Below are positions 1 through 64,000 of a DNA stretch of 64,000 bases, piece by piece. Location of the stretch: positions 1,152,001-1,216,000 of the forward strand of contig OY969559.1 of the NCBI GenBank assembly GCA_963701075.1. Reading direction: 5' to 3'. Below the pieces are notes generated by a model. The model searched no databases and was not told the origin of the DNA. It worked only from the letters and a program-made list of their open reading frames with translations. Each line of letters begins with the position of its first letter. Positions within the stretch are counted from its first letter, which is position 1. Position numbers and translations under genes: made by a program. Source of the stretch: an uncultured Nitrososphaerota archaeon. Lineage in GTDB: Archaea > Thermoproteota > Nitrososphaeria > Nitrososphaerales > Nitrosopumilaceae.

Positions 1-307
1 AAAGGTAAAGTTCTTTTTTGATATCTGCCATTTTTTCAAGTAAGATTGCCTTTGTTTTTTCGCCCTTGACTACTTTCTGCATGATCTCTGGATACTTTAA
101 TTCAAACTCGTCTGCATTGTGGCACTTTTGAATAGCTCCTGCTTTTCCTCTGCCACCTACTGCCATCTGGGCCTTGATCACAAATGGAAACCCAAGTTTT
201 TCAGCATCTTTTCTACCTTGTTCGATGGTAGTAGATGTTAATCCTTGAGGAATTGGTATTCCATAATCTGCAAATAATGACTTGGCCTGATATTCCAGCA
301 AACGCAT
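1..307 (-). CDS. sucC: Succinyl-CoA ligase beta subunit, N-terminal part (runs off the window)
   Basis: Manual translation MRLLEYQAKSLFADYGIPIP...VIKAQMAVGGRGKAGAI matches the SucC ATP-grasp N-terminus. Not in the ORF track. Confidence 0.93.
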   Translation of the reverse strand, partial: MRLLEYQAKSLFADYGIPIPQGLTSTTIEQGRKDAEKLGFPFVIKAQMAVGGRGKAGAIQKCHNADEFELKYPEIMQKVVKGEKTKAILLEKMADIKKELYL

Positions 308-846
308 GGAAAGATTTCATTTTTATGGTCTTTATAATCTGTATGTAAAGTCCTATCGATATTGTACACTGCAAATCCAATAATGTCGTATTCTGTCTCT
401 TATGTTGATTCTGTTTTTGATAATCATTCTTTAGTTTCTTGATATTGTTTGGTATTGTAAAATATTTAGTTGACCGTCTTTTTGAGTTGGGGTTATTGTT
501 TGTGTCTTGGGAGCGCTGCATCCATATCTATCGTAGTATATCATAAGACTGGGGTTTTATGATAAGGAGAGTTAAAAATATCATAATTTGATTTAGTGAT
601 GTTTTGGAGTAAAAGACCAGGCAAGAGGGTGTCCTAACGGGCACTCGGTTCATACTCCAAAACGCTTACAATTCTTGGTTTTATGAGCCTTTAAAAATGA
701 AATAAACATACTTGTGTGATTAGATTTTATTGTTTTTTACAATTTTATGGACCTTTTACAACATTTCTATAGTTTATCTCGTGCTCAATTCTAATAATCT
801 AACACATTTGATATAAACCAAAAACCACATTGAATAGGTCCAATGT

Positions 847-1215
847 ATGAAAATACTGGAATTCTGTGATCTGGTACTTTCCGTGGATGGGAAAATTCGT
901 TACGTTGGAGTGTATCATAACGAGAATGTATATCATAAATTACAAAAAAACGTGAAAAGCTATTTCACGGATGAAGAAAACATGATATCGGTAAAGACAG
1001 AGGTTGTAAGAGCATCGATGCGTAGATACATGGTAGAAAAATTAGGCGAACCCATCTTTTCAATGACCAAATATCCAAAGGTTACCATGGTAACTTTTCA
1101 CTGTATGATGACAAATCTCGTACTGATAAGTATTGAACCAAATGCAGATCCTAATGATATCGTAAACAAAGTATTGGGCATGATACAAACACATGGCGAG
1201 TCATTAGAACCCTAG
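847..1215 (+). CDS. Thaumarchaeal hypothetical protein (roadblock/profilin-like family)
   Basis: 122-aa ORF; IRYVGV and LG...S...Y.KV pattern seen in expanded thaumarchaeal small proteins. Confidence 0.6.
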   Translation: MKILEFCDLVLSVDGKIRYVGVYHNENVYHKLQKNVKSYFTDEENMISVKTEVVRASMRRYMVEKLGEPIFSMTKYPKVTMVTFHCMMTNLVLISIEPNADPNDIVNKVLGMIQTHGESLEP

Positions 1216-1394
1216 TGCCTCATGTGGCACTCATTTGCAATTATGGAAAACACCGAGTGTTTCACAATGAACGAACGCAATCTTTTCAATAGGTGGTACG
1301 TAATAGTACTGTAAGTTGCAGATTCTTACCAAGGCGGTCTGTTCTTGGTGGAAGTCCTTCCAGAGCAGACCCCTTTGTTATTGTGATCTTTGCA

Positions 1395-1724
1395 TCAACT
1401 AAATTGCTCTTCAAGCAAGTCTACGCAAGAAAGCAAGAGGTCCCTGCTTTTTTTCACAAGCCATCCTGGGAACTCTTCTATTGTGAAAACTAGCTGCTGC
1501 TGGAAACTTGGGGGTATGCTTCCCCCTGATGTTACTACTTGTACAATTACATAGTCTTCAGTCAATGTGCAAACCGTTTCCTGATACGACTCTCCTTCCT
1601 CTTCCATGCTGTTTCTATACAGTATGATGGGCGTCTTTGTCCTTGCCACATGAGATGATCCTTTCTTTAACAATACTTGAAAGTGGGACAAAAGCCAACC
1701 ATCGAGAGTTATTTGCTTGGGCAT
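1395..1724 (-). CDS. Hypothetical protein
   Basis: 109-aa ATG ORF co-oriented downstream of ileS. Confidence 0.7.
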   Translation of the reverse strand: MPKQITLDGWLLSHFQVLLKKGSSHVARTKTPIILYRNSMEEEGESYQETVCTLTEDYVIVQVVTSGGSIPPSFQQQLVFTIEEFPGWLVKKSRDLLLSCVDLLEEQFS

Positions 1725-1768
1725 GAGAATTAATCTCTGTTTAATTATTTAATTGGCTAGATAAAACC

Positions 1769-4700
1769 TTACTCTATTGAGATTTGGATCTTTTGACCAT
1801 CAAGATCTTCGTCTTTGTAACTTTTGGCCTTGTCTGAAAATTCTACTCTTTTCACCCTTACAAGAAAGGCAAGTTCTGATTGTTTTTCGTTGACCATTGT
1901 AAGGGAATCATCATCAAGACCTAGTATGTATGCCGCATCGAGAACATCAGTTGGATTGTATCCGCGTTCCTTTCTGAGTACCTGTAATCGCCTTGCTATG
2001 TCTCGAACCAGACCACGTGCCATCATTTCGCGATTTCGTGATGTGCTGATAAACACTATGAGAGAATCTCGTCTTGCCATTGCATGGCCTTCTTGCTCTG
2101 TAAAATCTATAACAAAATCGTCTTTATCTAGCTCAATTTTGGTACTGCCAAGATCAAAGCTTAAACGTTCCATTTTTCAATAATCCTTCTACAATTACTT
2201 TGGGGTCAGTCTCTGAAAACTTTGCTACTAGATTTCCCATGTCTTGTTTTGCTTTTGGCCCTATCTTCTTTCGCTCAAGTTCAACTTTGGGGGTTATGGG
2301 CAGTCCTGTCTTCATTAGGTTTGATACAAGCTCGAGCCCTTCAGATTTTGGCAATTCAACTATTTTGTATTTTTCTACATTGAGTTGTGATAAAAGCAAC
2401 TCTGACAAAGATTCAAGTTTTTGTTTCTGTAATGGCTCAACGCAAATGATTGCTTCATTTAATGGCCATCTTCGTTTTAATTTCCCTTTCATTCTTGCAG
2501 CGGCTGAAACAGATACAGCTTCTTTCATCAAGTCAAATGATTCTTCAGTTTTTTCACTGATTAGAGACTGCTGAGGTGCAGGAAAGTCCTCCAAGAGTAT
2601 GCTCTTTTTTTCAGAAAACATTGTGGTGTGTAGATACTGTGTCGTAAATGGGCAAATTGGATGAATCAGAACATCGATTGTTCTTAAAATCTCATACAGC
2701 GTTGCATAGATTGCAAGTCTTCTTTCTCTTAATGACTCATCTTCTGTCCACAATTCCTCTCTAGTGATTGGAATGTAAACTTGGCTTACAGAATTTATGA
2801 TAAAATCGTCTATTGCTCTTGCTGATTCATGGAACCTGCATCTTTCTTGAGACTCTATTACTGATGAAATCAACTTTTGAAGCTTTGATAATATCCAAAT
2901 CTCTGGCTCTTTTAGGAGATTCTTGTCTTTTGCCCATTGTACTGTGAAAGTCTTGTCATACTTGTCATACTCGCTATTTTGTTTCAGGTAGATGTGTAAG
3001 TGGTACAGCGTGCTGAGAATCTGATAGGGTCTTGAAACAAGCTCGTCTGTGCTAAAGTTGAGAGGCTCGATTGGGCTTGATTTCCACATGAAATACAGCC
3101 GAATCAAATCTACCGAGTACTTGTTTAACAGCTCTATTGCGTCTAGTACATTGCCTTGGCTCTTGCTCATCTTGTTGCCGTTTTTGTCAAGCACGTGTCC
3201 TTGAAAGAGAAACGATTTGAATGGGGCAACCGGCGCATCATTGAATATTACATTTTCAATTAATAGGGTATATGCCCATCCTCTTGTCTGGTCTATGCCC
3301 TCGGTAAGAAATGCGGCAGGGATGTACTCTTGATAATCGCTGTTGGTAAGTGATGCATATGGCGCAGCTCCACTGTTGTGCCACGTATCCAAAACAAACT
3401 GCTCTCTTTCCATCTTTGAATTACACTTGTCACAGTTTATCACCACCTTGTCTATCCATGGCCTATGCATCTCAAAATTTGGCCCATCTGGAAGCTCTGA
3501 TGCAGCCTTTGTTATGTCCTCTCTTGAGAAGAACCATTTTTGGTTACCGCACTTTTTGCAGTTCCAAAGAGGTAATGGGCATCCCCAGATGCGTTCCCGT
3601 GAGATGCACCAAGGATGACGGTCCTTAATGATTTCAACAAATCTGTTTCTTGGCGGCTCGAAAAAGTATTCTACGCTTTCTGCTGCCTTTACTGCCTTGT
3701 CTCCAAGCCTGTCAAGAAAATAAAAGAACCCTCTTCTTGCAAGCCAGAGTAGTTTGTGCTGTGATCTCCAGCACAATGGATATTGATGCTTTATCTTTCC
3801 AATTCGTACAAGAGCGTTTTTTTCCTTGATTGCGCTAACTATCTTGTCGTCTGCGTCTCTTACAAAAAGGCCTGCAAAGACTCCGGCATCTTTTGTAAAT
3901 TTTGCCTCGTCATTTATTGGGTTAAAAATCGGTATTTTTCTTTTTGTTGCAATCTCAAAGTCTTCCTCACCGTTTGCAGGAGACAAGTGAACAAGACCAC
4001 TTCCTGTTTGTACATCTACAAAACCCTCTGATACTACAATGTGAAAATTGGGAAGAGCGGAGCGTTCTCTGAGTCCTGGAATCTCATCTAAAAGAGGATG
4101 AATGTACTTTTTTCCTTCAAGGGTTGAACCCTTTACCTCCTTGATGATTGTGTGCTCCTCAACTCGAGCTTCCTTCATGAATTCTTCTAGGCGGCTTTTG
4201 CCTACCAGCCATACCTCGTCTCCTACTTTGACATGTACATAGTCTTCATCTGGGTTTACTCCGACCATTGTATCAGTAACAAGTGTAAACGGCATTGTGG
4301 TCCAAACAATAAGATAAAGATCCTCGTCTTGCATCTTCACTTTGTAATAGAGAGACGGGTCCTGAACTGTATCGTATCCTTGGTTTACTTCGGCATGACT
4401 TAGCGATGTCTGACAGCTTGGGCAGTATGCCACTACCTTGTAGGCTTCAGAAAGAATTCCATTCTCATGAGCTTTCTTTAGATATTTCCATTCTCGTTCA
4501 ATGTATTCATCTTTGTATGTCCAGTATGCATTTTTTTGGTTAAATGACATTCCCAATAATTTATCAGACTCTACCCATTTCTCGTTGAATCTGTGTACGA
4601 TTTTTTTGCATTCTAAAACAATTTTTTCTATTCCGGCAGATTCTATTACTTGAGACTTGCTTCCTGAGATGCCAAGTTCTTTTTCTGCCTGCAGCTCAAC

Positions 4701-4967
4701 TGGGAGACCCTGTGTGTCCCAGCCCGCATTAAAAATAATCTTGTAGCCCCGCAGAGTAGTGTACCTATACCACAAATCCTTCATTACTCGACCACGAAGA
4801 TGTCCTGCATGGGGTGTTCCATTCATGGTGGGAGGGCCTTCTATGAAGACAGTCTTTTTTGTTTTATTTGAAGACTCGAAAATTAATTTCTCTAAATCGA
4901 TACCTGATAATTGTTGTTTTACTTCATCTTCTATCTTCTTTGGATTAAACTCACTTGAAATCTGCAT
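1769..4967 (-). CDS. ileS: Isoleucine--tRNA ligase (one +1 frameshift near 2160, probable sequencing error)
   Basis: HAGH (HIGH-type) and KMSKS motifs, GWDTQGLP, WTTMP, DQTRGW; the C-terminus continues in ORF 1769..2173. Confidence 0.96.
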
Positions 4968-5078
4968 GATAATGGCTATAATTTTACTGATTTTATAAAG
5001 GTACGATAGAACTTGCTTGAACTGTACCATTAAAAAAGTAAATGTTGCTAAAAGATGCTTTCATTGGCCAGTTGTGTG

Positions 5079-5477
5079 CTATGCCCAGATTCTGACTGTG
5101 CCTTTTTTGCATTTCTCGTAAAGTCCAACCTTGTACAGTTTTTTCTCTAGCTCCTTTTTGAGCTCCTTTGGAACCGCTATGTGAAGAGGGATTTCCTTGC
5201 CGTTCATCTCTCTGCCTGTAAATGCCTTTAACTGTGCATTTATGTTCGGATCTCCTTTGATGCTTGTCTTGACTTCGCCTAGATGTCGTAACGCGCCCTT
5301 CATTCCTTCCAAATCCGGGACATGTCCGTCTCTTTCTTTTGGCTTTGGAAGCTTTCTGTATTTTTCATCAAAGTACTCTGGCATCTCTGCCATGTCAATG
5401 TGTGTTATTGTAATTCCTTGGGATTCCAATGTGGTTGCAAGCGAGTTTAGCATTTTTTGGTGCTCCGCAGACGTCAT
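5079..5477 (-). CDS. Hypothetical protein with a PD-(D/E)xK-like motif
   Basis: 132 aa; contains PDL...GEVK. Confidence 0.6.
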   Translation of the reverse strand: MTSAEHQKMLNSLATTLESQGITITHIDMAEMPEYFDEKYRKLPKPKERDGHVPDLEGMKGALRHLGEVKTSIKGDPNINAQLKAFTGREMNGKEIPLHIAVPKELKKELEKKLYKVGLYEKCKKGTVRIWA

Positions 5478-5592
5478 GCTAGTAATATCTGAAGATGATT
5501 AAATTTAGGTATTGTTTGCTTTTGGCTCTTGCAAAGGTTTTGGTTCTAAATACGAATGCATCCTTCATTATTGCCAAGCCAAAATCAGGAAG

Positions 5593-5616
5593 GGGGAAAG
5601 TCCAACGTCTTTCCCC
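5593..5616 (-). terminator. GC-rich hairpin followed by a pyrimidine tract, downstream of 5681..5962
   Basis: GGGGAAAG-N8-CTTTCCCC perfect 8-bp stem. Confidence 0.4.
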
Positions 5617-5631
5617 GCGTTTTCTATGCGG

Positions 5632-5738
5632 CTCTAAAGATGAGCCCTGTGTAGCCTATCCAAACGTCTTGGAAGATTGTCTACCAGTTCCACATGGGAT
5701 TGACTCTAAAGATGAGTGCTACGTAGCCTATCACAACG
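5632..5738. repeat. Imperfect 35-bp direct repeat with 72-bp period
   Basis: ctctaaagatgag...gtagcctatc..aacg at 5632-5666 and 5704-5738. Confidence 0.8.
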
Positions 5739-5962
5739 CCTGCACAGATCAAACCTGCTGATTCGTAGAACGCAGCGGGGTTGTTTCCACCGCCGTATCC
5801 GCCAGCTTCTGGGTTGATGACAAAGATGGTCACAAATATACACGCCAACATTATCGCAACTGCTATTGGAATGTATCCGTCATGGCGTTTTGTTTGTTGG
5901 AATTTACTAGGTGCATCGCTTGTTGACATCGCCTTAGATACGTTGTACATAAATATAGGCAT
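5681..5962 (-). CDS. Small two-TM membrane protein
   Basis: Two hydrophobic segments; divergent from the Lrp gene. Confidence 0.6.
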   Translation of the reverse strand: MPIFMYNVSKAMSTSDAPSKFQQTKRHDGYIPIAVAIMLACIFVTIFVINPEAGGYGGGNNPAAFYESAGLICAGVVIGYVALIFRVNPMWNW

Positions 5963-6015
5963 ATACCGAATTTTTAATACAAATGTACAGAAAAACGCTT
6001 AATTATTGAACAAAC

Positions 6016-6474
6016 GTGCATAATTGCATGGCAGTTGACGATCTGGATAAACGCATACTGGAAGAATTATTGAAGAACTCAAAGCGTTCCTATCGCCAAC
6101 TGGCAGACGAGCTGGAAATTGCGCCCGGAACTGTTCTTAAGAGAATAAAGGACCTAGAGTCAAAAGGAATAATCAAGGGCTATTCGATAATTGTGGATCA
6201 AGGAAAACTAGGCTCTCCAATTATTGCTTTGATTGAGATAATTTCATCAGGAGGCAAATTGGAAGAGATGGGAAAAAAACTCTCAAAGCTTCCAAACCTA
6301 TACGGTATCTACGAAACTACTGGCTCCCCTGACGCAATTATAATTGGAAAATTCAGGGACACTGATGAGCTTGGCAAGTTTGCAAGACATCTCTTAGGTC
6401 TTCCATCTGTTAGCAGAACAAATACTCATGTAGTACTGAACACTGTCAAAGAAGACTTTAGAATTTTGATATAA
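6016..6474 (+). CDS. Lrp/AsnC family transcriptional regulator
   Basis: DDLDKRIL..L..NSKRSYRQLA HTH plus RAM domain. Confidence 0.93.
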   Translation: MHNCMAVDDLDKRILEELLKNSKRSYRQLADELEIAPGTVLKRIKDLESKGIIKGYSIIVDQGKLGSPIIALIEIISSGGKLEEMGKKLSKLPNLYGIYETTGSPDAIIIGKFRDTDELGKFARHLLGLPSVSRTNTHVVLNTVKEDFRILI

Positions 6475-6513
6475 ATATAATAGATGAATTATTTCTAAAA
6501 TAAAAAACTTGTA

Positions 6514-7686
6514 CTAGGTCAATGCTATTTTGGAATCAACCTTGATGTGTATCTTCTCGCCAGTGTGCTGATGATCATTGTAAATCATTTTGGTTTTAAT
6601 TCCTTTTTTGTTCAGGTATCCTTCAAGCAAAAGTGCCCAGGGAATCGAATGACCGCTGTTCATCTTTGATTCTATTACAAAGTGATTGCCCTGTGACTCA
6701 TATCTGAGATGGCCTGAACATGTGATATCTAGGGTAGAGTCAACCAGGGAAATTATCTCGTCAAGTGTCTTTGATTGTAGGTCTAACCCGTTTTTCTCCA
6801 AGAATACTATGATGTCTATCCCTTTGCCTTTTGAGTTTAGCATTGAATTTAGGACAAATCCCAGGCCATTTTCATTTATCAATTGTACTACCTTGAGGGT
6901 CTCTTGCGCATCTGACTTTGTCATGTCTGATAAATTGTTAACCCTCATCCCGCTCTTCCAAGTCTGTTCAAAAGTCTTGACCTGGTTTGTGCCAAGCACA
7001 TCCGTGGATAGAAATATCGCACCCTTGCCGTTGCTGCTGTTAATCATAAGAATCTCGGAATCATCAAAAGTAATCATGTTTTGAGAAACCTCTGCAGTTT
7101 TGAGCCTTATTTCTGCTGGCAAGTTGTGACAAGCCTCTGTTCCTACCAAGTTTGACGGAATTATTATCTTGATATCAATATTTCTTCTCAGAGCTACCAA
7201 GAGCTCTTCTTTGCACTGCGAGATAAGGTTGAGTCCCCACGAATCAATTATTGCATGAACTGATGTCTTGGAACCATCTATCATTGACTGGAATTGTTTG
7301 AATACATAGTTCTGAGTAAGGTGAAAATATCTTTTCTCTTCTGAGCCTCTTGCCTTTTTGCTATCCTCGCTGAGCCGCTTTAGTTTGGTGGTCAGGCTGT
7401 TCATTGCATTTACGCGGTTTATCTGATCTTGTATGATTTCATCAAATGCATCTTCTGGAGCAATGGCAGTGCACATTATTGGTTTGCTTTTTGATATTAT
7501 CGCAATCTTCTTTTTTTCAAGTTTTAGTAGCGTTGGATACACCTTGGTTCTGGGCAAGTCGGAATAATATGCAAGCTCGCTTGCAGATATCGTGCCTTTT
7601 GTAATCAGTGTGACATAGGCTTGGGCTTCGTATTTGCTCAGACCAAATTCTTCCAAGCTTACTGCTAAATCTTGCCCCTTTACCAT
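6514..7686 (-). CDS. TrmB family transcriptional regulator
   Basis: LEEFGLSKYEAQAY..L...G...ASELA....LPRTKVY TrmB HTH. Confidence 0.92.
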   Translation of the reverse strand: MVKGQDLAVSLEEFGLSKYEAQAYVTLITKGTISASELAYYSDLPRTKVYPTLLKLEKKKIAIISKSKPIMCTAIAPEDAFDEIIQDQINRVNAMNSLTTKLKRLSEDSKKARGSEEKRYFHLTQNYVFKQFQSMIDGSKTSVHAIIDSWGLNLISQCKEELLVALRRNIDIKIIIPSNLVGTEACHNLPAEIRLKTAEVSQNMITFDDSEILMINSSNGKGAIFLSTDVLGTNQVKTFEQTWKSGMRVNNLSDMTKSDAQETLKVVQLINENGLGFVLNSMLNSKGKGIDIIVFLEKNGLDLQSKTLDEIISLVDSTLDITCSGHLRYESQGNHFVIESKMNSGHSIPWALLLEGYLNKKGIKTKMIYNDHQHTGEKIHIKVDSKIALT

Positions 7687-7763
7687 GGCAGAAATTATTT
7701 ATTTGTAAGGTAAGCTTAATCAGCTAAATTCATTGAACAAAGGCTAGAAAAAATACTAAGCTG

Positions 7764-8195
7764 GAACTGTTATCTTTAGATTACCAGCAAATTTTTTATT
7801 AAATAATAGGTTTTACCAAATACTCGATGATTGCATATACGTTACACCAAATCATGGTAATGATAACATAACCTGAGCCTTTTTTACTGTCATCTCATCT
7901 TTCAATTTAGAACTTGATCACCACAGAACAATACGGGAGTCAAATGAATGCAAACAAAATAAGCACCAGCAAGACCTGTCCGGTAGGCGGAGATAACTCT
8001 AAGGGGGCAGGCTATGACATCTATGAATCGTGGTGCAGTAAGCACGCCTTTTCGGCTGTGCGGTGTGGGCTAGGTTTACCCATACTGGAGGGCTTTCAGA
8101 GGAAGTGATGATAAGGAACATGGATAACATACAGCCACTAATCCTTGGAGTAGATGAAAGCAAGTTTACTTGTCAACCTACAAGTGGACAGAACC
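7764..8195 (+). mobile_element. Non-autonomous, internally deleted derivative (MITE-like) of the tnpB TIR element, retaining the putative omegaRNA segment
   Basis: Flanked by direct repeat CTAAGCTG (7756-7763, 8196-8203); right end GACAGAACC; 8088-8111 identical to 58379-58402; degenerate tnpB Zn-finger remnant (TSKTCPVGG..SWCS). Confidence 0.8.
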
Positions 8196-8279
8196 CTAAG
8201 CTGTATCTGAAGACTGTGTTACTGTGGTGACACAAGTTACCGTAACATGGGTTTGATATATCAAAACCCAATCTTGTAA

Positions 8280-8849
8280 TTGAAAATGGCAACTCAATCA
8301 AAATGGGTAATAGAAGATGAGAGCAAAAATCAGATTGTCCGTGCCAGTACCATCAAACCCCGGCTGGATTATGCAACCGAGACTGTGGATGGCATATTGG
8401 AAATCTTAGTACAAAAAAGACGCGATTTGAACGAGTCTAACTTGATGCTCTATAGAAGATCTGACGGCACTACAGAATCGCTCAAAGTACTTGAAAGAGA
8501 AGTACGACATGAGCTTGAAATCTCATACGCCGTAGAATCGTTAAGGCAGGTAAGGCGAAGCCTTGATTCCATTGCAGGCATGGGAAATGTCCCTACCGGT
8601 CTTGCTCCTACGATATCAATTGTAAGAATAGTCAGGTCAAGGATGCTCTCTTTGCTGCCTGTAATTGACCTTGATCTTGGCGAGCTATCTCTTCTCTTGT
8701 CTGGGGTGATAATAGATGCGGCACACCTTGCAAGCTCCACTCTTGACTTTGAAAGGGCAAATGAAGAGTCGCAAAGGCTATTGGATGAAGCTAAATTGAT
8801 TGCTGACTCTAAAATATACAAGCAGTTTCCTAATCTAGATTTCCTGTAA
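8280..8849 (+). CDS. CdvB/ESCRT-III (Snf7-like) paralogue
   Basis: LAPTISIVR..., ANEESQRLLDEA...KI...FPNL CdvB-type C-terminus; two genes upstream of cdvC. Confidence 0.78.
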   Translation: MKMATQSKWVIEDESKNQIVRASTIKPRLDYATETVDGILEILVQKRRDLNESNLMLYRRSDGTTESLKVLEREVRHELEISYAVESLRQVRRSLDSIAGMGNVPTGLAPTISIVRIVRSRMLSLLPVIDLDLGELSLLLSGVIIDAAHLASSTLDFERANEESQRLLDEAKLIADSKIYKQFPNLDFL

Positions 8850-8857
8850 GGCATCAC

Positions 8858-9430
8858 ATGTTGAATTTCTCAAAGGATGATACTGGACAGGATCTATCTC
8901 ATCCTCTTTTTAGAATCAAGACTCTGTCATCGAAGATAGAGCAAAAAATTATACAAAAAGACAAGGGAGCAGAAGATGGTTTTATCGAGACACTCTCAGT
9001 TGAGGAATTGAAGGATTTGAGACAGGTGATTCTTGCATCTGAATACTTGCTTACAAAATATCAGGACAAAAAAGACCTCAAGGCATTCTTGGAGGAGTTT
9101 ATTGGCATAATCATGCATACTACAAACTCAGTCAACGTCCTAAGGGACGAACTGGAAGACTTGGTAATATCAGCAGAGGTTGCCTTACAGCAGATTCATA
9201 CATTGCATGATGATGTAACCAGGAACCTAACCTTTGGGCACGCGTCTCAGACAAGGCTAGATGACTTTAGGTTATCACGTGTACCTGCCGCGCCTGTACT
9301 GGCAGCGCCTGTCCATGTATCTCCTGCTGTAACACCTGCCGTAACGCAGCCAAGTTCAATTAATTTAACAAATCCTACTAGACGAGTTCACACCAGTGAT
9401 TACCTAACAAGAACCGAAGTGGAAATCTAG
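8858..9430 (+). CDS. Hypothetical protein in the cdv cluster (helical, Pro/Ala-rich tail)
   Basis: 190-aa ORF between the cdvB-like gene and cdvC. Confidence 0.7.
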   Translation: MLNFSKDDTGQDLSHPLFRIKTLSSKIEQKIIQKDKGAEDGFIETLSVEELKDLRQVILASEYLLTKYQDKKDLKAFLEEFIGIIMHTTNSVNVLRDELEDLVISAEVALQQIHTLHDDVTRNLTFGHASQTRLDDFRLSRVPAAPVLAAPVHVSPAVTPAVTQPSSINLTNPTRRVHTSDYLTRTEVEI

Positions 9431-9441
9431 TTGGTAATATT

Positions 9442-10626
9442 ATGAGCCTAGCACCGCAAGAGTTAGAAAATAGCGCAAGTAGATTTGCTGCGGAAGCCAT
9501 AAAGTCTTGACTCACAAGGCGCACGTGGTATGGCAATCTCTAACTACCAGAGGGCAGTAGAATCGCTCACAAAGCTAATTCACCTATATCCTGAAAACAA
9601 ACTAAATAGAGTATACCAAGAACGTGTCGCTGCATATCAGAATCGTATCAAAGCATTACAATTGACTAATGTGGATATAGAGCCAGCTGTTGATCCAAAA
9701 GCAACCCCTGAAGAGCAGAAACAGTCCCTGACAAAAAATGAACTTGATTCATTGATAATGAAGGAAAAGCCAAACGTCAGCTGGGCAGAAGTAATTGGTC
9801 TTGATGATGCAAAAAACGCACTCCGAGAATCTATTGTTTATCCTGCTAAACGTCCTGACCTATTTCCACTTGGATGGCCAAGAGGAATACTGCTTTATGG
9901 TCCTCCTGGATGTGGCAAGACAGTACTTGCAGCAGCTACTGCAAGCGAGATTGATGGATATTTCATTAATGTAGATGCTGCCTCTATGATGAGCAAGTGG
10001 TTGGGTGAGGCAGAGAAGAATGTTTCAAAGCTATTCACCATGGCAAGAGGAATGGCTGAAAAAGAAGGGTTACCAGTAATATTGTTTATCGATGAAGTGG
10101 ACTCACTTCTTGGAAACCGCAATAGTGAGATAGGAGGAGAGATTAGAGTCAAAAATCAGTTTTTGACCGAGATGGACGGCATCAACGGAAAAGGAAAAGA
10201 TCTCAACTCTATGTCATAGGGGCTACAAACAAACCATGGAGCCTTGACTGGCCGTTTCTTAGGAGATTTACAAAAAGAGTCTATGTGTCGCTTCCAACGC
10301 TAGAAGCAAGAGTTAGTCTTTTTGAGCTTTATACCGCACCACTTCAAAAGGATGAAAAATCAAAACCGTCCGAGCTTGCAAAACTGGCAGACGGATACAG
10401 CGCAAGTGACATCAAAGACATTTGCCAGTCTGCACAGTTAATGGTTGTAAATGACTTGTTCCACTCGCCGGCATTCCAAGACCCTGTAGTGGGAGAAGCG
10501 CCACCGCAACCACGCCAGATCACCATGTCTGACTTTAAGGAAATAATCACAAGACGAAAGCCAAGTGTAAGCATGGAAATGATTCGCGCCTATTACAAGT
10601 GGAGCGATCAATTCAAGGCCCTGTAG
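9442..10626 (+). CDS. cdvC: CdvC/Vps4 AAA+ ATPase (two frameshifts, ~9505 and ~10206)
   Basis: MIT domain MSLAPQELENSASRFAAEAIK..., Walker A GPPGCGKT, Walker B FIDEVD, Vps4-like C-terminus. Confidence 0.92.
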
Positions 10627-10716
10627 ATTCAAAAATCTACCAGTATTATCTTTGAAACTAGAACGCAAAAATAAAATTTAGATCGACATAAAACTTAAAT
10701 TCGTATTATTCTGCAG

Positions 10717-11889
10717 TTGCTGAGGGTCTCAGAAATTCCAACAAAGAAAGCCAAACATGTAAACAAGTTTGGTAAGCTTGTTTTGGAAGATGGCACTGTT
10801 TTTGATGGAATGGGTTTTGGTTATTCTACAACTGTTTCAGGCGAGGCTGTCTTCAATACAGGCATGTCAGGTTATACTGAAGCGCTAACTGACCCGTCAT
10901 ACAGTGGACAGATTCTGACTCTTACTTATCCATTGGTAGGAAATTATGGCATTCCAAATGTTTTGGAAAAAGATGAAGATGGCATCAAAAAATATATCGA
11001 ATCTGACAAGATACAGGTGCGGGCACTTGTGGTCCACGAATTATCCATTACTGCAAGCCACTGGAATCTTGCCATGACGCTAGATGAATGGCTATACAAC
11101 GAAAAGATACCTGGAATTTCAGGAATTGATACAAGGGCACTTACGACAAAACTTAGGACACAGGGCGTCATGATGGCAATACTTGCCGTATCTGAAAAAG
11201 AGATTGACGAACAAGCGCTCAAAGCACAACTTGCATCTGCCAAAAAATACAACGATGATGAATTCATGACTGTGGTATCCACCAAGGAACCCAAGACATA
11301 TGGTACCGGACGAGAGTCGATCGTGGTAGTAGACACGGGTGTAAAAAATGCAATACTGCGCAATGTCATAAAACTTGGATACAAAGTAATCTGCGTTCCG
11401 TGGAACTATTCTGTGGAAAAGATTCTCTCCTACGAACCAAAGGGCGTTGTGATAGCAAGCGGTCCTGGGGATCCAATAAAATGCGGTGAGACCATGGACA
11501 CTGCAAAAGCTTTGATTGAAAAAAATATTCCAACGCTTGGAATATGCCTTGGTGCGCAGATTCTAGGTCTTGCTGGCGGTGCAAGCACATACAAGCTAAA
11601 GTATGGCCATCGGGGACAGAACAAGTCATGCATTGACTTGGATACAAAACAAGTCTACGTGACAAGCCAGAACCATGGATATTGTCTTGACCCAGATTCT
11701 CTAAAGAACACTGATTTCAAATTATGGTTTACAAATACTGATGACAAAACGGTAGAGGGAATACGACACAAAGAAAAAAAGATTCTTGCAGTACAATTTC
11801 ATCCAGAAGCGTCACCTGGTCCTTTTGATTGTATGTTTATTTTTGAAGAGCTTAAACGACTCATAGGGGAGGACAATGCCAAAAGATGA
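10717..11889 (+). CDS. carA: Carbamoyl-phosphate synthase small subunit
   Basis: LEDGT..G, FNTGMSGY.E.LTDPSY.GQ, GICLG, QFHPE. Confidence 0.97.
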   Translation: MLRVSEIPTKKAKHVNKFGKLVLEDGTVFDGMGFGYSTTVSGEAVFNTGMSGYTEALTDPSYSGQILTLTYPLVGNYGIPNVLEKDEDGIKKYIESDKIQVRALVVHELSITASHWNLAMTLDEWLYNEKIPGISGIDTRALTTKLRTQGVMMAILAVSEKEIDEQALKAQLASAKKYNDDEFMTVVSTKEPKTYGTGRESIVVVDTGVKNAILRNVIKLGYKVICVPWNYSVEKILSYEPKGVVIASGPGDPIKCGETMDTAKALIEKNIPTLGICLGAQILGLAGGASTYKLKYGHRGQNKSCIDLDTKQVYVTSQNHGYCLDPDSLKNTDFKLWFTNTDDKTVEGIRHKEKKILAVQFHPEASPGPFDCMFIFEELKRLIGEDNAKR

Positions 11890-14800
11890 GTCGCTAAAAA
11901 AAATATTGGTTCTTGGCAGTGGGGCAATTAAAATCGGAGAAGCAGGCGAAAGTCACAAAATGACCGCCAGTTCGACTACTCCGGTAGCCAATGTCTCAAG
12001 GCCATAAAGGAAGAAGGGATACAAAGCATTCTTGTAAATCCAAACATTGCAACAATTCAAACTGACACAAGGTTTGCAGACAAGGTGTATTCAATTCCGG
12101 TAAACCCCCAGTACGTAGAGTCCATCATAGAATCTGAAAGGCCAGACGGCCTGATGCTTGGATTCGGTGGACAGACTGCTCTGAACTGTGGAGTAAAACT
12201 CGAAGAGATGGGCGTGCTAAAAAAATATGGGGTGCGGGTGCTGGGTACACAGGTGGCAGGGATTCGGGCAACCGAAGACAGGCAACTCTTCAAGGATGCC
12301 ATGATAGAGTGCGGCGTTCCAGTACTGAAAAGTAAGACAGTTTACAACTTTGAGCAGGCAAAAGAGATTGCAAATGAGCTTGGCTATCCTGTAATCATAC
12401 GTGTTGCATACACATTGGGCGGAAAGGGTGGAGGAGTGGCACACAATGAAATCGAGTGACACGAAATAGTGACAAGGGGCCTTAACGCAAGTCTTGTGGG
12501 GCAGGTACTAATTGAGGAGTATGTGGGGCACTGGAAGCAGATAGAGTATGAGGTCATGGCAGACTATGATGGTAACAATGTAATAATTTGTAACATGGAA
12601 AATGTTCTTTCAATGAGGGTGCATACTGGTGACAATATAGTTGTGGCACCATCGCAGACACTTGATAATTTAGAGTACCAGATGTTAAGGTCTGCAGCAC
12701 TAAAGGCAGCACGTCATGTTGGTATAGTTGGTGAGTGCAACATACAGTTTGCACTAGATGCAGATTCTGACAAGTATGTTGCAATAGAGATGAATCCAAG
12801 ACTCTCGCGCTCGTCTGCACTTGCAAGCAAGGCCACTGGATACCCAATAGCATACATGGCAGCAAAGATTGGGATGGGTCACACACTTCCTGAGCTTGTA
12901 AATCGTATAACAAAAACCACCACTGCGTGCTTTGAGCCCTCACTTGACTATATCGTATGCAAGCATCCGCGATGGGACTTTGGCAAGTTTGAGCTTGCAA
13001 ACCGCAGCCTTGGACCTACAATGAAATCAGTAGGCGAGGTAATGGCAGTGGGAACATGTTTTGAAGAATCATTTCAAAAAGCAATTAGGATGCTTGAGAT
13101 TGGAAACGACGGACTTGTTGCAAACCGAACCCCTGACAAGATTTACGATGTCGAGGATCTGGAAGACAAGCTGCAAAAGCCAGATGACCATATACTATAC
13201 CACGTAGCAGCAGCACTGCGGCAGGGAATCTCAGTTGAGAGAATCTACAAGCTTTCTGCAATAGACCCGTGGTTTGTAGAAAAAATTAAAAACATTGTAG
13301 AGACTGAGAAAAATCTCAAGGAATCAAATCTTGATAAAAATACATTGAGTGCTGCAAAAAAACTTGGATTCTCAGACAAGCAGATTGGAAGGCTGACAGG
13401 AAAAGACGACATGGAAGTTCGAAAGATGAGAAAAGAGTCTGGAATTGTACCTGTAGTAAAACGAATAGACACCCTTGCAGCAGAGTGGCCTGCCCAGACA
13501 AACTATCTATACCTTACATATGGTGGAAAAACAAATGACTTTGAGGTAAACTCTGATAATGAAAAGATAGCGGTGCTAGGCGCAGGGCCATACCGCATTG
13601 GGAGCAGCGTAGAGTTTGACTGGGGAACAGTAAACATGGTTTGGGGGCTCAAGGAAAATGGCGTAAAGGAGGTCTCTGTGATAAACTGCAACCCCGAAAC
13701 CGTATCGACTGACTATGATATCTGTGACAGGTTGTACTTTGAAGAGTTGACACTTGAAAGGGTTCTTGATATTGCAGAATTTGAAAAGTTGACAGGAATT
13801 GTGACTGCAGTAGGGGGCCAGACTGCAAACAACTTGACACCGAAACTTGCAAAACATGGAATTAAGATAATTGGAACGTCATACGAGGATATCGACAGGG
13901 CAGAAAACAGGTCTCACTTTAGCAAGGTGCTTGATAATCTTCACATAAGGCAGCCCCCATGGCAGGCGTTCTCAAGTTTGTCTGATGCTAAAAAGTTTGC
14001 ACTAAAGGTGGGCTATCCGGTTCTTGTAAGGCCATCTTATGTGCTAAGCGGCGCTGCAATGAAAGTTGTCTGGTCAGAAGAACAACTCAAAAAATATCTG
14101 GACGAAGCAGCCAATGTCTCGCCAGACTATCCTGTCGTTATTACAAAGTTCATGCTAAACTCACTTGAGGCCGAAGTGGATGGAGTCTCAGATGGAAAAA
14201 ATGTTGTAATCGGTGCAGTAATAGAACACATTGAAGGGGCAGGTGTGCATTCTGGAGATTCCATGATGTGCATCCCTCCATGGAGCCTTTCCAACAAGGT
14301 CATTGAGACAATACTTGATTATACGAAAAAAATTGCAAGTGCGTTTACAATAAAGGGTCCGTTTAATCTGCAATTTCTTATCAACTCTGATCAGGTCTTT
14401 GTAATTGAGCTTAACATCAGGGCATCGCGCTCCATGCCGTTTGTGTCAAAATTTGTCAGGATGAATCTTATCAGTCTTGCAGCACGGGCAGTACTTGGAA
14501 AACCTCTTCCGGCAATTCCACATGACAGGTGGCGCAAGATACACAACTATGGAATCAAGGTACCGCAGTTTTCATTTATGCAACTTGAAGGTGCTGATGT
14601 GATACTTGGAGTGGAGATGCAGTCAACAGGGGAAGCTGCATGCTTTGGCGAAAGCTTCTATGATGCACTAGCAAAGGGGTTAATCTCTGTAGGGTACTCT
14701 TTGCCAAAGGAAGGATCAGTATTGATAACAGCGGGAGGCTCTGAGAACAAGGAGAAACTCTTGCAGACTGCACTCTTGCTCAAAAGTCTTGGCTACAAGA

Positions 14801-15138
14801 TTTTAGCAACAGAGCACACTGCAGAATTTTTGTCAGACAAGAGGATAGGGGATGTGCAAATTGTATACAAGATTAGCGAGCCCCAGCGCAAGCCCAACAT
14901 TGCAGACATGCTGTACCAGCACAAGATTGATTTTATCATAAACGTGCCAAGCACATCGACACTTGAAAAATATGTCGGCATGTTGTACGACGAGTACCAG
15001 ATAAGAAGAAAGGCAGTAGAGCTTGGCATACCTGTGCTGATAACAACGGAACTGGCAGACTCTTTTGCAAAGACACTAGAGTGGTTGAGGCACAACGAGA
15101 CCACCAAAAAGCCACTAGAGCCGTACGAGACAATTTGA
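11876..15138 (+). CDS. carB: Carbamoyl-phosphate synthase large subunit: exon 1 11876-11950, putative intron 11951-11970, exon 2 11971-15138 (in-frame TGA at 12457-12459 is a likely read error)
   Basis: ILVLGSGAIKIGEAGE|FDYSGSQ, EMNPRLSRSSALASKATG, second ATP-grasp, MGS-like domain. Confidence 0.95.
11951..11970 (+). other. Putative 20-nt bulge-helix-bulge (BHB/BHL) mRNA intron in carB
   Basis: GGCG-AA^A-GTCA-CAAAA-TGAC-CGCC-AG^T; removal gives GGC GAA TTC GAC (GEFD) in frame. Confidence 0.82.
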
Positions 15139-15195
15139 TAGATATCTTCTACCGATACATTGAATGAAAAAATCTTGAAGTCTTTGAAAGAATCT

Positions 15196-16212
15196 TTATC
15201 TTTGGATTTCAATGCCAAGGCTTTTTCTTAATACCTTGGAAAGATTTCTTATTGTCACGCTGCTAATGCCTGATGCCCGTGCGAGTTTATCTTGAGTGAA
15301 CTTTTCCTCATTTAGTAATCCTGACATGTAGATGGCAGTTGCTGCAAGTGAGACGGGGTTCTTGCCATTGGTTATTCCCTTTTCTTTTGCCCTGTAAAGT
15401 ATGTCAAGTGCATCCCTTTTTGCCTTCTCGCTTGAACCAATAGCTGTTCCTATCTTTGATACAAATTCTGATGGATCAAAGGCATCTATTTGCAAGCCAA
15501 GCGTATTGACAAATATTCTATAGTTCCTTGAAAGATCCTTGACTGTTATGTTTCCTTCATGTGCAATATCGCTCAGGGTCCTTGGAACATTTGATTCCCT
15601 GCAGGCTATGCATAGTGCGGAAAGAATCATTCCTTTTATGGTTCTTCCCCTGACTATGTTTTTTGTAAGTGCCTTTCTGTATAGGTAGGCGGCTCGCTCA
15701 ATTACTGCATCAGAGATCTCAAGCTTTGACTGTATTGATGACATTACCGCAAACGCCGCACGCAGGTTTCGCTCAGCAGAGTTTGTCTTGCTTCTGCTAT
15801 CCCATGTTCTCAACCTGTTGAATGTATACTTCATGTAACCTGAGATGGAGTTTCCTGCCGCATCTCTGTTTGCGTTTCCAATTATTGTTGAGAGTCCCTT
15901 GTCATGGATGGAAAGCGTTGACGCCATTCCTGTCCTTGTATTATTGTTATAATCTTCTAGCGTAAACGATCTTTGTTCAGGCGTTGTATCCTCCACCTTG
16001 TCTACTAGTACAGCACCACAACTTGCGCACAAGATCTCACCGCGTACGGCATCCGTAATTAGAGGGCCGTGAGATTCTCTGCCCTGAACGCACGCGTCCT
16101 TGGCGCTTTTTTGAACTATACATTTCTGTCTGGATTTATTATTAACTACCAAATGTATATCTACTATAGTTATGAAAGTATTTAAACATACAAGTAAGGG
16201 ACTGGATATCAA
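15196..16212 (-). CDS. tfb: Transcription initiation factor IIB paralogue (true start uncertain, probably near 16120)
   Basis: GEILCASCG Zn ribbon, HDKGLST.I, two cyclin repeats, GKNP..LAA. Confidence 0.93.
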   Translation of the reverse strand: MISSPLLVCLNTFITIVDIHLVVNNKSRQKCIVQKSAKDACVQGRESHGPLITDAVRGEILCASCGAVLVDKVEDTTPEQRSFTLEDYNNNTRTGMASTLSIHDKGLSTIIGNANRDAAGNSISGYMKYTFNRLRTWDSRSKTNSAERNLRAAFAVMSSIQSKLEISDAVIERAAYLYRKALTKNIVRGRTIKGMILSALCIACRESNVPRTLSDIAHEGNITVKDLSRNYRIFVNTLGLQIDAFDPSEFVSKIGTAIGSSEKAKRDALDILYRAKEKGITNGKNPVSLAATAIYMSGLLNEEKFTQDKLARASGISSVTIRNLSKVLRKSLGIEIQR

Positions 16213-16231
16213 GTAAAGGCGTGGTAAGTAT

Positions 16232-16852
16232 CTATTGGTACCACTGGTGTGTTATTGCCTGTATCTCTCCAAACGCCTTTGCCAAATTGTTTGACTTGGC
16301 ATCTTCTGCTCCATTCATTCCCTCTGCAAGTATTCCTTTTACCTCGCTGAACCCCATGAATTGAAACTCTGCATTTGAAAGGGAGACTGCATGCTCCCAT
16401 GCCTTCATGGGGCCAGTGCTGTACGAGCCTCCGCTAGAAACGATTGTCAGCGCTTTTTTTCCTTTCATTAATCCTGAATACTTTCCATCCTGTGCATTCC
16501 ATGTGTGACCCTTTAGCATGATGGAATCAAACCATGCCTTGACTACCGCAGGCATGGAAAAGTTGAACATTGGATATGCAAGAACTATGATATCAGATGA
16601 TTTTACCTGCTCTATCATTTTATCCATCTTGGACAGGAGACTCTTTTGTTCTGCTGATATGTCCTGCTTTAGGTAATCGCGCTGGATATAGGCCATGAGG
16701 TTGTCAGCCAAGAATAGGTCTGGAACGTCTTTGGCAAGATCAAGCTCTTCAATTGACGAGTTTTTTACCTTAGACTTGAACTCTGCTAAAACCTTTCTAG
16801 TGTTAGAGCGCTCTCCGCGAGGAATATATTTTACAACAAGTGTCTTGGTCAG
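16232..16852 (-). CDS. FMN-dependent NAD(P)H azoreductase/quinone reductase (flavodoxin-2 fold)
   Basis: YPMFNFSMPAVVKAWFD and SSGG; the frame extends upstream of the listed ORF (TKTLVVKYIPRGERSNTR) to ~16852, after an AGGTGA. Confidence 0.88.
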   Translation of the reverse strand: MTKTLVVKYIPRGERSNTRKVLAEFKSKVKNSSIEELDLAKDVPDLFLADNLMAYIQRDYLKQDISAEQKSLLSKMDKMIEQVKSSDIIVLAYPMFNFSMPAVVKAWFDSIMLKGHTWNAQDGKYSGLMKGKKALTIVSSGGSYSTGPMKAWEHAVSLSNAEFQFMGFSEVKGILAEGMNGAEDAKSNNLAKAFGEIQAITHQWYQ

Positions 16853-16945
16853 CTGTTTTCACCTAAATTTTCTATACTAGATATAGAAAGGTAAGTATTT
16901 AAATCAGCGAGTAACTACCTGTAAATTAACTGAGGCTGTGGTAAG

Positions 16946-17356
16946 TTGAAAGAAGAAGAGTGTAGAATACTTGCAGATAGCATGAAAGCGTGTCCCATTG
17001 ATAATACATTTGCAATAATTGGTAAAAAGTTTACAGTACACATTTTAAGAAACATGACTAGACTGAATCAGACCAGGTTCAACGAGTTTCTTGATACCAT
17101 TGATGGCATAAACCCAAAGACCCTGTCGGCTAGACTTCGTGAGATGGGAAGAAACGGGCTCATTGAGAGAAAGATCTATCCTGGCACTCCTGTGCGAATA
17201 GAGTATTCCATGACTGACAAGGGCAAGGCACTAACCCCAATTTTGGAACAGATGGCGGCATTTTCTATGCAGTATTGTGCAAAAGACGTCTTCAAGGACG
17301 GCAAGCCTCGCGCATTCAAGCAAGTGTTTGAAAAATCTCCAAGTATTGTAAAATAA
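16946..17356 (+). CDS. HxlR family winged-helix regulator
   Basis: CPID...IIGKKF..IL, RFNE, LSARLREM...P.RIEYS.T.KG; divergent from the azoreductase. Confidence 0.92.
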   Translation: MKEEECRILADSMKACPIDNTFAIIGKKFTVHILRNMTRLNQTRFNEFLDTIDGINPKTLSARLREMGRNGLIERKIYPGTPVRIEYSMTDKGKALTPILEQMAAFSMQYCAKDVFKDGKPRAFKQVFEKSPSIVK

Positions 17357-17520
17357 AACTCTAAAAATTTACTGTATTTGCCTTGATCTAGTCTGATTTT
17401 TCCAAAAGCCTGGGTCTATTTACCATGTTCGTGCTTTTTGCTTTGACTCTAAATCTTGTACATCAATTGATAAAAACAATTGATATCATTTTTTATAATT
17501 TCAAACCAAGACGAAAGAAA

Positions 17521-18102
17521 ATGCGGGCATTATTGTTATTGGCAATACTGGCATCGTGCGCCTTGCTAGTTCATACTGCATCTGCAACCGCCTCTACTGG
17601 AGGCATGGGGGATGCGGTAAAACAAGAAAAAATCTCTCTTGAATATTATACTCTTCCAGTATTTATTGGAGTTTTTACGTACCAGTCAAGTGATCCGACA
17701 GTTGATTCGCCGCCAAGCATCAGTACTTCCTATGGGACCTCGATGGTGCTCAACTCTACCTCTAATAATACAAACGATACTGTCGCCTGGCTTTCACAAT
17801 TCAGCCCATTTACGCCGCAAAATGCATACGCCACATTTGTCTCTCAGCTAAATCAAACCGTTCAGGCTATTTTCTTGGGCCAGTTCAATTATACAATGCA
17901 GAAAACAGATGATGGTCTTGCTGCCATGACCCAAGTTGAGCAAAATGGAGGAAATGCTAGCCAGGCAAGAGAAGCATTCATTGAAAATGCTACTGCCTCT
18001 AGAAGCGATATTACAACTGTCAACAACAACCTCAATGTACAGTATGCCCATGCAAACAGTACAGTACAAGCCGAGTTTGACAAATACGGAAACTTGCGCT
18101 GA
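17521..18102 (+). CDS. Secreted hypothetical protein
   Basis: Signal peptide MRALLLLAILASCALLVHTASA; Ser/Thr/Asn-rich. Confidence 0.7.
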   Translation: MRALLLLAILASCALLVHTASATASTGGMGDAVKQEKISLEYYTLPVFIGVFTYQSSDPTVDSPPSISTSYGTSMVLNSTSNNTNDTVAWLSQFSPFTPQNAYATFVSQLNQTVQAIFLGQFNYTMQKTDDGLAAMTQVEQNGGNASQAREAFIENATASRSDITTVNNNLNVQYAHANSTVQAEFDKYGNLR

Positions 18103-18171
18103 TCCTACAAAATCAGGCTTGCTGACATTGGTTTGAAGAATCAGTACAGGCAATATTTTACAAGTCTTGCT

Positions 18172-18921
18172 CTAAAGAACACTTGATACCATTGATTCAT
18201 TGCCAATTATGGAACCGTCAAGTGTTACTATCTTTGCAGACTTGAATCTCTTGATTGCATTAATTAATGGCGAGATTGATTTTTTGTAGGATTTCTTAAA
18301 TGTCGCATAAAAATACTTGTTAAATGATGGTACAATAATAATTTCTATCTCTCCTGTTGTTGAAGGAAAGATTTGGCTCTTTTCTGCCTTGATTGAAACC
18401 CATACTCGCTGGCCGTCCAAGACCGACCCTTCATGAAAATATACTGGATGAAGATGGCCCATCACAATCTTGTTTATCTGGGACAAGTTCTCAGAAGGCA
18501 TCACGTGCCCATGGGTCAATAGCGTATCGTCAATCACAATGCCTGATGAGCTGGATACAGTTACCCAGTCTGGCACAAGTTTCTGTATATTTCCGTCGTG
18601 GTTGCCTGGAATCACAATGGTCTCAATCTTTTTTCCAATCTCAAAGAAGAGTGGCACCATGCTCCATTCTATCTTTGATATGGACTCTACGCTTGATTTT
18701 ACATCGCCTAACAATATCAGCGAATCTGGCTTTTCTGATTCGATGATTTTTTCCAAGATTTGTACAGTTTCTGCAATGATCTCTTTTGGGCCTATGTGGA
18801 TATCATTTGCCATGATCTTGCTCTCAAAGCCGATGTGCAAGTCTGTCACAACAAGATATCTCTTTGTGTCCTCTAAAATAAGGGCAGGCTGTGACTGGAC
18901 TAATCTTGTCAGGACCATCAA
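18172..18921 (-). CDS. Calcineurin-like metallophosphoesterase
   Basis: DLH, GD, GNHD, HGH and GHLHP motifs. Confidence 0.9.
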   Translation of the reverse strand: MMVLTRLVQSQPALILEDTKRYLVVTDLHIGFESKIMANDIHIGPKEIIAETVQILEKIIESEKPDSLILLGDVKSSVESISKIEWSMVPLFFEIGKKIETIVIPGNHDGNIQKLVPDWVTVSSSSGIVIDDTLLTHGHVMPSENLSQINKIVMGHLHPVYFHEGSVLDGQRVWVSIKAEKSQIFPSTTGEIEIIIVPSFNKYFYATFKKSYKKSISPLINAIKRFKSAKIVTLDGSIIGNESMVSSVL

Positions 18922-18953
18922 AGATAATACGATTAGTTTTGAATTAAATTCTT

Positions 18954-19256
18954 GTGAAAGGACGAGGAGATGCTGACTCTATTGTATCTGACAGGGGAGT
19001 AAAATTGCACCACTTTGAGCCAAGCGGGAGAAAGATCTGGACCGTAGTTGGAAAGGAAAACGAGCACTGGCTTGACCCTGAGTTGGGGTTTTGCTCATGT
19101 GCAGATTACTATTACAATGCGTTGAGTACGGGCGGTGAATGCTATCATCTAAAAGCAGTAAGAATTGCAAAGGAGCAGAAAAAAATAGAGACTGTAAAAT
19201 TTTCTGATTCAGAGTTTGAGAGTTTTATTTCTGCTCTTGTCAGAGAGTTACTGTGA
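18954..19256 (+). CDS. SWIM zinc-finger protein
   Basis: CSC-x11-CYH. Confidence 0.8.
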   Translation: MKGRGDADSIVSDRGVKLHHFEPSGRKIWTVVGKENEHWLDPELGFCSCADYYYNALSTGGECYHLKAVRIAKEQKKIETVKFSDSEFESFISALVRELL

Positions 19257-19536
19257 ACAAGTCTTCTTTTGCAACGCCCTTCCAAAGACCAATCATGCCT
19301 TCTGGCTTTACTGGTTCGACCTTTGTTATCTTTTGAATCTTGATGTGGTCGGGGTTTGGTGGCATCCAAAGCATTGCCATGTAATCACCTATGATGCCTA
19401 CTGCATCAGGCTTTGCAGACACTATCTTGTCTTTTACAAATCCCTTTGATACTAATGCATCAATTGCCTTTTGCTCAAGGTCTCGTCTGCCGTGGGTGAA
19501 AAGATAGACTGATTTTTGCGAGTCTATTGTGCTCAT
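19240..19536 (-). CDS. Hypothetical protein
   Basis: Likely start MSTIDSQK at 19536; the longer ORF would overlap purD. Confidence 0.65.
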   Translation of the reverse strand: MSTIDSQKSVYLFTHGRRDLEQKAIDALVSKGFVKDKIVSAKPDAVGIIGDYMAMLWMPPNPDHIKIQKITKVEPVKPEGMIGLWKGVAKEDLFTVTL

Positions 19537-19634
19537 GGTACCACAAGCTTTGCAATCGTTAATCAATATTTCGAAGTTGTGAGATTTTTGCCAAAACTGG
19601 TTGTTAGCTTTTATACGAGCCAGATGAAGAAAAA

Positions 19635-20903
19635 TTGTTGATTGACATTCTAGTTGTGGGCTCTGGCGGACGCGAGCATGCACTTGGGTGGAAACTAGCG
19701 CAGAGCCCAAAAGTTGGAACGATATATCACGCGCCAGGAAACGGTGGAACTTCAAATAATGTAGAAATCGAGGTGCACGAGATTGAAAAACTTGCACAAT
19801 TTGCATCTGAGAAGAAATGTCTTACAGTTGTAGGGCCTGAGGTTCCTTTAGCTGCTGGAATTGTGGATGCATTTGCAAAAAAAGGCCTTGCCATATTTGG
19901 TCCAACCAAGGATGCGGCAAGGCTAGAGTCAAGCAAGGTCTGGGCAAAAAATTTTATGAAAAGAAACGGCATCCCGACTGCACGCTTTGAGATATTCGAT
20001 GATGCAACAAAGGCAAAAGAGCATGTAAAATCAGTTGACTATTCCCTTGTAGTAAAGGCAGATGGACTGGCAGCTGGAAAAGGCGTGATTGTATGCAATG
20101 ACAAATCAGAGGCAATCTCTGCAATTGACAAAATTCTAGTTGAGAAGAGCTTTGGGGCATCAGGTGCCAGAATTATTTTGGAAGAGAGAATTGATGGTGT
20201 AGAAGCATCGTATATTGCAATCTCTGACGGAAATGTTGCATATCCGATGGCCACAAGCCAGGACCATAAGAGGATCTATGACGGTGACAAGGGACCAAAC
20301 ACCGGTGGCATGGGCGCATACTCTCCAACAGGTGTCATTGATGATTCCCTGGCAAAAGATATACAAAAAAATGTAATTGAAAGGACGGTATCCTCTATGA
20401 AAAAAGAAGGAACTCTGTTTTGTGGATTTTTGTATGCTGGAATAATGGTAAAAGACGGCAAGCCTTTTGTTTTAGAGTTTAATGCAAGGATGGGCGACCC
20501 AGAGTGCCAGCCAATAATGATGAGGATGGACTCTGACCTGCTTGATTACATTCAAGCAAGCATTGATGGTACCATGTCCAGCCTTCCTCCAATATCGTGG
20601 AAGCGCCAGAGCGCTGTATGCGTTGTCTTGGCATCCAAGGGATATCCGGAATCTTATCCAAAAAACGAGGAGATACTGGGTCTTGATATTCAAGACAAAA
20701 ACTCGTACGTCTTTCATGCCGGAACAAAGCGTGTAGATGGCAAGGTCTTGACTAATGGCGGACGTGTACTGGGCGTCACGGCAACAGGGGACACGTTACA
20801 GGGTGCAATATCATATGCTTATGACAGAATTGAAAAGATCAGCTGGCCAAGCAAGTACTGCAGAACTGATATTGGAAAAAAGGGCCTTGCACTGCACAAG
20901 TAA
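19635..20903 (+). CDS. purD: Phosphoribosylamine--glycine ligase
   Basis: GSGGREHAL, KADGLAAGKGV, GPNTGGMGAY, EFNARMGDPE. Confidence 0.97.
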   Translation: MLIDILVVGSGGREHALGWKLAQSPKVGTIYHAPGNGGTSNNVEIEVHEIEKLAQFASEKKCLTVVGPEVPLAAGIVDAFAKKGLAIFGPTKDAARLESSKVWAKNFMKRNGIPTARFEIFDDATKAKEHVKSVDYSLVVKADGLAAGKGVIVCNDKSEAISAIDKILVEKSFGASGARIILEERIDGVEASYIAISDGNVAYPMATSQDHKRIYDGDKGPNTGGMGAYSPTGVIDDSLAKDIQKNVIERTVSSMKKEGTLFCGFLYAGIMVKDGKPFVLEFNARMGDPECQPIMMRMDSDLLDYIQASIDGTMSSLPPISWKRQSAVCVVLASKGYPESYPKNEEILGLDIQDKNSYVFHAGTKRVDGKVLTNGGRVLGVTATGDTLQGAISYAYDRIEKISWPSKYCRTDIGKKGLALHK

Positions 20904-20997
20904 AACTGCATTTTGACGCAAGAGATGACAATTTGGCAAAAATAATCTTTTGCCAAAAACGAAGGAAAAACTGTCTGCCGCAAACCCGTTTGAATTG

Positions 20998-21846
20998 TTA
21001 TCTGTTTGCCAAACTTGTTTCAAGCTGCAAGCAATTTTCAAAAACAAAATAACTGCTCTGCTTGCTTGCACAATAGTGGTATCCCATGGCGTTAGAATAA
21101 TCCTGGCTATTGCCGCTAGTTTGGTATGTCGGAATAGCGCTTAGGTCAACGGGCATTGGTTGGGAATTTACATACTTGTACCAATGGTCTCCGTCATAAG
21201 AATAAAAATCATACATAAAGTTTTGATAAAAGCAATACCGGGTTAGCTCGCCGTTTGGGGGATCGCAATATGCGTTCTGCGGGTTGTCAAGCATGTTCTG
21301 CCAGTCAAGGTTTTGGTCGTCTCTTGTATTGTTGAGCATGGCAGGAAGGTGATTTTGTTGTGTTGCAGGCATTACCAGACTAAAACCAATTGTTAAAACA
21401 ATTCCTGCAAGCGCATAAATCCAGATTCTCTTCCTTTTTGTCCCAAGGCTGCCCCTTTTCTTAAAATTTGCAACAGGTTCATTTTCCATTTCAATATCAT
21501 CGTACCACTTTTTCCTTGCATCTTCTGTTTTTATGCTCTCGTCACTTGATCTGACCTTGTCCCAAAAATTTTCATATTGGGTATCTCCTAAATCCTTTTT
21601 GGAATTGAGATATTCATCGTACTCTTTTCTTGTCTCTGGGTTTTTGAGAATCTCATACGATTCTTGAATCTCTTGGAAGCGTTTTTCCCATGCCTCTTTC
21701 TCAATTGGCGGATTTCTATCAGGATGTGTTGTTCTTGCCTTTGCTCTATAGGCTTTTTTTATTTCTGCCTGCCCTGCTGTCGGTAAAACCCCCAAAACAT
21801 CGTAAGCGTTTCTGATGTTTGAGAATCTGTCAATGTTAGAGGCCAT
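20998..21846 (-). CDS. J-domain protein with one TM segment and an extracellular C-terminus
   Basis: Y.VLGV...EIKKAYR...HPDRN; hydrophobic segment in the middle of the protein. Confidence 0.85.
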   Translation of the reverse strand: MASNIDRFSNIRNAYDVLGVLPTAGQAEIKKAYRAKARTTHPDRNPPIEKEAWEKRFQEIQESYEILKNPETRKEYDEYLNSKKDLGDTQYENFWDKVRSSDESIKTEDARKKWYDDIEMENEPVANFKKRGSLGTKRKRIWIYALAGIVLTIGFSLVMPATQQNHLPAMLNNTRDDQNLDWQNMLDNPQNAYCDPPNGELTRYCFYQNFMYDFYSYDGDHWYKYVNSQPMPVDLSAIPTYQTSGNSQDYSNAMGYHYCASKQSSYFVFENCLQLETSLANR

Positions 21847-21942
21847 CTTTTAATTTTCTCCAAAAATTTGCAATTATTAGACTTTTTATGTTTTCCAATC
21901 CTCTCATACTGTATACCCTATACTTGTTATAAAAAAGTCAAG

Positions 21943-22437
21943 TTATTTCTTGACCATCAGTCCTGTCTCCCACCAATTAAACTCGTCAAAATATGGATAG
22001 GCTCCGGGATACTTGAACTGGTATGAATAACTCTCTCCTGGTTCCATTGCCTTGCTGTCAAAAAAATAACCTTGTGAAAGCTCACTCCACATGCTACCAT
22101 AAGTTACAGTGTGCTGTAAAGTATCATTATTTTGCCATGTTACTATGGTTCCAGATTTGACATACAATGTGGTGGGCTGGTAACAGGTATTGAAATAACT
22201 GCCATATCTTATGTCATTTGCAGCACAATTTGGTGTAATTATCACCTGGGGATTTCCATTGTGTGAAATGCTTGTAGTGGAGTTTGATTTTGCAATACTG
22301 ATTGGCTCAGAGATGCCTGCACAGATGGTAGCACCGCTTGGTCCTGTTACACATGTTGCATCTGCCTCGTGCGTATGACTTGAAATTATTACTACAATTG
22401 AAGCCATTGCAATTACTGAGATATGTGCAAAATTCAT
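21943..22437 (-). CDS. Secreted cupredoxin-fold protein with an atypical ligand loop
   Basis: Signal peptide; V..GT.VTW.N.D...HTVT...FDS....PG.SY...F..PG.YPYF. Confidence 0.8.
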   Translation of the reverse strand: MNFAHISVIAMASIVVIISSHTHEADATCVTGPSGATICAGISEPISIAKSNSTTSISHNGNPQVIITPNCAANDIRYGSYFNTCYQPTTLYVKSGTIVTWQNNDTLQHTVTYGSMWSELSQGYFFDSKAMEPGESYSYQFKYPGAYPYFDEFNWWETGLMVKK

Positions 22438-22580
22438 ACTTGGAAATATAATGGGTTATCGCAGGTTATATTCTTACAAATATTTGTACAAAAAAATGTG
22501 ATCTTATCTGTCTGTGCAACAAAATCAAACTTGATAATCGTTCTATCTTCTTAAAAGTCAAAAAGACGTTATATCTATCA

Positions 22581-22976
22581 ATGATCAAGCAAACAGCCCT
22601 GGCCGCATCTGTAATAGCTGCCATAGTGGGTATCATGCATCTCTTTTTGGCCTCGCAGCTTCTCTCCATTTCGACTGCGCCAAAAATTATGGTCTTTTTT
22701 CTCATAGTGGGCATACTTCAGCTATTTTGGGTGATTCCTACCATAAAACAGTGGGGTAGTTTTTGGAACTATGTTGGAATTGGTGGCACATTGGCACTGA
22801 TAGGGATTTGGTCGCTCACACGATTTCCAAATCCGATTGTAGGCAGAGCGTTGCCTGTAAACGCGATGGGCGTTTTAGAAGAGACGCTACAGGTAGCATT
22901 TATTGTCATCTTGTTTATCATCTCGTACAAGGGAAGACAAGAGATCAGGCAGAATAAACTCGGCCAAGGAATATGA
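22581..22976 (+). CDS. Membrane protein (about 4 TM)
   Basis: Four hydrophobic segments. Confidence 0.7.
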   Translation: MIKQTALAASVIAAIVGIMHLFLASQLLSISTAPKIMVFFLIVGILQLFWVIPTIKQWGSFWNYVGIGGTLALIGIWSLTRFPNPIVGRALPVNAMGVLEETLQVAFIVILFIISYKGRQEIRQNKLGQGI

Positions 22977-23131
22977 TGGTGTTTGATACCATTGGAGGAT
23001 CCTCAGTGTTATCTGGATGGAATTCAAAGGACTCTCAGCTCTGTCTTAATTGGTCTTTTTCATTCTCTGGAGCGTTTTTGCCCAGTTGATAAAACAGGAC
23101 CAAATTATCGGTTCTTCAATATTTTCTTTTT

Positions 23132-23929
23132 TCATGCCAGGTTTTTCCTAAAAAACGTCTTTGTCTTGCCAAACGCTTCCTTTGCAGCCTCCCTGTTGTA
23201 TGAAGGCCGCTGCTCATTGAAGAAAGCGTGAACAGTCCCCTTGTAGATCTTCATCTCAAACTCTTTGTGGTATTTTATCATGTTTTCCACAAGAGAGGGT
23301 ATTGCAGAGTTGATATGCGGATCCTCTTCTGCATAGTGGCAAAGCACCGGTCCCTTTATTTTTTCAATGGATTCAAGTGGTTTTGGATTTGAGCCGTAAA
23401 AGATTACGGTAACTCCAAGTGGAATGATTGTGGAGAGCTGAAATGCAAGTCCTCCGCCAAGGCAAAAGCCCATTGCCCCCAGCGGTTTTCTGCTCACTGC
23501 GTTTGAGTTTTCAAGATATTTGCAGCATGTTATGATGTCTTTGACCAAATCTTCTTCCATTTTTTGCCTTTCTTTGAATATTATCTGGACTACACTTTTT
23601 TCAGAGTCTGACATTTTTTTTGAGGCCTCTTCAATTGCGCCTGGGTCTGACATGCTCTTTACAGGCAGTGCCATGATCTTTTTCATTGCAGATTCTATGT
23701 TTTGTTCGTTGAGCGTGTCTTTGTATCTTGAGAATAGGTCAGGGGCAAGTGCTACGTAACCCTCTTTTGCAAACCTTTTTGCAACTTCTTCTATCTGGCT
23801 GTTAAGGCCCCATACCTCATGCAGTATGATGATTCCGGGCAGCTTTTTTGCTGTCTTTGGAAAAGCAATGTATGCTCCAATTTCTATGCCATCTTGTTGT
23901 ATAGTTATCCTCTTTTTTGTTATCTCCAA
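23132..23929 (-). CDS. Dienelactone hydrolase family protein
   Basis: HEVWGLN, ALAPDLF, GFCLGG nucleophile, HAFFN. Confidence 0.92.
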   Translation of the reverse strand: MEITKKRITIQQDGIEIGAYIAFPKTAKKLPGIIILHEVWGLNSQIEEVAKRFAKEGYVALAPDLFSRYKDTLNEQNIESAMKKIMALPVKSMSDPGAIEEASKKMSDSEKSVVQIIFKERQKMEEDLVKDIITCCKYLENSNAVSRKPLGAMGFCLGGGLAFQLSTIIPLGVTVIFYGSNPKPLESIEKIKGPVLCHYAEEDPHINSAIPSLVENMIKYHKEFEMKIYKGTVHAFFNEQRPSYNREAAKEAFGKTKTFFRKNLA

Positions 23930-24044
23930 TATGGAACTAGTTTTCTTTATTGAATTTAAACAGTATAAAACAGACCAAATCTCATTATTGATACTAGGTG
24001 TCGTACAGAACTCTGGGTTTTGATTACAAAATGATGCTATATGT

Positions 24045-24527
24045 TCAAAGAGTAATTTCTTTCATGTCACATTTTGCAGCATTCCATAAATGATCACATA
24101 GGTTGAAGATGCCACTTGCAATATCGTGGTAAGTTGTATGAATGATGGAATCATTTGCGTCATCTATGTGAATTGGGTCTGCCATTGATGTTGAGATGAT
24201 TGCCTGCATGTTCTCTTGTACAAGTATTCTGCCTTTGAACGGAATATTTGTTACCATGATCTCGTCTGCGCCCAATTGTTTTGCTAATAATACCATGTCG
24301 TTATCACATGGTTCCATTAAGAGACGCACCCTCCCTCCTGCCCTTCTGTATGAATTTATCCTGTCTGGGATACCTGTCTCATACATTCTTGACATCTCTT
24401 CAACTGTACAGGAGATGTAGATTAGAGCTGTAGATTCAGTGAATATGTTTGCAATTCTTTCATATATGTTACCTCTTCCACGCGTTATGGAAAAAGATGG
24501 ATAGACGCTTTGGTTTATTTTTTGCAT
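24045..24527 (-). CDS. Stand-alone TrmB-like effector domain (no HTH)
   Basis: I.RGRGNIY..I......, ending F..LW pattern resembling the TrmB C-terminal domain. Confidence 0.5.
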   Translation of the reverse strand: MQKINQSVYPSFSITRGRGNIYERIANIFTESTALIYISCTVEEMSRMYETGIPDRINSYRRAGGRVRLLMEPCDNDMVLLAKQLGADEIMVTNIPFKGRILVQENMQAIISTSMADPIHIDDANDSIIHTTYHDIASGIFNLCDHLWNAAKCDMKEITL

Positions 24528-24764
24528 TTTGATATCTCACACTTTTGGCAGTCTACTGCGATATAGCTTGGACCAATTGTAGAGCCACCATAGGTTGTAG
24601 ACTGCCTTTGATCTAATCCCACGATTTTATCTAAGGCTTTGCTATGTCTTTTATGGTGAACTAGATCATAATCATAGTCTTACAATGAATGCGTAGTTTA
24701 CATAAATCTGAGTGCAATGATACTCATACTACAAATTCATAGCAAGGAAAAAAATCCTAAATAT

Positions 24765-25577
24765 TTAATGAAAATTTACTGCAGTGATTCCACCTATTAC
24801 AATAGCTATGATTCCAAGCACAAAGTTGACAAGGTATATCTTGTTGCTCTTTGCAAATTTTAGCAGATATGATATCACAACCAGTCCTACTAGAGCAGAT
24901 GATGCTATAGCTATTAGTATTCCAGTTGTATCTATGCTTGCAATTGCAGCGTGAACCTCTTTTTTGCTAAACAGTACGGTCATCATAAATGCGCCAATGG
25001 CTGCAGGAATGTACGCAAGAAATGATAGCCTAAAGGCAACATCGGGCTTGACACCCATTAGCAGCATTGTTGAAGTTGTCATGCCGGACCTGCTTACTCC
25101 TGGAAGTGCTGCAATTCCCTGTGCAATACCGATTGCAAGATAATGTTTTATTTTCATCTCCTCGAGGCTACCAATTTTTTGGCTTGTCCTTGAGCGCCTA
25201 ATGTAAGCACCGTTTACTATCAGTATTACACCGAGAATTAGCATTGGTATTCCAACATTGTACGAGCCTTCAAGAACATGCTCCACTACAAAATAGATGG
25301 GCACACCTATTATTGCAGTGACTACCGTTACCACAACAAGATATGCCAAAAGTTTTCTATCTTTGATAAGAGAGATGACATCTTTTCTAAAATAAATGAG
25401 TGCCGAGCCCACAGAGCCAATCTCCATGAACAGGCCAAAGGCATAAGCCACAACTAGGGGTAATCCAAAGAGCGCGTTTGAAACTATGAGAACCTGGGTC
25501 TTGCTACTTATGGGCAGCCATTCGGCAATTCCCTGCACCACGCCAACTATGATAGAATATAAAATGTTTACAGGCAC
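24765..25577 (-). CDS. uppP: Undecaprenyl-diphosphate phosphatase (BacA/UppP family)
   Basis: GVVQGIAEWLPISS and ALPGVSRSG motifs. Confidence 0.92.
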   Translation of the reverse strand: MPVNILYSIIVGVVQGIAEWLPISSKTQVLIVSNALFGLPLVVAYAFGLFMEIGSVGSALIYFRKDVISLIKDRKLLAYLVVVTVVTAIIGVPIYFVVEHVLEGSYNVGIPMLILGVILIVNGAYIRRSRTSQKIGSLEEMKIKHYLAIGIAQGIAALPGVSRSGMTTSTMLLMGVKPDVAFRLSFLAYIPAAIGAFMMTVLFSKKEVHAAIASIDTTGILIAIASSALVGLVVISYLLKFAKSNKIYLVNFVLGIIAIVIGGITAVNFH

Positions 25578-25962
25578 TTTTTTTCAAGTCTGAATTGCCA
25601 TATTAGAACCTAAGCAAAAATATGCCTGCTCTTGGATGGTTTACAATTATTTGGCAGAAATTAGTAGGTGCTGTCCACAAGCACACAGATAATGTTGTAT
25701 TCTTGGAACTTGTGTCTTATGCTTGACAAATCTTTAGTGGTAGGGTCTTGGCAAATGAGTGCCAGTGGAAATGCAATAAAAATGTCACAAAAAAATCGCA
25801 TAATTTTGTAATATTTTGAACGATCCCCTGCTTAAATTTTTCGAGATTAATCGGCTAAATAATGTAAGATTTACATTGGTATCTGTCCAAATAGCTAAAT
25901 TTTATGTTAAAATTATTTGATGGTCTAACTCAAGTCATGTGCGCTGCCAGTGAACTGAAATA

Positions 25963-27336
25963 ATGCAACACGATGAAAATTTTTCTGCTGACAAGATTTT
26001 AGAGATTGCCGCAAAGATAGAACAGGAGAACGCAATCTTTTCAAAAAAATCTACGCTGGATTCCCTATCGCTGCCGTCGAAGATACTTGGAAGAGAAAAA
26101 CAGATCGAGCAAATCATCAGATTTCTTTTAGGATACAAATATGGCCATGTGGTACCGTTCATATCTGTATACGGCAGAAGTGGTTCTGGCAAAACAACGG
26201 TTGTACAGCATGTTTGCAAGGAGCTGGGGATTGACTATGTCATAGTGAACCTTCGACGGGCCAATACAGTATTTGGATCTTTGAACTTGATTTTGGGAGA
26301 GGTTGGCTTGGATGCAGTCAAGGGCTCACAAGGAACAGCTGTATCATTTGGCAAGATTGCAGAAGCAATCAAATCAAGGCTTGAAAAAAACTCCAAGAAA
26401 CTTTTTGTCATGATACTTGACGAATTTGATGTCATATTTGAGGACATGCGTGGGCATCCATCTGACTTTATCTACAAACTAATCGAGCTTGAAAAGGATC
26501 TGGCAAGGGATGGTATCTATCTTTGCATCATTGCAATATCAAACAATGTCCTTTCAGAATATGACATTGATGACAGGGTTAAATCAAGAATTGGAACATC
26601 AGAGATATTTTTTGAGCCATATTTCTATGGTCATGTAATATCGATTCTACGTGAGCGAGCAAAGGAGGCCTTTGCAACTCCAGTCGATGATGAAGTGCTA
26701 CAACATTGCGCCAAGCTTGTGTCAGAAGAGCATGGTGATGCAAGACGGGCAATTGACCTGCTGCGAGTGGCAGCGGAGCGTGCCAGTGCAGAAGGTGAGA
26801 TGCCCCTGACTAGACATCACATTAATGCAGCGTCAAAAGAGATGCAAAAGGACAGGGCTGAGAACATCATAAAGCAGTCATCATACCATTTTAGGAGAAT
26901 CCTTGCAGCAATTGCAAGAATCACTTTTCTAAGTGGCAAGGAATGGCACTATACCTCGATTATAGTTCAGCAGTATAGGAGAGTGTGGCAAGACGGCTCT
27001 AATCTGCTCAAATACAGGAGGGTATCTGAGATTATCCGAGAGATTGAGAACACTGGATTTTTGGTATCTCAAGTGAGCTCAAGGGGAAGTCATGGGTATG
27101 GAAGGCAATACAAGCTTGCAATGTCTCCTCACGAAGTGGGTAGATACATGGGGTCTGGTTGGTGGGAGGACATTATCAAAGTCAAAAAGATGCATGCTGA
27201 CCGGGTAGAATTTATGAGAAAAGAGCTTGCGACATCTGAAAAAGAGAAAAATAAAATCGAGAAAATGCAGGCATTTGAAAGAGTGGCAAAAGACTGGAAT
27301 GACTATGTCTGGCTGGATAGGTATGACATTGAATAG
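25963..27336 (+). CDS. Divergent Orc1/Cdc6-like AAA+ ATPase with winged helix
   Basis: ILGREKQI, Walker A GRSGSGKT, Walker B LDEFD, RVKSR, GDARRAIDLLR. Confidence 0.88.
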   Translation: MQHDENFSADKILEIAAKIEQENAIFSKKSTLDSLSLPSKILGREKQIEQIIRFLLGYKYGHVVPFISVYGRSGSGKTTVVQHVCKELGIDYVIVNLRRANTVFGSLNLILGEVGLDAVKGSQGTAVSFGKIAEAIKSRLEKNSKKLFVMILDEFDVIFEDMRGHPSDFIYKLIELEKDLARDGIYLCIIAISNNVLSEYDIDDRVKSRIGTSEIFFEPYFYGHVISILRERAKEAFATPVDDEVLQHCAKLVSEEHGDARRAIDLLRVAAERASAEGEMPLTRHHINAASKEMQKDRAENIIKQSSYHFRRILAAIARITFLSGKEWHYTSIIVQQYRRVWQDGSNLLKYRRVSEIIREIENTGFLVSQVSSRGSHGYGRQYKLAMSPHEVGRYMGSGWWEDIIKVKKMHADRVEFMRKELATSEKEKNKIEKMQAFERVAKDWNDYVWLDRYDIE

Positions 27337-27346
27337 GGAGCGATAA

Positions 27347-28030
27347 GTGATGGATAATCTAGTACATAAGAATCGTGGAAACAAAAATGAGTTGCAGTCA
27401 ATTTATGAGCGCAGAATTGCAATTCGGCAGATACTTGCAAAATCAGGAGAAGATCATGTTATGGACAAGGGATTTGTCTTGCAAGAGCTTGCAAAGCAAG
27501 GGTTTCATCCAAGCAAGCGCACACTTGAGCGAGACCTTGTAGAAATACAAAGAAAGTATAGAATAAGAAAAAGGATCAGACTAGATTACAGGAAAAAAAT
27601 TGATCTTTGCTATGGATACATGAGAAAGATTGACCGTATGTGTGACAGGATATTTGTCGATTCAAAAAAGGCCATGACTGTTACATCTGTAGTAATTGGC
27701 CCAAAGGTAACAAAAATTATAGAAGAGACTAACGCAGAAAGGGTTGCCAACATTAAATCTGGTGTATTGGAGATCCAGACTCAGGTGTATGGGATGATGC
27801 TCAGGATGCTTGCAAGAGCCGCCAAGGGCCACAACATAAACATGTATCCTGCTGCATTTACACGAAAACATGTACAGGTCACACAAAAAGGAACAAAGCT
27901 GCAATCGACTATCAGAAATATCATGATAGAAAAAGTCAAGGCTGAGAGTTTGTTTAAAGGATCAGCCAAGAAAAAACCTCGTGAGCGCAGAAAAAAGAGA
28001 ATAATTCGTCTTGATATTACATGTGACTAA
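27347..28030 (+). CDS. Basic hypothetical protein with an N-terminal HTH-like region
   Basis: ERRIAIRQIL...LAKQGFHPSKRTLERDL; K/R-rich. Confidence 0.6.
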   Translation: MMDNLVHKNRGNKNELQSIYERRIAIRQILAKSGEDHVMDKGFVLQELAKQGFHPSKRTLERDLVEIQRKYRIRKRIRLDYRKKIDLCYGYMRKIDRMCDRIFVDSKKAMTVTSVVIGPKVTKIIEETNAERVANIKSGVLEIQTQVYGMMLRMLARAAKGHNINMYPAAFTRKHVQVTQKGTKLQSTIRNIMIEKVKAESLFKGSAKKKPRERRKKRIIRLDITCD

Positions 28031-28039
28031 ACCTTCAGT

Positions 28040-28067
28040 GGGTTCAGACATGTGAGAGTTTGAACCT
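28040..28067. repeat. Palindromic site, copy 1 (island border)
   Basis: GGGTTCAGACA-TGTGAG-AGTTTGAACCT; related copies at 46304 and 47940. Confidence 0.65.
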
Positions 28068-28129
28068 TAACTCAAAGTCAGCTGTATTTCAATGAGATCC
28101 ATTAAATCAAAACTAGAGCAGATGATTCC

Positions 28130-28246
28130 ATGCCATATACCTGTAAGGAATGTGGATTATCTTTCTATACAAGTGATGGTCTCGAAGTTCATATTCTATA
28201 CAGGCATACAAAACCAATTCCTAAAGGATTGGATTATTTTAGATAA
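28130..28246 (+). CDS. 38-aa C2H2 zinc-finger microprotein (below the ORF-track cutoff)
   Basis: MPYTCKECGLSFYTSDGLEVHILYRH: Y-x-C-x2-C-x3-F-x5-L-x2-H-x4-H. Confidence 0.7.
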   Translation: MPYTCKECGLSFYTSDGLEVHILYRHTKPIPKGLDYFR

Positions 28247-28261
28247 TCATACCTAGATGCT

Positions 28262-29359
28262 ATGAGATCTTTTTTATGTAGGAATCTTCTAGTTACCTCC
28301 TTCATGTCTCAGGAGCTGATACGAGAAATTGAAAACCTTATTGAATTTGGCTATGGGGATACCCGTAGACTAGATTCTATAGTTAACGCACTAGAAAATG
28401 GACACTCGTTGTATCAATCAGACCAAACATATGTTGACATGTTAATTTCCAAATGTCTCTATCCTCATATGGAAGAAAATTGGAGCTTGAAAAAACGGGT
28501 AGGTTCCTTGGAACAGAAAATACAAAATGTGAAACGTGATTATAGAAACAAAACAGAGACTGAAATAAACGAAGAGATTCCTGTGAATTTCTGCAGTAAA
28601 TGCGGTTCTACAGTATCAAGAATGTATTCGTCGTGTAAAAAGTGTGGCACCCTTCATGACGAATATAATTTTGGTGAACTCCGTAAAGAAAAGCTAAAAC
28701 AAAAAAGACATGCAGAGCCAATTACTGAAGACAGAGGACCTTTCATTAATTATTGTAGAAAATGCGGTTTGGCTCTTTCAAAAACAACTGAATTTTGTCC
28801 AAACTGTGGAACATATCAAACTAGTTTTGGATACAGAGGAGCTACAACGTACAAAAGCGAGGGAACGTCTCTTGTATTATCATTACTCTTTGGCGCATTT
28901 GGGTTTCTTGGAATAGCTCATAGGTATATTGGCAATATTGGAAGAAGCCTAGCACTCTTGTATTCTGGATGGATTCTAATGTTTTTGTCACTAATCGGAC
29001 TATATCCACTCATTAGTGAATACATTGAAAAATCATTGTACCCACAGTATGCAAATTACTATGGATCTTTTGGAGCCATTGTGAATCCATGGGGCATGAA
29101 TTACCAGCAGTCTGAAGTGTTCTATATCGTATTTTTGATTGTAATTCCGATAGCATATTTTGCACTTTTTATATGGCAAATCTTTGACGCAAGAAACCAG
29201 ACAAGAAAGTTTAACGATTTCATGGACAAATCTGGCAGTCAACTCTATGAGATGACAATTGGAAAAAAGGTTGCTTATGTCTTGGCCTTTTTTGCTCCCG
29301 TCTTTGCATTAATCGCACTTGTGTTGGTAGGATACGCTCTACAAAACATAAAACATTGA
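28262..29359 (+). CDS. Double zinc-ribbon plus TM2-like membrane protein
   Basis: Two pairs of CxxCG motifs; LSLLFG..GFLGIAHRYIG TM2 motif. Confidence 0.75.
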   Translation: MRSFLCRNLLVTSFMSQELIREIENLIEFGYGDTRRLDSIVNALENGHSLYQSDQTYVDMLISKCLYPHMEENWSLKKRVGSLEQKIQNVKRDYRNKTETEINEEIPVNFCSKCGSTVSRMYSSCKKCGTLHDEYNFGELRKEKLKQKRHAEPITEDRGPFINYCRKCGLALSKTTEFCPNCGTYQTSFGYRGATTYKSEGTSLVLSLLFGAFGFLGIAHRYIGNIGRSLALLYSGWILMFLSLIGLYPLISEYIEKSLYPQYANYYGSFGAIVNPWGMNYQQSEVFYIVFLIVIPIAYFALFIWQIFDARNQTRKFNDFMDKSGSQLYEMTIGKKVAYVLAFFAPVFALIALVLVGYALQNIKH

Positions 29360-29466
29360 AATTTAGAGTCACATTTGCAGCAAAAAATCACACTTTAACA
29401 AAAATTTGACTTAGTTGCCTTGAAAATCTAAAGAGTGTTTATCTACTTGACTAAAAAACAACGTCT

Positions 29467-30526
29467 GTGAAAACAACAGTTGTTATAGCAATTATTGCTG
29501 TAGCAATTGTTGGGATCATACTTGGTCTTGTAGCTTATTCTTACACCCAGATTCAGATCAGCCTTGAGAGCGTGTCATATCAAGGCCTTGACTTTGCAAG
29601 TGCTTCTCCTGTAACACTTGCAAAAATCGCTATCAATGGAATCTTGGGAAATTGGCTTGGAGCATTACTTTCACTAGTTACAGGTGTCAAGCTTGGACTG
29701 GGATTTGCACTAAGCAATCATGGGTTTGTTCCCGTGTACATCCCCGATGTATCGTATGATCTCCTAGTAAACGATGTCAAAGTAGGGCAAGGTCACAGCA
29801 CAATTGATGCTACAATTAACCCTGAAGACGCAAAGAGTCTTTGATGATACTCAGGACATCCAATTTTCTAGCCTTGCGCCTGCTGTTTCTTCAATAATTG
29901 CCTCTGAGGGAAACATCAATTTCCAAGTAAGTGGCACAGCATATTTCCAGTTCCTTGGACTTTCTTTACCTGTACCATTCCAATATACAAAACAAGTCAA
30001 TGTTGTAAACGAGATAAAGAGTCGTTTTCTTGGAAGTTCACAAAATTCAGGGTATTCAAACAACTCTTACCAACCAACGCAAACATCAATTCAAAACCAA
30101 AATTCGTCTACATTACAGCAACAACTAGGACAAGCAGGACAAAAAATCCAGTCAGTACAGTCAAACCCAAATCCTTCCAATTCTCAAGTACCTACTTTTC
30201 CAATAGCAAATTCTGTATATCGAGTTGGCTCTGGTACCTATACTTCCATACCATTTAACATGCAGTGCTCTGGAACTGTAACTGGAGAGTTTTCAGCTCA
30301 AGCCGCACTTGGAGATAATATCATTATATACGTGATGGACTCGACTGGATTTTCCCAGTTCCAATCAGGCCATTCAGCGTCTACATATTACAATAGCGGC
30401 AAGGTAGCATCAGGGACATTAAACATTAGCCTATCAACTGGACAGTACTATCTTGTACTTTCAAATACCTACTCGACAATTTCTACAAAGAATGTGGCTC
30501 TTCAAGCATACTACAGTTGTGGTTAA
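29467..30526 (+). CDS. Membrane-anchored LEA-2-like plus beta-sandwich protein (frameshift ~29838)
   Basis: N-terminal anchor, LSNHG..PVYI..VSYDLLVND..VGQG; joined across AGTCT; Q/S-rich linker. Confidence 0.7.
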
Positions 30527-30574
30527 TGACATAATCCTTTTCTAATACTTGATCACTATCAATGCGATCTCGTA

Positions 30575-31102
30575 GTGAAAGAGTTCTTTACAGGAAAAGA
30601 AATTGAGATACCAGATGACGTACAACGATTATTGCAATTCAATGAAAAAGTCTTACTTTCTGCCCAAGTTGCACGTTCAACTGAGTTAATCAACCCTGCT
30701 ACAATATTTGTAACATCTCAAAGAGTACTTGTTAGAAAGCCTACTACTCTAGGATTGAGAAAAAATGTTGAAGATTATAGGTATACAGATATTGCAAATG
30801 TCAAGATGAAAAGAGGCATCATCAGATCTGGAATCATACTTAAAATGAGATTTCTCTCAGATGATGTAGAAGTAGACAATTTTCCAAAAGATGTAGGAGA
30901 AAAAATATTTAGACTAGTGCAAGACGGCGTGGCAGGAAGGTTAACGTCAGCACAACCCAAAGATCCTGAAGTTAAAACTCCTAGTCTTCTTCAACAAGAA
31001 ATAATTGAAAAAATAAAGGAATTGGCAAAATTAAAAGATCAAGGAATATTGTCAGATATAGAATTTCAAACCAAAAAATCTGAATTGCTAGCTAGGCTTT
31101 AA
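30575..31102 (+). CDS. Bacterial PH-domain plus SHOCT-domain protein
   Basis: IFVTSQRVL...Y.DI..V and IKELAKLKDQGILSDIEFQTKKSELL. Confidence 0.85.
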   Translation: MKEFFTGKEIEIPDDVQRLLQFNEKVLLSAQVARSTELINPATIFVTSQRVLVRKPTTLGLRKNVEDYRYTDIANVKMKRGIIRSGIILKMRFLSDDVEVDNFPKDVGEKIFRLVQDGVAGRLTSAQPKDPEVKTPSLLQQEIIEKIKELAKLKDQGILSDIEFQTKKSELLARL

Positions 31103-31111
31103 TCCAAATAC

Positions 31112-31663
31112 ATGTCGTCTTCTAAAATCAAATCCAAGTTACCTTATCTTATTTTAATAATTTTTATGACTTTTCTTAGTGTTGATGTTTTCAATGCTTA
31201 TGCAGTAGTATTTACAGATCACTTGGGGTACATTCCATCTTGGGCTTCAACAATGGGACAGAATCAGGCTCTAAGTGTTTGTAGTACTAGTGTACAATTT
31301 GGTACAGCTGATTCCAAATGGTGTGGTGAGTTTTCTGGATATACGTTAGATCAGTTGAGTGGTAAAACTACAGTAACCTTTGTGGATCATACTGGCTATA
31401 TTCCATCTTGGGCTTCAACAATGGGACAGAATCAGGCTCTAAGTGTTTGTAGTACTAGTGTACAATTTGGTACAGCTGATTCCAAATGGTGTGGTGAGTT
31501 TTCTGGATATATTTTAGATCAATTAAGTAAAACAACTAGCAATACATCGTCCCAACAATCAACAGTGCCTGAATTTGGTCCAATTGCAGGAATAGTTATC
31601 ACACTGTCTTTAATTGGATCCATCGTCATATCAAAGAGATTTTCTGTCTTCAACCGACACTAA
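31112..31663 (+). CDS. PEFG-CTERM surface protein with a duplicated 56-aa Cys-containing module
   Basis: Signal peptide; C-terminal VPEFG plus TM plus basic tail. Confidence 0.85.
   Translation: MSSSKIKSKLPYLILIIFMTFLSVDVFNAYAVVFTDHLGYIPSWASTMGQNQALSVCSTSVQFGTADSKWCGEFSGYTLDQLSGKTTVTFVDHTGYIPSWASTMGQNQALSVCSTSVQFGTADSKWCGEFSGYILDQLSKTTSNTSSQQSTVPEFGPIAGIVITLSLIGSIVISKRFSVFNRH
31232..31511 (+). repeat. Intragenic tandem duplication, 112 bp identical, 168-bp period
   Basis: 31232-31343 equals 31400-31511. Confidence 0.92.
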
Positions 31664-31676
31664 ATTCGAACCAAAA

Positions 31677-32723
31677 TTAATTCCGAGGATACAATTCTCT
31701 CATGACTGATTTTACCAGTGTTATTACACCATCAGGGTCTGGAACATCCCCAATCACCATGTAGGGTTTTCCGTGATGCATGAAAACCATATCACCTATT
31801 GTGTTACTATCCCCTGATGAATGTGATGGCATGATACCGCCAAAAGTATTATTTCCATATCCGCCAACTATGTAACTTGTACCTCGTGACTCTGAACGAG
31901 TATGTCTATTTACAACAACTACGTCATCAATATCTGAAAGAAAACTAGACTTTAACATAACATCATCTAGATTATCAAAAGCAAACACTCTGTAGTTTGT
32001 CACATATTTTGATACGTCAGATCTATTCTTCGAATTTTCGTTTACTTCATTTTGGCTCCAAAGTGTTGCTTCGTTATGATGCATTAGAGGAGACATTACA
32101 TCAACTAACAGTGACTGTATTCCATCCCTAGTTGTGATGCTATGTACTACTGGTTCAATAAGTTCATTTTTTAATAGTTTGTAATGTTCAAACATGTCTT
32201 CAATTTTTTCTTCATCAACTTCGAAAATGGGCGTCTGGGAAATACCTCGTTCATCAATATATTTTATCTTTATGTCCCTATGCTCTTTTTTGATAAACCC
32301 GCGAGTTAAAGTAATAACTTCCATTCCCACTATTGAAGTAAGAGGCATCACGATCTTGATTTCCTTTTCATCCGCCTGAAAAGTAATATTACTTTGTTTC
32401 CTTTCACGATTAAAGTTTAGCATACCGTTAAACCATTTTTTGTATAATGAGTGACCTTGAGTATACGTGCCTTTGTATTGCCAAGTATTTCGTTTTTCAT
32501 TTATTACATCATCAGAAAGCGGAGTAATTTTTCTTTCTTGTATGCGAGTTTGAATTTTTTCTGCTTTTTGTACTGTTATCTCTGACATTTCTTCACCAGA
32601 CAACAGTATGGTTCCACATGCTGGGCAGAATTTGTAGTTATCAGGAGTTTGTGTTCCACATTGATTACAAAACATCGAACTGATATTCGGTCGTCTTACT
32701 GATAAATCTTCTAGAATTAACAA
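31677..32723 (-). CDS. Zinc-ribbon protein with PH-like domains
   Basis: FCNQCG...FCPACG; YVTNYRV motif. Confidence 0.7.
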   Translation of the reverse strand: MLILEDLSVRRPNISSMFCNQCGTQTPDNYKFCPACGTILLSGEEMSEITVQKAEKIQTRIQERKITPLSDDVINEKRNTWQYKGTYTQGHSLYKKWFNGMLNFNRERKQSNITFQADEKEIKIVMPLTSIVGMEVITLTRGFIKKEHRDIKIKYIDERGISQTPIFEVDEEKIEDMFEHYKLLKNELIEPVVHSITTRDGIQSLLVDVMSPLMHHNEATLWSQNEVNENSKNRSDVSKYVTNYRVFAFDNLDDVMLKSSFLSDIDDVVVVNRHTRSESRGTSYIVGGYGNNTFGGIMPSHSSGDSNTIGDMVFMHHGKPYMVIGDVPDPDGVITLVKSVMRELYPRN

Positions 32724-32866
32724 TCAGAATAGGTTCACTAAGGTTTAGTTACTATTGGCAAGTATTGTTCGCCACAAGTATTTGATTACAAAGCAGCTGG
32801 TTTGTCATGCCCGTTATAGTGTTAATGTGGATCATATTTTTAACTTAATCAGTGCAGTGTCATTAA

Positions 32867-33691
32867 ATGTGGTTATTACTAGTAATATCTGCCTTGGCTT
32901 CAACCGCATTCCTATCTGAAAATTCAGATAATTTTACATCTGTTATAAAAACCCTAAGCGATGTGTTTGACAAACAGGATAATTTACTAACTGAAATTAA
33001 TTCTTCATTAAGTTGTCAGAATAGAGAATGTCAAAATGCTAACTCACAGTTAGAAAACATTGACGAATCTCTAAGGACAATAAATAACACAGTAGCAGCA
33101 TCTAATTATGTCAATTTTGTATTGATCTCAATTTCAATAGGCATTGCTGGAATAGCAGTTATAAGTGCATGGGGAACTGCTTATTTTTCAAGAAAACAAC
33201 TTCAACAAGCAGAAAAAGATCTAAAAATGAGATTTTCCCCACGTGTGATAATTGATGGTCCTAGACCATCACAAGTAGCTTTGAAAGATGGTGGTGTACT
33301 AGATTATGACACCTTCTCAAAATCAACAAATCCTTTATGGGATACCGTAGATCAAATAATTTTTAGATTTTATTTTAGAAACATAGGAGGCGATGTGGCA
33401 ATCAAGATGTCAAATATCAAGATTGTTAAGGAAGAGCCATTTGACAGTTCAGAATTTGAAGATAAACCAGATTTTCCAATGGGACTAATACTAACTCCTA
33501 ATCAAGAATTCTCGCTACCATTTGCTGTAGATTTGAAAAGATTTGATGTGTTAGAACAGAAAAACCTCTTTGCAGGATTATCAATTGCATATGAAGATCT
33601 ATCTGGAAACAAGAAATACACTGGTGTCATCTACGGAATACGAAGAGGTTCCAATTACGTAATACATTCATGGTTATCGACAGATACGTAA
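32867..33691 (+). CDS. Membrane hypothetical protein
   Basis: 274-aa AT-rich ORF with two hydrophobic segments. Confidence 0.65.
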   Translation: MWLLLVISALASTAFLSENSDNFTSVIKTLSDVFDKQDNLLTEINSSLSCQNRECQNANSQLENIDESLRTINNTVAASNYVNFVLISISIGIAGIAVISAWGTAYFSRKQLQQAEKDLKMRFSPRVIIDGPRPSQVALKDGGVLDYDTFSKSTNPLWDTVDQIIFRFYFRNIGGDVAIKMSNIKIVKEEPFDSSEFEDKPDFPMGLILTPNQEFSLPFAVDLKRFDVLEQKNLFAGLSIAYEDLSGNKKYTGVIYGIRRGSNYVIHSWLSTDT

Positions 33692-33775
33692 ATATAAAAT
33701 CAATATCTTGAATTCAACTCTTCTATTTTTCAAAATAAAAAAATGGGGGAAGGGTTTCTCGGGTTTTCACCCTAC

Positions 33776-33847
33776 TCACCTGATTATTTTACGGCGCGGA
33801 AAGCGAGATGTGTCACTGTCGTCTGGGGGAAACACCCTCCAGTCCAA
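33776..33847 (-). CDS. Possible 23-aa microprotein (MDWRVFPPDDSDTSRFPRRKIIR) or structured ncRNA
   Basis: GC-rich patch in AT-rich DNA; AT-rich TATA-like tract upstream; hairpin and T-tract downstream. Confidence 0.35.
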   Translation of the reverse strand: MDWRVFPPDDSDTSRFPRRKIIR

Positions 33848-33887
33848 ACTAGATCTAGTAATACTATATACAAAATAAACTGCTCAA

Positions 33888-34448
33888 CTATTGAGGATAG
33901 ATAATTCTCTCTTCTGTAACGATACAGTCCATCTTGACATCATGTCCATCATGTGGAATTGCTTTTACTACTTGTTTAGAGTACGACAAGGCCACTTTTT
34001 TTGCGCGCTTGCCATTGAGATACCTGTCATAGTACCCAAATCCATATCCTAATCTATAGCCGTCACTTGTCAGCGCAATTGCAGGAACCAAGATAACATC
34101 AAGTTTCTTTATAATATCGCACCTGTCCTTTGGCTCCATCACAGAAAAGTTGCCCATCTCAAGGTCTGAAAAACTAGAAATTTTCCTAAAGACCAAGTCA
34201 TTTTTTTCAACCCTTGGAAGCGAGAGCTCCTTTCCAGCATTTAGTATCTCCTGCATTATATCCTGCGTGTGAACCTCGCTTCCTATGGAATAGTATACCC
34301 CTATGCTTGCAGCATTTCTATAGTACTCTATCTTTCGCAGGTTCTCGCGAATCTTGCCGCTTGATATCTTTATAAAATCAAGCGAGGTGCCATCTCGCTG
34401 GTCCAAAAGCTGCTTGCGAAGCTGCGCCTTTTCAACGGTTTGTGACAA
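33888..34448 (-). CDS. 5-formyltetrahydrofolate cyclo-ligase
   Basis: K..LRK, G.RLGYG.GYYDRYL, HDVKMD. Confidence 0.93.
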   Translation of the reverse strand: MSQTVEKAQLRKQLLDQRDGTSLDFIKISSGKIRENLRKIEYYRNAASIGVYYSIGSEVHTQDIMQEILNAGKELSLPRVEKNDLVFRKISSFSDLEMGNFSVMEPKDRCDIIKKLDVILVPAIALTSDGYRLGYGFGYYDRYLNGKRAKKVALSYSKQVVKAIPHDGHDVKMDCIVTEERIIYPQ

Positions 34449-35302
34449 ATCCTTTACTAATTGAAGTCTGCCGTGACAGTGTTTCTTAAAAGCATCGCTC
34501 TAGTCATGGGTCCCACGCCTCCAGGAACAGGCGTCGCATATGATGCCTTTTTGATTATACCATCATAGTCTGCGTCTCCCGCCAACTTGCCGTTTACCCT
34601 GCTTGTTCCAATATCTATTACAACTGCACCTTCTCTTATCATGGTACCAGTAAGCGTGAACCTGGATCTATCCCCTACTGCAGTAATCACAATATCTGCG
34701 GCAAGGCAATGGTCCACAAGATTTCGTGTCTTGGAGTGACAAGTAGTAACTGTAGCGTCCCTTTCAAGCATTAGGTGATACAGGGGTTTTCCTACCAGAT
34801 TGCTCCTGTTTATGATGACAACGTTTTTTCCAGACAATTCTATGTTATAATAATCAAACAATTCCATTATCCCTAAAGGAGTGCACGGCTTCAAAATTGC
34901 CCTGCCAGATGCTAAAAGCCCGGCGTTGTATGGTGTGAGGCCATCGACATCTTTTATTGGAGATATCCTGGATGTTGTTGCAAACTCGTCTAACAGTGCG
35001 GGCAGGGGCAGCTGGACCAATATTCCATGAACTGTTTTATCTGAATTTAGCAGGTTAATCAAACTGTCAAGCTCCATCTGGGTGAATTCCTGCGGCAGCC
35101 TGTGGTCTTTTGTGGCAATGCCAACATCTGCACAGTCTTTTTGCTTGCTTGTAACATATGACGAAGATGCAGGGTCGTCTCCAATCAGTATGGTTGCAAG
35201 GCACGGCTCGATTCCTTCTTTTTTCAGCTCTGACACTGACGCCCTGACTAGGTCCTTGACAGAATTTGCAACTGCAATGCCGTCTATTTTTTGGCCTGTC
35301 AC
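34432..35302 (-). CDS. folD: Methylene-THF dehydrogenase/cyclohydrolase (frameshift ~34467 near the C-terminus)
   Basis: HGILVQLPLP, KDVDG, PCTPLG, PVPGGVGPMT. Confidence 0.96.
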
Positions 35303-35733
35303 GCAGTGTGGATTGCGTTTAGAGTATTTAATCCTTGGAACTAAAATTGGAATATGTGTACATGAAAAAATCTATAGGTGAATCCAAAATACAACATTTA
35401 CAAAAAAGCAGAATTACTCTGGAATTAATTCTAACTTGTTCACTCACACAAAGTACAATCCAACACTTGGGAGCATTCTAAAAGTAGAGCAACTCCTTGT
35501 AAAATCCAGAGTTTGATTCCAAGGCACAATTAACAAAAAACTTAGTTATCATGAGGCCGCAAGTTCTTAACGTCATCTTACGTTATCTGGAACAATCTAA
35601 CAAAGTTCTGCTTGATGAAGACGTTCAATCATCTGTATTCATGCTAGTCCAACTTCAAAGAAAAGCTGGGAACAGGCAAGATCACTGTAGGTTGTAAACA
35701 TCTGATTGAATTGGCAAGCACGTCAAGTAAATA

Positions 35734-35771
35734 TATAGTAGAAAACTATAATATTATAGTATATTACTATA
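35734..35771. promoter_or_regulatory. Two tandem palindromic operators TATAGT-N5-ACTATA, 21-bp period
   Basis: 35734-35750 and 35755-35771, ending 9 bp upstream of the ATG at 35781. Confidence 0.65.
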
Positions 35772-35780
35772 TTATATACA

Positions 35781-36854
35781 ATGGACGAGGCAGCATACAA
35801 AATATTAGACATATTATCAAGGAACCTAGGCCAGTCTCTGTCTATACGTGAGATTGCTGGAAAGATAGAGACAACATATGGCGGAGCCTATTATGCCAAC
35901 ATAAATGAAAAGATCCACGAGATGACAAAAAAAGGAATAATCGTTCTGTCAAAAGCAGGCAGGTCATCGCTTACATCAATTGACTTTAACAACTATCTGA
36001 TAACAGATTTACTTGCAGAGATGGAACTTGGACGAAAGCAAGACTTTCTTCAAGGAAGACAAGAGATGCAGATTCTGACAATGGAAATCTGCACACACTT
36101 GGACAGTTTTCCTCTAGTCAAATCAATTATCATGATGAATCCAGAAAGAAACGCAAAATTAAACAAGACTGAGCTACTAATTTCCATAAAAAGAACCGAG
36201 CAAGATAAAGTGGAAGAGACAAAAATGGGCATTCATGCCATTCTGGATGCCCTCCAAAACCTACACAACATAAGGATAGATTACATGATACTTGAAGACA
36301 AGATGCTTCTTAACCTCCTAAAATCAGATGAAATTAATCCTGCAAGAGAGATGCTGTCTAACAAGATAGTCATTTTGAACCCGCAGGATTTCTGGATAGA
36401 AGTCAAAAAAGCGGGCATGGAAGGAATTAAAACTATTTCAGAAGAAGACGTGACAAATCCGGCAAAAATTACAGCAGAAGATTTGATATCCAACCTTGCA
36501 CGATTTGGTTACACAGAATTTGGACCAAAAATAAAGCAAGGAAAATTGATCTGTATAGAGTACATCGTAAGCGCAATAATGTTCCAAAATGATGCAAGGA
36601 GAATGGATGCTATTCCAATAATACTTGCAAAGAACTCTGGCAGAACAAACTATGATCTACTGCTCTTTTTTGCACGCAAATATGGTTTTGGTGGGAAAAT
36701 GTTGGGTATACTGCATGCCCTAAGGAATCTTGTGGCACATGGCATGCCTAAGATTAAAGAACCAATAAGACTGCTTGAGGCAATGAAGATTAAAGAAGTC
36801 AAGGCAAATGAGAAGAGCATAAAGGAAAAGTTGAGACTGTACAATGTCACTTGA
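35781..36854 (+). CDS. wHTH-containing putative antitoxin/regulator (AbiEi-like partner)
   Basis: N-terminal HTH (LSIREIA); overlaps the downstream NTase gene. Confidence 0.6.
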   Translation: MDEAAYKILDILSRNLGQSLSIREIAGKIETTYGGAYYANINEKIHEMTKKGIIVLSKAGRSSLTSIDFNNYLITDLLAEMELGRKQDFLQGRQEMQILTMEICTHLDSFPLVKSIIMMNPERNAKLNKTELLISIKRTEQDKVEETKMGIHAILDALQNLHNIRIDYMILEDKMLLNLLKSDEINPAREMLSNKIVILNPQDFWIEVKKAGMEGIKTISEEDVTNPAKITAEDLISNLARFGYTEFGPKIKQGKLICIEYIVSAIMFQNDARRMDAIPIILAKNSGRTNYDLLLFFARKYGFGGKMLGILHALRNLVAHGMPKIKEPIRLLEAMKIKEVKANEKSIKEKLRLYNVT

Positions 36855-37353
36855 CAACACAAAACTGCTAGATTTTCTAGGCGAGATAGACAAAGAGCTC
36901 AAGCGCAAGATAGTGGTGGTCGCAGCAGGAGGAACTGCCATGACACTTCTCAAGACAAAATCGTCTACAATAGATGTAGATTTTACTATTCCAAGCAAGT
37001 ATTTTGATGATTTCAAACATGCACAAGATATAGTTCAACCTGGGTTCAAAGTGGACCTTTTTCATGATGGTGCTGTGTTTATCAACATGCTTCCAGAGGA
37101 TTATCTGAAAAGGAGCAAACTAATCAAGACAAGGCTAAAAAACATAGAACTTAGGACCTTGCATCCTGTTGACATAATTGTAACAAAAATTAGCAGGTTA
37201 GATGAAAGAGATGAACAAGATATCAAAGCCTGTATTGAGAAATTTACGATAAAAAAGGACGAGATCGTAAAACGGGCAAAGCAAATGGGATATGCAGGTA
37301 ATGATGATATGTTTCGAGCTAATACACAAATTGTTTTAAGAAAGTTCTTCTAG
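36844..37353 (+). CDS. DUF6036/AbiEii-like nucleotidyltransferase
   Basis: VAAGGTAM.LL....STIDVDF, DIIVTK, RDEQD. Confidence 0.8.
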   Translation: MSLDNTKLLDFLGEIDKELKRKIVVVAAGGTAMTLLKTKSSTIDVDFTIPSKYFDDFKHAQDIVQPGFKVDLFHDGAVFINMLPEDYLKRSKLIKTRLKNIELRTLHPVDIIVTKISRLDERDEQDIKACIEKFTIKKDEIVKRAKQMGYAGNDDMFRANTQIVLRKFF

Positions 37354-37396
37354 GTTCCTTGGAAGATTAATTATATCCAATTACATAGACTCTTCA

Positions 37397-37939
37397 ATGA
37401 ATCTACGAGAAGCAGAGGCTGTAATCCGAGAGACACTTGACCAGATAAAAAAACATGAAATAGAGCTGCACCAAGGATGTGTGGCATGTCATGTCATATT
37501 TTCGCTAACACAAAAGTCTGGCAGATCAGAGCAAGATGCAGCAGACCTCATGGCCGAAGTCCTAACTGGTGACCCAGAATTAAATTCTGAACTAATAGAG
37601 ACTGTAGAGCAGATACACATGACAGAGCGGGGAATGGGTGGGGCATTTCCAGCAAGAGAGCGAGAATCAAAGGACAGTTACCTTGAAGCATACCTTACAA
37701 ACGTACTCGATGAGCTTGCATCAGACTTGCAGCATGCAACACATGATGTAATACTCAGAAAGTTATTGCTAAGCTACATGTCACTATATATCGCACAAAC
37801 AATTGGGGTAGATTACCACGCGGCAACTGAAGAGCTGTATTATTTACTTCGAAAAGATGATGGCAAAAATTCAAAGATTGCGCACATTATAGCAAGATTT
37901 GAAGAAAAGCTAAAAAAACAAGAGTCCAACATGCGTTAG
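37397..37939 (+). CDS. Hypothetical helical protein
   Basis: 180-aa ORF with HQGCVACH. Confidence 0.7.
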   Translation: MNLREAEAVIRETLDQIKKHEIELHQGCVACHVIFSLTQKSGRSEQDAADLMAEVLTGDPELNSELIETVEQIHMTERGMGGAFPARERESKDSYLEAYLTNVLDELASDLQHATHDVILRKLLLSYMSLYIAQTIGVDYHAATEELYYLLRKDDGKNSKIAHIIARFEEKLKKQESNMR

Positions 37940-37955
37940 AGTCATTAAGACTTGG

Positions 37956-38291
37956 GTGGCAAGTATATCGTTGAAGATTGAATTTGATACAAAAAAATAT
38001 GTACAAGACTTGGAAAAAAGCAAGTCGTATTTTCATACATTTCTAAACCGAAAAAACATTGCAGCAGGCATTCTCAGGCTGGCACCTGGGCAAGAAGACA
38101 CACAGGCTCCACATGACAGTGACGAGGTGTACTATATAGTAAAGGGGGATGGTTTTCTAAACATTGGCGGAAAAGATTACAAGATATCAGAGGGAATGTC
38201 ATATTTTGTGGCAAAAAATATCGAGCACCAATTCCATGGAAATACGCAAGAACTAGTTGTTGTCTATTTTTTTAGCGGGCCTGACTCTTAG
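37956..38291 (+). CDS. Cupin-domain protein
   Basis: PH..DEVYYIVKG.G and H.F cupin motifs. Confidence 0.88.
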   Translation: MASISLKIEFDTKKYVQDLEKSKSYFHTFLNRKNIAAGILRLAPGQEDTQAPHDSDEVYYIVKGDGFLNIGGKDYKISEGMSYFVAKNIEHQFHGNTQELVVVYFFSGPDS

Positions 38292-38905
38292 GATGTTATA
38301 GTCTTTCTGCCCTTTGTCTTTATCCTGCCTTCTGCATAGAGCCTGACTGCCTTGGGGTATATCTTGTGCTCTTGCTTGAGTATCCTTTTTGAGAGGCTCT
38401 CTTCTGTGTCGTCATCTTTTACCTTGACTATTGCCTGCAAAATTACAGGGCCTGTATCCACTCCCTCGTCAACAAAGTGCACGGTACACCCTGAATATTT
38501 TACGCCATACTCAATTGCCTGCCTTTGGGAATGCAAACCTGGAAACGCGGGCAATATTGCAGGATGAATGTTAAGTATTCTTCCACTGTAATGTCTGATA
38601 AATTCAGGACTCATTATTCTCATAAACCCTGCAAGGCAGACAAGACCATTTTTTGGAGTTACATTATTTTCCTCAAGAACTGATACTATCTTTTGGTCGT
38701 ACTCCCAGCTACTTCCTTTGAATTCTGCACTGTCAACTGTCACCGTCTTGACTCCAAGTTTTTGTGCAACCTTTAATCCCTTTGCGTCAGGTTTGTTGGA
38801 TATCACAACTGCAGGTTTTACTGGAATCTTTTTCTTTTTGACTGCGCGCAAGATTGCCTCCATGTTAGAGCCGCGCCCTGAAATCAGGATTGCGATATTT
38901 ATCAT
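38288..38905 (-). CDS. purN: Phosphoribosylglycinamide formyltransferase
   Basis: ISGRGSNM, LNIHPAILP, GCTVHFV..GVDTGP. Confidence 0.97.
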   Translation of the reverse strand: MINIAILISGRGSNMEAILRAVKKKKIPVKPAVVISNKPDAKGLKVAQKLGVKTVTVDSAEFKGSSWEYDQKIVSVLEENNVTPKNGLVCLAGFMRIMSPEFIRHYSGRILNIHPAILPAFPGLHSQRQAIEYGVKYSGCTVHFVDEGVDTGPVILQAIVKVKDDDTEESLSKRILKQEHKIYPKAVRLYAEGRIKTKGRKTITS

Positions 38906-39005
38906 TGTACCTTGATCTTGGTCTTTATGTAAATAAACGTCTTCTCTAGGGGAAGAAAAGATCGAAATTGAATCGCTTTAGACTAGATGTAACACCTGAT
39001 CAATC

Positions 39006-40028
39006 TTGCAATTTATATCAGATGTATTTCTTCGAAATCTCAATTTGAGACAAGTCGTAAAGATGACATCTAATGGTATTTTTGTATCAGGACAAAACGG
39101 TGCCAAGATACACCTTGATCCAAAAAAAGGAACAGATGACGGCATCACATTTGTCTCCCATGCACATATAGACCACCTTCACAGACAAAGCGGGGGGCTG
39201 GTCTTGACATCACAGCAGACAAGCGAGATTGCAAGACTACGGGGGTACTCTATTGAGAACTATACTGAAGAGTATGAGGATTTTTCACTAATTGATGCAG
39301 GTCACATTCTGGGGGCAAAGGGACTCTTGTTTGGCGATGGGATTTTCTATACAGGTGATATTAGCACGCGCGAGCGCGCATTCATGAAGGGTGCTAGTGT
39401 CCCAAAATGCAAGGTACTGATAACAGAGTGCACATTTGGGATGCCAGAGTATGTCTTTCCAAAAGTGGAAGATACCGTAAAACGCGTAAATGAGATAATA
39501 TCTGATCTGTACTCTAGAGGAAAGCCAGTTATTCTTTTGGGGTATGAGCTTGGAAAAGCTCAGATTCTCTCGTATCTTTTCTCACACTGGGCCCCGTACT
39601 ATCACGATTCTGTAAAAAAAGTAAATGATGTATATAGAAAGTTTGGTGTAGACTTGCCTGATTCTGTGGGGCACTCTCAGGCAGAAAGCGCAGGACTTTT
39701 GGACAAAAAACCATGGCTTATGATTGCGCCAAACATGAGTGGCAAAAATAGTTTCGTACAACACATGAAATCAAGATATGGTGCAATAACAATTGGATTT
39801 AGCGGATGGGCGCAATCTCCAAGATTTGCATTTGCAAGGCAGCATGACTATTCAATACCTTTGAGTGATCACTGTGATTACAATGAGTTAGTGCAACTTG
39901 TAAAAAAATGCGCGCCAGAAAAAATCTATACCGTGCATGGATTTGTAGAAGAGTTTGCGTTAGACCTGGTAAAGATGGGTTATGATGCCCAGCCTCTCAC
40001 TGAGAATGCACTAGACGATTATTTTTAA
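39006..40028 (+). CDS. MBL-fold beta-CASP nuclease (true start probably ~39045-39063)
   Basis: SHAHIDH, AGHILG, YTGD, ECTFG, LSDHCD, VHG. Confidence 0.88.
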   Translation: MQFISDVFLRNLNLRQVVKMTSNGIFVSGQNGAKIHLDPKKGTDDGITFVSHAHIDHLHRQSGGLVLTSQQTSEIARLRGYSIENYTEEYEDFSLIDAGHILGAKGLLFGDGIFYTGDISTRERAFMKGASVPKCKVLITECTFGMPEYVFPKVEDTVKRVNEIISDLYSRGKPVILLGYELGKAQILSYLFSHWAPYYHDSVKKVNDVYRKFGVDLPDSVGHSQAESAGLLDKKPWLMIAPNMSGKNSFVQHMKSRYGAITIGFSGWAQSPRFAFARQHDYSIPLSDHCDYNELVQLVKKCAPEKIYTVHGFVEEFALDLVKMGYDAQPLTENALDDYF

Positions 40029-40063
40029 ATGCAAGCCATCTTCTAGTACGGTTTTAAAAAAAA

Positions 40064-41179
40064 TTACTTGTAATTTGCCATGGCCAACTGATCTATTATC
40101 TCTTCTATTGCTTGTGCAAGATTTTTTCCAAGATGCGGCGGAAGTTTCTGAGTCTGGACAAGTATGTTTATTCGGTCTACATATGACTGCATCACTGCAA
40201 TCAACTCTTCGGTGTTTTTGATCTCGCTTTCTTTGCCGTCTTTTGATAAAACTGATATGCTTTTTTCAAGTTTTTTGTTTAGGTTCTGATAATATGATTT
40301 TTTGTCTTCCAACTCTTTTTTAGATTCTGCTAATTGATTCATTCTAGCCAGCAGTTTATCGGTAATCTGGCTCAAAATCATCTTGTTATTCTCATTTTCA
40401 ACAGGATCGTTCATTACGTACACCTGTTTTTTTAACCTGGAAATGTCGTCGGTCATATCAGCAAAAAAGCACTCTAGGATATCTTTTTGAAGATTAGAAA
40501 GACGCGACTCTAAAACCAGTTGTTTCTGGTTGCCCACAATCTGGTTTAGGAAAACACGCCGGGCATAATCATGCTTTATGATTCTCAATATCATTCTTAG
40601 AAGAAAGAGATGTGCGCATACGTTGACAATTAGAAATGAAATCTGCAGCATGATGAGATTTTGACTCTGTTGCTTGCCGTACATGCCAAGATCTGCCGTT
40701 AAACTATTGTCGGCAACTATGAATGCCAGGTTTTTTTCCTGCAATTCTGCAGTATCTGCGCTTGTCATGGCGCCTCCTTTGGAGCCTAGCATGTAAGCAA
40801 CGTCTGCCCTGTATGCAGCCCACGTGTCTTGGACTTGCTTGAAATCATTTGGAAAGACAGAGGGAACAGCTATTACTATCGAATTCTCATAAGATGGTAT
40901 TGGATACAAAACTTGTGATGGCACAACACCACCATGGGAAAGAGAATCAATGTTTGTGTCAATACTTCTCATGACATCTACTGGTAAAGCTTGACTGTGC
41001 AATTGTAGATAATCAATAGTTCTTGCATAAAGCAATTCTGCAAGATATCTGTTCTTACCGCTTGTGTTGATGGTATTGCCAAGATACGTTGATTGGTTTT
41101 GGTAAATTGATAGAACTAGGAAACTACTTACAATTATGGCAATTTGTATTGCAATGATTACTCCTATCTTGTACTTCAT
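40064..41179 (-). CDS. Membrane sensor with a NarX/PilJ-type extracellular domain and coiled-coil tail
   Basis: TM-INTSGKNRYL-...-TM; no kinase or MCP motifs. Confidence 0.65.
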   Translation of the reverse strand: MKYKIGVIIAIQIAIIVSSFLVLSIYQNQSTYLGNTINTSGKNRYLAELLYARTIDYLQLHSQALPVDVMRSIDTNIDSLSHGGVVPSQVLYPIPSYENSIVIAVPSVFPNDFKQVQDTWAAYRADVAYMLGSKGGAMTSADTAELQEKNLAFIVADNSLTADLGMYGKQQSQNLIMLQISFLIVNVCAHLFLLRMILRIIKHDYARRVFLNQIVGNQKQLVLESRLSNLQKDILECFFADMTDDISRLKKQVYVMNDPVENENNKMILSQITDKLLARMNQLAESKKELEDKKSYYQNLNKKLEKSISVLSKDGKESEIKNTEELIAVMQSYVDRINILVQTQKLPPHLGKNLAQAIEEIIDQLAMANYK

Positions 41180-41518
41180 GTTATTTTTACACTGTACATA
41201 CCTTAATCGACATATTAAGATCTCCTCTACAAACCATGTCTAGGATAACACGTGAGCGGTATGTTTTTCTGGAAAAAAATTAGTTTCTATTGGAATCATG
41301 ATCTAGACAAAATTTCTTCAAACCATTACGAATGCCTGTAAAAATTAAATTGCTTTTGGTAATTATTATCATATCAGAAAATCATACTTATATTCCGGGA
41401 CACTGGTTATCTACTAATGTACAAATCACAAATCAAAATACAAGATATTGAAACTTTAGGTTTTGCTATGTGGAATGTGAAAATAAATGATGTTTTCCCA
41501 ATTTTGGGTGAAACATAA

Positions 41519-42059
41519 ATGGTGTCAGAGACAAACCATAATGGTCAGAAAAAAGAAAATTTCACTTTAAGAATCAATGCAGAATTGATGAAGGAAATAA
41601 AAGAAAAATCAAGCGAAGAAAACGTCAGTGTCAATCATTTTATCAGCAAGTTACTGGAAACTGCTACGTATTGGAATATACATGCACCCAGTGCCGGATG
41701 GACACCTATGCCAAGACAGATTCTTCTTGAATTAATAGACCGATACTCTTATGATGAAATAGAAGCACTAGCTCATAAACTTGGAAAACAAATAGCGCGA
41801 GATATGCTTTTGTTTACAGGCGGCAAGTATGATGTTGACGCTTGGCTCGATTTTCTAAGGATCAGATCAGATATTTCCGGTTTTCAATTCTCCGAATATC
41901 GAGATGGCAACACAATCAAATGTGTTCTTCATCACGCAATGGGAAAAAAGTGGGCCGTTTGGTTTAAGAGCTTTTATGAGATTGTACTCAATAGATATGA
42001 AGGCAAATGTAGTATTTGATGTCAGTGAGAATACGCTCACAATGGAAATCCGTAAATAA
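41519..42059 (+). CDS. Ribbon-helix-helix regulator (probable frameshift ~41990)
   Basis: NFTLRI...L...I...S....VSVN; the alternative frame ends DMKANVVFDVSENTLTMEIRK. Confidence 0.7.
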
Positions 42060-42401
42060 TTTCATGAAACAATAAGTTGTTAATTGTTTGAATTTTTCAT
42101 TCTATCTTCATAGTTTGATTGCACCCATAGTGAGTCATTTATAGTCAAAGAAACCCACTTTCATCCTATGTGAATCTGTTAAAGGATCATCTTTAATTTT
42201 TTATGCATTGAGGATAATCATGCATTGTTATAAATACAAAAAAAAAAACAAATGGTTGGCAAATCTACGTTACCAATAACCAAAAAAGGAAAGCGTAAAG
42301 CCGGCACTATAAGAAACGCCTTTGATATATCGTCAATAAATGGTAAAAATGGCAATATTGTAGGAATTGCAAAAATCATTGCAGGATTCTGTCGGTGTTA
42401 G

Positions 42402-42764
42402 GTGAATAATATGAAAATTCTACTAATAGATGACAATCAAGACATTACAACTATGATGCACAAGTATCTGACTATCAAAGGACATGACTGTATCGTCTCA
42501 AATGATGGAAGAAATGGCCTTACCATAATCGAGGGGCAGGAGTTTGATGTCATTTTGTTAGATTTGGCAATGCCTGAATTTACCGGCATTGACATTGTAA
42601 ATGACCTTTACAATTCAGGAAAAATAAAAGAAAAGAAAATAATTTTGTTTACTGCCTCTAGTGTCAAAGATGACGAAATAAGAAATCTTATAAAAAAAGG
42701 AGTACATTCCTGTCTTAAAAAACCCGTGAAATTGGATTTATTGATAAAGTCTATCGGAGGGTAG
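42402..42764 (+). CDS. Single-domain response regulator
   Basis: ILLIDD, LLDLAMP, TA, KP. Confidence 0.93.
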   Translation: MNNMKILLIDDNQDITTMMHKYLTIKGHDCIVSNDGRNGLTIIEGQEFDVILLDLAMPEFTGIDIVNDLYNSGKIKEKKIILFTASSVKDDEIRNLIKKGVHSCLKKPVKLDLLIKSIGG

Positions 42765-42766
42765 AA

Positions 42767-43777
42767 ATGAATGAAGATAAAAATGAGTCAGATTCTTCAA
42801 TTAACGAGCCTAAAATCAGAGAACTCGAACAAGAGAAAATAATACTGGACGAAACAAACAAAATATTATCAAAAAAGACAGAGGAGTTATCAAAATCAAA
42901 GGAGGATCTTGAAAAGAAACTTCAGGAAGAAACAAAAAAATCAAAAGAACTAGAACAAGAAAAATTTATTCTAGGCGAAATTTCAGAATCAAACGAGATA
43001 AAGGCAGAAAAAAACCACAAGAGAACATTTGTTCTTATTGCTATCATTGCGGTCTGTGCGTCTTCGGCATTTGTTGGATATTCGTATTATGAGAATCAAG
43101 TGTTGATAAATACAACTTCTCATCTGCTTGGAAATTACAATTCTAACTATGTTATCCAGAATCTGCAGGGCTCTGTTGTCAATACATGGGTATCGTGGAA
43201 TCTAGTACAAGGTCAGGTATTGCATGTCAACATTGTAAATGATGCCAATCTTCCAGAGGACAAGATAAACGCAATAAAAGATGCCATATTGTCTAATGGA
43301 ACGGTAACAGTTGACGATTCCCTAATAAATGAGGGACCTTCAGGAACTTCCTCAATACGCTATAAAGGCTGGGATGGTGCACTAGCTAATTTAGAAAGTG
43401 ATCCCGCAGCCAAATTTTACATACCTCAAAACTTTGACATAACAAATGACAGTAATAGTGCAGGAGATATCGTAATAACGCTCACAAATGACGAAAATCC
43501 CGACGGTCTATCTGGGCTCACGAAATCTATTGCAGATGGAAACCAAGTTCTAAAGAGCCAAATAACAATATATGTTGCAAGCAAGCTTTCCGATGACCAA
43601 CTTGGTGCTATTACAAGGCATGAATTTGGACATGCGTTGGGTCTTGCACACTCTACTGATCCTGAAGATTTAATGCATGCAGTAATCCAAACAGACTATC
43701 CATACATTTCAGGCTGTGACATTGCTGCCATCAAGGGATTGTACGAGGGTGATGAGAGGAGTCAAGTAGCATGTTAA
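42767..43777 (+). CDS. Membrane-anchored matrixin-family metalloprotease
   Basis: HEFGHALGLAHS plus Met-turn LM; N-terminal coiled coil and TM. Confidence 0.9.
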   Translation: MNEDKNESDSSINEPKIRELEQEKIILDETNKILSKKTEELSKSKEDLEKKLQEETKKSKELEQEKFILGEISESNEIKAEKNHKRTFVLIAIIAVCASSAFVGYSYYENQVLINTTSHLLGNYNSNYVIQNLQGSVVNTWVSWNLVQGQVLHVNIVNDANLPEDKINAIKDAILSNGTVTVDDSLINEGPSGTSSIRYKGWDGALANLESDPAAKFYIPQNFDITNDSNSAGDIVITLTNDENPDGLSGLTKSIADGNQVLKSQITIYVASKLSDDQLGAITRHEFGHALGLAHSTDPEDLMHAVIQTDYPYISGCDIAAIKGLYEGDERSQVAC

Positions 43778-43837
43778 TAGATAATATACGTTCTTCAGTT
43801 TTTTCTTTGATTTGTTTATTTATCCATAATTGGATGT

Positions 43838-45607
43838 TTGACAGGGTGTGGAATGAGTACTAAATTACAGATTCAAGGTATTCTGATGGTGCTTGTTGCA
43901 ACATCAGCCGCATTATTGATAACCATTGTATTTTATACGCAGCAAGAAATCAAACAGGCGACAGATGCCATTAAAGAAGAAAGATTGATAGTCGCAAATC
44001 AGATCGCTAATAGATTAGAATTACGTTTTGGTGACGCAATCAAAATTTTGCAACTTACAAGCAAAAATGATCACCTCGCGAGCCCTCCATTGGCATCTGC
44101 AATTGATAACAAATTACACGGCATACCTGAAAATATTGATACAGACAGAAGAAAAATAATGCATGATGTTTTTGTGACCTATGGAGGTTTTCAAAACTTG
44201 CTTTTCTTACTTCCAAATGGGGATGTATACATCAACGAACCGTTCTTTTTTCAAAATAATATGACGACATCTAATTTTGCATTTAGAGATTGGTATAAGG
44301 ATGTTATATCTTCTAACAGTGTCACTGTAAGTCAGGTTATCATTTCAAAATCAAGCATAAAACCAAATGTGGTAATCGCAGTACCTGTTTTTTCTCAAAG
44401 CGGATCTTTGGAAGGAATTTTAACGGGATCCCTAAGTCTAGATGCAACACAAGAATATCTAAAGAGTTTGCAATCGTATACTAATGAGAGAATATTGATA
44501 CTGGATAACGCACAAACTGTAGCTGCAGATTCGGGAGAAATTCTAAAAGGTCAGAAATTTCCGGCCATCACAACAATAACTCAAAATGCCATTGTTGGCG
44601 AGAACGGAACAGATACTGATACAGTAAATGGTACAAAGATGTTTGTGGTATATAGTCCAGTGAAAATAGGGCAAACTACTTGGGCTGTAATTTCTATGCA
44701 ACCATATGATGATGCATTTCATTCTGTAAATTCATCAATACAAGAGTCATGGATTTTGGTAATCTTAATTATAGTAATAACCTCGATCTCAAGCTATTAT
44801 CTTTATAATATATTTAGAAGACAAGTCAAACTATCAAAAGAACTTGAAAATGCCAACATCGAGTTACACATTCAATCTCAAAAATTACATGATGCCGATA
44901 CTGCAAAGGAGGAATTTGCCACAATGGTCACTCATGAATTAAAAACTCCATTGGTTACTATAAATGGCTACAGTGAGATGCTAAAAGAAACTGGCATTTT
45001 AGGAACTCTAAATAGCGAACAGGAAGACGTGGTAAATAGAATTTATGCAAGTTCCAAAAAACTTGAGAACTTGATCGGGGACATACTTGTTGCCCAAAAG
45101 TTGGATCTGAATAAAATGCACTACAACAAGGTCGATTTTGATGTTGGAGAATTCATGAATGATTTGGCACAAACATACTCTTCTGTTATAAAGGATAAGC
45201 AAATTCAATTTAAAAATACAACAACTGAAAGATTAACAATAAACACCGACAAAGATAGGCTATCTCAAGTCCTTGACAATCTGATTCGAAATTCAATAGA
45301 TTTTGTCCCCGCTATAGGCGGAGAAGTTGAGATTTGCGCAAAAAGTAAGAATGAAAATATCGAATTTTTTGTTAAAGACAATGGTATAGGCATTCCAAAA
45401 GACAAACAAGCCAACCTTTTCAAGAAATTCTACCAGATAGACTCGTCTCTGAAAAGACAGCATGGGGGAACAGGCCTGGGATTGGTAATATGTAAAGGAA
45501 TTGTAGAAGGTCTGGGAGGTAAAATATGGCTAGAGAGCGAGGCTGGAAAGGGAACTGTTGTCTATTTTTTGATACCACAACATGATGAAGCAAATGATGC
45601 CAGTTAA
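43838..45607 (+). CDS. Cache-domain sensor histidine kinase
   Basis: RDWY Cache motif, HELKTPL, N box, DNGIG, GGTGLGL. Confidence 0.95.
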   Translation: MTGCGMSTKLQIQGILMVLVATSAALLITIVFYTQQEIKQATDAIKEERLIVANQIANRLELRFGDAIKILQLTSKNDHLASPPLASAIDNKLHGIPENIDTDRRKIMHDVFVTYGGFQNLLFLLPNGDVYINEPFFFQNNMTTSNFAFRDWYKDVISSNSVTVSQVIISKSSIKPNVVIAVPVFSQSGSLEGILTGSLSLDATQEYLKSLQSYTNERILILDNAQTVAADSGEILKGQKFPAITTITQNAIVGENGTDTDTVNGTKMFVVYSPVKIGQTTWAVISMQPYDDAFHSVNSSIQESWILVILIIVITSISSYYLYNIFRRQVKLSKELENANIELHIQSQKLHDADTAKEEFATMVTHELKTPLVTINGYSEMLKETGILGTLNSEQEDVVNRIYASSKKLENLIGDILVAQKLDLNKMHYNKVDFDVGEFMNDLAQTYSSVIKDKQIQFKNTTTERLTINTDKDRLSQVLDNLIRNSIDFVPAIGGEVEICAKSKNENIEFFVKDNGIGIPKDKQANLFKKFYQIDSSLKRQHGGTGLGLVICKGIVEGLGGKIWLESEAGKGTVVYFLIPQHDEANDAS

Positions 45608-45635
45608 CAAACAGACTATGAGAAGGCAAACTAAT

Positions 45636-46181
45636 TCAAATTAATTTCTCTTTTTCATTGAAATACTTGCTACGAAGTGCATTGATTTTTGATTTAATCA
45701 AGCGATTCTCAAGTATGGCATTCATCTCTTGGAGGCGAGCTTTTTTTGCTGCAATCTCCTCGAGCAGTTCATGTTTTAGTCTGAGAACCAGATTATTTGT
45801 CTCAGAAATCACTTCGTTGATGTCGTAAGGCTTGTAAATTATGGCCGATGCGTCAAGTCCAAGTAATCTTTTCCGCGTCTCTTCTGTCAAGTCAGCTGTT
45901 ATCAACATGACTATGGCATTTGGCTCGATCTCCCTTATTTTTTCTAATGTGTAAAACCCATCATGGTTTTCCATCATCACATCAAGAAATACGACATCTG
46001 GCAAGAGTTTCTTGTACATCTTGATTGCGTTCAATCCATCGTATCCTTTTCCAATTACAGAAATGCCCTTTATTTGCAAAAATTCAGAAAGAACAGAGAC
46101 TGTGTCAATATCATCGTCAATTACTATGGCAGTAATTCCTGGCCTGTCCCTCTTTTCACGTGGTTGTGAAAAAATTTCCAT
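45636..46181 (-). CDS. Response regulator with C-terminal coiled coil
   Basis: VIDDD, FLDVMM, TA, KP. Confidence 0.9.
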   Translation of the reverse strand: MEIFSQPREKRDRPGITAIVIDDDIDTVSVLSEFLQIKGISVIGKGYDGLNAIKMYKKLLPDVVFLDVMMENHDGFYTLEKIREIEPNAIVMLITADLTEETRKRLLGLDASAIIYKPYDINEVISETNNLVLRLKHELLEEIAAKKARLQEMNAILENRLIKSKINALRSKYFNEKEKLI

Positions 46182-46303
46182 TTATTGCATGAATTAGCAA
46201 ATATGTATTTTAGATGATTCTTGTGTAGTTTAAACGAACTATTCTTGCTAGCCTAAGAAAAACCCAAAAAAGACATCTGTATCGAGGTTGTATCGTGCGT
46301 GAT

Positions 46304-46331
46304 AAGTTCAGGTCTGTAAGGATTAGATCTA
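46304..46331. repeat. Palindromic site, degenerate copy 2
   Basis: AAGTTCAGGTC-TGTAAG-GATTAGATCTA; core is 19/26 identical to the 47941 copy. Confidence 0.4.
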
Positions 46332-46414
46332 TGAAAGTCTGACATTAGCAGGAATCAAGGCAGGGTGGATAACAAATGGATAACCTTAATTCAAAATGCA
46401 AGTAAAAAACAATT

Positions 46415-46660
46415 ATGAGAAATTTTGGAACGGTTACTAAAGACCTCATTGCAAGAGTTGTTATTATTACGGCTATCTACTCAATAATTTCCTACTTTGT
46501 TATACAAAAGTATCAATTAACACCAGATAAACTGACGACAGGTATTCCATTACTCTTTGTTATGTTTGGGATAGTAATACTGATTAGCATTCTGTATTCC
46601 CTGAGAATGTATCACATATGGAATGGTAAAAATGAGCCGACAGTTGACAAGAAGAAATAG
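46415..46660 (+). CDS. Small two-TM membrane protein
   Basis: 81-aa ORF with two hydrophobic helices. Confidence 0.6.
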   Translation: MRNFGTVTKDLIARVVIITAIYSIISYFVIQKYQLTPDKLTTGIPLLFVMFGIVILISILYSLRMYHIWNGKNEPTVDKKK

Positions 46661-46678
46661 TCAAATAATGTGCTCTCT

Positions 46679-46693
46679 CAAGTCGACAGAACC
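46679..46693 (+). mobile_element. Solo right-end TIR of the GGTTCTGT family
   Basis: caagtcgacagaacc vs caagtggacagaacc at 8181-8195 (14/15). Confidence 0.45.
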
Positions 46694-46771
46694 TAATAAA
46701 AATAGCCTCTTCCAAGAGAGCATATAAAGACAGCATAAATTTAAGTAACTAACACCTATTGTAAAGTCAAG

Positions 46772-46978
46772 TTGTCCAGTATCGAATCGCAGTTTTTAGA
46801 ATCTAGTGATTTTTCAGAATATGAAGGCGAATGGGTGGCTATACTAGATAAAAAAATTGTCGCTCATGGTAAAACATTAGCTGAAGTTTACGATAAAGTA
46901 GCAGATGCAAAATTGGTTAGAACACCATTATTTCATCGCATACCAAAGAAAGATGAAGTAGAAGCATTCATCCTCTAA
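46772..46978 (+). CDS. DUF5678-like small protein
   Basis: YEGEWVAILDKKIVAHGK..EVY. Confidence 0.8.
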   Translation: MSSIESQFLESSDFSEYEGEWVAILDKKIVAHGKTLAEVYDKVADAKLVRTPLFHRIPKKDEVEAFIL

Positions 46979-47025
46979 AGAATATTTTAGGCAAATAATA
47001 TTAAGTAAATTTCTGAACACTATTC

Positions 47026-47547
47026 ATGGTCGATATTGGACGTGGTACTGATAAACTTCATTTTCACTATAAATCATTACCACATTGGGATAAGAATGGA
47101 AAATTAATTAATATTAAAAAACCAGCAATTGAAATAACTTTTAGAAAATTTTCAGAGAAAAAAAGTCTAGAGAACCGAGAATTAAGATTAAACGCATTAG
47201 TTGATTCTGGTGCGGATAGGTCTTTTTTACCAAAAGAAGTTACGGATGCATTACGTCTTGATATACAAACTACAGATCAGAAAATCTTGACCATTGCAGG
47301 AGATACAAATGTATTCGAATCAAAAGTATATGCTGAAATTCAACGGTATGAGAAACTACCTATTCCTATAGGAATTCTCAATGTATTTGTAATGCCACAT
47401 AATGTTAAAGAAACTCAAGTACCTCATTTTGTGATTTTAGGGAGAAAAGACTTTTTTGAGAAGTTTGAAGTCACTATAAACGAATCTGCTCAATACATTA
47501 CACTAAAAGATATTCATAAAGAAAGAGCCAAACAGACTAGATTCTAA
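47026..47547 (+). CDS. Retropepsin-like aspartyl protease
   Basis: ALVDSGAD catalytic motif and ILGRKDFF. Confidence 0.85.
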   Translation: MVDIGRGTDKLHFHYKSLPHWDKNGKLINIKKPAIEITFRKFSEKKSLENRELRLNALVDSGADRSFLPKEVTDALRLDIQTTDQKILTIAGDTNVFESKVYAEIQRYEKLPIPIGILNVFVMPHNVKETQVPHFVILGRKDFFEKFEVTINESAQYITLKDIHKERAKQTRF

Positions 47548-47939
47548 ATGAAACCCTTATCAAATTAGCCTCTAAAACTTAATTTAACTAACATTATCTG
47601 AATCGCAGATGTTGCTTTTTGATCTTGGAATCTCCTTACAAATTATCGGATTTGTGATATTAGTGCTCGTAAGTGGTAGAAGTCCAACTAGTGCTTTTCT
47701 ATTACTGGAATCTCATAAAGATGGTATTTCGATATTTTTAGGAAACGAATAGTTCCAGACAAATATATCGATAAATTATTTTATTCAGCCATTGTGTGGT
47801 TATTTCGGGTTTAATTATGCAGTTTTCTTTTCTAAATTAACACCCGAAACTAACAAAGAGAAGATTTAGATCTTAACACCCAAGTTCTGAACAGTGTAAT
47901 ATTTCAAAATACTTATTATCTAAATACCAAATTTCAACT

Positions 47940-47967
47940 GGGTTCAGGCCTGTGAGAGTTTGAACTC
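47940..47967. repeat. Palindromic site, copy 3 (island border)
   Basis: GGGTTCAGGCC-TGTGAG-AGTTTGAACTC; 24/28 identical to the 28040 copy. Confidence 0.65.
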
Positions 47968-48054
47968 AACATAATCCGAAATTCGTCAATATCCATATAG
48001 GAATTTTAATTCTATGTAGATCATACGTATATACTTGTAAAACAACTTAGGGTA

Positions 48055-48552
48055 TTGGCAACTGAAAAGACAGATGAGATTTCAACAGTAGAGAACATGA
48101 CAAAACAAGAAATGGCTAAAATAATAAAAACTGTCAAAAGGGAAGATGAATCTTCAGAAAAAGATACTGTTTCAATCTGCGATGTCATGAAAAACAACAC
48201 AACAGAAATAATCGAAAAATTAGAATCAAAATTTCCAACCTACGCACAACTATACGCTGATCTTTACAAAAAATATCTGCACACCATAAGTGACCTTTAT
48301 AGCACATGTTATCTATCTGAAAAAGAATTTTTTGACAAGTTAGGAATGAACAAGCCCGCAATTCAAGCCTTTGATGCTTATTGGAAATCCATCACAAACA
48401 TTGTCCTGTCGCAAATTGATATGGGTACAAATTTTGCAAAAATGTACGTACAATTCAGGCTTGATACGATAGACTCGTATGATAAAGTAGCTCACCTCAT
48501 GATGGATAATTGTGCAAGATCTTGGAGTCAGTTTAACTCGTACAATAAATAG
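48055..48552 (+). CDS. Helical hypothetical protein (possibly phasin-like)
   Basis: All-alpha amphipathic pattern; weak resemblance to 49511..49952. Confidence 0.6.
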   Translation: MATEKTDEISTVENMTKQEMAKIIKTVKREDESSEKDTVSICDVMKNNTTEIIEKLESKFPTYAQLYADLYKKYLHTISDLYSTCYLSEKEFFDKLGMNKPAIQAFDAYWKSITNIVLSQIDMGTNFAKMYVQFRLDTIDSYDKVAHLMMDNCARSWSQFNSYNK

Positions 48553-48761
48553 TCAGACTAAATAATTACTAGAACCGTTTATTTGTCATATCAGATGCAG
48601 CCACCGCAAACTCAGACGATACGATATACGCTATTGCCAAAATATTTAGAGAATACATTGTTTATGCCAATATCTTAACTTCTGAAGAGTCATACAAGTC
48701 GGCGTCATCAAAGCTTGAAAAACTCAACTTTGCCCTCTATGATGTATCTATTTTTGCAGGC

Positions 48762-49182
48762 TTGATAAACAGAGAGTCTTTCTCAGACAAGGCAAACTAC
48801 TGGACTGCGGGTCTTTTCATCTCGGCAGCAACAAACAAGGTGATACAAGAGGATGACACAGTAACGTTGGATTTCACTCATCTGGATTCACCTGCTGATT
48901 GCATCGGATATCGACTCAAACAGGGCAAAATCGTATTGCAAGGCAATGGAGGGGATTATGTTGGCGAGCTAATGTCGGGAGGCAAGATCACAATACATGG
49001 CAATGCAGGATATTATGTGGGATACAACATGTCAGGAGGGCATATCACAGTCAAAGGCAACGCAGGTGGTCACCTTGGCACATACATGTCAGGTGGAGTC
49101 ATCGATATAGAATGCCAAATTGGTTCAATCAGCTGAATCTTGCAGAGGCAAAATCTATCACAAAGGAACATTGCTAGGATGA
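48762..49182 (+). CDS. GXGXG beta-helix protein (FwdC/GltB C-terminal-like); N-terminus apparently truncated, frameshift ~49134
   Basis: Repeats G..MSGG.I.I.GNAG; the frame is open upstream to ~48573 without a start codon. Confidence 0.7.
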
Positions 49183-49222
49183 TCTGCTTGTTGAAAAAAG
49201 GGGTTTTAAGACAAATTGAGAA

Positions 49223-49363
49223 CTAAGGAGTAATCTCTGATTTGCTTGAGGTACTGCCGGGTGTTTTGGAAAGTTTTCCTCTTCTACTCCTCATGTAAAA
49301 GTATGCGATAGCGGCTGCCACAATTGCAACGCCAGCTATGATTGTGTTTGTAGGAATCATCAT
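49223..49363 (-). CDS. 46-aa single-TM microprotein
   Basis: MMIPTNTIIAGVAIVAAAIAYFYMRSRRGK: TM followed by basic residues. Confidence 0.55.
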   Translation of the reverse strand: MMIPTNTIIAGVAIVAAAIAYFYMRSRRGKLSKTPGSTSSKSEITP

Positions 49364-49510
49364 TGGTTTACGTCACTGTCTCTAATAAACCGGCGTAACG
49401 CGACCTTTATGGCCACAAATGAGTTTTGACTCAAGTATGAAAACATCTGTGCTATCTTGGAAGCATTTAGTTGCAATTGTTTTAAAATAAAAAAGAAAAG
49501 CTCCTTTACA

Positions 49511-49952
49511 CTAGTTTCGTGTAGGTGTGCATGCTTGAATCCAATATTGCAGTACGCCTTGGTTTAGTCCAGCAAATGTTTTTACATTCTCGTTGAATGT
49601 ATTGATCGCTTGCTGAGTAGCATCAATTGCAGCTAGTACTACTTTATTTTGTACTTCCTGGACCTTGATGATTTCTTCAGTTGTGTCGTTTGCTACCTTT
49701 ATCATAGCTGCTGGAACATTTGTGTTTATGTTCAGCTTTGGTTGCAAATTCATGATTCATGGAAATGGCTGATTCTGTTGCCTTTTGCCATGCTGCAACA
49801 TATGACTTTTGAAGATTTGTTATTGATTGATGATACTGTGGTATTGTTTTTTCTACCTCATCAAAAAATCTGTTTGCGTTGTGCTTGTAAACTGCGTGGA
49901 TTTCTTTTGATTCTGTATGGAACTCTTTTGGTTCCGGTGCTAATTTACTCAT
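49511..49952 (-). CDS. Helical hypothetical protein, possibly phasin-like (frameshift ~49733)
   Basis: ORFs 49677..49952 and 49511..49753 join at an AGCT site. Confidence 0.7.
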
Positions 49953-49984
49953 GTGTTCCTATGGCAGGTCTTGGCTTATATATC

Positions 49985-50014
49985 TATTGGTAATAAATGG
50001 TAATAATTGGTAAT
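49985..50014. promoter_or_regulatory. Three direct repeats WAWTGGTAAT with 10-bp period
   Basis: tattggtaat aaatggtaat aattggtaat, upstream of the gene starting at 49952. Confidence 0.55.
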
Positions 50015-50109
50015 TAAAACCAATAATCGTAAGAATTGAAACCGCAATTGACCAAAACCATGGTTTCCATGATGTCGCAAAAACAGTGTAAATTTATTCA
50101 ACTGTGCTT

Positions 50110-51698
50110 CTATGTTGCGGAAAACTTTCGCAGTGTCCTGTTGTACGCAACACCAAATCTGTGTGCCTCATCTCTTGCATATTGGAGAACCTTTAGCGCA
50201 GAATTATTTTTTGGCAAGACAATCGGGCTTTTTAGGTTTGGATGGTAGATCTCTTCGTTCTCTTTCAGCTAGAGATACAACCGGTATGCTAACTCCGGCA
50301 GTTTTTAGCGCCCCAAGTGCGGCATTTCAGCTGACCCCTTCCTCCGTCTATGAGTATCAAGTCAGGCATCTTCGAGTCTTCCTGCCGCAATCTCAGGTAT
50401 CTCCTTTTTACCACCTCATTTATCATTGCAAAATCATCTCTTCCATGCACTGTCTTGATTCTAAATTTTCTATACTCTGACTTTGCTGGCTTGCCGTCTA
50501 CAAGGCACGACATTGAACCCACTGCATAGTCTGCTCCATGATTTGAAATGTCAAAGCATTCTATGGTTCTTGGGATGTGCTCTAGTTTTAATTTCTCTTG
50601 AAGCTCAACCACGGCAGGGTCTGCGCCCTTTGACAGCAAGAGATCAATATTTTTCATTACTAGTCTTATCATCTCTTTTCGTTTTCCGGCGGCTGGTACC
50701 ATTATATTGACCTTGAACCCTGCAGCGCGAGAAAATATCTCTTCGAGAATATCTTTTTCAGCTGGCATCTGGCTTGTCACTATGAACTTTGGAACAGGAT
50801 TTGAAGAATAGTATTGTGATAGAAAACTTGAAAATGAATTGTCCCCTACCAAGTCAAATGAAAACGTGTTTCTGTCTTTTATCACGCCGCGAGTCTGCCT
50901 AAAACTCATGACATGTGCAGTCTGGTCCCTTGTCTTGATGCCAAAATATTCCTCGTCTGAGCCATGCACTGACTCCATCTTTTGCTTGGTTTGAAGATTC
51001 TGAAGCCTCTGAAGTGTTTCGCGAATCTCCTTTGCTCGCTCATACTGTAAACTGGATGAGGCCTCCCTCATCTCTTCTTCAAGTTTTGCAACAAAATCCT
51101 CAAGCTTTCGCTTTCCTTTGAGAATGGATTCAAGCTCCAAGATATGTTCTGGGTATTGCTTTTGTGCGTCCTTGAACTGGCATGGTGCCTCGCAGTTGCC
51201 TAGGTGATACTCTAGGCACGCCTCTTTTGGAAGCCTTTTGCATATCCTAATCTTGAATGTCTTTCTCAAAAGTCCGATTGAGAGCATCTTTGAGCTTCCA
51301 TGGGTAAATGGTCCGTATACGCGTCCTCCTCCAAGAAACTCTCCAGTCCTTGTCCTTCTTGCCACCATTAGGCGCGGAAACGCTTCGTTTGTAATCCTGA
51401 GATATGTGTACCGCTGCTGGTCTTTTAGCTCTATGTTGTAGGGAGGTCTGTAGCGCTTGATCATGTTGGATTCAAGCAAGAACGCCTCTTCTTCATTGTC
51501 GGTCAGCACAAATTCGATATCTCTTATTTTTTCAACAAGTTTCTGGGTCTTGTAGTTCTGGTTCTTGACAAAATAAGACCTGACGCGGTTCTTCAAGTTC
51601 TTTGCCTTTCCTATATACAGAATGTTGCCCTTGCCATCTTTCATGATATAGATGCCATAGTGAGACGGAATGTTCAGCGATGAAATATCAAGAGCCAT
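50110..51698 (-). CDS. uvrC: Excinuclease ABC subunit C (two frameshifts, ~50266 and ~50327)
   Basis: GIY-YIG (YGIY...[12 protein letters not shown]), FDISN, LIDGG.GQL, RDEAHRF. Confidence 0.95.
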
Positions 51699-54509
51699 TT
51701 TTCAAGATTCGCTTTAGGTACTGACCTGTGTAGCTTCTTGGGTTTTGAGAAACCTGCTCAGGTGTTCCAGTTGCAACAATTGTCCCGCCGCCGTCTCCTC
51801 CTTCTGGGCCCAAGTCAATTATCCAGTCTGAATTTTTGATAACATCCATGTTGTGCTCAATGATTATTATGGTATTTCCAAGCTTTACCAAACGGTTCAA
51901 GACTTCAAGTAATCTTTGAACATCTGCAAAATGCAGTCCAGTTGTTGGCTCGTCTAGTATGTAGACCGTTCTTCCCGTATCGCGCTTTGACAGCTCTGAC
52001 GCAAGTTTGACACGCTGAGCCTCCCCGCCAGACAATGTAGTAGCCGCCTGGCCTAGCTTGATGTATCCAAGACCCACGTCAAAAACTGTCTGAAGCTTTC
52101 TCTGGATCGAAGGAATGTTTTTGAAAAATTCTAATGCCTCTTCTACTGTCATTGATAACACATCTGAAATGTTCTTGTCCTTGTAGTGCACTGCTAGTGT
52201 CTCAGAGTTGTATCTTTTCCCCTTGCATTCATCGCATACCACGTAAACGTCTGATAGAAACTGCATCTCTATTTTTTTGACCCCGTCTCCTTCACATGCA
52301 AAACATCTGCCGTCTGCCACATTAAATGAAAACTGTCCAGGGGCATATCCTCGCTCTTTTGATAATTCCGTCTCAGAGTACAGTTCCCTGATTGGTGTGA
52401 ATGCGCCGATATACGTGGCAGGATTTGAGCGTGGGGTGCGCCCTATTGGGGACTGGTCTATTCCTATCACTTTGTCAATCTCGTCCAATCCTGATATTGC
52501 CTTGTGCCTTCCTGGCCTGTCGATGGAACCATAGATATCTTTGGCAAGTGCCTTGTAGAGAATATCGTTTACAAGAGTAGATTTTCCCGAGCCTGACACG
52601 CCTGTCACTGTAATCATCATCCCTAGGGGAAACGAGACATCGATACTTTTGAGATTGTTCTCTGCTGCGCCTTTTACTATCATCTCTCCTTTTTTTGCAT
52701 ATGTTCTTTTTTCAAATTTTATTGCATCGTGATTTTTAAGATACTGTCCGGTTACAGACTCGACACTTTTTAAAATGTCATGTATTGTTCCTTCAAAGAC
52801 TACGTTTCCACCATGTACTCCCGCGCCAGGTCCCAAGTCGATAATCCAGTCAGAACTTCGCATCACCTCCTCGTCATGCTCTACGACAAGTATTGTGTTT
52901 CCAAGGTCTCGAAGCTTTGTAAGCGTCTTGATCAATTTTGCATTATCTCTTTGGTGTAGCCCAATTGTTGGCTCATCGAGCACATAGAGTACTCCTGTAA
53001 GGTTGGAGCCGATCTGAGTTGCAAGCCTGATTCTTTGCGCTTCTCCGCCAGACAGGGTTGAGCTAACCCTATTTAGCGTAAGATAGTTCAGGCCTACGTT
53101 TCTTAGAAACTCAAGCCTGGAAAGAATTTCTTTTAGGATTGACTTTGCAATGTATCTTTCAGTCTCGCTTAGCTGGAGATTTTTGAAAAACTCGTAACAT
53201 GAATCAATTGATAAATCACAGACATCCATTATAGACAATGAACTAATCTCAACTGCAAGTGATTCATCCTTTAGCCTTCTTCCCTTGCATGTGTTGCACG
53301 GAGTCTCTCGCATGAACTTGCTTAGCTCCTCTCTTTTTGACTCTGAATCGGTCTCTGCGAAATTTTTCTGCAAGACTTGGTATTACGCCATGAAAAGTGT
53401 TGGTATACTCCCATCTTGAATCAGTTGATTGCGATTCATATGAAAACTTGACAGCTTCACGGCTCCCATACAGGATAACCTCGAGTTGCTTTTGTGTCAT
53501 CTTGTTAATTGGAGTCATTAGATCAAAGCCATATTTTTTTCCGACATCTCGAAGTGTCTGTCTCCTAAATGACGAAAATCTTCCTGACCATGGAATTATG
53601 GCCCCGTCTAGGATGGATTTTGTCTTGTCAGGAATTAGCAGATCAGGCTCAAACTCCATCTTGACGCCTAGCCCGTGGCATGTCTTGCATGCCCCAAATG
53701 GCGAGTTGAAAGAAAACCCTCTTGGTTCAAGCTCGCCTATTGATATTCCGCAAAATGGACATGCATTGTTCTGAGAATAGACCTTTTCTTCAGTATCTGC
53801 AACCATGACATCGCCTTTTCCTGCCTTGAGCGCAGTCTGGATGGATTCATAGAGCCTGCTTTTTTCTTCCCAGGCTGCCTTGAGTCTGTCAACGACGATT
53901 TCTATATTGTGCCACTTTTGCTTGTCAAGTGTTGGAAACTCGCCTGTAATTTCTATTATTTCTCCGTCTACTCGAATTCTGGAATATCCCTGCTTTTTTA
54001 CCTCTTCGAATATTTTTTCATATGTTCCCTTCTTTCTTCTAACAAGTGGTGCAAGTATCAGTATTTTTTTTCCTTCTGATTCTTTGAGAATTGATTCACA
54101 GATTGATTCTATTGACTGGTTTGATATCTTGCGCGCACATCTTGGACAGTGCGGCGTTCCAATTCTTGCATATAGTAGTCTGAGATAATCGTAAATCTCT
54201 GTTATTGTTCCAACAGTTGACCGCGGGTTTTTGCTTGTAGTTTTTTGCTGAATCGATATTGCAGGAGATAACCCTTCAATTGAGTCAACATCTGGCTTAT
54301 TCATCATCTCAAGGAACTGTCTTGCGTAAGCTGATAATGACTCGACATATCTTCTCTGCCCTTCTGCATAAATTGTATCAAATGCAAGTGTTGATTTTCC
54401 AGAGCCTGAAAGTCCCGTAATTACTACAAGTTTATTTTTTGGAATATCAACATTAATGTTTTTTAAATTGTGCTCTCTTGCACCACGGATGATTCAGCTT
54501 GTCATTCAT
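51688..54509 (-). CDS. uvrA: Excinuclease ABC subunit A (frameshifts ~53372 and ~54495)
   Basis: [19 protein letters not shown], two LSGGEAQR signatures, Zn fingers. Confidence 0.96.
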
Positions 54510-56443
54510 TTCTTAACTGTCTCTGTATTTTGGTTAATTTATCGCGGTATTCAATTGCATTCTCAAAGTCCAGATCTTCTGCATAACGCTTCATGGTGGC
54601 CTCTATTTCAATTGCAAGGGTTTGCAAGTCATGTCTTGACATGTGCTTTGTCTCTTCTAGCACTATGGTTTGAGCAGGTATTGCCTTTACAATAGTAGCA
54701 GGCGTGATTCCCATCTTTTTGTTGTATTCTATTTGCCTATTTCTTCTTCTTTCTGTCTCTGTCATGGCAAGCTTCATTGACTGGGTAACCTTGTTGGCAT
54801 ACATTATCACAGAGCCGTCTACATTTCTTGCTGCTCTTCCAAATGTCTGAATCAGACTGGTGATGTTTCTCAAAAAGCCTTCCTTGTCTGCATCAAGTAT
54901 GGCAACAAGGGATACTTCGGGGATGTCAAGGCCTTCTCGCAGTAGATTTATGCCTACTAAAACGTCAAACTCTCCCAGTCTTCAGCTGTCTTATTATTTC
55001 TGTTCTCTGAAGGTTTTCAATCTCTGAATGAAGATATCGCACTTTGACCTTGTTTTTTGATAGGTATTCTGCCAAGTCTTCTGCCATTCGTTTTGTTAAT
55101 GTAGTGACAAGTACACGTTGATTTTTATCAACACGTTTTTTTATTTCTAAAATCAAGTCGTCCATCTGACCTTCAGTCTTTCGTATCTCCACTGTTGGGT
55201 CTACCAAGCCTGTCGGTCTGACTAGCTGCTCTACTATGCGGAAACTTTTCTTGCGTTCATAATCTCCTGGAGTTGCAGAGACAAAGACAGTGTTTTTTAC
55301 ATATTTTTCAAATTCCTCAAACTTTAGAGGTCTGTTGTCAAAAGCGCTGACAAGCCTGAACCCGTAATCTATGAGTGATTTTTTACGCGTATGGTCGCCG
55401 TTGTACATTCCGTGCAATTGCGGCAGCGTTACATGCGATTCATCAACTACAAGTAAAAAATCATCGCCAAAAAAGTCAAGCAGGCAAAACGGAGGTTCCC
55501 CTTCCAGTCTACCATCAAAATGTCTTGAATAATTCTCGATTCCAGAGCAATAACCAAGCTCCTCTATCATTTCTAAATCATATTTTGTTCTCATCTCAAG
55601 TCGCTGCCTTTCAAGCTCGTGCAGCTGTGGCAGCCTCTCTTTTAGTTCATTTCTTATTGACTCGACTGCTTTTTTTCTGACATCTGACGCAACAAGGTAG
55701 TGTTTTGCCGGATAAATCTTGATTTGTGATACCTGTTTCTTCTCTTTGAGTGATATAGGGTCACAAATTGATATTTTTTCAACATCGTCTCCAAACATGG
55801 AAATTCTTACAACTGAATCAGAATATGCCGGAATGATGTCAACTGTATCACCCTTTATTCTAAATCTGCCTGGCAACAACTCTGTATCATTTCTGTCATA
55901 TCTTGCATTGACAAGTTTCTTGATCAAAGATCTTCGCCCAATCTCTGCCCCTTTTTCTATCGTGATTGACATGAGCTCCCACTCGCGAGGCGAGCCAAGA
56001 GAGTATATGCATGAGACAGTCGCAACCACTATGGTTGGCTCCCCTGAAAGCAGCATGGCTGTTGCCTCTAGTCTCATTTTTTCGATTTTTTCGTTTATTT
56101 GCGTGTCTTTTTCTATGTACGTGTCAGTCTGAGGTATGTAGCTTTCCGGCTGGTAGTAATCATAATAGCTGACAAAATATCCGACATTGTTTTTTGGAAA
56201 AAATTGCTTTAGTTCAGAATAAAGCTGAGCCGCAAGCGTCTTGTTGTGTGATATCACAAGTGTGTTTTTTCCAGTCCTTTGAATGGCATTGGCAACAGTA
56301 AACGTCTTGCCGCTTCCTGTCACTCCAAGCAGCGTCTGGATCTTTTTTCCCCTGATTCCTTCTACTAGCGCTTCTATGGCCTGGGGCTGGTCTCCTGTGG
56401 GCACAAAGTCTGATACTATCTCAAAGGTAGGATTTTCAAGCAA
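54502..56443 (-). CDS. uvrB: Excinuclease ABC subunit B (frameshift ~54982)
   Basis: [33 protein letters not shown]. Confidence 0.96.
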
Positions 56444-56539
56444 GATTGCATCTTGTTGTATCTATTCCTAACTAAAACTTTGAGTTGCTCGGCTCTTACG
56501 TTGCTGGGTGGTTGCATGCATTTTTCAGAGTTACTAATC

Positions 56540-57172
56540 CTACCAAAGCTGATCTTCTGATATGTCAAGGCCATCTCTTGTCTGTTTTATGCCCATTGTT
56601 TTGACTGTGTTTTTAGCAGTAGGAGTATTTCTTTCAAGGATGAGTTTTGCAAGCGCAATTCTTGTCTTTTTGTCCAGGTGCTGCCCTATCTTGTATTTAC
56701 CTCGCATTGTTTCTGGCACGACTTTAATGATGGCAACCTCGTCTACCACGTGCATCTCAGGTGCTATCTTTTCATACTTGCCTTCGGGCTGGTACTTTTC
56801 CATAAGGGAGTTTAGGGCAAATGTCTTCTCGTTTCTGTCTGATACTATACTTCCGCGTCCCTTTATTACGACACTTATGTAAAACGTATCTGCCTGCGAT
56901 GCATCTGTTGGGTGGCTAAAGTATGATGGCAGAAACTCTAGGCTCTGGTCCACTTCAAAGCCAACCTTTGGGTTTCTTGTAATGTTCTCTAGTTTTTCTC
57001 CTTTGATGTGGGAATGCATGTAGATCGAGTCTTTTGCGTAAACAAAATTCATCGGGATTATCTGTGGATATCCATCTTTGTCTATGCTACAGACTCGACC
57101 GGTTTCCTGACTGTTTAGAAATTCTATTATCTTCTTTTTTGATTTTATCTCTAGTCTTCCAAGTAGTTGCAT
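56540..57172 (-). CDS. Pyridoxamine 5'-phosphate oxidase-like flavin-binding protein
   Basis: GYP.IIPMNFVY, IYMH...GEKL.NI..NPKV.FEVD. Confidence 0.85.
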   Translation of the reverse strand: MQLLGRLEIKSKKKIIEFLNSQETGRVCSIDKDGYPQIIPMNFVYAKDSIYMHSHIKGEKLENITRNPKVGFEVDQSLEFLPSYFSHPTDASQADTFYISVVIKGRGSIVSDRNEKTFALNSLMEKYQPEGKYEKIAPEMHVVDEVAIIKVVPETMRGKYKIGQHLDKKTRIALAKLILERNTPTAKNTVKTMGIKQTRDGLDISEDQLW

Positions 57173-57215
57173 AGATCAGTGATTCCACCTTTTGATATTT
57201 TTGCGTATGCTTTAA

Positions 57216-58506
57216 GATTTTGTTAACTCTTCGGTTGTTTACATAACCTAGATTATAACAATATAACCAAGTCTTTTTCTTGTAGACAAATCCTCATCTG
57301 ATAATTGTACGCCATAAAATCCATAAAACAGACTTATTCAAATGCTGAACTTGGCACCATGATGGATACATTCAAGGAGATGGTAAACCATTGTATCAGG
57401 ATTGGGCTTGAGAACAATGTTTCCACGCTGAAGAAATTCTCGTCAATGTTTTATCATGAGCTTCAAAGCTACCAAATCCAGTCAAAATACAAACTTACTG
57501 CAATGTCACAGGCCTGCGGAAGGCTCTCACAGATGAAGCAAGAGATCAGGAAGGGGAGGAGCGCAAAGTCTCCTTATGTAAGAAGACCATACTTGGTGTC
57601 ATGTTATGGATTCAAGGTTAACGGAATGTTGTTGTCAATTCCAACAGGAAACAGAAACTACATCAATGTTATACTAAATGAGCATACCATGAAAAAGCTC
57701 GCAGAGGAGGGTGTCAGGCCAAGGTGTTTACAATCACCCCAAACTCATTATCCATTTCAGTGAGAAAAGAAGTAGAGGAGATTAGATGCAATAACGTAAT
57801 CGGAATAGACAGAAATTTAAGAAATGTCACCATCTCTACACAGTCAGGACCGGTCATGTACAAGACCGGAAAGTTACTGTCAATAAAGGAAAATTCCCAG
57901 TTTGTAAGAGCGTCATTTAGAAGACACGACGTGAGAGTCAAAAACAAGTTCTTTGCACCGAGAAGGAACAGGCAGTCAAGACGGATACAACAGTATCTGC
58001 ATAAAATATCGAGGGATATTGTGAGTAGAGCAAAAGAGTCAAAGGCAATCATTGCCTTTGAGGATCTAAAAGGAATTCGCAAGTTGTATCAAAAGGGGAA
58101 CGGCCAAGGAAAGAAATTCAGACGAAGATTAAACTCCTGGTCATTTTACGAGTTGCAGAGACAGATTGTATACAAGGCATCATGGGAGGGAATTCCAGTC
58201 AGATTCGTAGATCCAAAACGCACCAGCCAACTCTGTCCAATATGCGGAGATAGAATCCAAGAGGACAAGTTTCACAGACGAAAATCATGGTGCAGTAATT
58301 GTAGGAAATCAATTGACCGCGATGTTGTCGCGGCACTGAACATATCTTACAAGGGGTGGAGTAGGTTTTGCCATCCTAGAGGGCTTTCAGAGGAAGTGAT
58401 GAGGGGGAATGTGGAAAACTTTCAGCCACTAATCCTCAGAGTAGATGGAAGCAAGTTGATCTCGGTATGAATGTTTTATGCAAACAACCGAAGAATTAAC
58501 AGAACC
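57216..58506 (+). mobile_element. tnpB-only transposon with IS6-like 31-bp TIRs and an 8-bp TSD
   Basis: TIRs 57216-57246 and 58476-58506 (27/31 match); direct repeat TGCTTTAA at 57208-57215 and 58507-58514; no transposase gene inside. Confidence 0.88.
57305..58470 (+). CDS. tnpB: RNA-guided nuclease TnpB (frameshift ~57722)
   Basis: RuvC-I GIDRN, RuvC-II FEDL, WSFYELQRQIVYKA, TSQLCPICG/CSNC Zn finger, RuvC-III DRDVVAALNI. Confidence 0.93.
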
Positions 58507-58526
58507 TGCTTTAATAGTTAAATTGG
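58355..58526 (+). ncRNA. Putative TnpB omegaRNA (scaffold overlapping the tnpB 3' end, plus flank-derived guide); boundaries approximate
   Basis: Position typical of omegaRNA; nucleotide conservation with 8065-8195 peaks here; hairpin GCTTTC-AGA-GGAAGT. Confidence 0.55.
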
Positions 58527-58545
58527 GGTATGTATACTGTCAAAT

Positions 58546-58956
58546 ATGAGATCTGGCTGGATTGGATCTACTTTTGGGATCTTCATAATAATTGGTACAT
58601 CGGTAGCCGGATTTTCAAGTTTTGTATACCGCCTGTTTGGAGATACAATTCCAACTGTGTTTTGGGTGCATCTCAAAGAAGTTGGTGCTGCCTTGATCAT
58701 GTTGGCAGTCTTTGCATTTGTGGTTGCATGGATACTTAGGGCCAAACCTCACAAAAAGCCTCAGCACTATTTTGTCAAGGTATTTGATCTTTTTGGACAA
58801 GAGTTCAAGATTGAAGGTATGAGAACTGAATTTAAGACACACGATGTAGCGTGGAGCTTTATGAAACACTACAAAAAGTCTTACCCGCTATACAACTTTG
58901 CACTAGTCTCTGATCTGCCAAATTCTGACAAGATGACAATTTTTAGGTATCTTTAG
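58546..58956 (+). CDS. Membrane hypothetical protein
   Basis: Two TM segments plus a soluble C-terminus. Confidence 0.7.
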   Translation: MRSGWIGSTFGIFIIIGTSVAGFSSFVYRLFGDTIPTVFWVHLKEVGAALIMLAVFAFVVAWILRAKPHKKPQHYFVKVFDLFGQEFKIEGMRTEFKTHDVAWSFMKHYKKSYPLYNFALVSDLPNSDKMTIFRYL

Positions 58957-58965
58957 AAAAATAAC

Positions 58966-60051
58966 TTATTTTCTTGGGTTGTTTTGATCTTTAAAGTATG
59001 GCAGTACTGTAGAGCCAAACTTGTCTATTGAGCCAAAGTACCCAGAACCCCAGAACCTGACAATAAAATGGTTAACTCCAGCTTTTATGAATCTCTCAAA
59101 GACTGGTATGATATCATCTGGAGTGCCGATGCCAATTGATGAGCGCGCTACCTTGTCAGGAATTGTCTGTGCGGCCTCTCTCATCTTTACTATCCATTCT
59201 TGATTTGACATTGAATATTCTGTGAAATATTTCTTAAAGTCAAAACCTGCAACATCTTCGACTCCGTGCACCTTGAGAACTTCGGGTTTGAACAAACTAA
59301 CCTTTACGGCATTTTTCATCTTTGCCCATGCTACTTCTGTATCGTCTGCAAAGTAAACGTCAATGTCTACGCCAAACTGAAAGTTTGAACCGTCTCTGCC
59401 GTTTTCCTTCATTGATTGTTTAATTGACTTGACATGTTCCTCGTAAAGTTCTGGAGTGTATCCTATTGGAATCCATCCATCGCCATATTTTCCACACAAT
59501 GCCAGAGTTCTAGGTGCACCTGCTGCCATGTATATTGGAGGATGTGGTTTTCTAATTGGGGCTGCCTGTAGACATGCATTGTCAAGCTCATAATATTCTC
59601 CTTTGAAACTTACTCGGTGATCAGGCGATGATTCGAAAAGTAATTTGATTACTTGAAGCTGCTCTTCAAATCTTCCAACTGGCTTGTCCCATTGTATCTT
59701 GAACTCTTTGATATTTTGGGCCTCACCTGCACCAATGCCAAGAGTTCCTCTTCCATGTGAGACTCTGTCAAGGGTAATACTAGCTAGAGCAATATTTGAT
59801 GGATGTCGTCTTACTGCATCTGTCACACAAGTTCCAAGCTCAACTTTGTTTGTAATAGAAGCTATGGCAGAAAGCATAACCCATGGGTCATTTACAATTG
59901 CATGATTCCATTGGGGGACATTACTGTGGTCCATGTACCAAATCGAATCGTACCCTACCTTATCAGCCAAAACGCAGGCTGTTAAGATTTGATCCTCTGT
60001 TAGCCCAAGACGAGCAACATTCAACCCCTGTTGAATTCCAAACTTGATCAT
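58966..60051 (-). CDS. LLM-class (luciferase-like, probably F420-dependent) oxidoreductase
   Basis: GYDSIW..DH, DP...L..IA..T..V.LGT.V, LD.VS.GR..LGIGAG. Confidence 0.9.
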   Translation of the reverse strand: MIKFGIQQGLNVARLGLTEDQILTACVLADKVGYDSIWYMDHSNVPQWNHAIVNDPWVMLSAIASITNKVELGTCVTDAVRRHPSNIALASITLDRVSHGRGTLGIGAGEAQNIKEFKIQWDKPVGRFEEQLQVIKLLFESSPDHRVSFKGEYYELDNACLQAAPIRKPHPPIYMAAGAPRTLALCGKYGDGWIPIGYTPELYEEHVKSIKQSMKENGRDGSNFQFGVDIDVYFADDTEVAWAKMKNAVKVSLFKPEVLKVHGVEDVAGFDFKKYFTEYSMSNQEWIVKMREAAQTIPDKVARSSIGIGTPDDIIPVFERFIKAGVNHFIVRFWGSGYFGSIDKFGSTVLPYFKDQNNPRK

Positions 60052-60181
60052 ATTATACGAAACCCTGTCGCAATTTGTTCATTTGAAAGCGGTATTTAAG
60101 TTTAGTAAGAGACGCGGTAATCGTCGTTTGAAGTGATAAAGCGGCAGTAAAATCTGTCAAGATGTTAATTGTAGTCAAATC

Positions 60182-61519
60182 TTATAGCTGAACCCTATAG
60201 TAATCCCATCTTTCAGGATCAAACTGCCTTACAAACTCGATCTTCTCGTTGCGCTTTTTCCTTTCTTGTATTACGTCCCTTAGGGCAAAGCTTGAGAGGT
60301 ATTTGTATCCCTTGGATTGAGCCTGCATTAAAAATAACTGGCGCATCTCTCGTCCGCCCTTTAACCCCCAATACCCCATCTTCAATGCAATGGGCTCTAA
60401 AAATATTGTATCCCCTTTTCCCCAATGTGGATCATTGATATCAGAACGGAGTTTGTAATTTTCTAGTGACGTTCCCTTTACAAAACCCACTATCGGACCG
60501 TTTCCATCTCCAATCCTTAATGTGTTGAGCAACATTTTTGGATCCCGTACAGAATCTGCAAAACCTGTTCGCAGAAATTGGAGAGGATATGGCAACTCTT
60601 GGAAAATTCCAAAGAGTGTATTGATAAATTCGTCTTTTTGCCGTGTCGTGATAGGGTCAATAGAGGTTACTAGCTGCACCTTGTCGTAAATCACCGCTGC
60701 TTGATTTTGTATTTCATTTTCTCTAAGCCTCATGAATCCTAATACGTTATCCATAAATGACTTGCGCATAGTTCTTGGCAACGCTTCTAAAATTTGGTTG
60801 CACATCTCGGATTCGTTGTTTAGGAGATCTTCAAAAAATGCAACAGCACGGATTGCTATTAAATTGGGGTGCCATGCCAAAGAGTGTGCATTCTTCTTTG
60901 CCATCTCAAGTGCATATGAAAAATCACCCATGGCATAACCGCCAATTCTATCTGATACAGAAAGAAACCACCCAAGTTTATTGTAATATTCAGTCTTTTG
61001 TGGGTTATCCCTTGCACTGTCTGACACAGAATAAAAATGCTCAATTAACAATTCTGCTTTTTCTTTATTCTCTCCCGTCCAAGGATATGTCGTTCTCAGT
61101 ATCATTGCTGATACGATGTTGGGATCAATATTGGATTCTTTTAGTAACGACTCTAATGTTTTGTCAGTACTGACAAAATTGGCCGCATCAGGCTCATGTG
61201 GCTTGTCAACTCTTTTCTGAGGGTCATAATCATGAAACAAAGCCGCTACAAAGAGATATTTTGCATCGTCCTTTGTAATGAGATTCTGTTGGCTCTGCCA
61301 CTGCGCTGCCAAGAGTGTGACATATGTGACTTCTAATTCGTGGATTATGTTGTGGTACCCATAATAATCAATACCCAGTCCTTTCTGATGGAACAGGTCT
61401 ATTGTATAATCAAGTATCTTGGAATAACAAGAGGACTCAAGCCCGCACTGGTTTAAGGTCTCTAGTATTTTATCTCTGAGATTGCTGGTGCTGTATATCT
61501 CTTGCATTGGAACTTTCAC
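60182..61519 (-). CDS. HD-domain protein with an uncharacterised C-terminal domain
   Basis: YHNIIHE...AALFHDYD. Confidence 0.8.
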   Translation of the reverse strand: MKVPMQEIYSTSNLRDKILETLNQCGLESSCYSKILDYTIDLFHQKGLGIDYYGYHNIIHELEVTYVTLLAAQWQSQQNLITKDDAKYLFVAALFHDYDPQKRVDKPHEPDAANFVSTDKTLESLLKESNIDPNIVSAMILRTTYPWTGENKEKAELLIEHFYSVSDSARDNPQKTEYYNKLGWFLSVSDRIGGYAMGDFSYALEMAKKNAHSLAWHPNLIAIRAVAFFEDLLNNESEMCNQILEALPRTMRKSFMDNVLGFMRLRENEIQNQAAVIYDKVQLVTSIDPITTRQKDEFINTLFGIFQELPYPLQFLRTGFADSVRDPKMLLNTLRIGDGNGPIVGFVKGTSLENYKLRSDINDPHWGKGDTIFLEPIALKMGYWGLKGGREMRQLFLMQAQSKGYKYLSSFALRDVIQERKKRNEKIEFVRQFDPERWDYYRVQL

Positions 61520-61585
61520 TTGTATGGTACAGGTACCATAAAAGCTTAATTGGAATTAGAAAAGGAATCAGACGCTGAAGTTTTC

Positions 61586-62530
61586 TTACATCTTGCCGTT
61601 GACGATATCTTGCAAGAGGTGTACGATGTCTTCTTTAGTTACAGGTATTGGATTTGGATCAAGATGACCTTTGTCAGTCATGATTACATCTGCAGCTTGA
61701 TCAACAGGCGTCTTGAGAGCAAGTTTGTCAAACTTTAGCTTCTCTATTACCTCCTTGAATTTGTCATAGAATATTGATTTGTTAAATCTATGTGCTACTG
61801 TAGTGCAAGATGATAACGAGTATCCGTGGGGCACTCCCTCATTTGAAAATGCGTATGATAATGCATGCCCTAATGTTGTTGATGCATTGCCAAAACCAAT
61901 TCCAGACAGCATGGAACCAAATGGATAATTCTCAGGCTTGTTGTTCATTATTGCGTCGTACAATATATCAAAAGCAGACTTGCACATCATTTTTGTAAAC
62001 TCATTTCCTCTCTTGCTGTCATAGCCCTCTGTTGCTTGAGCGCATGCATCGCATACTGAATTCTTGACTATGGCCTCTGGTGTTCCATCCATAAAGTAAG
62101 AATCTATAACTGCAACATCGGCAAGAAATCTTTCATCTTGCAAGAGTTTCTTTTTTCCTTCGAATTTGAGTACACAGTATGTTGTCATTTCTGCGCCTGT
62201 GCCAAAAGTTGTCGGTATGAGTATCTTTGGTATCTTCATCTCCATGCCTGCATATTTTGCAACATCAAGTGAGACTCCACCGCCTAAGCCAATTATCACC
62301 GAGGGATTTTTTGGTTTGAACTCTGCGATAACTTTGTTTACTGTTTCAATAGAAGGCTCTGGTTCCACCTTATCGTATAACATGTAATCTTGAATCTTCA
62401 TCCTGGCAAGCCATTTCTTTGATACGTCAGGAGGAGCTGTTGTAACAACAAGGGCGTTTTTTGGATATTGTGTATCTGACAATGCGTCTTTGCCATAGTT
62501 GATTATCTTTGGAATTCTTACGGTATTCAT
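61586..62530 (-). CDS. Iron-containing alcohol dehydrogenase family protein
   Basis: GLGGG..LDVAK, IPTT.GTGAE.T, HALS, PHG. Confidence 0.9.
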   Translation of the reverse strand: MNTVRIPKIINYGKDALSDTQYPKNALVVTTAPPDVSKKWLARMKIQDYMLYDKVEPEPSIETVNKVIAEFKPKNPSVIIGLGGGVSLDVAKYAGMEMKIPKILIPTTFGTGAEMTTYCVLKFEGKKKLLQDERFLADVAVIDSYFMDGTPEAIVKNSVCDACAQATEGYDSKRGNEFTKMMCKSAFDILYDAIMNNKPENYPFGSMLSGIGFGNASTTLGHALSYAFSNEGVPHGYSLSSCTTVAHRFNKSIFYDKFKEVIEKLKFDKLALKTPVDQAADVIMTDKGHLDPNPIPVTKEDIVHLLQDIVNGKM

Positions 62531-62633
62531 AGAAAAATAAGATTTGCAATTATTATTATACTATTGCTTGTTCTGGCATTTTAAAACACAGAACAGAACG
62601 TAGGCTTGTATCCAAATAATTGGGAACAAAGGT

Positions 62634-62981
62634 GTGATTTTTATATCTAAAAACCAGAAGGGTGGTAAGAAAATGAATCCAAAAAACTCTGATGAAACAA
62701 TTTCCAAAGTAGAATCCATGATTCGTGTGCTCTCTAAAGCCACGCCACGCGGTGACATCCTAGATCAGAATGATGTCAAAGCTCTCAATCAAGTAGACTC
62801 TGAGGATCAACCCAAGTTGGCTGACAGGCTGGAGGATATGATGGTACTTCTAAAGGATGATCCAGATAACAAGAGAAAGATACTAGAGATTCATGATACC
62901 ACCATGGACGAGTTTGGCCATGTTAGACCAATTCATGATGCCATGGATTCGATAAAGGCGTATTTTCTCAACAAAAAGTAG
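62634..62981 (+). CDS. Hypothetical protein (start probably 62673)
   Basis: Acidic helical ORF. Confidence 0.6.
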   Translation: MIFISKNQKGGKKMNPKNSDETISKVESMIRVLSKATPRGDILDQNDVKALNQVDSEDQPKLADRLEDMMVLLKDDPDNKRKILEIHDTTMDEFGHVRPIHDAMDSIKAYFLNKK

Positions 62982-62982
62982 G

Positions 62983-64000
62983 CTAGAGCCCTATGCTGTT
63001 TATTGCAGCACCGGAATTTGCGTCGATGACCAAGACTATCTTTTTTCCTTTGTGGTCATATTTTGCAAACCAGATTGGAGCATGCAAAAGTTCACCGCTT
63101 GATACCTCTTCCTGAGTGTTTATTTGTTGTATCATGTGATACTGAGAGTGTGCCTTCTTTGATTGCAGTTGGTCTGCTATACCTTTAGCTTGGTTTTTTG
63201 CCCCGTCCTCGTTGATATCACCGTTTAGAACTTTGACTGATTTTGGAATCTTTTTGGAATCAAAATCAATCCTTCCATCCAGCGCAAATTCATAACCTTG
63301 AGGTTGGTACATTGTCAATGCTTTGAGTGCAATTACAGGGCAGTTGTAGTTTGCATCAATTGTGTATGCCCTTTTTGTATTTGAACCACCTCCCATCATT
63401 CCACTGCCACCTAACATACTTCCCATTAGCATGCCATCCATCATGCCTCCGCCGAAGTTTCCGCCTCCTCTCTGCGAACCAAATCCTCCTCCGCCCATGG
63501 CTCCACCCATGACTCCAAACAAAGCAGCTGTTGTAGCTATGCTTCCTACTTCTGCTGCAACATCTATTGCAACAAGATTAGTTCGTGCGGTAACTGGAAT
63601 TATCCAATAAGGAACCATTGTCAAGTTAAGTTCTTCCAACGTTGAAGTTTCCTGCAAATGTCTGTGAAGCAGGCCCTTGTCCATCATCTTGTGGAGCCTA
63701 CTTGTAATGTCATCCTTGTCGGTTATGGTAATTGGAAGCATAGTGTGCTTTGCAATGTTTTTCCAACCTGAATTTTCCAAAGTTACACTACTGCCGCAAT
63801 ATTCGCATGTTATGACCATCTCGCCAAATTTTGGAGCAATTGGTGCGCCACAACTTGGGCATTTGATCTCTTTTACCATCTCTTGAGTTTGACTTGTAGT
63901 TACCTGAGCAGGTTGGGTTGTTTGAGGTGCTTGAGGTGTTTGAGGCTGTTGCTTTGCACCGCACTTCATGCAAAAAGTTGCGTCATCTGGAAGTTGTGTG
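62983..64000 (-). CDS. Zinc-ribbon protein with Q/P- and Gly/Met-rich segments (5' end outside the window)
   Basis: FCMKCG, CPSCGA..CEYCG. Confidence 0.75.
   Translation of the reverse strand, partial: TQLPDDATFCMKCGAKQQPQTPQAPQTTQPAQVTTSQTQEMVKEIKCPSCGAPIAPKFGEMVITCEYCGSSVTLENSGWKNIAKHTMLPITITDKDDITSRLHKMMDKGLLHRHLQETSTLEELNLTMVPYWIIPVTARTNLVAIDVAAEVGSIATTAALFGVMGGAMGGGGFGSQRGGGNFGGGMMDGMLMGSMLGGSGMMGGGSNTKRAYTIDANYNCPVIALKALTMYQPQGYEFALDGRIDFDSKKIPKSVKVLNGDINEDGAKNQAKGIADQLQSKKAHSQYHMIQQINTQEEVSSGELLHAPIWFAKYDHKGKKIVLVIDANSGAAINSIGL

What the first reader, a model, noticed from the sequence alone, without database searches (positions are those of the whole stretch)
7756..8203. omegaRNA-retaining MITE between trmB and the cdvB-cdvC cluster
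Seen in sequence: a ~430-bp element with its own direct repeat CTAAGCTG. It has a right TIR (rc GGTTCTGTCCACTTGTAGGTTG, sharing GGTTCTGT...GGTTG with the 57-kb element) and a decayed left TIR ((G)GAACTGTTATCTTTAGATT). 7862-7908 resembles the tnpB upstream region 57256-57306. Almost all tnpB coding sequence, including the RuvC-III Asp, is gone. The downstream segment is the best conserved: a 24-nt identity, then CAGCCACTAATCCT and GAGTAGATG.AAGCAAGTT. Inference: the RNA scaffold may be under selection, giving a trans-acting guide (CTAAGCTGTATCTGAAG...) usable by TnpB from another locus. It sits in the divergent promoter region of a TrmB regulator and cell-division genes. It is also a second, independent example of the TIR plus 8-bp TSD architecture.
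Basis: partly seen in the sequence, partly recalled or inferred. Interest (0 to 1): 0.78.

Follow-up and report, generated by a model that had tools for sequence, protein, structure and literature searches.

The report
Guide-RNA-only mini transposon with IS6-type ends
A 432-bp jumping-gene remnant in an archaeal genome has lost its nuclease gene tnpB but keeps that nuclease's guide-RNA scaffold, and related gene-less copies preserve the RNA fold by compensating mutations, so these mini-elements probably borrow both a transposase and a nuclease made elsewhere.

Summary
Window 7764-8195 is a 432-bp insertion flanked by CTAAGCTG on both sides. Four close relatives carry the empty site with one CTAAGCTG.

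It is an internal-deletion derivative of a TnpB-only element. The family's ends (GG tip, CTGT) and 8-bp duplications match IS6-family (PF13610) transposase elements of the same genus. No Y1 TnpA was found in this genome.

The retained 3' part is a structured RNA that runs to within 6 nt of the right end. In 12 tnpB-less copies, 92% of cells pair, against 29-46% in slid controls. Nineteen pairs changed on both sides. Variable sites show no codon periodicity. The core diverges less than the rest in 53 of 55 pairs.

All 15 duplication-confirmed elements have T-A or T-G just 5' of the left duplication. Another TnpB subfamily with the same ends has TGY. This looks like a TAM.

Expression and TnpB use are untested. 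The concept is known from omegaRNA-bearing PATEs (PMC10055086), so this is a new variant. This scan earlier noted IS6-type TnpB remnants on other DNA. Several comparison copies come from unpublished genomes.

The parts
7754..7755 (+). TA immediately 5' of the left target duplication: candidate TAM of the empty site
   Evidence: All 15 of 15 TSD-confirmed elements of this scaffold family have T then A or G here (12 TA, 3 TG). The genome frequency of TA plus TG is 0.14.
7756..7763 (.). left copy of the 8-bp target site duplication CTAAGCTG
   Evidence: There is a single copy at the empty site in G032, G077, G031 and G036.
7764..7785 (+). left terminal inverted repeat, decayed (GAACTGTTATC...)
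   Evidence: It keeps the CTGTT motif. The local aligner could not find it as partner of the right end.
7860..7886 (+). promoter-like string (ATAACC...TTTTTT) shared by eye with the tnpB upstream regions of some family members
   Evidence: The pairwise match to 57252-57278 is not significant (148 of 500 shuffles). The promoter role is inferred only.
7960..8041 (+). decayed remnant of the tnpB zinc-finger coding region
   Evidence: It aligns to the CPICGD...WCSNC region of the 57-kb tnpB. It is 83.6% identical to a truncated second copy at genome 219841-220037.
8042..8061 (+). hairpin H-b (GCACGCC...GGCTGTGC), which replaces the RuvC-III coding hairpin of full-length copies
   Evidence: Helix 2: 7 pairs, 4 with changes on both sides, 96.3% of cells paired among tnpB-less copies.
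8062..8166 (+). omegaRNA-like core. Helices: P1 8062-8068/8080-8086, P2 8092-8098/8155-8161, P3 8113-8117/8142-8146, P4 8120-8123/8135-8138.
   Evidence: RNAalifold on 29 copies. This copy keeps 27 of 28 consensus pairs, with an A/C mismatch in P4. The covariance model scores it 130.3 bits over all 148 model positions. It was in the training alignment, so that score is inflated by construction.
8164..8189 (+). terminal hairpin P5, whose 3' arm is the inner half of the right TIR
   Evidence: One search gives a 10-bp stem in the MFE fold. One search gives the closing pairs 117-121/166-170, which covary (AU 9, GC 8, GU 7, UA 2).
8174..8195 (-). right terminal inverted repeat (GGTTCTGTCCACTTGTAGGTTG on the minus strand)
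   Evidence: The terminus ACAGAACC is present in every copy aligned.
8196..8215 (+). right copy of the duplication plus flank: predicted guide portion of the transcript
   Evidence: Inferred from omegaRNA logic. The 20-mer has no other match with up to 3 mismatches in the genome, and the 16-mer has none with up to 2. It matches the empty sites of relatives with 1-2 mismatches in 20 nt for G032 and G077.
57216..58506 (+). related full-length tnpB element (1291 bp) with TIRs, TGCTTTAA duplication at 57208-57215 and 58507-58514, and tnpB split over two frames
   Evidence: The scaffold at 58353-58506 scores 153.7 bits.

Best explanation
Window 7764-8195 is a non-autonomous mini-transposon. It descends from a TnpB-only element that moves by means of an IS6-family DDE transposase supplied in trans.

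An internal deletion removed almost the whole tnpB gene. What remains is the two ends, a leader with a promoter-like string, and the omegaRNA scaffold. In full-length copies that scaffold overlaps the 3' end of tnpB and runs to the right end.

Proposed mechanism:
- A transcript made on the + strand folds into the scaffold (H-b and P1-P5).
- It reads out of the element into the duplicated 8 bp plus flank, which forms the guide.
- A TnpB made by another element of the same scaffold family loads this RNA. An intact copy lies at genome 144.5 kb.
- The complex can then cut an unoccupied copy of this site: TA, then CTAAGCTG, then flank.
- Repair from an occupied copy restores or spreads the insertion.
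- At the occupied site the target is preceded by ...GAACC, not T-R, so it is spared.

Shown: the insertion and its duplication; the IS6-type ends and a matching transposase element; RNA-level conservation of the scaffold in tnpB-less relatives; the T-R motif.

Inferred: transcription, guide identity, TnpB loading, cleavage and homing.
For: Insertion:
- The empty site is present in 4 of 4 closest published relatives examined.

IS6 link:
- The genome holds one PF13610 transposase (69 bits, cut-off 27). It lies in a 2278-bp element with GGCTCTGT... TIRs and a perfect 8-bp duplication.
- Two more transposase elements have perfect 8-bp duplications, and one has TIRs only. These came from 12 regions fetched.
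- One of their TIRs matches a tnpB-element TIR at 22 of 25 positions.
- The IS6 review states 8-bp repeats, a GG tip and a cTGTt motif (PMC7986276, passages).
- No Y1 TnpA was found in this genome, yet it has 9 tnpB loci.
- PF13610 matched in 16 of the 18 genus genomes with the scaffold, against 6 of the 18 without it. These genomes are kin, not independent.

Scaffold, all copies:
- 28 consensus pairs, 10 with both sides changed.

Scaffold, tnpB-less copies only (12 rows from 6 genomes):
- 92.3% of cells paired, against 29-46% when slid.
- 19 pairs changed on both sides, against 4-7 when slid.
- 0 of 500 shuffles reach any measure.
- For the 6 rows from published genomes alone: 87.8% against 29-44%, and 17 against 2-4.
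- Invariant G-U pairs fix the strand.
- Variable sites show no codon periodicity: 16/58, 16/57, 20/57.
- The TnpB frame is broken in 4 of 12 copies.
- Mean pairwise identity is 0.77 in the core and 0.55 in the left interior. The core is higher in 53 of 55 pairs. It is higher in all 15 published-only pairs read from the same table.

Other evidence:
- Independent deletion: a 306-bp element in G016 fuses codon ~33 of tnpB directly to the core start.
- Orphans are common. Of 38 plus-strand model hits of at least 80 bits with at least 1250 nt upstream, 23 follow a full tnpB, 4 a partial one and 11 none.
- TAM-like motif: T-R in 15 of 15 elements. That includes 7 of 7 short elements, all of them TA. 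A different TnpB subfamily with the same TIR type has TGY in 4 of 4. Only 1 of 6 flanks of 3 transposase elements is TA.
- An intact TnpB of the family (401 aa) is at genome 144.5 kb. It matches TnpB and Cas12f structures.
Against: - There are no expression data of any kind.
- This copy lacks helix H-a. It fails 3 of 4 pairs of the P2 extension and 1 of 4 pairs in P4.
- Its left TIR is decayed, and it is single-copy. The only other copy in the genome (219841-220037) is truncated exactly before the scaffold.
- Its nearest tnpB (57 kb) reads as frameshifted. The scaffold of the intact 144.5-kb copy is only about 76% identical over 85 nt, so cognate use is uncertain.
- Some short relatives keep only part of the core: a 383-bp element in G036 and a 438-bp element in an unpublished genome.
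- My short elements were found through the core itself, so their retention of it is partly ascertainment.
- G073 has 6 scaffold hits but only weak TnpB matches (best E 4.5e-28).
- IS6-family elements are described as moving by cointegrates, which leaves no vacated donor site to re-cut (general knowledge of IS26; the review's section listing mentions this). The benefit would then have to be homing into empty alleles.
- Gene conversion from full-length copies could keep cores similar. The tnpB-less clade has its own signature substitutions, which speaks against this.
Confidence: 0.6

Rival explanations
1. It is a dead relic: a decaying deletion remnant with no activity of its own. The scaffold looks good only because the copy is young, or because its ancestors were full-length elements in which the RNA was selected.
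For: - It is a single complete copy, with one truncated copy that lacks the scaffold.
- The left TIR is decayed.
- H-a is absent and four scored pairs are broken.
- The insertion post-dates the split from relatives whose flanks are 93% identical, so little time has passed for decay.
- Relatives with partial cores exist.
- Two earlier notes of this scan read similar IS6-type TnpB remnants in other genomes as dead (unchecked AI notes).
Against: - Family-level evidence shows that tnpB-less copies keep the fold through compensatory change. This includes a hairpin (H-b) that full-length copies do not have in that form.
- The core evolves more slowly than the rest of the same elements.
- All 7 TSD-confirmed short elements sit next to TA.
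Confidence: 0.27
2. The conserved structure is a DNA-level cis element that the transposase needs at the right end, not an RNA.
For: The last helix uses the inner half of the right TIR, and the structure ends 6 nt from the terminus.
Against: - Invariant G-U pairs would be C-A mismatches on the other strand.
- In this genome, all 7 covariance-model hits lie at tnpB 3' ends or in this element. None lies in the transposase element at 1816906-1819183.
- The structure is at one end only, although the TIRs are symmetric.
Confidence: 0.05
3. The short elements encode a small protein, a C-terminal TnpB fragment or an overlapping ORF, and that explains the conservation.
For: Open frames of about 50-85 codons run through the module in several copies, including 7914-8108 and 8063-8230 here.
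Against: - Variable sites show no three-base periodicity in any frame: 16/58, 16/57, 20/57 in the close set and 33/54, 33/52, 34/53 in the set of 11.
- The frames are interrupted in the more distant copies, which still keep the pairs.
- The TnpB frame has no start codon.
Confidence: 0.03
4. The insertion has been co-opted to regulate the divergent trmB and cdvB-like promoters, by read-out transcription or by an RNA-guided repressor.
For: It lies 70 nt upstream of the trmB start and about 90 nt upstream of the cdvB-like start. Its predicted transcript points into the cdvB-like gene.
Against: - It is absent from the four closest relatives.
- The guide has no second target in the genome.
- At the occupied site the target lacks the T-R motif.
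Confidence: 0.05

Closest known systems
PATEs of IS200/IS605 that encode omegaRNAs (Meers et al. 2023 preprint, PMC10055086; passages read)
   Same: Both are protein-less derivatives of TnpB elements. Both keep the ends and the guide-RNA module, and both would need TnpB and a transposase from other elements.
   Different: PATEs have no TIRs and no target duplication, and a Y1 TnpA moves them. This element has TIRs and an 8-bp duplication, its matching transposase is a DDE enzyme, and no Y1 TnpA was found in the genome. Here the duplicated 8 bp would form the start of the guide.
IS6/IS26-family insertion sequences and their MITEs (Varani et al. 2021, PMC7986276; passages read)
   Same: 8-bp direct target repeats; a G dinucleotide at the tip and a cTGTt motif in the inverted repeat; a PF13610 transposase with matching ends in the same genome and genus.
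   Different: The review's text does not mention TnpB (0 occurrences). The transposase elements here are 2.3-2.5 kb, with 456-476-aa open frames and extra ORFs, against 700-890 bp for most of the family. This short element carries a structured RNA module and is low-copy.
DDE-transposase-associated TnpB branches and eukaryotic Fanzors (Altae-Tran et al. 2023, PMC10691335, passages; review PMC13565253, passages)
   Same: TnpB sits inside elements with inverted terminal repeats. Solo TnpB copies are bounded by the same ends as transposase-bearing copies. The tnpB 3' end lies within 250 bp of the end.
   Different: The passages I read name IS630, ISL2 and IS1031, not IS6. The supplements, which might list this branch, could not be seen. 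Guide-only derivatives of such DDE-type elements were not described in the passages read.
ISDra2 TnpB-omegaRNA (PDB 8bf8, 8ex9, 8exa, 8h1j; sequence match only)
   Same: The family's TnpB matches this protein over the RuvC and zinc-finger region (E 1.8e-7). The RNA overlaps the gene's 3' end and abuts the right end.
   Different: No Rfam family matched the RNA. Likeness of its fold to the ISDra2 omegaRNA was not tested. The candidate TAM is two bases (T-R) and is separated from the element by the duplication.

Membership tests
IS6/IS26-family non-autonomous element (MITE) | 8-bp direct target duplication | tested here: met
   CTAAGCTG on both sides, and one copy at the empty site in 4 relatives.
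IS6/IS26-family non-autonomous element (MITE) | short terminal inverted repeats with a GG tip and a cTGTt motif (PMC7986276) | tested here: met
   The right end is GGTTCTGTC. The left end is G(G)AACTGTT, where the second G is shared with the duplication, and the rest of the left repeat is decayed.
IS6/IS26-family non-autonomous element (MITE) | a family transposase (DDE_Tnp_IS240, PF13610) with matching ends is available in trans | tested here: met
   One transposase element in this genome has GGCTCTGT ends and an 8-bp duplication. Genus relatives have TIRs that match tnpB-element TIRs at 22 of 25 positions. Activity was not tested.
IS6/IS26-family non-autonomous element (MITE) | no transposase gene inside | tested here: met
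   The longest ORF is 64 aa.
IS6/IS26-family non-autonomous element (MITE) | multiple near-identical copies, as usual for MITEs | tested here: not met
   The genome holds one complete copy and one truncated copy at 83.6% identity. Related short elements occur at 1-3 copies in other genomes.
TnpB omegaRNA (OMEGA guide RNA) | in full-length elements it lies at the 3' end of tnpB and runs to the right end | tested here: met
   Six of 7 model hits in this genome are at tnpB 3' ends. All aligned copies end in ACAGAACC.
TnpB omegaRNA (OMEGA guide RNA) | conserved secondary structure supported by covariation | tested here: met
   This copy pairs in 37 of 41 scored cells.
TnpB omegaRNA (OMEGA guide RNA) | a fixed motif (TAM) 5' of the sequence that the guide matches | tested here: inconclusive
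   T-R in 15 of 15 elements, TGY in 4 of 4 of a second subfamily, and TA in 1 of 6 flanks of transposase elements. This fits a TAM, but no cleavage data exist.
TnpB omegaRNA (OMEGA guide RNA) | transcribed, processed and bound by TnpB | not testable with these tools
   No RNA run was listed.
TnpB omegaRNA (OMEGA guide RNA) | match to a curated RNA family | tested here: not met
   There were 0 Rfam matches at gathering score in the whole window.
IS200/IS605 family (IS1341 group) or PATE | no terminal inverted repeats, no target duplication, Y1 TnpA as transposase | tested here: not met
   TIRs and 8-bp duplications are present. PF01797 was not found in this single-contig genome, which is 95% complete.

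The most novel reading that the evidence does not exclude
These are doubly parasitic guide-RNA-only transposons. An IS6-type DDE transposase moves them, and an RNA-guided TnpB made by sister elements maintains or spreads them. The 8-bp target duplication forms the first bases of the guide, and a subfamily-specific two- to three-base TAM lies just outside the duplication. That would be a prokaryotic counterpart of Fanzor-type coupling between a duplication-making DDE transposon and an RNA-guided nuclease. It would also mean that guide modules persist under selection on their own and swap between different TIR backbones.
Probability: 0.45. Interest if true: 0.75.

Novelty: new variant of a known kind. 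Interest (0 to 1): 0.6.

Why it matters
TnpB is usually explained through IS200/IS605 biology. There, scarless excision leaves a donor joint that the guide RNA re-cuts. Here the same nuclease-RNA pair sits in elements that make target duplications and use a DDE enzyme. The review read here calls that combination rare in prokaryotes and hard to rationalise (PMC13565253).

Three testable points follow:
- Whether the duplication becomes part of the guide.
- Whether the T-R (or TGY) next to the duplication is the TAM.
- Whether guide-only elements are kept by selection, because they recruit TnpB in trans.

About 3 in 10 scaffold copies in this genus lack tnpB (11 of 38), so the material for such tests exists in nature. 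The scaffold, about 150-175 nt with defined helices, and the small TnpB of about 400 aa are also a compact archaeal system with a very short candidate TAM.

Tried and rejected
- Rfam scan of the window: 0 matches. tRNA scan: none.
- A wide-gap pattern search for TIR pairs across the genus would have given an unbiased sample of short elements. The retention rate of the scaffold among all short elements therefore stays unmeasured.
- RNA evidence: no RNA holder was listed for window 7600-8400.
- Single-sequence folding gave only modest z-scores: -1.69 for this copy and -2.34 for the 57-kb copy. I set it aside in favour of comparative analysis.
- Guide search: the 20-mer has no second genomic target with up to 3 mismatches, and the 16-mer has none with up to 2. 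Viral collections were not searched.
- The promoter motif regex was mis-specified and gave chance-level counts, so I dropped it. The pairwise promoter resemblance is not significant.
- The first attempts to find the ends of IS6 transposase elements in loci with 1500-nt flanks failed, because the left ends lay outside. Wider fetches solved this.
- Mini-ORF reading: rejected.
- Literature: searches for TnpB with MITE/omegaRNA, TnpB with IS6/TSD/TIR, TnpB with Nitrososphaerota terms and PATE with TnpB found no description of IS6-type TnpB elements or of their guide-only derivatives. Supplements of PMC10691335 and PMC6563490 could not be seen and may list them.
- Earlier-findings look-up by sequence: nothing.

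Full report
1. WHAT IS THERE

The window lies at 1152001-1216000 of a single-contig 1.916-Mb genome. I did not check that.

At 7756-7763 and 8196-8203 stands CTAAGCTG. Between the two copies lie 432 bp (7764-8195) with no ORF above 64 aa. The right end reads GGTTCTGTCCACTTGTAGGTTG on the minus strand. The left end GAACTGTTATC... is a decayed partner.

Four close published relatives (G032, G077, G031, G036; flanks 83-93% identical) read ...AAAAAATA CTAAGCTG TATCT... with one CTAAGCTG and no element. So this is a real insertion with an 8-bp target duplication. It was made after these lineages split.

Upstream lies a TrmB-family regulator. Downstream lie a weakly CdvB1/B2-like ORF and a Vps4/CdvC-like ATPase.

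2. WHAT IT DESCENDS FROM

The 3' 105 nt (8062-8166) are 82.9% identical to the 3' end of the tnpB element at 57216-58506. They also match the 3' ends of tnpB genes in 18 of 36 other genomes of the genus, and none of 24 genomes of other genera of the order.

Upstream, 7960-8041 is a decayed copy of the zinc-finger coding region. A 34-nt gap removes the RuvC-III DRD. A second, truncated copy at genome 219841-220037 is 83.6% identical over 200 nt. It stops just before the scaffold.

3. HOW THE FAMILY MOVES

Every copy ends in ACAGAACC. Full-length elements of 1255-1307 bp and short ones of 306-796 bp carry 25-30-nt TIRs that begin GGTTCTGT, with perfect 8-bp duplications. Thirteen elements had 8 of 8 matches. 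To these add this element, and one with 7 of 8. Eleven of these 15 are in published genomes, and 4 rest on G011, G019 and G034.

Several elements with good TIRs lack a duplication, for example L007, L008, L020, L027, L040 and L085.

A scan of this genome for such ends plus duplications also picked up the only PF13610 (IS6-family) transposase of the genome. It sits in a 2278-bp element with GGCTCTGT ends and TGTTTGAA on both sides.

Of 12 further transposase regions fetched from the genus:
- two gave elements of 2425 and 2453 bp with perfect 8-bp duplications;
- one gave TIRs without a duplication;
- the other nine gave no convincing TIR pair at my thresholds.

One of these TIRs matches the TIR of a tnpB element of this genome at 22 of 25 positions.

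The IS6 review describes exactly these hallmarks: 8-bp repeats, a GG tip and a cTGTt motif (PMC7986276, passages). No Y1 TnpA (PF01797) was found in this genome, which has nine tnpB loci. I therefore read the tnpB elements and their short derivatives as non-autonomous passengers of an IS6-family transposase.

4. THE RNA

RNAalifold on 29 copies from core start to right end gives five helices with 28 pairs. Ten pairs have changes on both sides (8 of the 29 rows are from unpublished genomes). P1 alone shows four variants, and this element has a G-C to U-A change plus one extra pair. The last helix closes with the inner half of the right TIR and leaves AGAACC free. This element keeps 27 of the 28 pairs.

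A search with one short relative found a clade of tnpB-less elements in six genomes: G000, G072, G073 and G086, and the unpublished G019 and G034. They share the zinc-finger remnant. They also share a short hairpin (H-b) where full-length copies have a longer hairpin that overlaps the DRD codons.

On these 12 tnpB-less rows, the structure (46 pairs in 7 helices) behaves as follows:
- 92.3% of cells pair, against 29-46% when the partners are slid.
- 19 pairs changed on both sides, against 4-7 when slid.
- The covariation score is 0.324, against 0.06-0.11 when slid.
- No shuffle out of 500 reaches the observed values.

With the six rows from published genomes only, the figures are 87.8% against 29-44%, and 17 against 2-4.

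Paired columns vary as often as unpaired ones (28 of 81 against 24 of 91), and variable sites show no codon periodicity. The TnpB frame is broken in four of the twelve.

Mean pairwise identity among 11 copies:
- left interior: 0.55
- H-a/H-b module: 0.67
- core: 0.77
- terminal hairpin plus TIR: 0.52

The core exceeds the left interior in 53 of 55 pairs. In the published-only pairs of the same table it does so in 15 of 15.

Limits of these comparisons:
- Pairs of sequences are not independent.
- Identities near 0.35-0.45 are alignment noise.
- The short elements were found through the core.

5. HOW COMMON

A covariance model built from the 29 copies hits 33 of 63 genomes of the genus and seven places in this genome. 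Six are at tnpB 3' ends and the seventh is this element. It scores 130.3 bits, second in the genome, but it was in the training set.

I crossed the 88 best hits with TnpB protein hits. That was 151 listed of 188; the weakest 37 were not listed. I kept the 38 plus-strand hits that have at least 1250 nt of upstream contig. Of these, 23 follow a full tnpB, 4 a partial one and 11 none. Three of the 11 are in unpublished genomes.

Not all short elements keep the whole core. Two keep only its 3' part, and the 220-kb copy keeps none.

6. A CANDIDATE TAM

In all 15 duplication-confirmed elements of this scaffold family, the two bases just 5' of the left duplication are T then A or G (12 TA, 3 TG). For the 11 in published genomes the split is 9 TA and 2 TG. 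All seven short elements have TA.

TA plus TG make up 0.14 of dinucleotides in this genome. The mirror position after the right duplication shows no such bias: 4 of 15 fit, by eye.

Four elements of a second TnpB subfamily, three in this genome and one in G064, have the same TIR type but TGC or TGT at that place. Of the six flanks of the three transposase elements, one is TA.

So the motif follows the nuclease-RNA type, not the ends. That is what a TAM would do. It would lie 5' of the sequence that the guide (duplication plus right flank) matches in an empty site. At the occupied site that sequence is preceded by GAACC.

7. WHAT IS NOT SHOWN

No RNA data could be had. No binding or cleavage was tested.

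This copy lacks H-a and has four broken pairs. The nearest tnpB (57 kb) is split over two frames. The essential cdvC-like gene of the window is frameshifted as well, so the assembly may carry indel errors.

The intact 144.5-kb TnpB (401 aa) gives a Pfam TNB domain at 69 bits and matches TnpB and Cas12f structures. Its scaffold is only about 76% identical to this one.

8. KNOWN OR NEW

Guide-RNA-bearing protein-less derivatives are described for IS200/IS605 (PATEs; PMC10055086, passage). TnpB in DDE elements with inverted repeats is described for six branches (PMC10691335, passages). A 2026 review names ISL2, IS630 and IS1031 (PMC13565253).

I found no paper that links TnpB to IS6-type ends, and none on guide-only derivatives of DDE-type TnpB elements. 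Supplements could not be seen.

Two earlier notes of this scan reached the IS6-type reading for TnpB remnants in other genomes and called them dead.

I class this as a new variant of a known kind.

Noticed in passing
window 9530-10626: The Vps4/CdvC-like ATPase is split into two ORFs: 9530-10219 (weak MIT plus AAA) and 10285-10626 (AAA lid plus Vps4_C). Around 10200 the conserved ...LYVIGATNKPW reading continues in another frame. This is a frameshift in a presumably essential gene, so the assembly may contain indel errors.
   Followed up: partly
window 57305-58470: The tnpB of the 1291-bp element is split over two overlapping frames (57305-57763 and 57724-58470). This is either a pseudogene or an assembly indel.
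   Followed up: partly
genome G000:C1 170124-171403, about 243.7-245.0 kb (minus strand; L151:1403-2678 on the reverse strand), and 1776729-1778006; L143 (G064): A second TnpB subfamily has the same TIR type and 8-bp duplications but TGC or TGT, not T-R, just 5' of the left duplication (4 of 4). The motif follows the nuclease type.
   Followed up: partly
L083, L084, L109, L110, L114 (unpublished G034, G019) and L085 (G072): tnpB-less elements with 74-99% identical interiors carry different TIR types and different terminal hairpins (identity about 0.4-0.6 there). The guide module seems to move between TIR backbones, or the ends turn over fast.
   Followed up: no
genome G000:C1 1816906-1819183 (L132): The IS6-family element is 2278 bp, far longer than the 700-890 bp usual for the family. 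It carries a 265-aa ORF without a Pfam match, a 456-aa frame that holds a zinc-ribbon-like N-terminus and the DDE domain, and an antisense 88-aa ORF that looks ribbon-helix-helix-like by eye. An inverted 122-nt remnant (72%) of the transposase 3' end lies 1.3 kb downstream.
   Followed up: partly
genome G073: There are six scaffold hits (best 114.7 bits) but only two weak TnpB matches (best E 4.5e-28) with the 144.5-kb protein as query. These may be orphan scaffolds without a close cognate nuclease.
   Followed up: no
genome G000:C1 219841-220085 (L021): A truncated second copy of this short element, with a GAGTTCTGTCTAATC-type left end, stops exactly before hairpin H-b and the core.
   Followed up: partly
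window 8204-8260: The relatives conserve a palindromic block (TGTTACTGTGGTGACA...GTAACATGG) between the insertion point and the cdvB-like start. It may be an operator. The insertion separates it from the trmB side of the intergenic region.
   Followed up: no

Follow-up and report, generated by a model that had tools for sequence, protein, structure and literature searches.

The window, by which we mean the whole analysed stretch of 64,000 nucleotides, agrees with the assembly sequence without any difference and contains on its plus strand two overlapping carbamoyl-phosphate synthase genes. The glutamine amidotransferase small subunit is encoded by carA (10717..11889, +), found in the ORF list and scoring 438.8 bits against NCBIfam TIGR01368 (cut-off, 307). 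The ATG of carB at 11876 lies inside the 3' end of carA, giving an overlap of 14 nt. From this start, carB is read for 25 codons (exon 1; 11876..11950, +) up to a C-terminal ...KIGEAGE, and as far as the junction its translation agrees with the N-terminal sequences of intronless orthologs. At this point 20 nt (11951..11970, +) shift the frame by +2, and the protein is resumed as FDYSGSQ... and continued to the stop (exon 2; 11971..15138, +), covering positions 25-184 and 192-1051 of the TIGR01369 profile with 1113.7 bits. If the 20 nt are retained, the exon-1 frame (ORF 11876..12007) runs into a stop codon at 12005..12007 (+). The first-pass annotation had described the same start, the 25 codons to IGEAGE, the 20-nt break, the resumption at FDYSG, and a stop at about 12006, and all of this is borne out by the translation and the ORF list.

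Exon 2 is unable to start on its own, because the earliest possible start codon in its frame is a GTG at 12085 (ORF list). A separate N-terminal peptide followed by an independently started CarB was therefore rejected, the stretch upstream of this GTG being conserved as protein. A genome search for another intact carB, which the first-pass annotation had considered damaging to its own proposal, found no second copy, and carB is single. The neighbors of carB are cdvC/vps4, carA, a TFB, a flavodoxin-like protein, and an HxlR regulator. Searching the six flanking ORFs (8858-17356) with Pfam identified AAA/Vps4, TFIIB, flavodoxin-like, and HxlR families, left one ORF without a match, and contained no endonuclease family; a homing-endonuclease cassette was rejected, as no such gene occurs nearby. 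Further downstream, exon 2 contains an in-frame TGA (12457..12459, +), unique to this assembly, at a conserved Leu codon that is CTN or TTR in all 19 same-genus loci. This TGA, to which the first-pass annotation did not refer, is probably a sequencing error; if real, it would make carB dead in this strain regardless of the intron.

The RNA of positions 11927-11997 has a minimum-energy fold of -17 kcal/mol (z -2.17), a value that is modest alone, since 6 of 200 shuffled sequences fold equally well. In this fold, GGCG of exon 1 (11945..11948, +) is paired with CGCC of the insert (11965..11968, +) in a central helix of 4 bp, the three nucleotides AAA (11949..11951, +) form a 5' bulge, and the remaining insert closes into a hairpin (11952..11964, +) with the strands GTCA (11952-55) and TGAC (11961-64) around the loop CAAAA. 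These elements were predicted in the first-pass annotation and were recovered here. Its description of the motif as a relaxed BHL form is supported, with a helix-bulge-hairpin on the 5' side and no adjoining helix on the 3' side. The 3' splice-site triplet AGT (11969..11971, +) lies within an asymmetric internal loop rather than in a clean 3-nt bulge, and no helix directly follows it; an outer helix of 7 bp, formed by ATCGGAG (11933..11939, +) and CTCCGGT (11979..11985, +), is found 7 nt away. As modeled, the geometry of the 3' side fits the relaxed BHB class and not the strict motif. A cut after 11950 is predicted by the BHB rule and by analogy to the tRNA-Lys(CUU) intron of the same genome, with the corresponding 3' cut placed after 11970. 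Cuts at AA^A and AG^T, as originally proposed, would join ...GEAGE to FDYSG, the same junction as in intronless orthologs.

An insert at the same codon boundary is present in 223 of the 401 genomes of the order, distributed over 9 of the 20 families. The alignment of carB 5' ends across relatives reveals the same-site insertion with compensatory pairing that the first-pass annotation had envisaged. The names in the carriers' records include Nitrosotalea, Nitrosopumilus, Nitrosotenuis, Nitrosarchaeum, Cenarchaeum, Nitrososphaera, and Nitrosocosmicus; individual carriers so named are Nitrosotenuis chungbukensis MY2, Nitrosopumilus salarius BD31, strains of Nitrosotalea, and MAGs of Nitrosocosmicus and Nitrososphaera. 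The insert is carried by all 19 loci of the same genus and, among 80 loci taken from named public genomes, by 78. In about 116 relatives, carB is uninterrupted and joined precisely at the predicted junction, so that KIGEAGE|FDYSGSQ is read unbroken where exon 1 and exon 2 would meet. As far as these sequences can tell, the insert is old, was inherited across the ammonia-oxidising archaea, and was lost precisely many times. Three contigs from a metagenome collection (L286, L290, and L294), which share 94-99% identity with the intron-bearing genomes L168, L199, and L250, lack exactly the intron, of 32, 25, and 27 nt, respectively. They may be cDNA or, alternatively, DNA of intronless strains; L294 also bears a convergent gene, which suits a DNA origin at least as well. 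A search for RNA sequencing runs containing carA-carB listed none.

The collected inserts comprise 90 distinct variants, and pairing was analysed in an alignment (A1) of 66 rows. The variants are 17, 18, 19, 20, 21, 22, 23, 24, 26, 30, or 32 nt long, and each of the 41 with a length divisible by three contains an in-frame stop; such variation in length is incompatible with a reading frame that passes through the insert. One layout, consisting of a 4-nt helix strand, a 3-nt bulge, a hairpin, a 4-nt return strand, and 3 nt, fits all 90 variants and leaves no base over. In the central helix, four of four pairs form in 76 variants and three of four in 14, and its outermost pair is a G-A mismatch in 14 of the 90; where the exon strand is GGTG, the intron has CACC or CACT opposite. 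The 5' bulge is AAA in 72 and AGA in 18 variants. The hairpin has three to eight consecutive pairs in all 90 variants, and three of its five aligned pairs vary on both sides; for instance, A-U is replaced by G-C in 23 of the 66 rows. Overall, 95.2% of cells of the 66-row alignment conform to the proposed pairing versus 23-47% with the partners slid, and the covariation score was reached by none of 500 shuffles. The outer helix is paired in 98.5% of cells and shows no covariation, because both of its strands are coding.

The sequence after the central helix is A(A/G/T)T in every variant (AAT, 70; AGT, 12; ATT, 8), and by our own reading of the variant table, the eight variants with ATT keep Glu solely in the canonical register. 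In addition, the synonymous sites of the helix-forming exon bases (codons GGA, GGC, TAC, and TCC) are fixed in 60-68 of the 70 intron-bearing flank variants, whereas the same sites vary freely in the 16 intronless ones.

Two paralogs of EndA (179 and 224 aa), each with the domains PF02778 and PF01974, are encoded in the genome, as is the ligase RtcB (591 bits). The nearest chains to the 179-aa paralog are 3p1z_B, 3ajv_B, 2cv8, and 2zyz_B, which we take to be crenarchaeal enzymes. About a dozen tRNA genes of this genome contain introns, several of which are 13-19 nt long. In the available part of a published account, the (alpha-beta)2 type of EndA is conserved in Thaumarchaeota, and the (alpha-beta)2 and epsilon2 types alone are described as cutting relaxed motifs (PMC5829648). 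Many non-canonical introns in thaumarchaeal tRNA genes are mentioned in a portion of the tRNAscan-SE 2.0 paper (PMC8450103). Because two paralogs are present here, the enzyme is probably of the (alpha-beta)2 type, accepting relaxed motifs.

We consider it highly probable that 11951..11970 is a tRNA-type intron (bulge-helix-bulge, relaxed HBh'/BHL form) in the carB pre-mRNA, removed by EndA and RtcB. The same insert occupies the same site in more than 200 related genomes; therefore, the carB mRNA is most likely spliced before the enzyme is made. In the proposed mechanism, GGCG near the end of exon 1 would pair with CGCC near the 3' end of the intron, so that AAA bulges out and the intron body folds as a short hairpin. 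EndA would then cleave behind the second nucleotide of the 5' bulge and, on the 3' side, at the position symmetric to it, and RtcB would ligate the exons, with ...GEAGE followed directly by FDYSG.... Since carB is present in one copy and exon 2 does not bring its own start codon, this splicing would be required for carbamoyl-phosphate synthase and thus for the synthesis of arginine and pyrimidines.

Other explanations of the insert were weighed. The existence of defects in this assembly, namely the TGA at 12457 and a 1-nt deletion in cdvC/vps4 (at 10206/10207) relative to the genome G006, is compatible with the insert being one more assembly or sequencing artefact, or with carB being a decaying pseudogene in this organism. 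The probability of this is negligible, as an insert with covarying structure is found in hundreds of independent genomes, carA-carB shows no indel in comparison with the two closest relatives, and the carB that scores so highly outside the insert is the only one in the genome. The insert is also unlike the single-base defects elsewhere, as had been remarked in the first-pass annotation, the cdvC/vps4 deletion being an example of the latter. The ribosome might instead bypass the insert by a hop or a frameshift with no cutting of RNA, as in phage T4 gene 60. Hairpins belong to known bypass signals, and the insert does contain a stable one just past the break. However, a fixed +1 or -1 shift is ruled out, because the insert lengths (17-32 nt) span all three frame classes. 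Moreover, TTC or TTT is not preceded by a landing codon that matches the take-off codon GAA or GAG, the inserts ending there in CAA, CAG, TAA, AAA, AAG, CAT, TAT, and others, and the take-off site is followed by AGT or AGC and not by a stop. Bypass also gives no role to the strict 4-bp helix and 3-nt bulge in which exon bases are paired with the 3' end of the intron, an architecture that is the substrate of EndA; all this makes translational bypass extremely doubtful.

It is very improbable, too, that the insert is removed from RNA by some other machinery, be it a different endonuclease with a different ligase or a small element that cleaves itself. The deviation of the 3' site from the canonical bulge could be taken to point that way, but the 5' half is a textbook helix-bulge-helix, and the tRNA introns of the same genome share this geometry. 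For a ribozyme, the insert is too short and its loop too variable, and a search of positions 11700-12200 against Rfam with E-values up to 10 gave no match.

If the tRNA-type intron is accepted, one may speculate about its role. We regard it as possible, if rather unlikely, that the intron acts as a checkpoint, its removal by the tRNA-splicing machinery gating the amount of carbamoyl-phosphate synthase. The thought arises because the intron is located 25 codons into a gene translationally coupled to carA and has long been kept without a homing endonuclease; under the checkpoint reading, it would have persisted, in several hundred species, for as long as ammonia-oxidising archaea have existed. 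The synthesis of arginine and pyrimidines would in this way be tied to RNA-processing capacity or growth state, and lineages without the intron, such as most of the genus designated g19, would have given up this control.

In public annotations, exon 1 is called as a separate protein of 26-75 residues, and the named ones are, with one exception, "hypothetical protein" (61 clusters). As the remainder of carB offers no start codon for a considerable distance downstream, carB may be rated as truncated or broken in automated reconstructions of metabolism. Our own scan of the genome for further BHB-interrupted genes yielded 411 raw and 10 filtered candidates and missed the carB intron itself, because the script needed 80 open codons upstream and exon 1 has 25. 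The carB intron would also provide a short natural substrate for studying how heteromeric endonucleases recognize relaxed motifs at moderate temperature, and, being well sampled, an example of an intron that was retained from ancient times and precisely lost on many occasions.

In the archaeal literature, protein genes with tRNA-type introns are very rare. In a check for prior reports, already raised in the first-pass annotation and covering mainly open full text without supplements, we came across no report of an intron in carB or any protein gene of the Thaumarchaeota. If confirmed as an intron, the insert would add a core metabolic gene, in ammonia-oxidising archaea of sea and soil, and RNA splicing would be a prerequisite for a necessary step in the synthesis of arginine and pyrimidines. 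To the kind of intron known from crenarchaeal cbf5, carB would contribute both a gene and a lineage that are new. Watanabe 2002 and Yoshinari 2006 are said to be further studies on the cbf5 pre-mRNA intron. In the available text of Yokobori 2009 (PMC2738675), that intron is described from the Crenarchaeota, in Desulfurococcales and Sulfolobales, and Nitrosopumilus maritimus and Cenarchaeum symbiosum are scored as lacking it. The cbf5 intron and the one proposed for carB have much in common: a short BHB-type intron with an often relaxed motif in a protein-coding gene, a hetero-oligomeric EndA (for carB, a probable one) in the host, descent from a common ancestor with loss in some lineages, and a history of being overlooked or taken for a frameshift in genome annotations. 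They differ in the gene, a central metabolic enzyme in the case of carB and an RNA-modifying enzyme in the case of cbf5, and in the lineage, mesophilic ammonia oxidisers of the Nitrososphaerales versus hyperthermophilic Crenarchaeota. In addition, splicing of cbf5 has been demonstrated by experiment, whereas that of carB is predicted from sequence.

Another mRNA with a BHB intron is that of HVO_1309 in Haloferax volcanii, where the intron is in the 5' UTR (Schwarz 2020, PMC7714728); for protein genes or mRNAs, the literature consulted names introns of this type only in crenarchaeal cbf5 and in this one Haloferax 5' UTR. Here, as predicted for carB, an mRNA is the substrate of the tRNA splicing endonuclease. 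By the same account, however, the HVO_1309 intron belongs to a euryarchaeon and lies in an untranslated leader, leaving the reading frame intact, whereas the carB intron interrupts it. Also comparable are the non-canonical tRNA introns of the Thaumarchaeota (tRNAscan-SE 2.0 paper, PMC8450103) and the introns in the tRNA genes of this genome, which resemble the carB intron in helix-bulge geometry, in length (13-19 nt for several tRNAs here), and presumably in the enzymes that act on them. Unlike these introns, that of carB resides in an mRNA, where the exon strands of the helix double as codons and are therefore constrained at synonymous sites.

The window is identical, base for base, to positions 1152001-1216000 of contig C1 of the host genome G000. 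It carries carA at 10717-11889 (TIGR01368, 438.8 bits) and, overlapping it, the first exon of carB, which runs from the ATG at 11876 to 11950 and comprises 25 codons ending in KIGEAGE. The following 20 bases (11951-11970) shift the frame by +2, and exon 2 (FDYSGSQCLK...) extends from 11971 to a stop at 15138, matching TIGR01369 from profile position 25 on. Read unspliced, the frame of exon 1 stops at 12005-12007; the carB start, the 25 codons, the 20-nt break and the stop near 12006 reported in the first-pass annotation all agree with our translation. In the frame of exon 2, GTG at 12085 is the first ATG, GTG or TTG past the last upstream stop, and thus the conserved stretch from FDYSG on cannot start independently. 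Another intact carB, a possibility raised in the same annotation, was not found in G000. Given a single gene copy and no internal start, synthesis of carbamoyl-phosphate synthase (CPS) would depend on splicing; that splicing also regulates CPS is speculation.

In intronless orthologs the sequence ...KIGEAGE FDYSGSQ... is unbroken exactly where the two exons of the window meet. In each bulge the splicing endonuclease cuts 3' of the second base, which places the predicted cuts after 11950 and after 11970. The earlier proposal that cleavage at AA^A and AG^T restores GEFDYSG is supported by the orthologs, which join at exactly that point. The cutting rule was checked on the tRNA-Lys(CUU) gene of G000, which contains a 16-nt intron (ARAGORN) in a helix-bulge-helix-bulge with, by our own reading, exactly the same cut register. 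Moving both cuts by 1-2 bases would leave the protein unchanged in most variants and replace Glu by Asp in the eight ATT variants.

The minimum-energy fold computed on 11927-11997 has an energy of -17 kcal/mol (z -2.17), equalled by 6 of 200 shuffles, and taken alone this single-sequence fold is only suggestive of a structured intron. It comprises an outer helix of 7 bp (11933-39 with 11979-85), a central 4-bp helix (GGCG 11945-48 with CGCC 11965-68), a 5' bulge AAA (11949-51) and an intron hairpin GTCA/CAAAA/TGAC (11952-64). The 3' splice triplet AGT (11969-71) forms no clean bulge: it is partly paired in the window's own fold, and nothing pairs directly 3' of the triplet across relatives. 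Therefore the motif fits the relaxed HBh'/BHL form, as had been suggested, with the central helix, the AAA bulge and the hairpin all recovered by the fold.

The 149 loci with the exon pattern were collapsed to 106 distinct sequences, 90 with the insert and 16 without it. All 90 insert variants share one layout with zero spare nucleotides, namely four exon bases (GGCG; GGTG in 2), a 3-nt bulge (AAA in 72, AGA in 18), an uninterrupted hairpin of 3-8 pairs, a four-base strand complementary to that of the exon (4/4 pairs in 76 variants, 3/4 in 14), and a triplet AAT (70), AGT (12) or ATT (8), with the final T of which exon 2 begins. Where the exon has GGTG, the opposite strand is CACC in one variant and CACT in the other, both sides of the central helix having changed. 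In a 66-row alignment, one row of which (L022) comes from a genome flagged unpublished (G012), 95.2% of cells are paired in the proposed structure, compared with 23-47% once the partners are shifted by 1-3 columns. Two-sided changes occur in three of the five hairpin pairs (one reads A-U in 43 rows and G-C in 23), and the observed covariation score was reached by none of 500 shuffles. Pairing in the outer helix of 7 bp reaches 98.5% with zero covariation, because both of its strands are coding. At synonymous sites, the codons GGA, GAA, GGC, TAC and TCC are found in 67, 68, 68, 67 and 60, respectively, of the 70 intron-bearing flank variants, and vary freely in the 16 intronless ones, which are a non-random sample; such fixation gives indirect support to the exon strands of the helices. 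Conservation of the structure is to be expected simply because a copy of an essential gene that could not be spliced would be lethal.

In a DNA search of 40 relatives, each of the 19 same-genus loci retrieved matched without gaps, and in the same-genus alignment the insert keeps its position, with a length of 20-22 nt and indels only in the hairpin loop. When named public genomes were searched with a protein anchor, it lay directly before TTC or TTT GAC in 78 of 80 loci. Two pattern searches were run on one set of 401 genomes of the order Nitrososphaerales: the motif, whatever its form (gap of 0-30 nt), was present in 330, and an insert of 10-35 nt in 223 (167 of 267 high-quality genomes). The compensatory pairing at the same site in relatives, for which the first-pass annotation had called, is observed both in the hairpin and in the central helix. 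By family, the insert is present in 71 of 112 genomes of f1, 40 of 97 of f10, 96 of 111 of f15, two of four of f13, all nine of f4 and the single genomes of f2, f3, f8 and f11. By subtraction, carB is uninterrupted in about 116 genomes, including all pattern-matching genomes of f7 (11), f9 (7), f12 (9), f14 (14), f16 (1) and f18 (2), as well as 35 of 46 from the f1 genus g19. Neither pattern had a match in five of the order's families, and the insert pattern was found in none of 341 genomes of the phylum outside the order, where the exon motif may differ. The tallies take in genomes flagged unpublished (G011, G012, G019, G283), and no claim is made on these alone. Among the titles under which intron-bearing contigs are recorded are Nitrosotalea, Nitrosopumilus salarius BD31, Nitrosopumilus sp. 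b1, Nitrosotenuis chungbukensis MY2, Nitrosarchaeum, Cenarchaeum, Nitrososphaera, Nitrosocosmicus and a Nitrosomirales MAG. The same pattern is seen on two MAG contigs titled Candidatus Iainarchaeum (L210) and Caulobacter sp. (L235), most likely mis-binned thaumarchaeal contigs. An intronless carB at G055:C141:557-585 has flanks with the exact synonymous-site signature of intron-bearing genes, and would fit a recent precise intron loss.

A sequencing artefact or a pseudogene is excluded as an account of the insert by its recurrence in these 223 of 401 genomes. The assembly does seem to contain single-base errors. A one-base deletion between 10206 and 10207, relative to G006 (GATCTCAA-CTCTATG vs GATCTCAAGCTCTATG), splits the cell-division ATPase gene cdvC/vps4 (9530-10626) into two ORFs, which suggests an assembly with such errors. 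Exon 2 of carB has an in-frame TGA at 12457-12459, a position that codes for Leu (CTN or TTR) in each of the 19 same-genus loci, and no indel was found near it relative to the two closest relatives. Both defects are probably base-call errors, the alternative for the TGA being a strain-specific nonsense mutation; if real, it would make carB inactive in this strain and leave the nature of the intron unchanged. Translational bypass fails both the codon test and the geometry. The insert is 20 nt long in 21 of the 90 variants, 21 nt in 33, 22 nt in 14, 24 nt in six, 26 nt in eight and 32 nt in three, with single variants of 17, 18, 19, 23 and 30 nt. All three frame classes are represented, and each of the 41 inserts of length divisible by three contains an in-frame stop; from these sequences, no single frameshift rule would be able to rescue the insert-bearing genes. 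Handling of the insert by some other RNA-processing route appears very improbable.

A scan of a metagenome collection yielded 20 contigs with an uninterrupted junction and the flank signature of the intron lineage. Three closely match intron-bearing genomes of Nitrosocosmicus type (94-99% identical), minus exactly the intron: L286 differs from L168 by 22 mismatches over 2993 aligned nt, the missing 32-nt intron and one 1-nt indel; L290 from L199 by 32 mismatches over 1713 nt, the missing 25-nt intron and a 2-nt run-length difference; and L294 from L250 by 298 mismatches over 5364 nt, the missing 27-nt intron and two 1-nt indels. L168 and L199 are titled as Nitrosocosmicus; the former is a contig of G271 from genus g15, and the insert is present in every g15 genome among those listed by the two pattern searches. 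L286, L290 and L294 could be cDNA assemblies derived from spliced mRNA, or DNA of strains with very recent intron loss, and as cDNA or DNA alike they confirm the intron boundaries. L286 contains three co-directional genes with an intact carB of 1093 residues; in L294 a convergent gene is also present. Two of the three share a data set, and the third belongs to one with an adjacent number.

The machinery for splicing the putative BHB intron is encoded in G000. There are two paralogs of the splicing endonuclease EndA (179 and 224 aa), each with N-terminal and catalytic domains, and one RNA ligase RtcB; about a dozen of the 43 tRNA genes have introns (ARAGORN). The nearest chains to the 179-aa paralog are 3p1z_B, 3ajv_B, 2cv8_A and 2zyz_B, which we take to be crenarchaeal enzymes. 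The ORFs flanking carB encode cdvC/vps4 (in two pieces), carA, TFB, a flavodoxin-like protein and an HxlR regulator, with no homing endonuclease among them. A crude genome-wide scan with a weak filter gave ten further places on G000:C1 with a BHB-like motif at a frame break; given the error-prone assembly, these may all be chance or frameshift errors.

In public records, exon 1 is called as a free-standing protein of 26-75 residues (61 clusters, P0001-P0061), unnamed or 'hypothetical protein' in all but one case, under titles including Thaumarchaeota, Nitrososphaeraceae and Nitrosocosmicus; the carB intron therefore goes unrecognised by annotation pipelines. No description of it was found in the full-text literature searched. 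The available text of Schwarz 2020 (PMC7714728) states that, its own 5' UTR case in Haloferax aside, no mRNA intron but that of crenarchaeal cbf5 had been reported, in agreement with the first-pass annotation; the available part of a 2025 endonuclease-structure paper (PMC12397907) cites only cbf5 papers for mRNA introns, and that of a 2026 review of non-canonical splicing (PMC13149111) makes no mention of archaeal mRNA introns. We would rate the carB intron as new in its gene and lineage, with a very wide distribution and no associated endonuclease gene. As far as the available text of Yokobori 2009 (PMC2738675) describes it, the cbf5 intron has a relaxed motif, was gained in an ancestor, was lost in particular lineages and has been mis-annotated, and the carB intron mirrors it in all these respects.

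Follow-up and report, generated by a model that had tools for sequence, protein, structure and literature searches.

We identified a family of small archaeal elements in which a gene for the RNA-guided nuclease TnpB lies within inverted repeats of the IS6 type. Sequence comparison makes it probable that these elements are non-autonomous and are mobilised in trans by an IS6 transposase, that copies beside a TAM are kept by selection, and that the copy in the window (the 64,000-nucleotide stretch of DNA analysed here) is a dead member of the family.

The host genome is one contig of 1.92 Mb (95% complete), and the window stretch was found in soil metagenome runs. The nearest named records with the window TnpB carry the labels Nitrosotalea, Ca. 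Nitrosotenuis and Nitrososphaera, which are ammonia-oxidising archaea. As the initial annotation had proposed, the element of the window (57216-58506, 1,291 bp) has tnpB as its sole gene, its left end matches the reverse complement of its right end at 27 of 31 positions, and the octamer TGCTTTAA stands on either side of it (Table 1); the chance of a given octamer of this composition is about 3e-5. The right end, GGTTCTGTT, shows the short TIR, GG tip and cTGTt motif of IS6 elements, and the duplication has the 8-bp length of that family. The IS6 DDE transposase that marks an autonomous IS6 element is missing from between the TIRs. The left tip is altered, as had been noticed, and reads GATTTTGT where its right counterpart is GGTTCTGT; however, the GG has been changed to other bases and not lost. 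The tip of the right TIR lies 36 bp past the tnpB stop codon, with no second end in between. The element is placed between divergent host genes, one pyridoxamine-oxidase-like and the other encoding 136 amino acids without a Pfam match. Window positions 57208-57225 and the empty sites of relatives locate the insertion in an AT-rich stretch that is kept across the genus between the two divergent genes and is probably their promoter region.

The second copy to which the initial annotation pointed, near 7.8 kb of the window, is real and is preceded by ..AATA, but what is left of it (7764-8195, flanked by CTAAGCTG) has an internal deletion and is not a full element. It retains the whole scaffold and the right end, and RNA-only remnants of this kind could guide intact TnpB made elsewhere.

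Table 1. Features of the tnpB element and of a deleted family member, in window coordinates.
Feature	Position	Strand	Basis or remark
Predicted TAM, TA (family motif TR, often TTR)	57206-57207	+	host DNA directly 5' of left duplication; putative function
Left target-site duplication, TGCTTTAA	57208-57215	+	single copy at orthologous empty sites
Left TIR, IS6-type, decayed tip GATTTTGT	57216-57246	+	repeat comparison
tnpB 5' part, first frame	57305-57763	+	one base missing after 57725
tnpB 3' part: RuvC D 57808, E 58060, D 58321 and C4 zinc finger	57724-58470	+	
Predicted omegaRNA scaffold	58353-58506	+	covariation
Scaffold stem 1	58353-58377		loop GGTTT 58364-58368
Scaffold stem 2	58383-58389 / 58446-58452		
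Scaffold stem 3	58455-58460 / 58495-58500		
Scaffold pseudoknot	58364-58368 with 58502-58506		
Right TIR (GGTTCTGT... read inward), also scaffold 3' end	58476-58506	-	
Right target-site duplication, predicted guide seed (first 8 nt)	58507-58514	+	pseudoknot ending at tip; motif beside left copy
Host flank, predicted remainder of guide	58515-58522	+	by analogy with known TnpB systems
Deleted family member, CTAAGCTG duplications 7756-7763 and 8196-8203	7756-8203	+	left end decayed, tnpB mostly lost

The window tnpB matches PF07282 (E 5e-21) and the NCBIfam profile guided_TnpB (133.6 bits, cut-off 100). Frameshifted as it is, this copy has the TnpB fold with the RuvC D-E-D triad and a C4 zinc finger; the three catalytic codons are intact, as had been claimed. 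Foldseek matches the TnpB fold 8h1j (E 1e-14) and Cas12f 8dzj (E 7e-17). The gene is split into two frames, a point that the initial annotation had touched on only among its proposed tests, and with the ortholog of a close relative (G006) as reference, which lies in an element at the same site and is free of the frameshift, the window copy is one base short. An assembly error was suspected from split housekeeping genes in the window: genes that we take to be uvrA, uvrB, carB, ileS and an AAA ATPase fall into consecutive ORFs (50289-56443, 12085-15138, 1769-5030, 9530-10626), probably through assembly indels. This explanation is excluded for tnpB by short-read contigs from runs X1, X2 and X4 (X1 and X2 possibly being source samples), which span the split site without gaps and agree with the window, so the frameshift is real in this population. 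The window copy is a pseudogene and, because of its frameshift and decayed left tip, probably immobile. Its intact scaffold might serve an intact TnpB from another copy.

The host genome contains eleven tnpB genes above the Pfam cut-off, nine of them with an IS6-type right end. Six of these nine are flanked by a duplication, namely the window copy and those near 1,777 kb, 244 kb, 171 kb (7/8), 298 kb and 68 kb; two more have both ends but no duplication, and one has a right end only. The tnpB genes at 103 kb and 304 kb are without IS6-type ends and are distant in the tree. For ten host elements no second site in the genome matched the predicted guide at more than 13 of 16 bases. A 56-bp remnant elsewhere in the genome (G000:C1:113330-113385, L116) consists of two facing repeats, and at the same site G006 carries a complete tnpB element that follows the residual end of an earlier one; the two together indicate that elements insert into, and collapse at, old copies.

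A search of the genome for an IS6 transposase with the same ends, which the initial annotation had called for, found one. It encodes 385 amino acids (G000:C1:1818014-1819168), scores 130 bits against the NCBIfam IS6 model (NF033587, cut-off 125), and has a DDE domain together with weak Pfam hits to SWIM and zinc-ribbon domains. Its element, 2,278 bp with GGCTCTGT ends, has a perfect 8-bp duplication of its own. The presence of this cognate transposase agrees with the window copy being a non-autonomous IS6 derivative, and the annotated IS6-type ends, 8-bp duplication and non-autonomous state have all held up. The host genome has no match to a Y1 transposase (PF01797) or to a serine recombinase or resolvase (PF00239). 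Thus, the window element, with its TIRs and duplication, is neither of the IS200/IS605 type (Y1 TnpA, hairpin ends, no duplication) nor of the IS607 type (serine recombinase TnpA, no TIR, no duplication). Counting fragments, the transposase is present in 60 of the 63 genomes of the genus, where several IS6 subfamilies occur. An autonomous element with both genes was considered and not seen: tnpB and the transposase occur together in none of 35 tnpB elements and in none of the loci L001-L433, most of which are only 2-7 kb long.

The transposase elements have features of their own. In L001 (690-956, minus strand, and 895-2052, plus strand) the transposase combines a SWIM-like finger at its N-terminus with an IS1-like zinc ribbon (both weak Pfam hits) and is accompanied by a small divergent ribbon-helix-helix gene that may regulate it; N-terminal zinc fingers are described for long IS6 members (Varani et al. 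2021, PMC7986276). Further along the same locus (2839-3024, minus strand, and 2993 onward) the fragment of an IS6 transposase C-terminus abuts a repeat that is identical to the left ends of one tnpB clade, the TGY clade, at 22 of 24 positions. Other IS6-type transposase elements, 2.3-7.7 kb in length, carry passenger genes (L183, L184, L185, L186, L421 and G000:C1:1816906-1820140) and stack in tandem in the order right end, same 8 bp, left end. An array site with the flank TAATAAAGATAT is common to several genomes and looks like a cassette-like hot spot, at which new elements reuse the existing duplication.

The window TnpB was matched in 35 of the 63 genus genomes. For the wider family we collected 388 tnpB hits in 413 loci, dropped those below 120 bits or without both ends in the locus, and merged sites with similar right flanks into 227 sites. 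To score candidate ends we used a matrix trained on 27 transposase-locus ends, with a threshold at approximately the 95th percentile of random windows. A metagenome scan with one loose pattern yielded mostly distant TnpBs, which were used as a negative control and outgroup. An IS6-type right end is present at 136 of the 171 near-clade sites versus 1 of the 56 sites of distant TnpBs. Both ends could be placed in 91 elements, and a duplication of 7-9 bp flanks 57 of them (8 bp in 49, 7 bp in five and 9 bp in three), compared with a mean of 0.48 and a maximum of 4 in 2,000 shuffled pairings. The other 34 of the 91 lack an in-register duplication, which counts against our main explanation. The duplication-bearing elements measure 1,222-1,451 bp across many independent sites. 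In one genome (G014) three copies with 95-100% protein identity occupy three sites, and a separate duplication flanks each of them, which shows that the entire unit moves together. The catalytic triad is intact in 124 of 129 long ORFs, and the GG of the left tip in 26 of 39 family members.

Repeats and duplications are also found in other families of the phylum (L484, L501, L514, L517). Four pairs of loci (L004/L174, L005/L061, L136/L137 and L128/L152) represent the same site in different species, with diverged tnpB genes and decayed left ends, which suggests long retention after mobility was lost. Two further genomes (G161 and G160) gave 150 and 176 first-look TnpB-profile candidates, of which six each were scored; they hint at large expansions.

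Empty sites were found in relatives, as the initial annotation had suggested they might be. In G064, G046, G053, G019 and G070 the same two genes flank the site, and the matches to the left and right flanks overlap by 8 bp, so these sites hold one octamer and not both. GCGTA followed by TGCTTTAA is exactly preserved in 2 of 10 empty sites, the remainder having drifted, and the TA upstream of the octamer is kept. The exact empty-site joint was not seen in the contigs of four runs; as these are contigs, this is not evidence. None of the three observations that had been named as fatal to the annotation was made: we found neither a general lack of TIRs and duplications in other copies (57 of the 91 two-ended elements carry the duplication), nor empty sites with two octamers, nor an IS605 element nested in a MITE.

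The 3' part of the element folds into a likely guide-RNA scaffold. From the 136 right ends we picked 54 for diversity within the main clade and aligned their final 175 bases. The alignment supports three stems, with compensatory changes at 16 of 20 pairs, and a pseudoknot in which the stem 1 loop (GGUUY) pairs with the terminal five bases of the element (GAACC); this pseudoknot is 98.1% paired, and U-A is replaced in it by C-G on both sides in 6 of 54 sequences. Over the whole structure 93.7% of cells are paired, as against 30-48% in slid controls, and none of 500 shuffles reached this value; since the sequences are related and the region is protein-coding, the covariation counts overstate independence. 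The structure is thus that of a predicted omegaRNA, a structured scaffold that ends at the right end of the element. The inner repeat supplies the 3' strand of stem 3 and covaries with the opposite strand, and on this comparative evidence the right inverted repeat is part of the predicted scaffold. Folded alone, the window scaffold is modestly stable (z -2.0), its support coming from covariation, and an Rfam search returned two chance-level hits and no matching model. Among 39 elements defined symmetrically, the left tip is worse than the right in 24 and the right worse than the left in one (p 1.5e-6), a difference that a second function of the right tip would explain.

In ISDra2 the guide begins directly after the pseudoknot. 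The scaffold of IS200/605 elements ends at the element boundary (PMC10711439). Because the repeat supplies the last stem and the pseudoknot, the guide is predicted to start at the first base of the right duplication.

Of 57 elements, 43 have a two-letter motif, TR, picked after inspecting the data, immediately 5' of the left duplication, and 9 have it at the corresponding place on the right, the flank background being 0.15. In the main clade the counts are 40 of 44 on the left and 7 of 44 on the right. The second clade has TR in only 3 of 12; two of its subclades have the motifs TGY (4/4) and ATAT (3/3), and one element, L027, is in neither clade. These represent separate insertions, since the flank differs at each site. 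In the main clade TR persists across many types of inner repeat, and the TGY clade shares an inner-repeat type with a TA element of the main clade. TR is missing from four elements of the main clade and also from a closely related sister copy in G006, which has TC there and whose left tip is intact (left end only). A TATA-box bias is an unlikely source of the motif, as TG accounts for 14 of 44 and the clades do not share one motif. Because it is left-sided and changes with the TnpB clade, TR is probably the TAM and the duplication probably the guide seed. The idea that the guide starts at the duplication, with the TAM to its left, had been put forward for the window copy; the TR counts and the scaffold pseudoknot give it strong comparative support.

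As a small control we examined 17 IS6-ended elements without tnpB, 16 of which have a transposase and several of which lie at shared array sites. TR occurs at 6 of their 34 sides, or 6 of the 19 that do not abut another repeat (Fisher p 4e-6), and their own flanks are biased toward AT near -4/-3, resembling the motifs of the smaller tnpB clades. Duplications that begin with a pyrimidine and end with a purine are common to tnpB elements (39/49 and 32/49 at the two positions) and elements without tnpB (15/17 and 15/17). We read this symmetric bias as the transposase's mark; the one-sided TR is specific to tnpB elements. Another repeat abuts across the octamer at 15 of 34 sides of transposase elements versus 0 of 114 sides of tnpB elements, as would follow if the TAM is lost on tandem insertion or if such insertion leads to self-targeting. 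A left tandem neighbour would swap the TAM for CC, and a right one would lengthen the guide match in the left junction.

We propose the following course of events. An IS6 DDE transposase encoded elsewhere would insert the element and duplicate 8 bp, a step for which the comparative support is strong. A transcript across the 3' end of tnpB and the right repeat would then fold into the predicted omegaRNA, as covariation indicates. TnpB would cut the empty allele, which consists of the TAM (TR), the octamer and the flank; the occupied allele would be safe, its left junction having the TAM but only eight matching bases and its right junction a full match but CC. In the last and least certain step, the transposase would be blind to the TAM, insertions 3' of a TAM would convert or remove empty alleles and reach fixation, and other insertions would mostly be lost. 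We favour such selection after insertion over choice at insertion, because assembled genomes show fixed alleles and because TnpB-driven fixation of new insertions has been reported for plasmids (10.1101/2025.02.20.638934). It speaks against movement in trans that the IS26 transposase was apparently cis-only in one assay, although the IS6 family includes two MITEs (PMC7986276).

Choice at insertion could lie with the transposase itself, which would prefer one-sided targets of TR plus 8 bp, the TAM of TnpB having evolved to match as in IS200/IS605. We consider this unlikely, yet near-perfect repeat pairs, which look young, already have TR in 16 of 18 cases (older pairs in 24 of 26); no stage of random insertion is therefore visible, and choice at insertion fits these counts equally well. 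Also in its favour, several IS6 subfamilies coexist in the genus, and the AT often seen at -4/-3 in the flanks of elements without tnpB is like the ATGY and ATAT motifs of two tnpB clades. Nevertheless, TR is confined to the left although the shared Y...R bias is symmetric, transposase elements have no fixed orientation to their flank motif, and TR spans inner-repeat types and shifts with the TnpB clade under a single type (few cases).

Alternatively, TnpB might bind the TAM and open the next bases, where the IS6 transposase would insert, so that each insertion makes a working guide. The motif does lie next to the duplication, keeps a set orientation relative to tnpB, varies with the TnpB clade and is already almost complete in young-looking copies, and tnpB elements avoid the array sites of transposase elements. 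However, no locus has a transposase gene near tnpB, an empty site has no cognate guide before insertion, and post-insertion selection gives the same counts with known biology; such steering by TnpB is in our view distinctly unlikely. A prediction of a TnpB-transposase complex scored 0.02 against a mark of 0.32, which is not evidence either way. If true, steering by TnpB would amount to guide-independent, TAM-directed transposition, in which the 8-bp staggered cut turns into the seed of a new guide, and would be a possible halfway step to CRISPR-associated transposons.

The mover could also be another DDE enzyme with similar ends, since its pairing with the SWIM/zinc-ribbon IS6 transposase rests on end similarity and the inner repeat bases vary widely. 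This is very improbable, as the first eight bases, the duplication length and the duplication bias are the same, and the end of one transposase element (L092) matches the first 17 bases of TGY-clade tnpB ends. Finally, a classical IS605 or IS607 element nested in an unrelated IS6 MITE, a reading to which we give almost no credence and which may be considered largely refuted, would be in keeping with the IS607-type affinity of the nearest non-TIR TnpBs, an IS607-like end remnant inside the repeats of L027 and nested repeats in G006:C61, but not with a scaffold that pairs and covaries with the repeat itself, the tight size range or the close spacing of stop codon and tip.

In a TnpB phylogeny of the kind the initial annotation had asked for, the nearest relatives without TIRs are IS607 elements, which have a serine recombinase upstream (NCBIfam IS607, 219.6 bits). 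TIR-bearing and archaeal IS607-type TnpBs form one group of 84 of 94 rows (SH-aLRT 100) in a quick IQ-TREE tree of a subsample with a long branch to the outgroup; this tree has three unresolved groups and places the TIR-bearing member L491 as sister to the IS607-type clade. FastTree unites the TIR-bearing TnpBs in one clade of 128 (0.92) with L027 outside. The archaeal IS607 elements have 3' ends with comparable loop-to-tip complementarity, and their right ends are often ...CAGAACG/C, close to the IS6 tip ACAGAACC; in contrast to the family described here, they have a serine recombinase and neither TIR nor duplication. With tips so alike, an exchange of ends that left the pseudoknot intact may have been easier. 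In L027 a stretch inside the IS6-type repeats and upstream of tnpB matches the 3' end of IS607-type elements, and is possibly the trace of a capture event.

One correction to the initial annotation is that TnpB branches in TIR-bounded DDE elements, DDE-1 to DDE-6, have already been published (Altae-Tran et al. 2023, PMC10691335). As in our family, TnpB lies there within inverted terminal repeats, its gene ends within 250 bp of the element end, and solo copies with the same ends are thought to move in trans (PMC10691335). The partners given in the available text are IS630 (PMC10691335) and, in a 2026 review, ISL2, IS630 and IS1031 (PMC13565253), with IS6 not named, and the DDE call required a transposase within 1,000 bp (PMC10691335), which is never the case in the IS6-ended family. 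The GG tip, the cTGTt and caaa motifs and the 8-bp duplication are those of the IS6/IS26 family and its MITEs (PMC7986276). Unlike these, the tnpB family has no transposase inside, its passenger is an RNA-guided nuclease, and its predicted scaffold uses the repeat. The accessible part of that IS6 review (PMC7986276) contains no mention of TnpB and lists one member with a passenger gene, and a survey of thaumarchaeal mobile elements (PMC6563490) counts IS families by type, in the part available, without a tnpB-IS6 pairing. No report of IS6-ended tnpB elements was found in the full-text literature, figures, subscription papers, ISfinder and the Zenodo files of PMC10691335 being outside reach.

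Fanzor1 and Fanzor2* in TIR transposons have a repeat that contributes to the RNA scaffold, as predicted for the family (Yoon et al. 2023, PMC10711439), but the Fanzor scaffold also incorporates the duplication, whose 5' copy serves in the TAM (PMC10711439). In our family the duplicated octamer is free to vary, the pseudoknot reaches exactly to the tip, and the motif is outside the octamer, from which we predict that the duplication serves as the seed. IS200/IS605 elements of the ISDra2 type and solo IS1341-type elements share the TnpB fold and a scaffold overlapping the gene end, and they have a TAM at the left boundary and a guide from the right flank, as predicted here. They differ in that our elements lack Y1, have inverted and not hairpin ends, and have 8 bp between the TAM and the element. 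What may be new is the IS6 partner, a family in which no linked transposase was found, and a variable duplication that would serve as seed, unlike in Fanzors.

The family would add a third arrangement for combining an RNA-guided nuclease with a transposon, with a variable 8-bp duplication as the apparent seed and the TAM outside; in the other two, IS605 inserts at the TAM and Fanzors fold the duplication into the scaffold. What benefit TnpB brings to a DDE element of low specificity, for which clean excision is unreported, is raised as an open question in section 6.2 of PMC13565253, and the IS6-ended tnpB family makes this question testable. As transposase and nuclease are unlinked, target choice and later selection can be separated by experiment. 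The family also offers more than 100 natural TnpBs of approximately 390 amino acids, whose hosts are mesophilic archaea and for which scaffolds and very short TAMs are predicted. In these soil archaea, it consists of small elements that carry only TnpB and are nearly always found beside a two-letter TAM-like motif.
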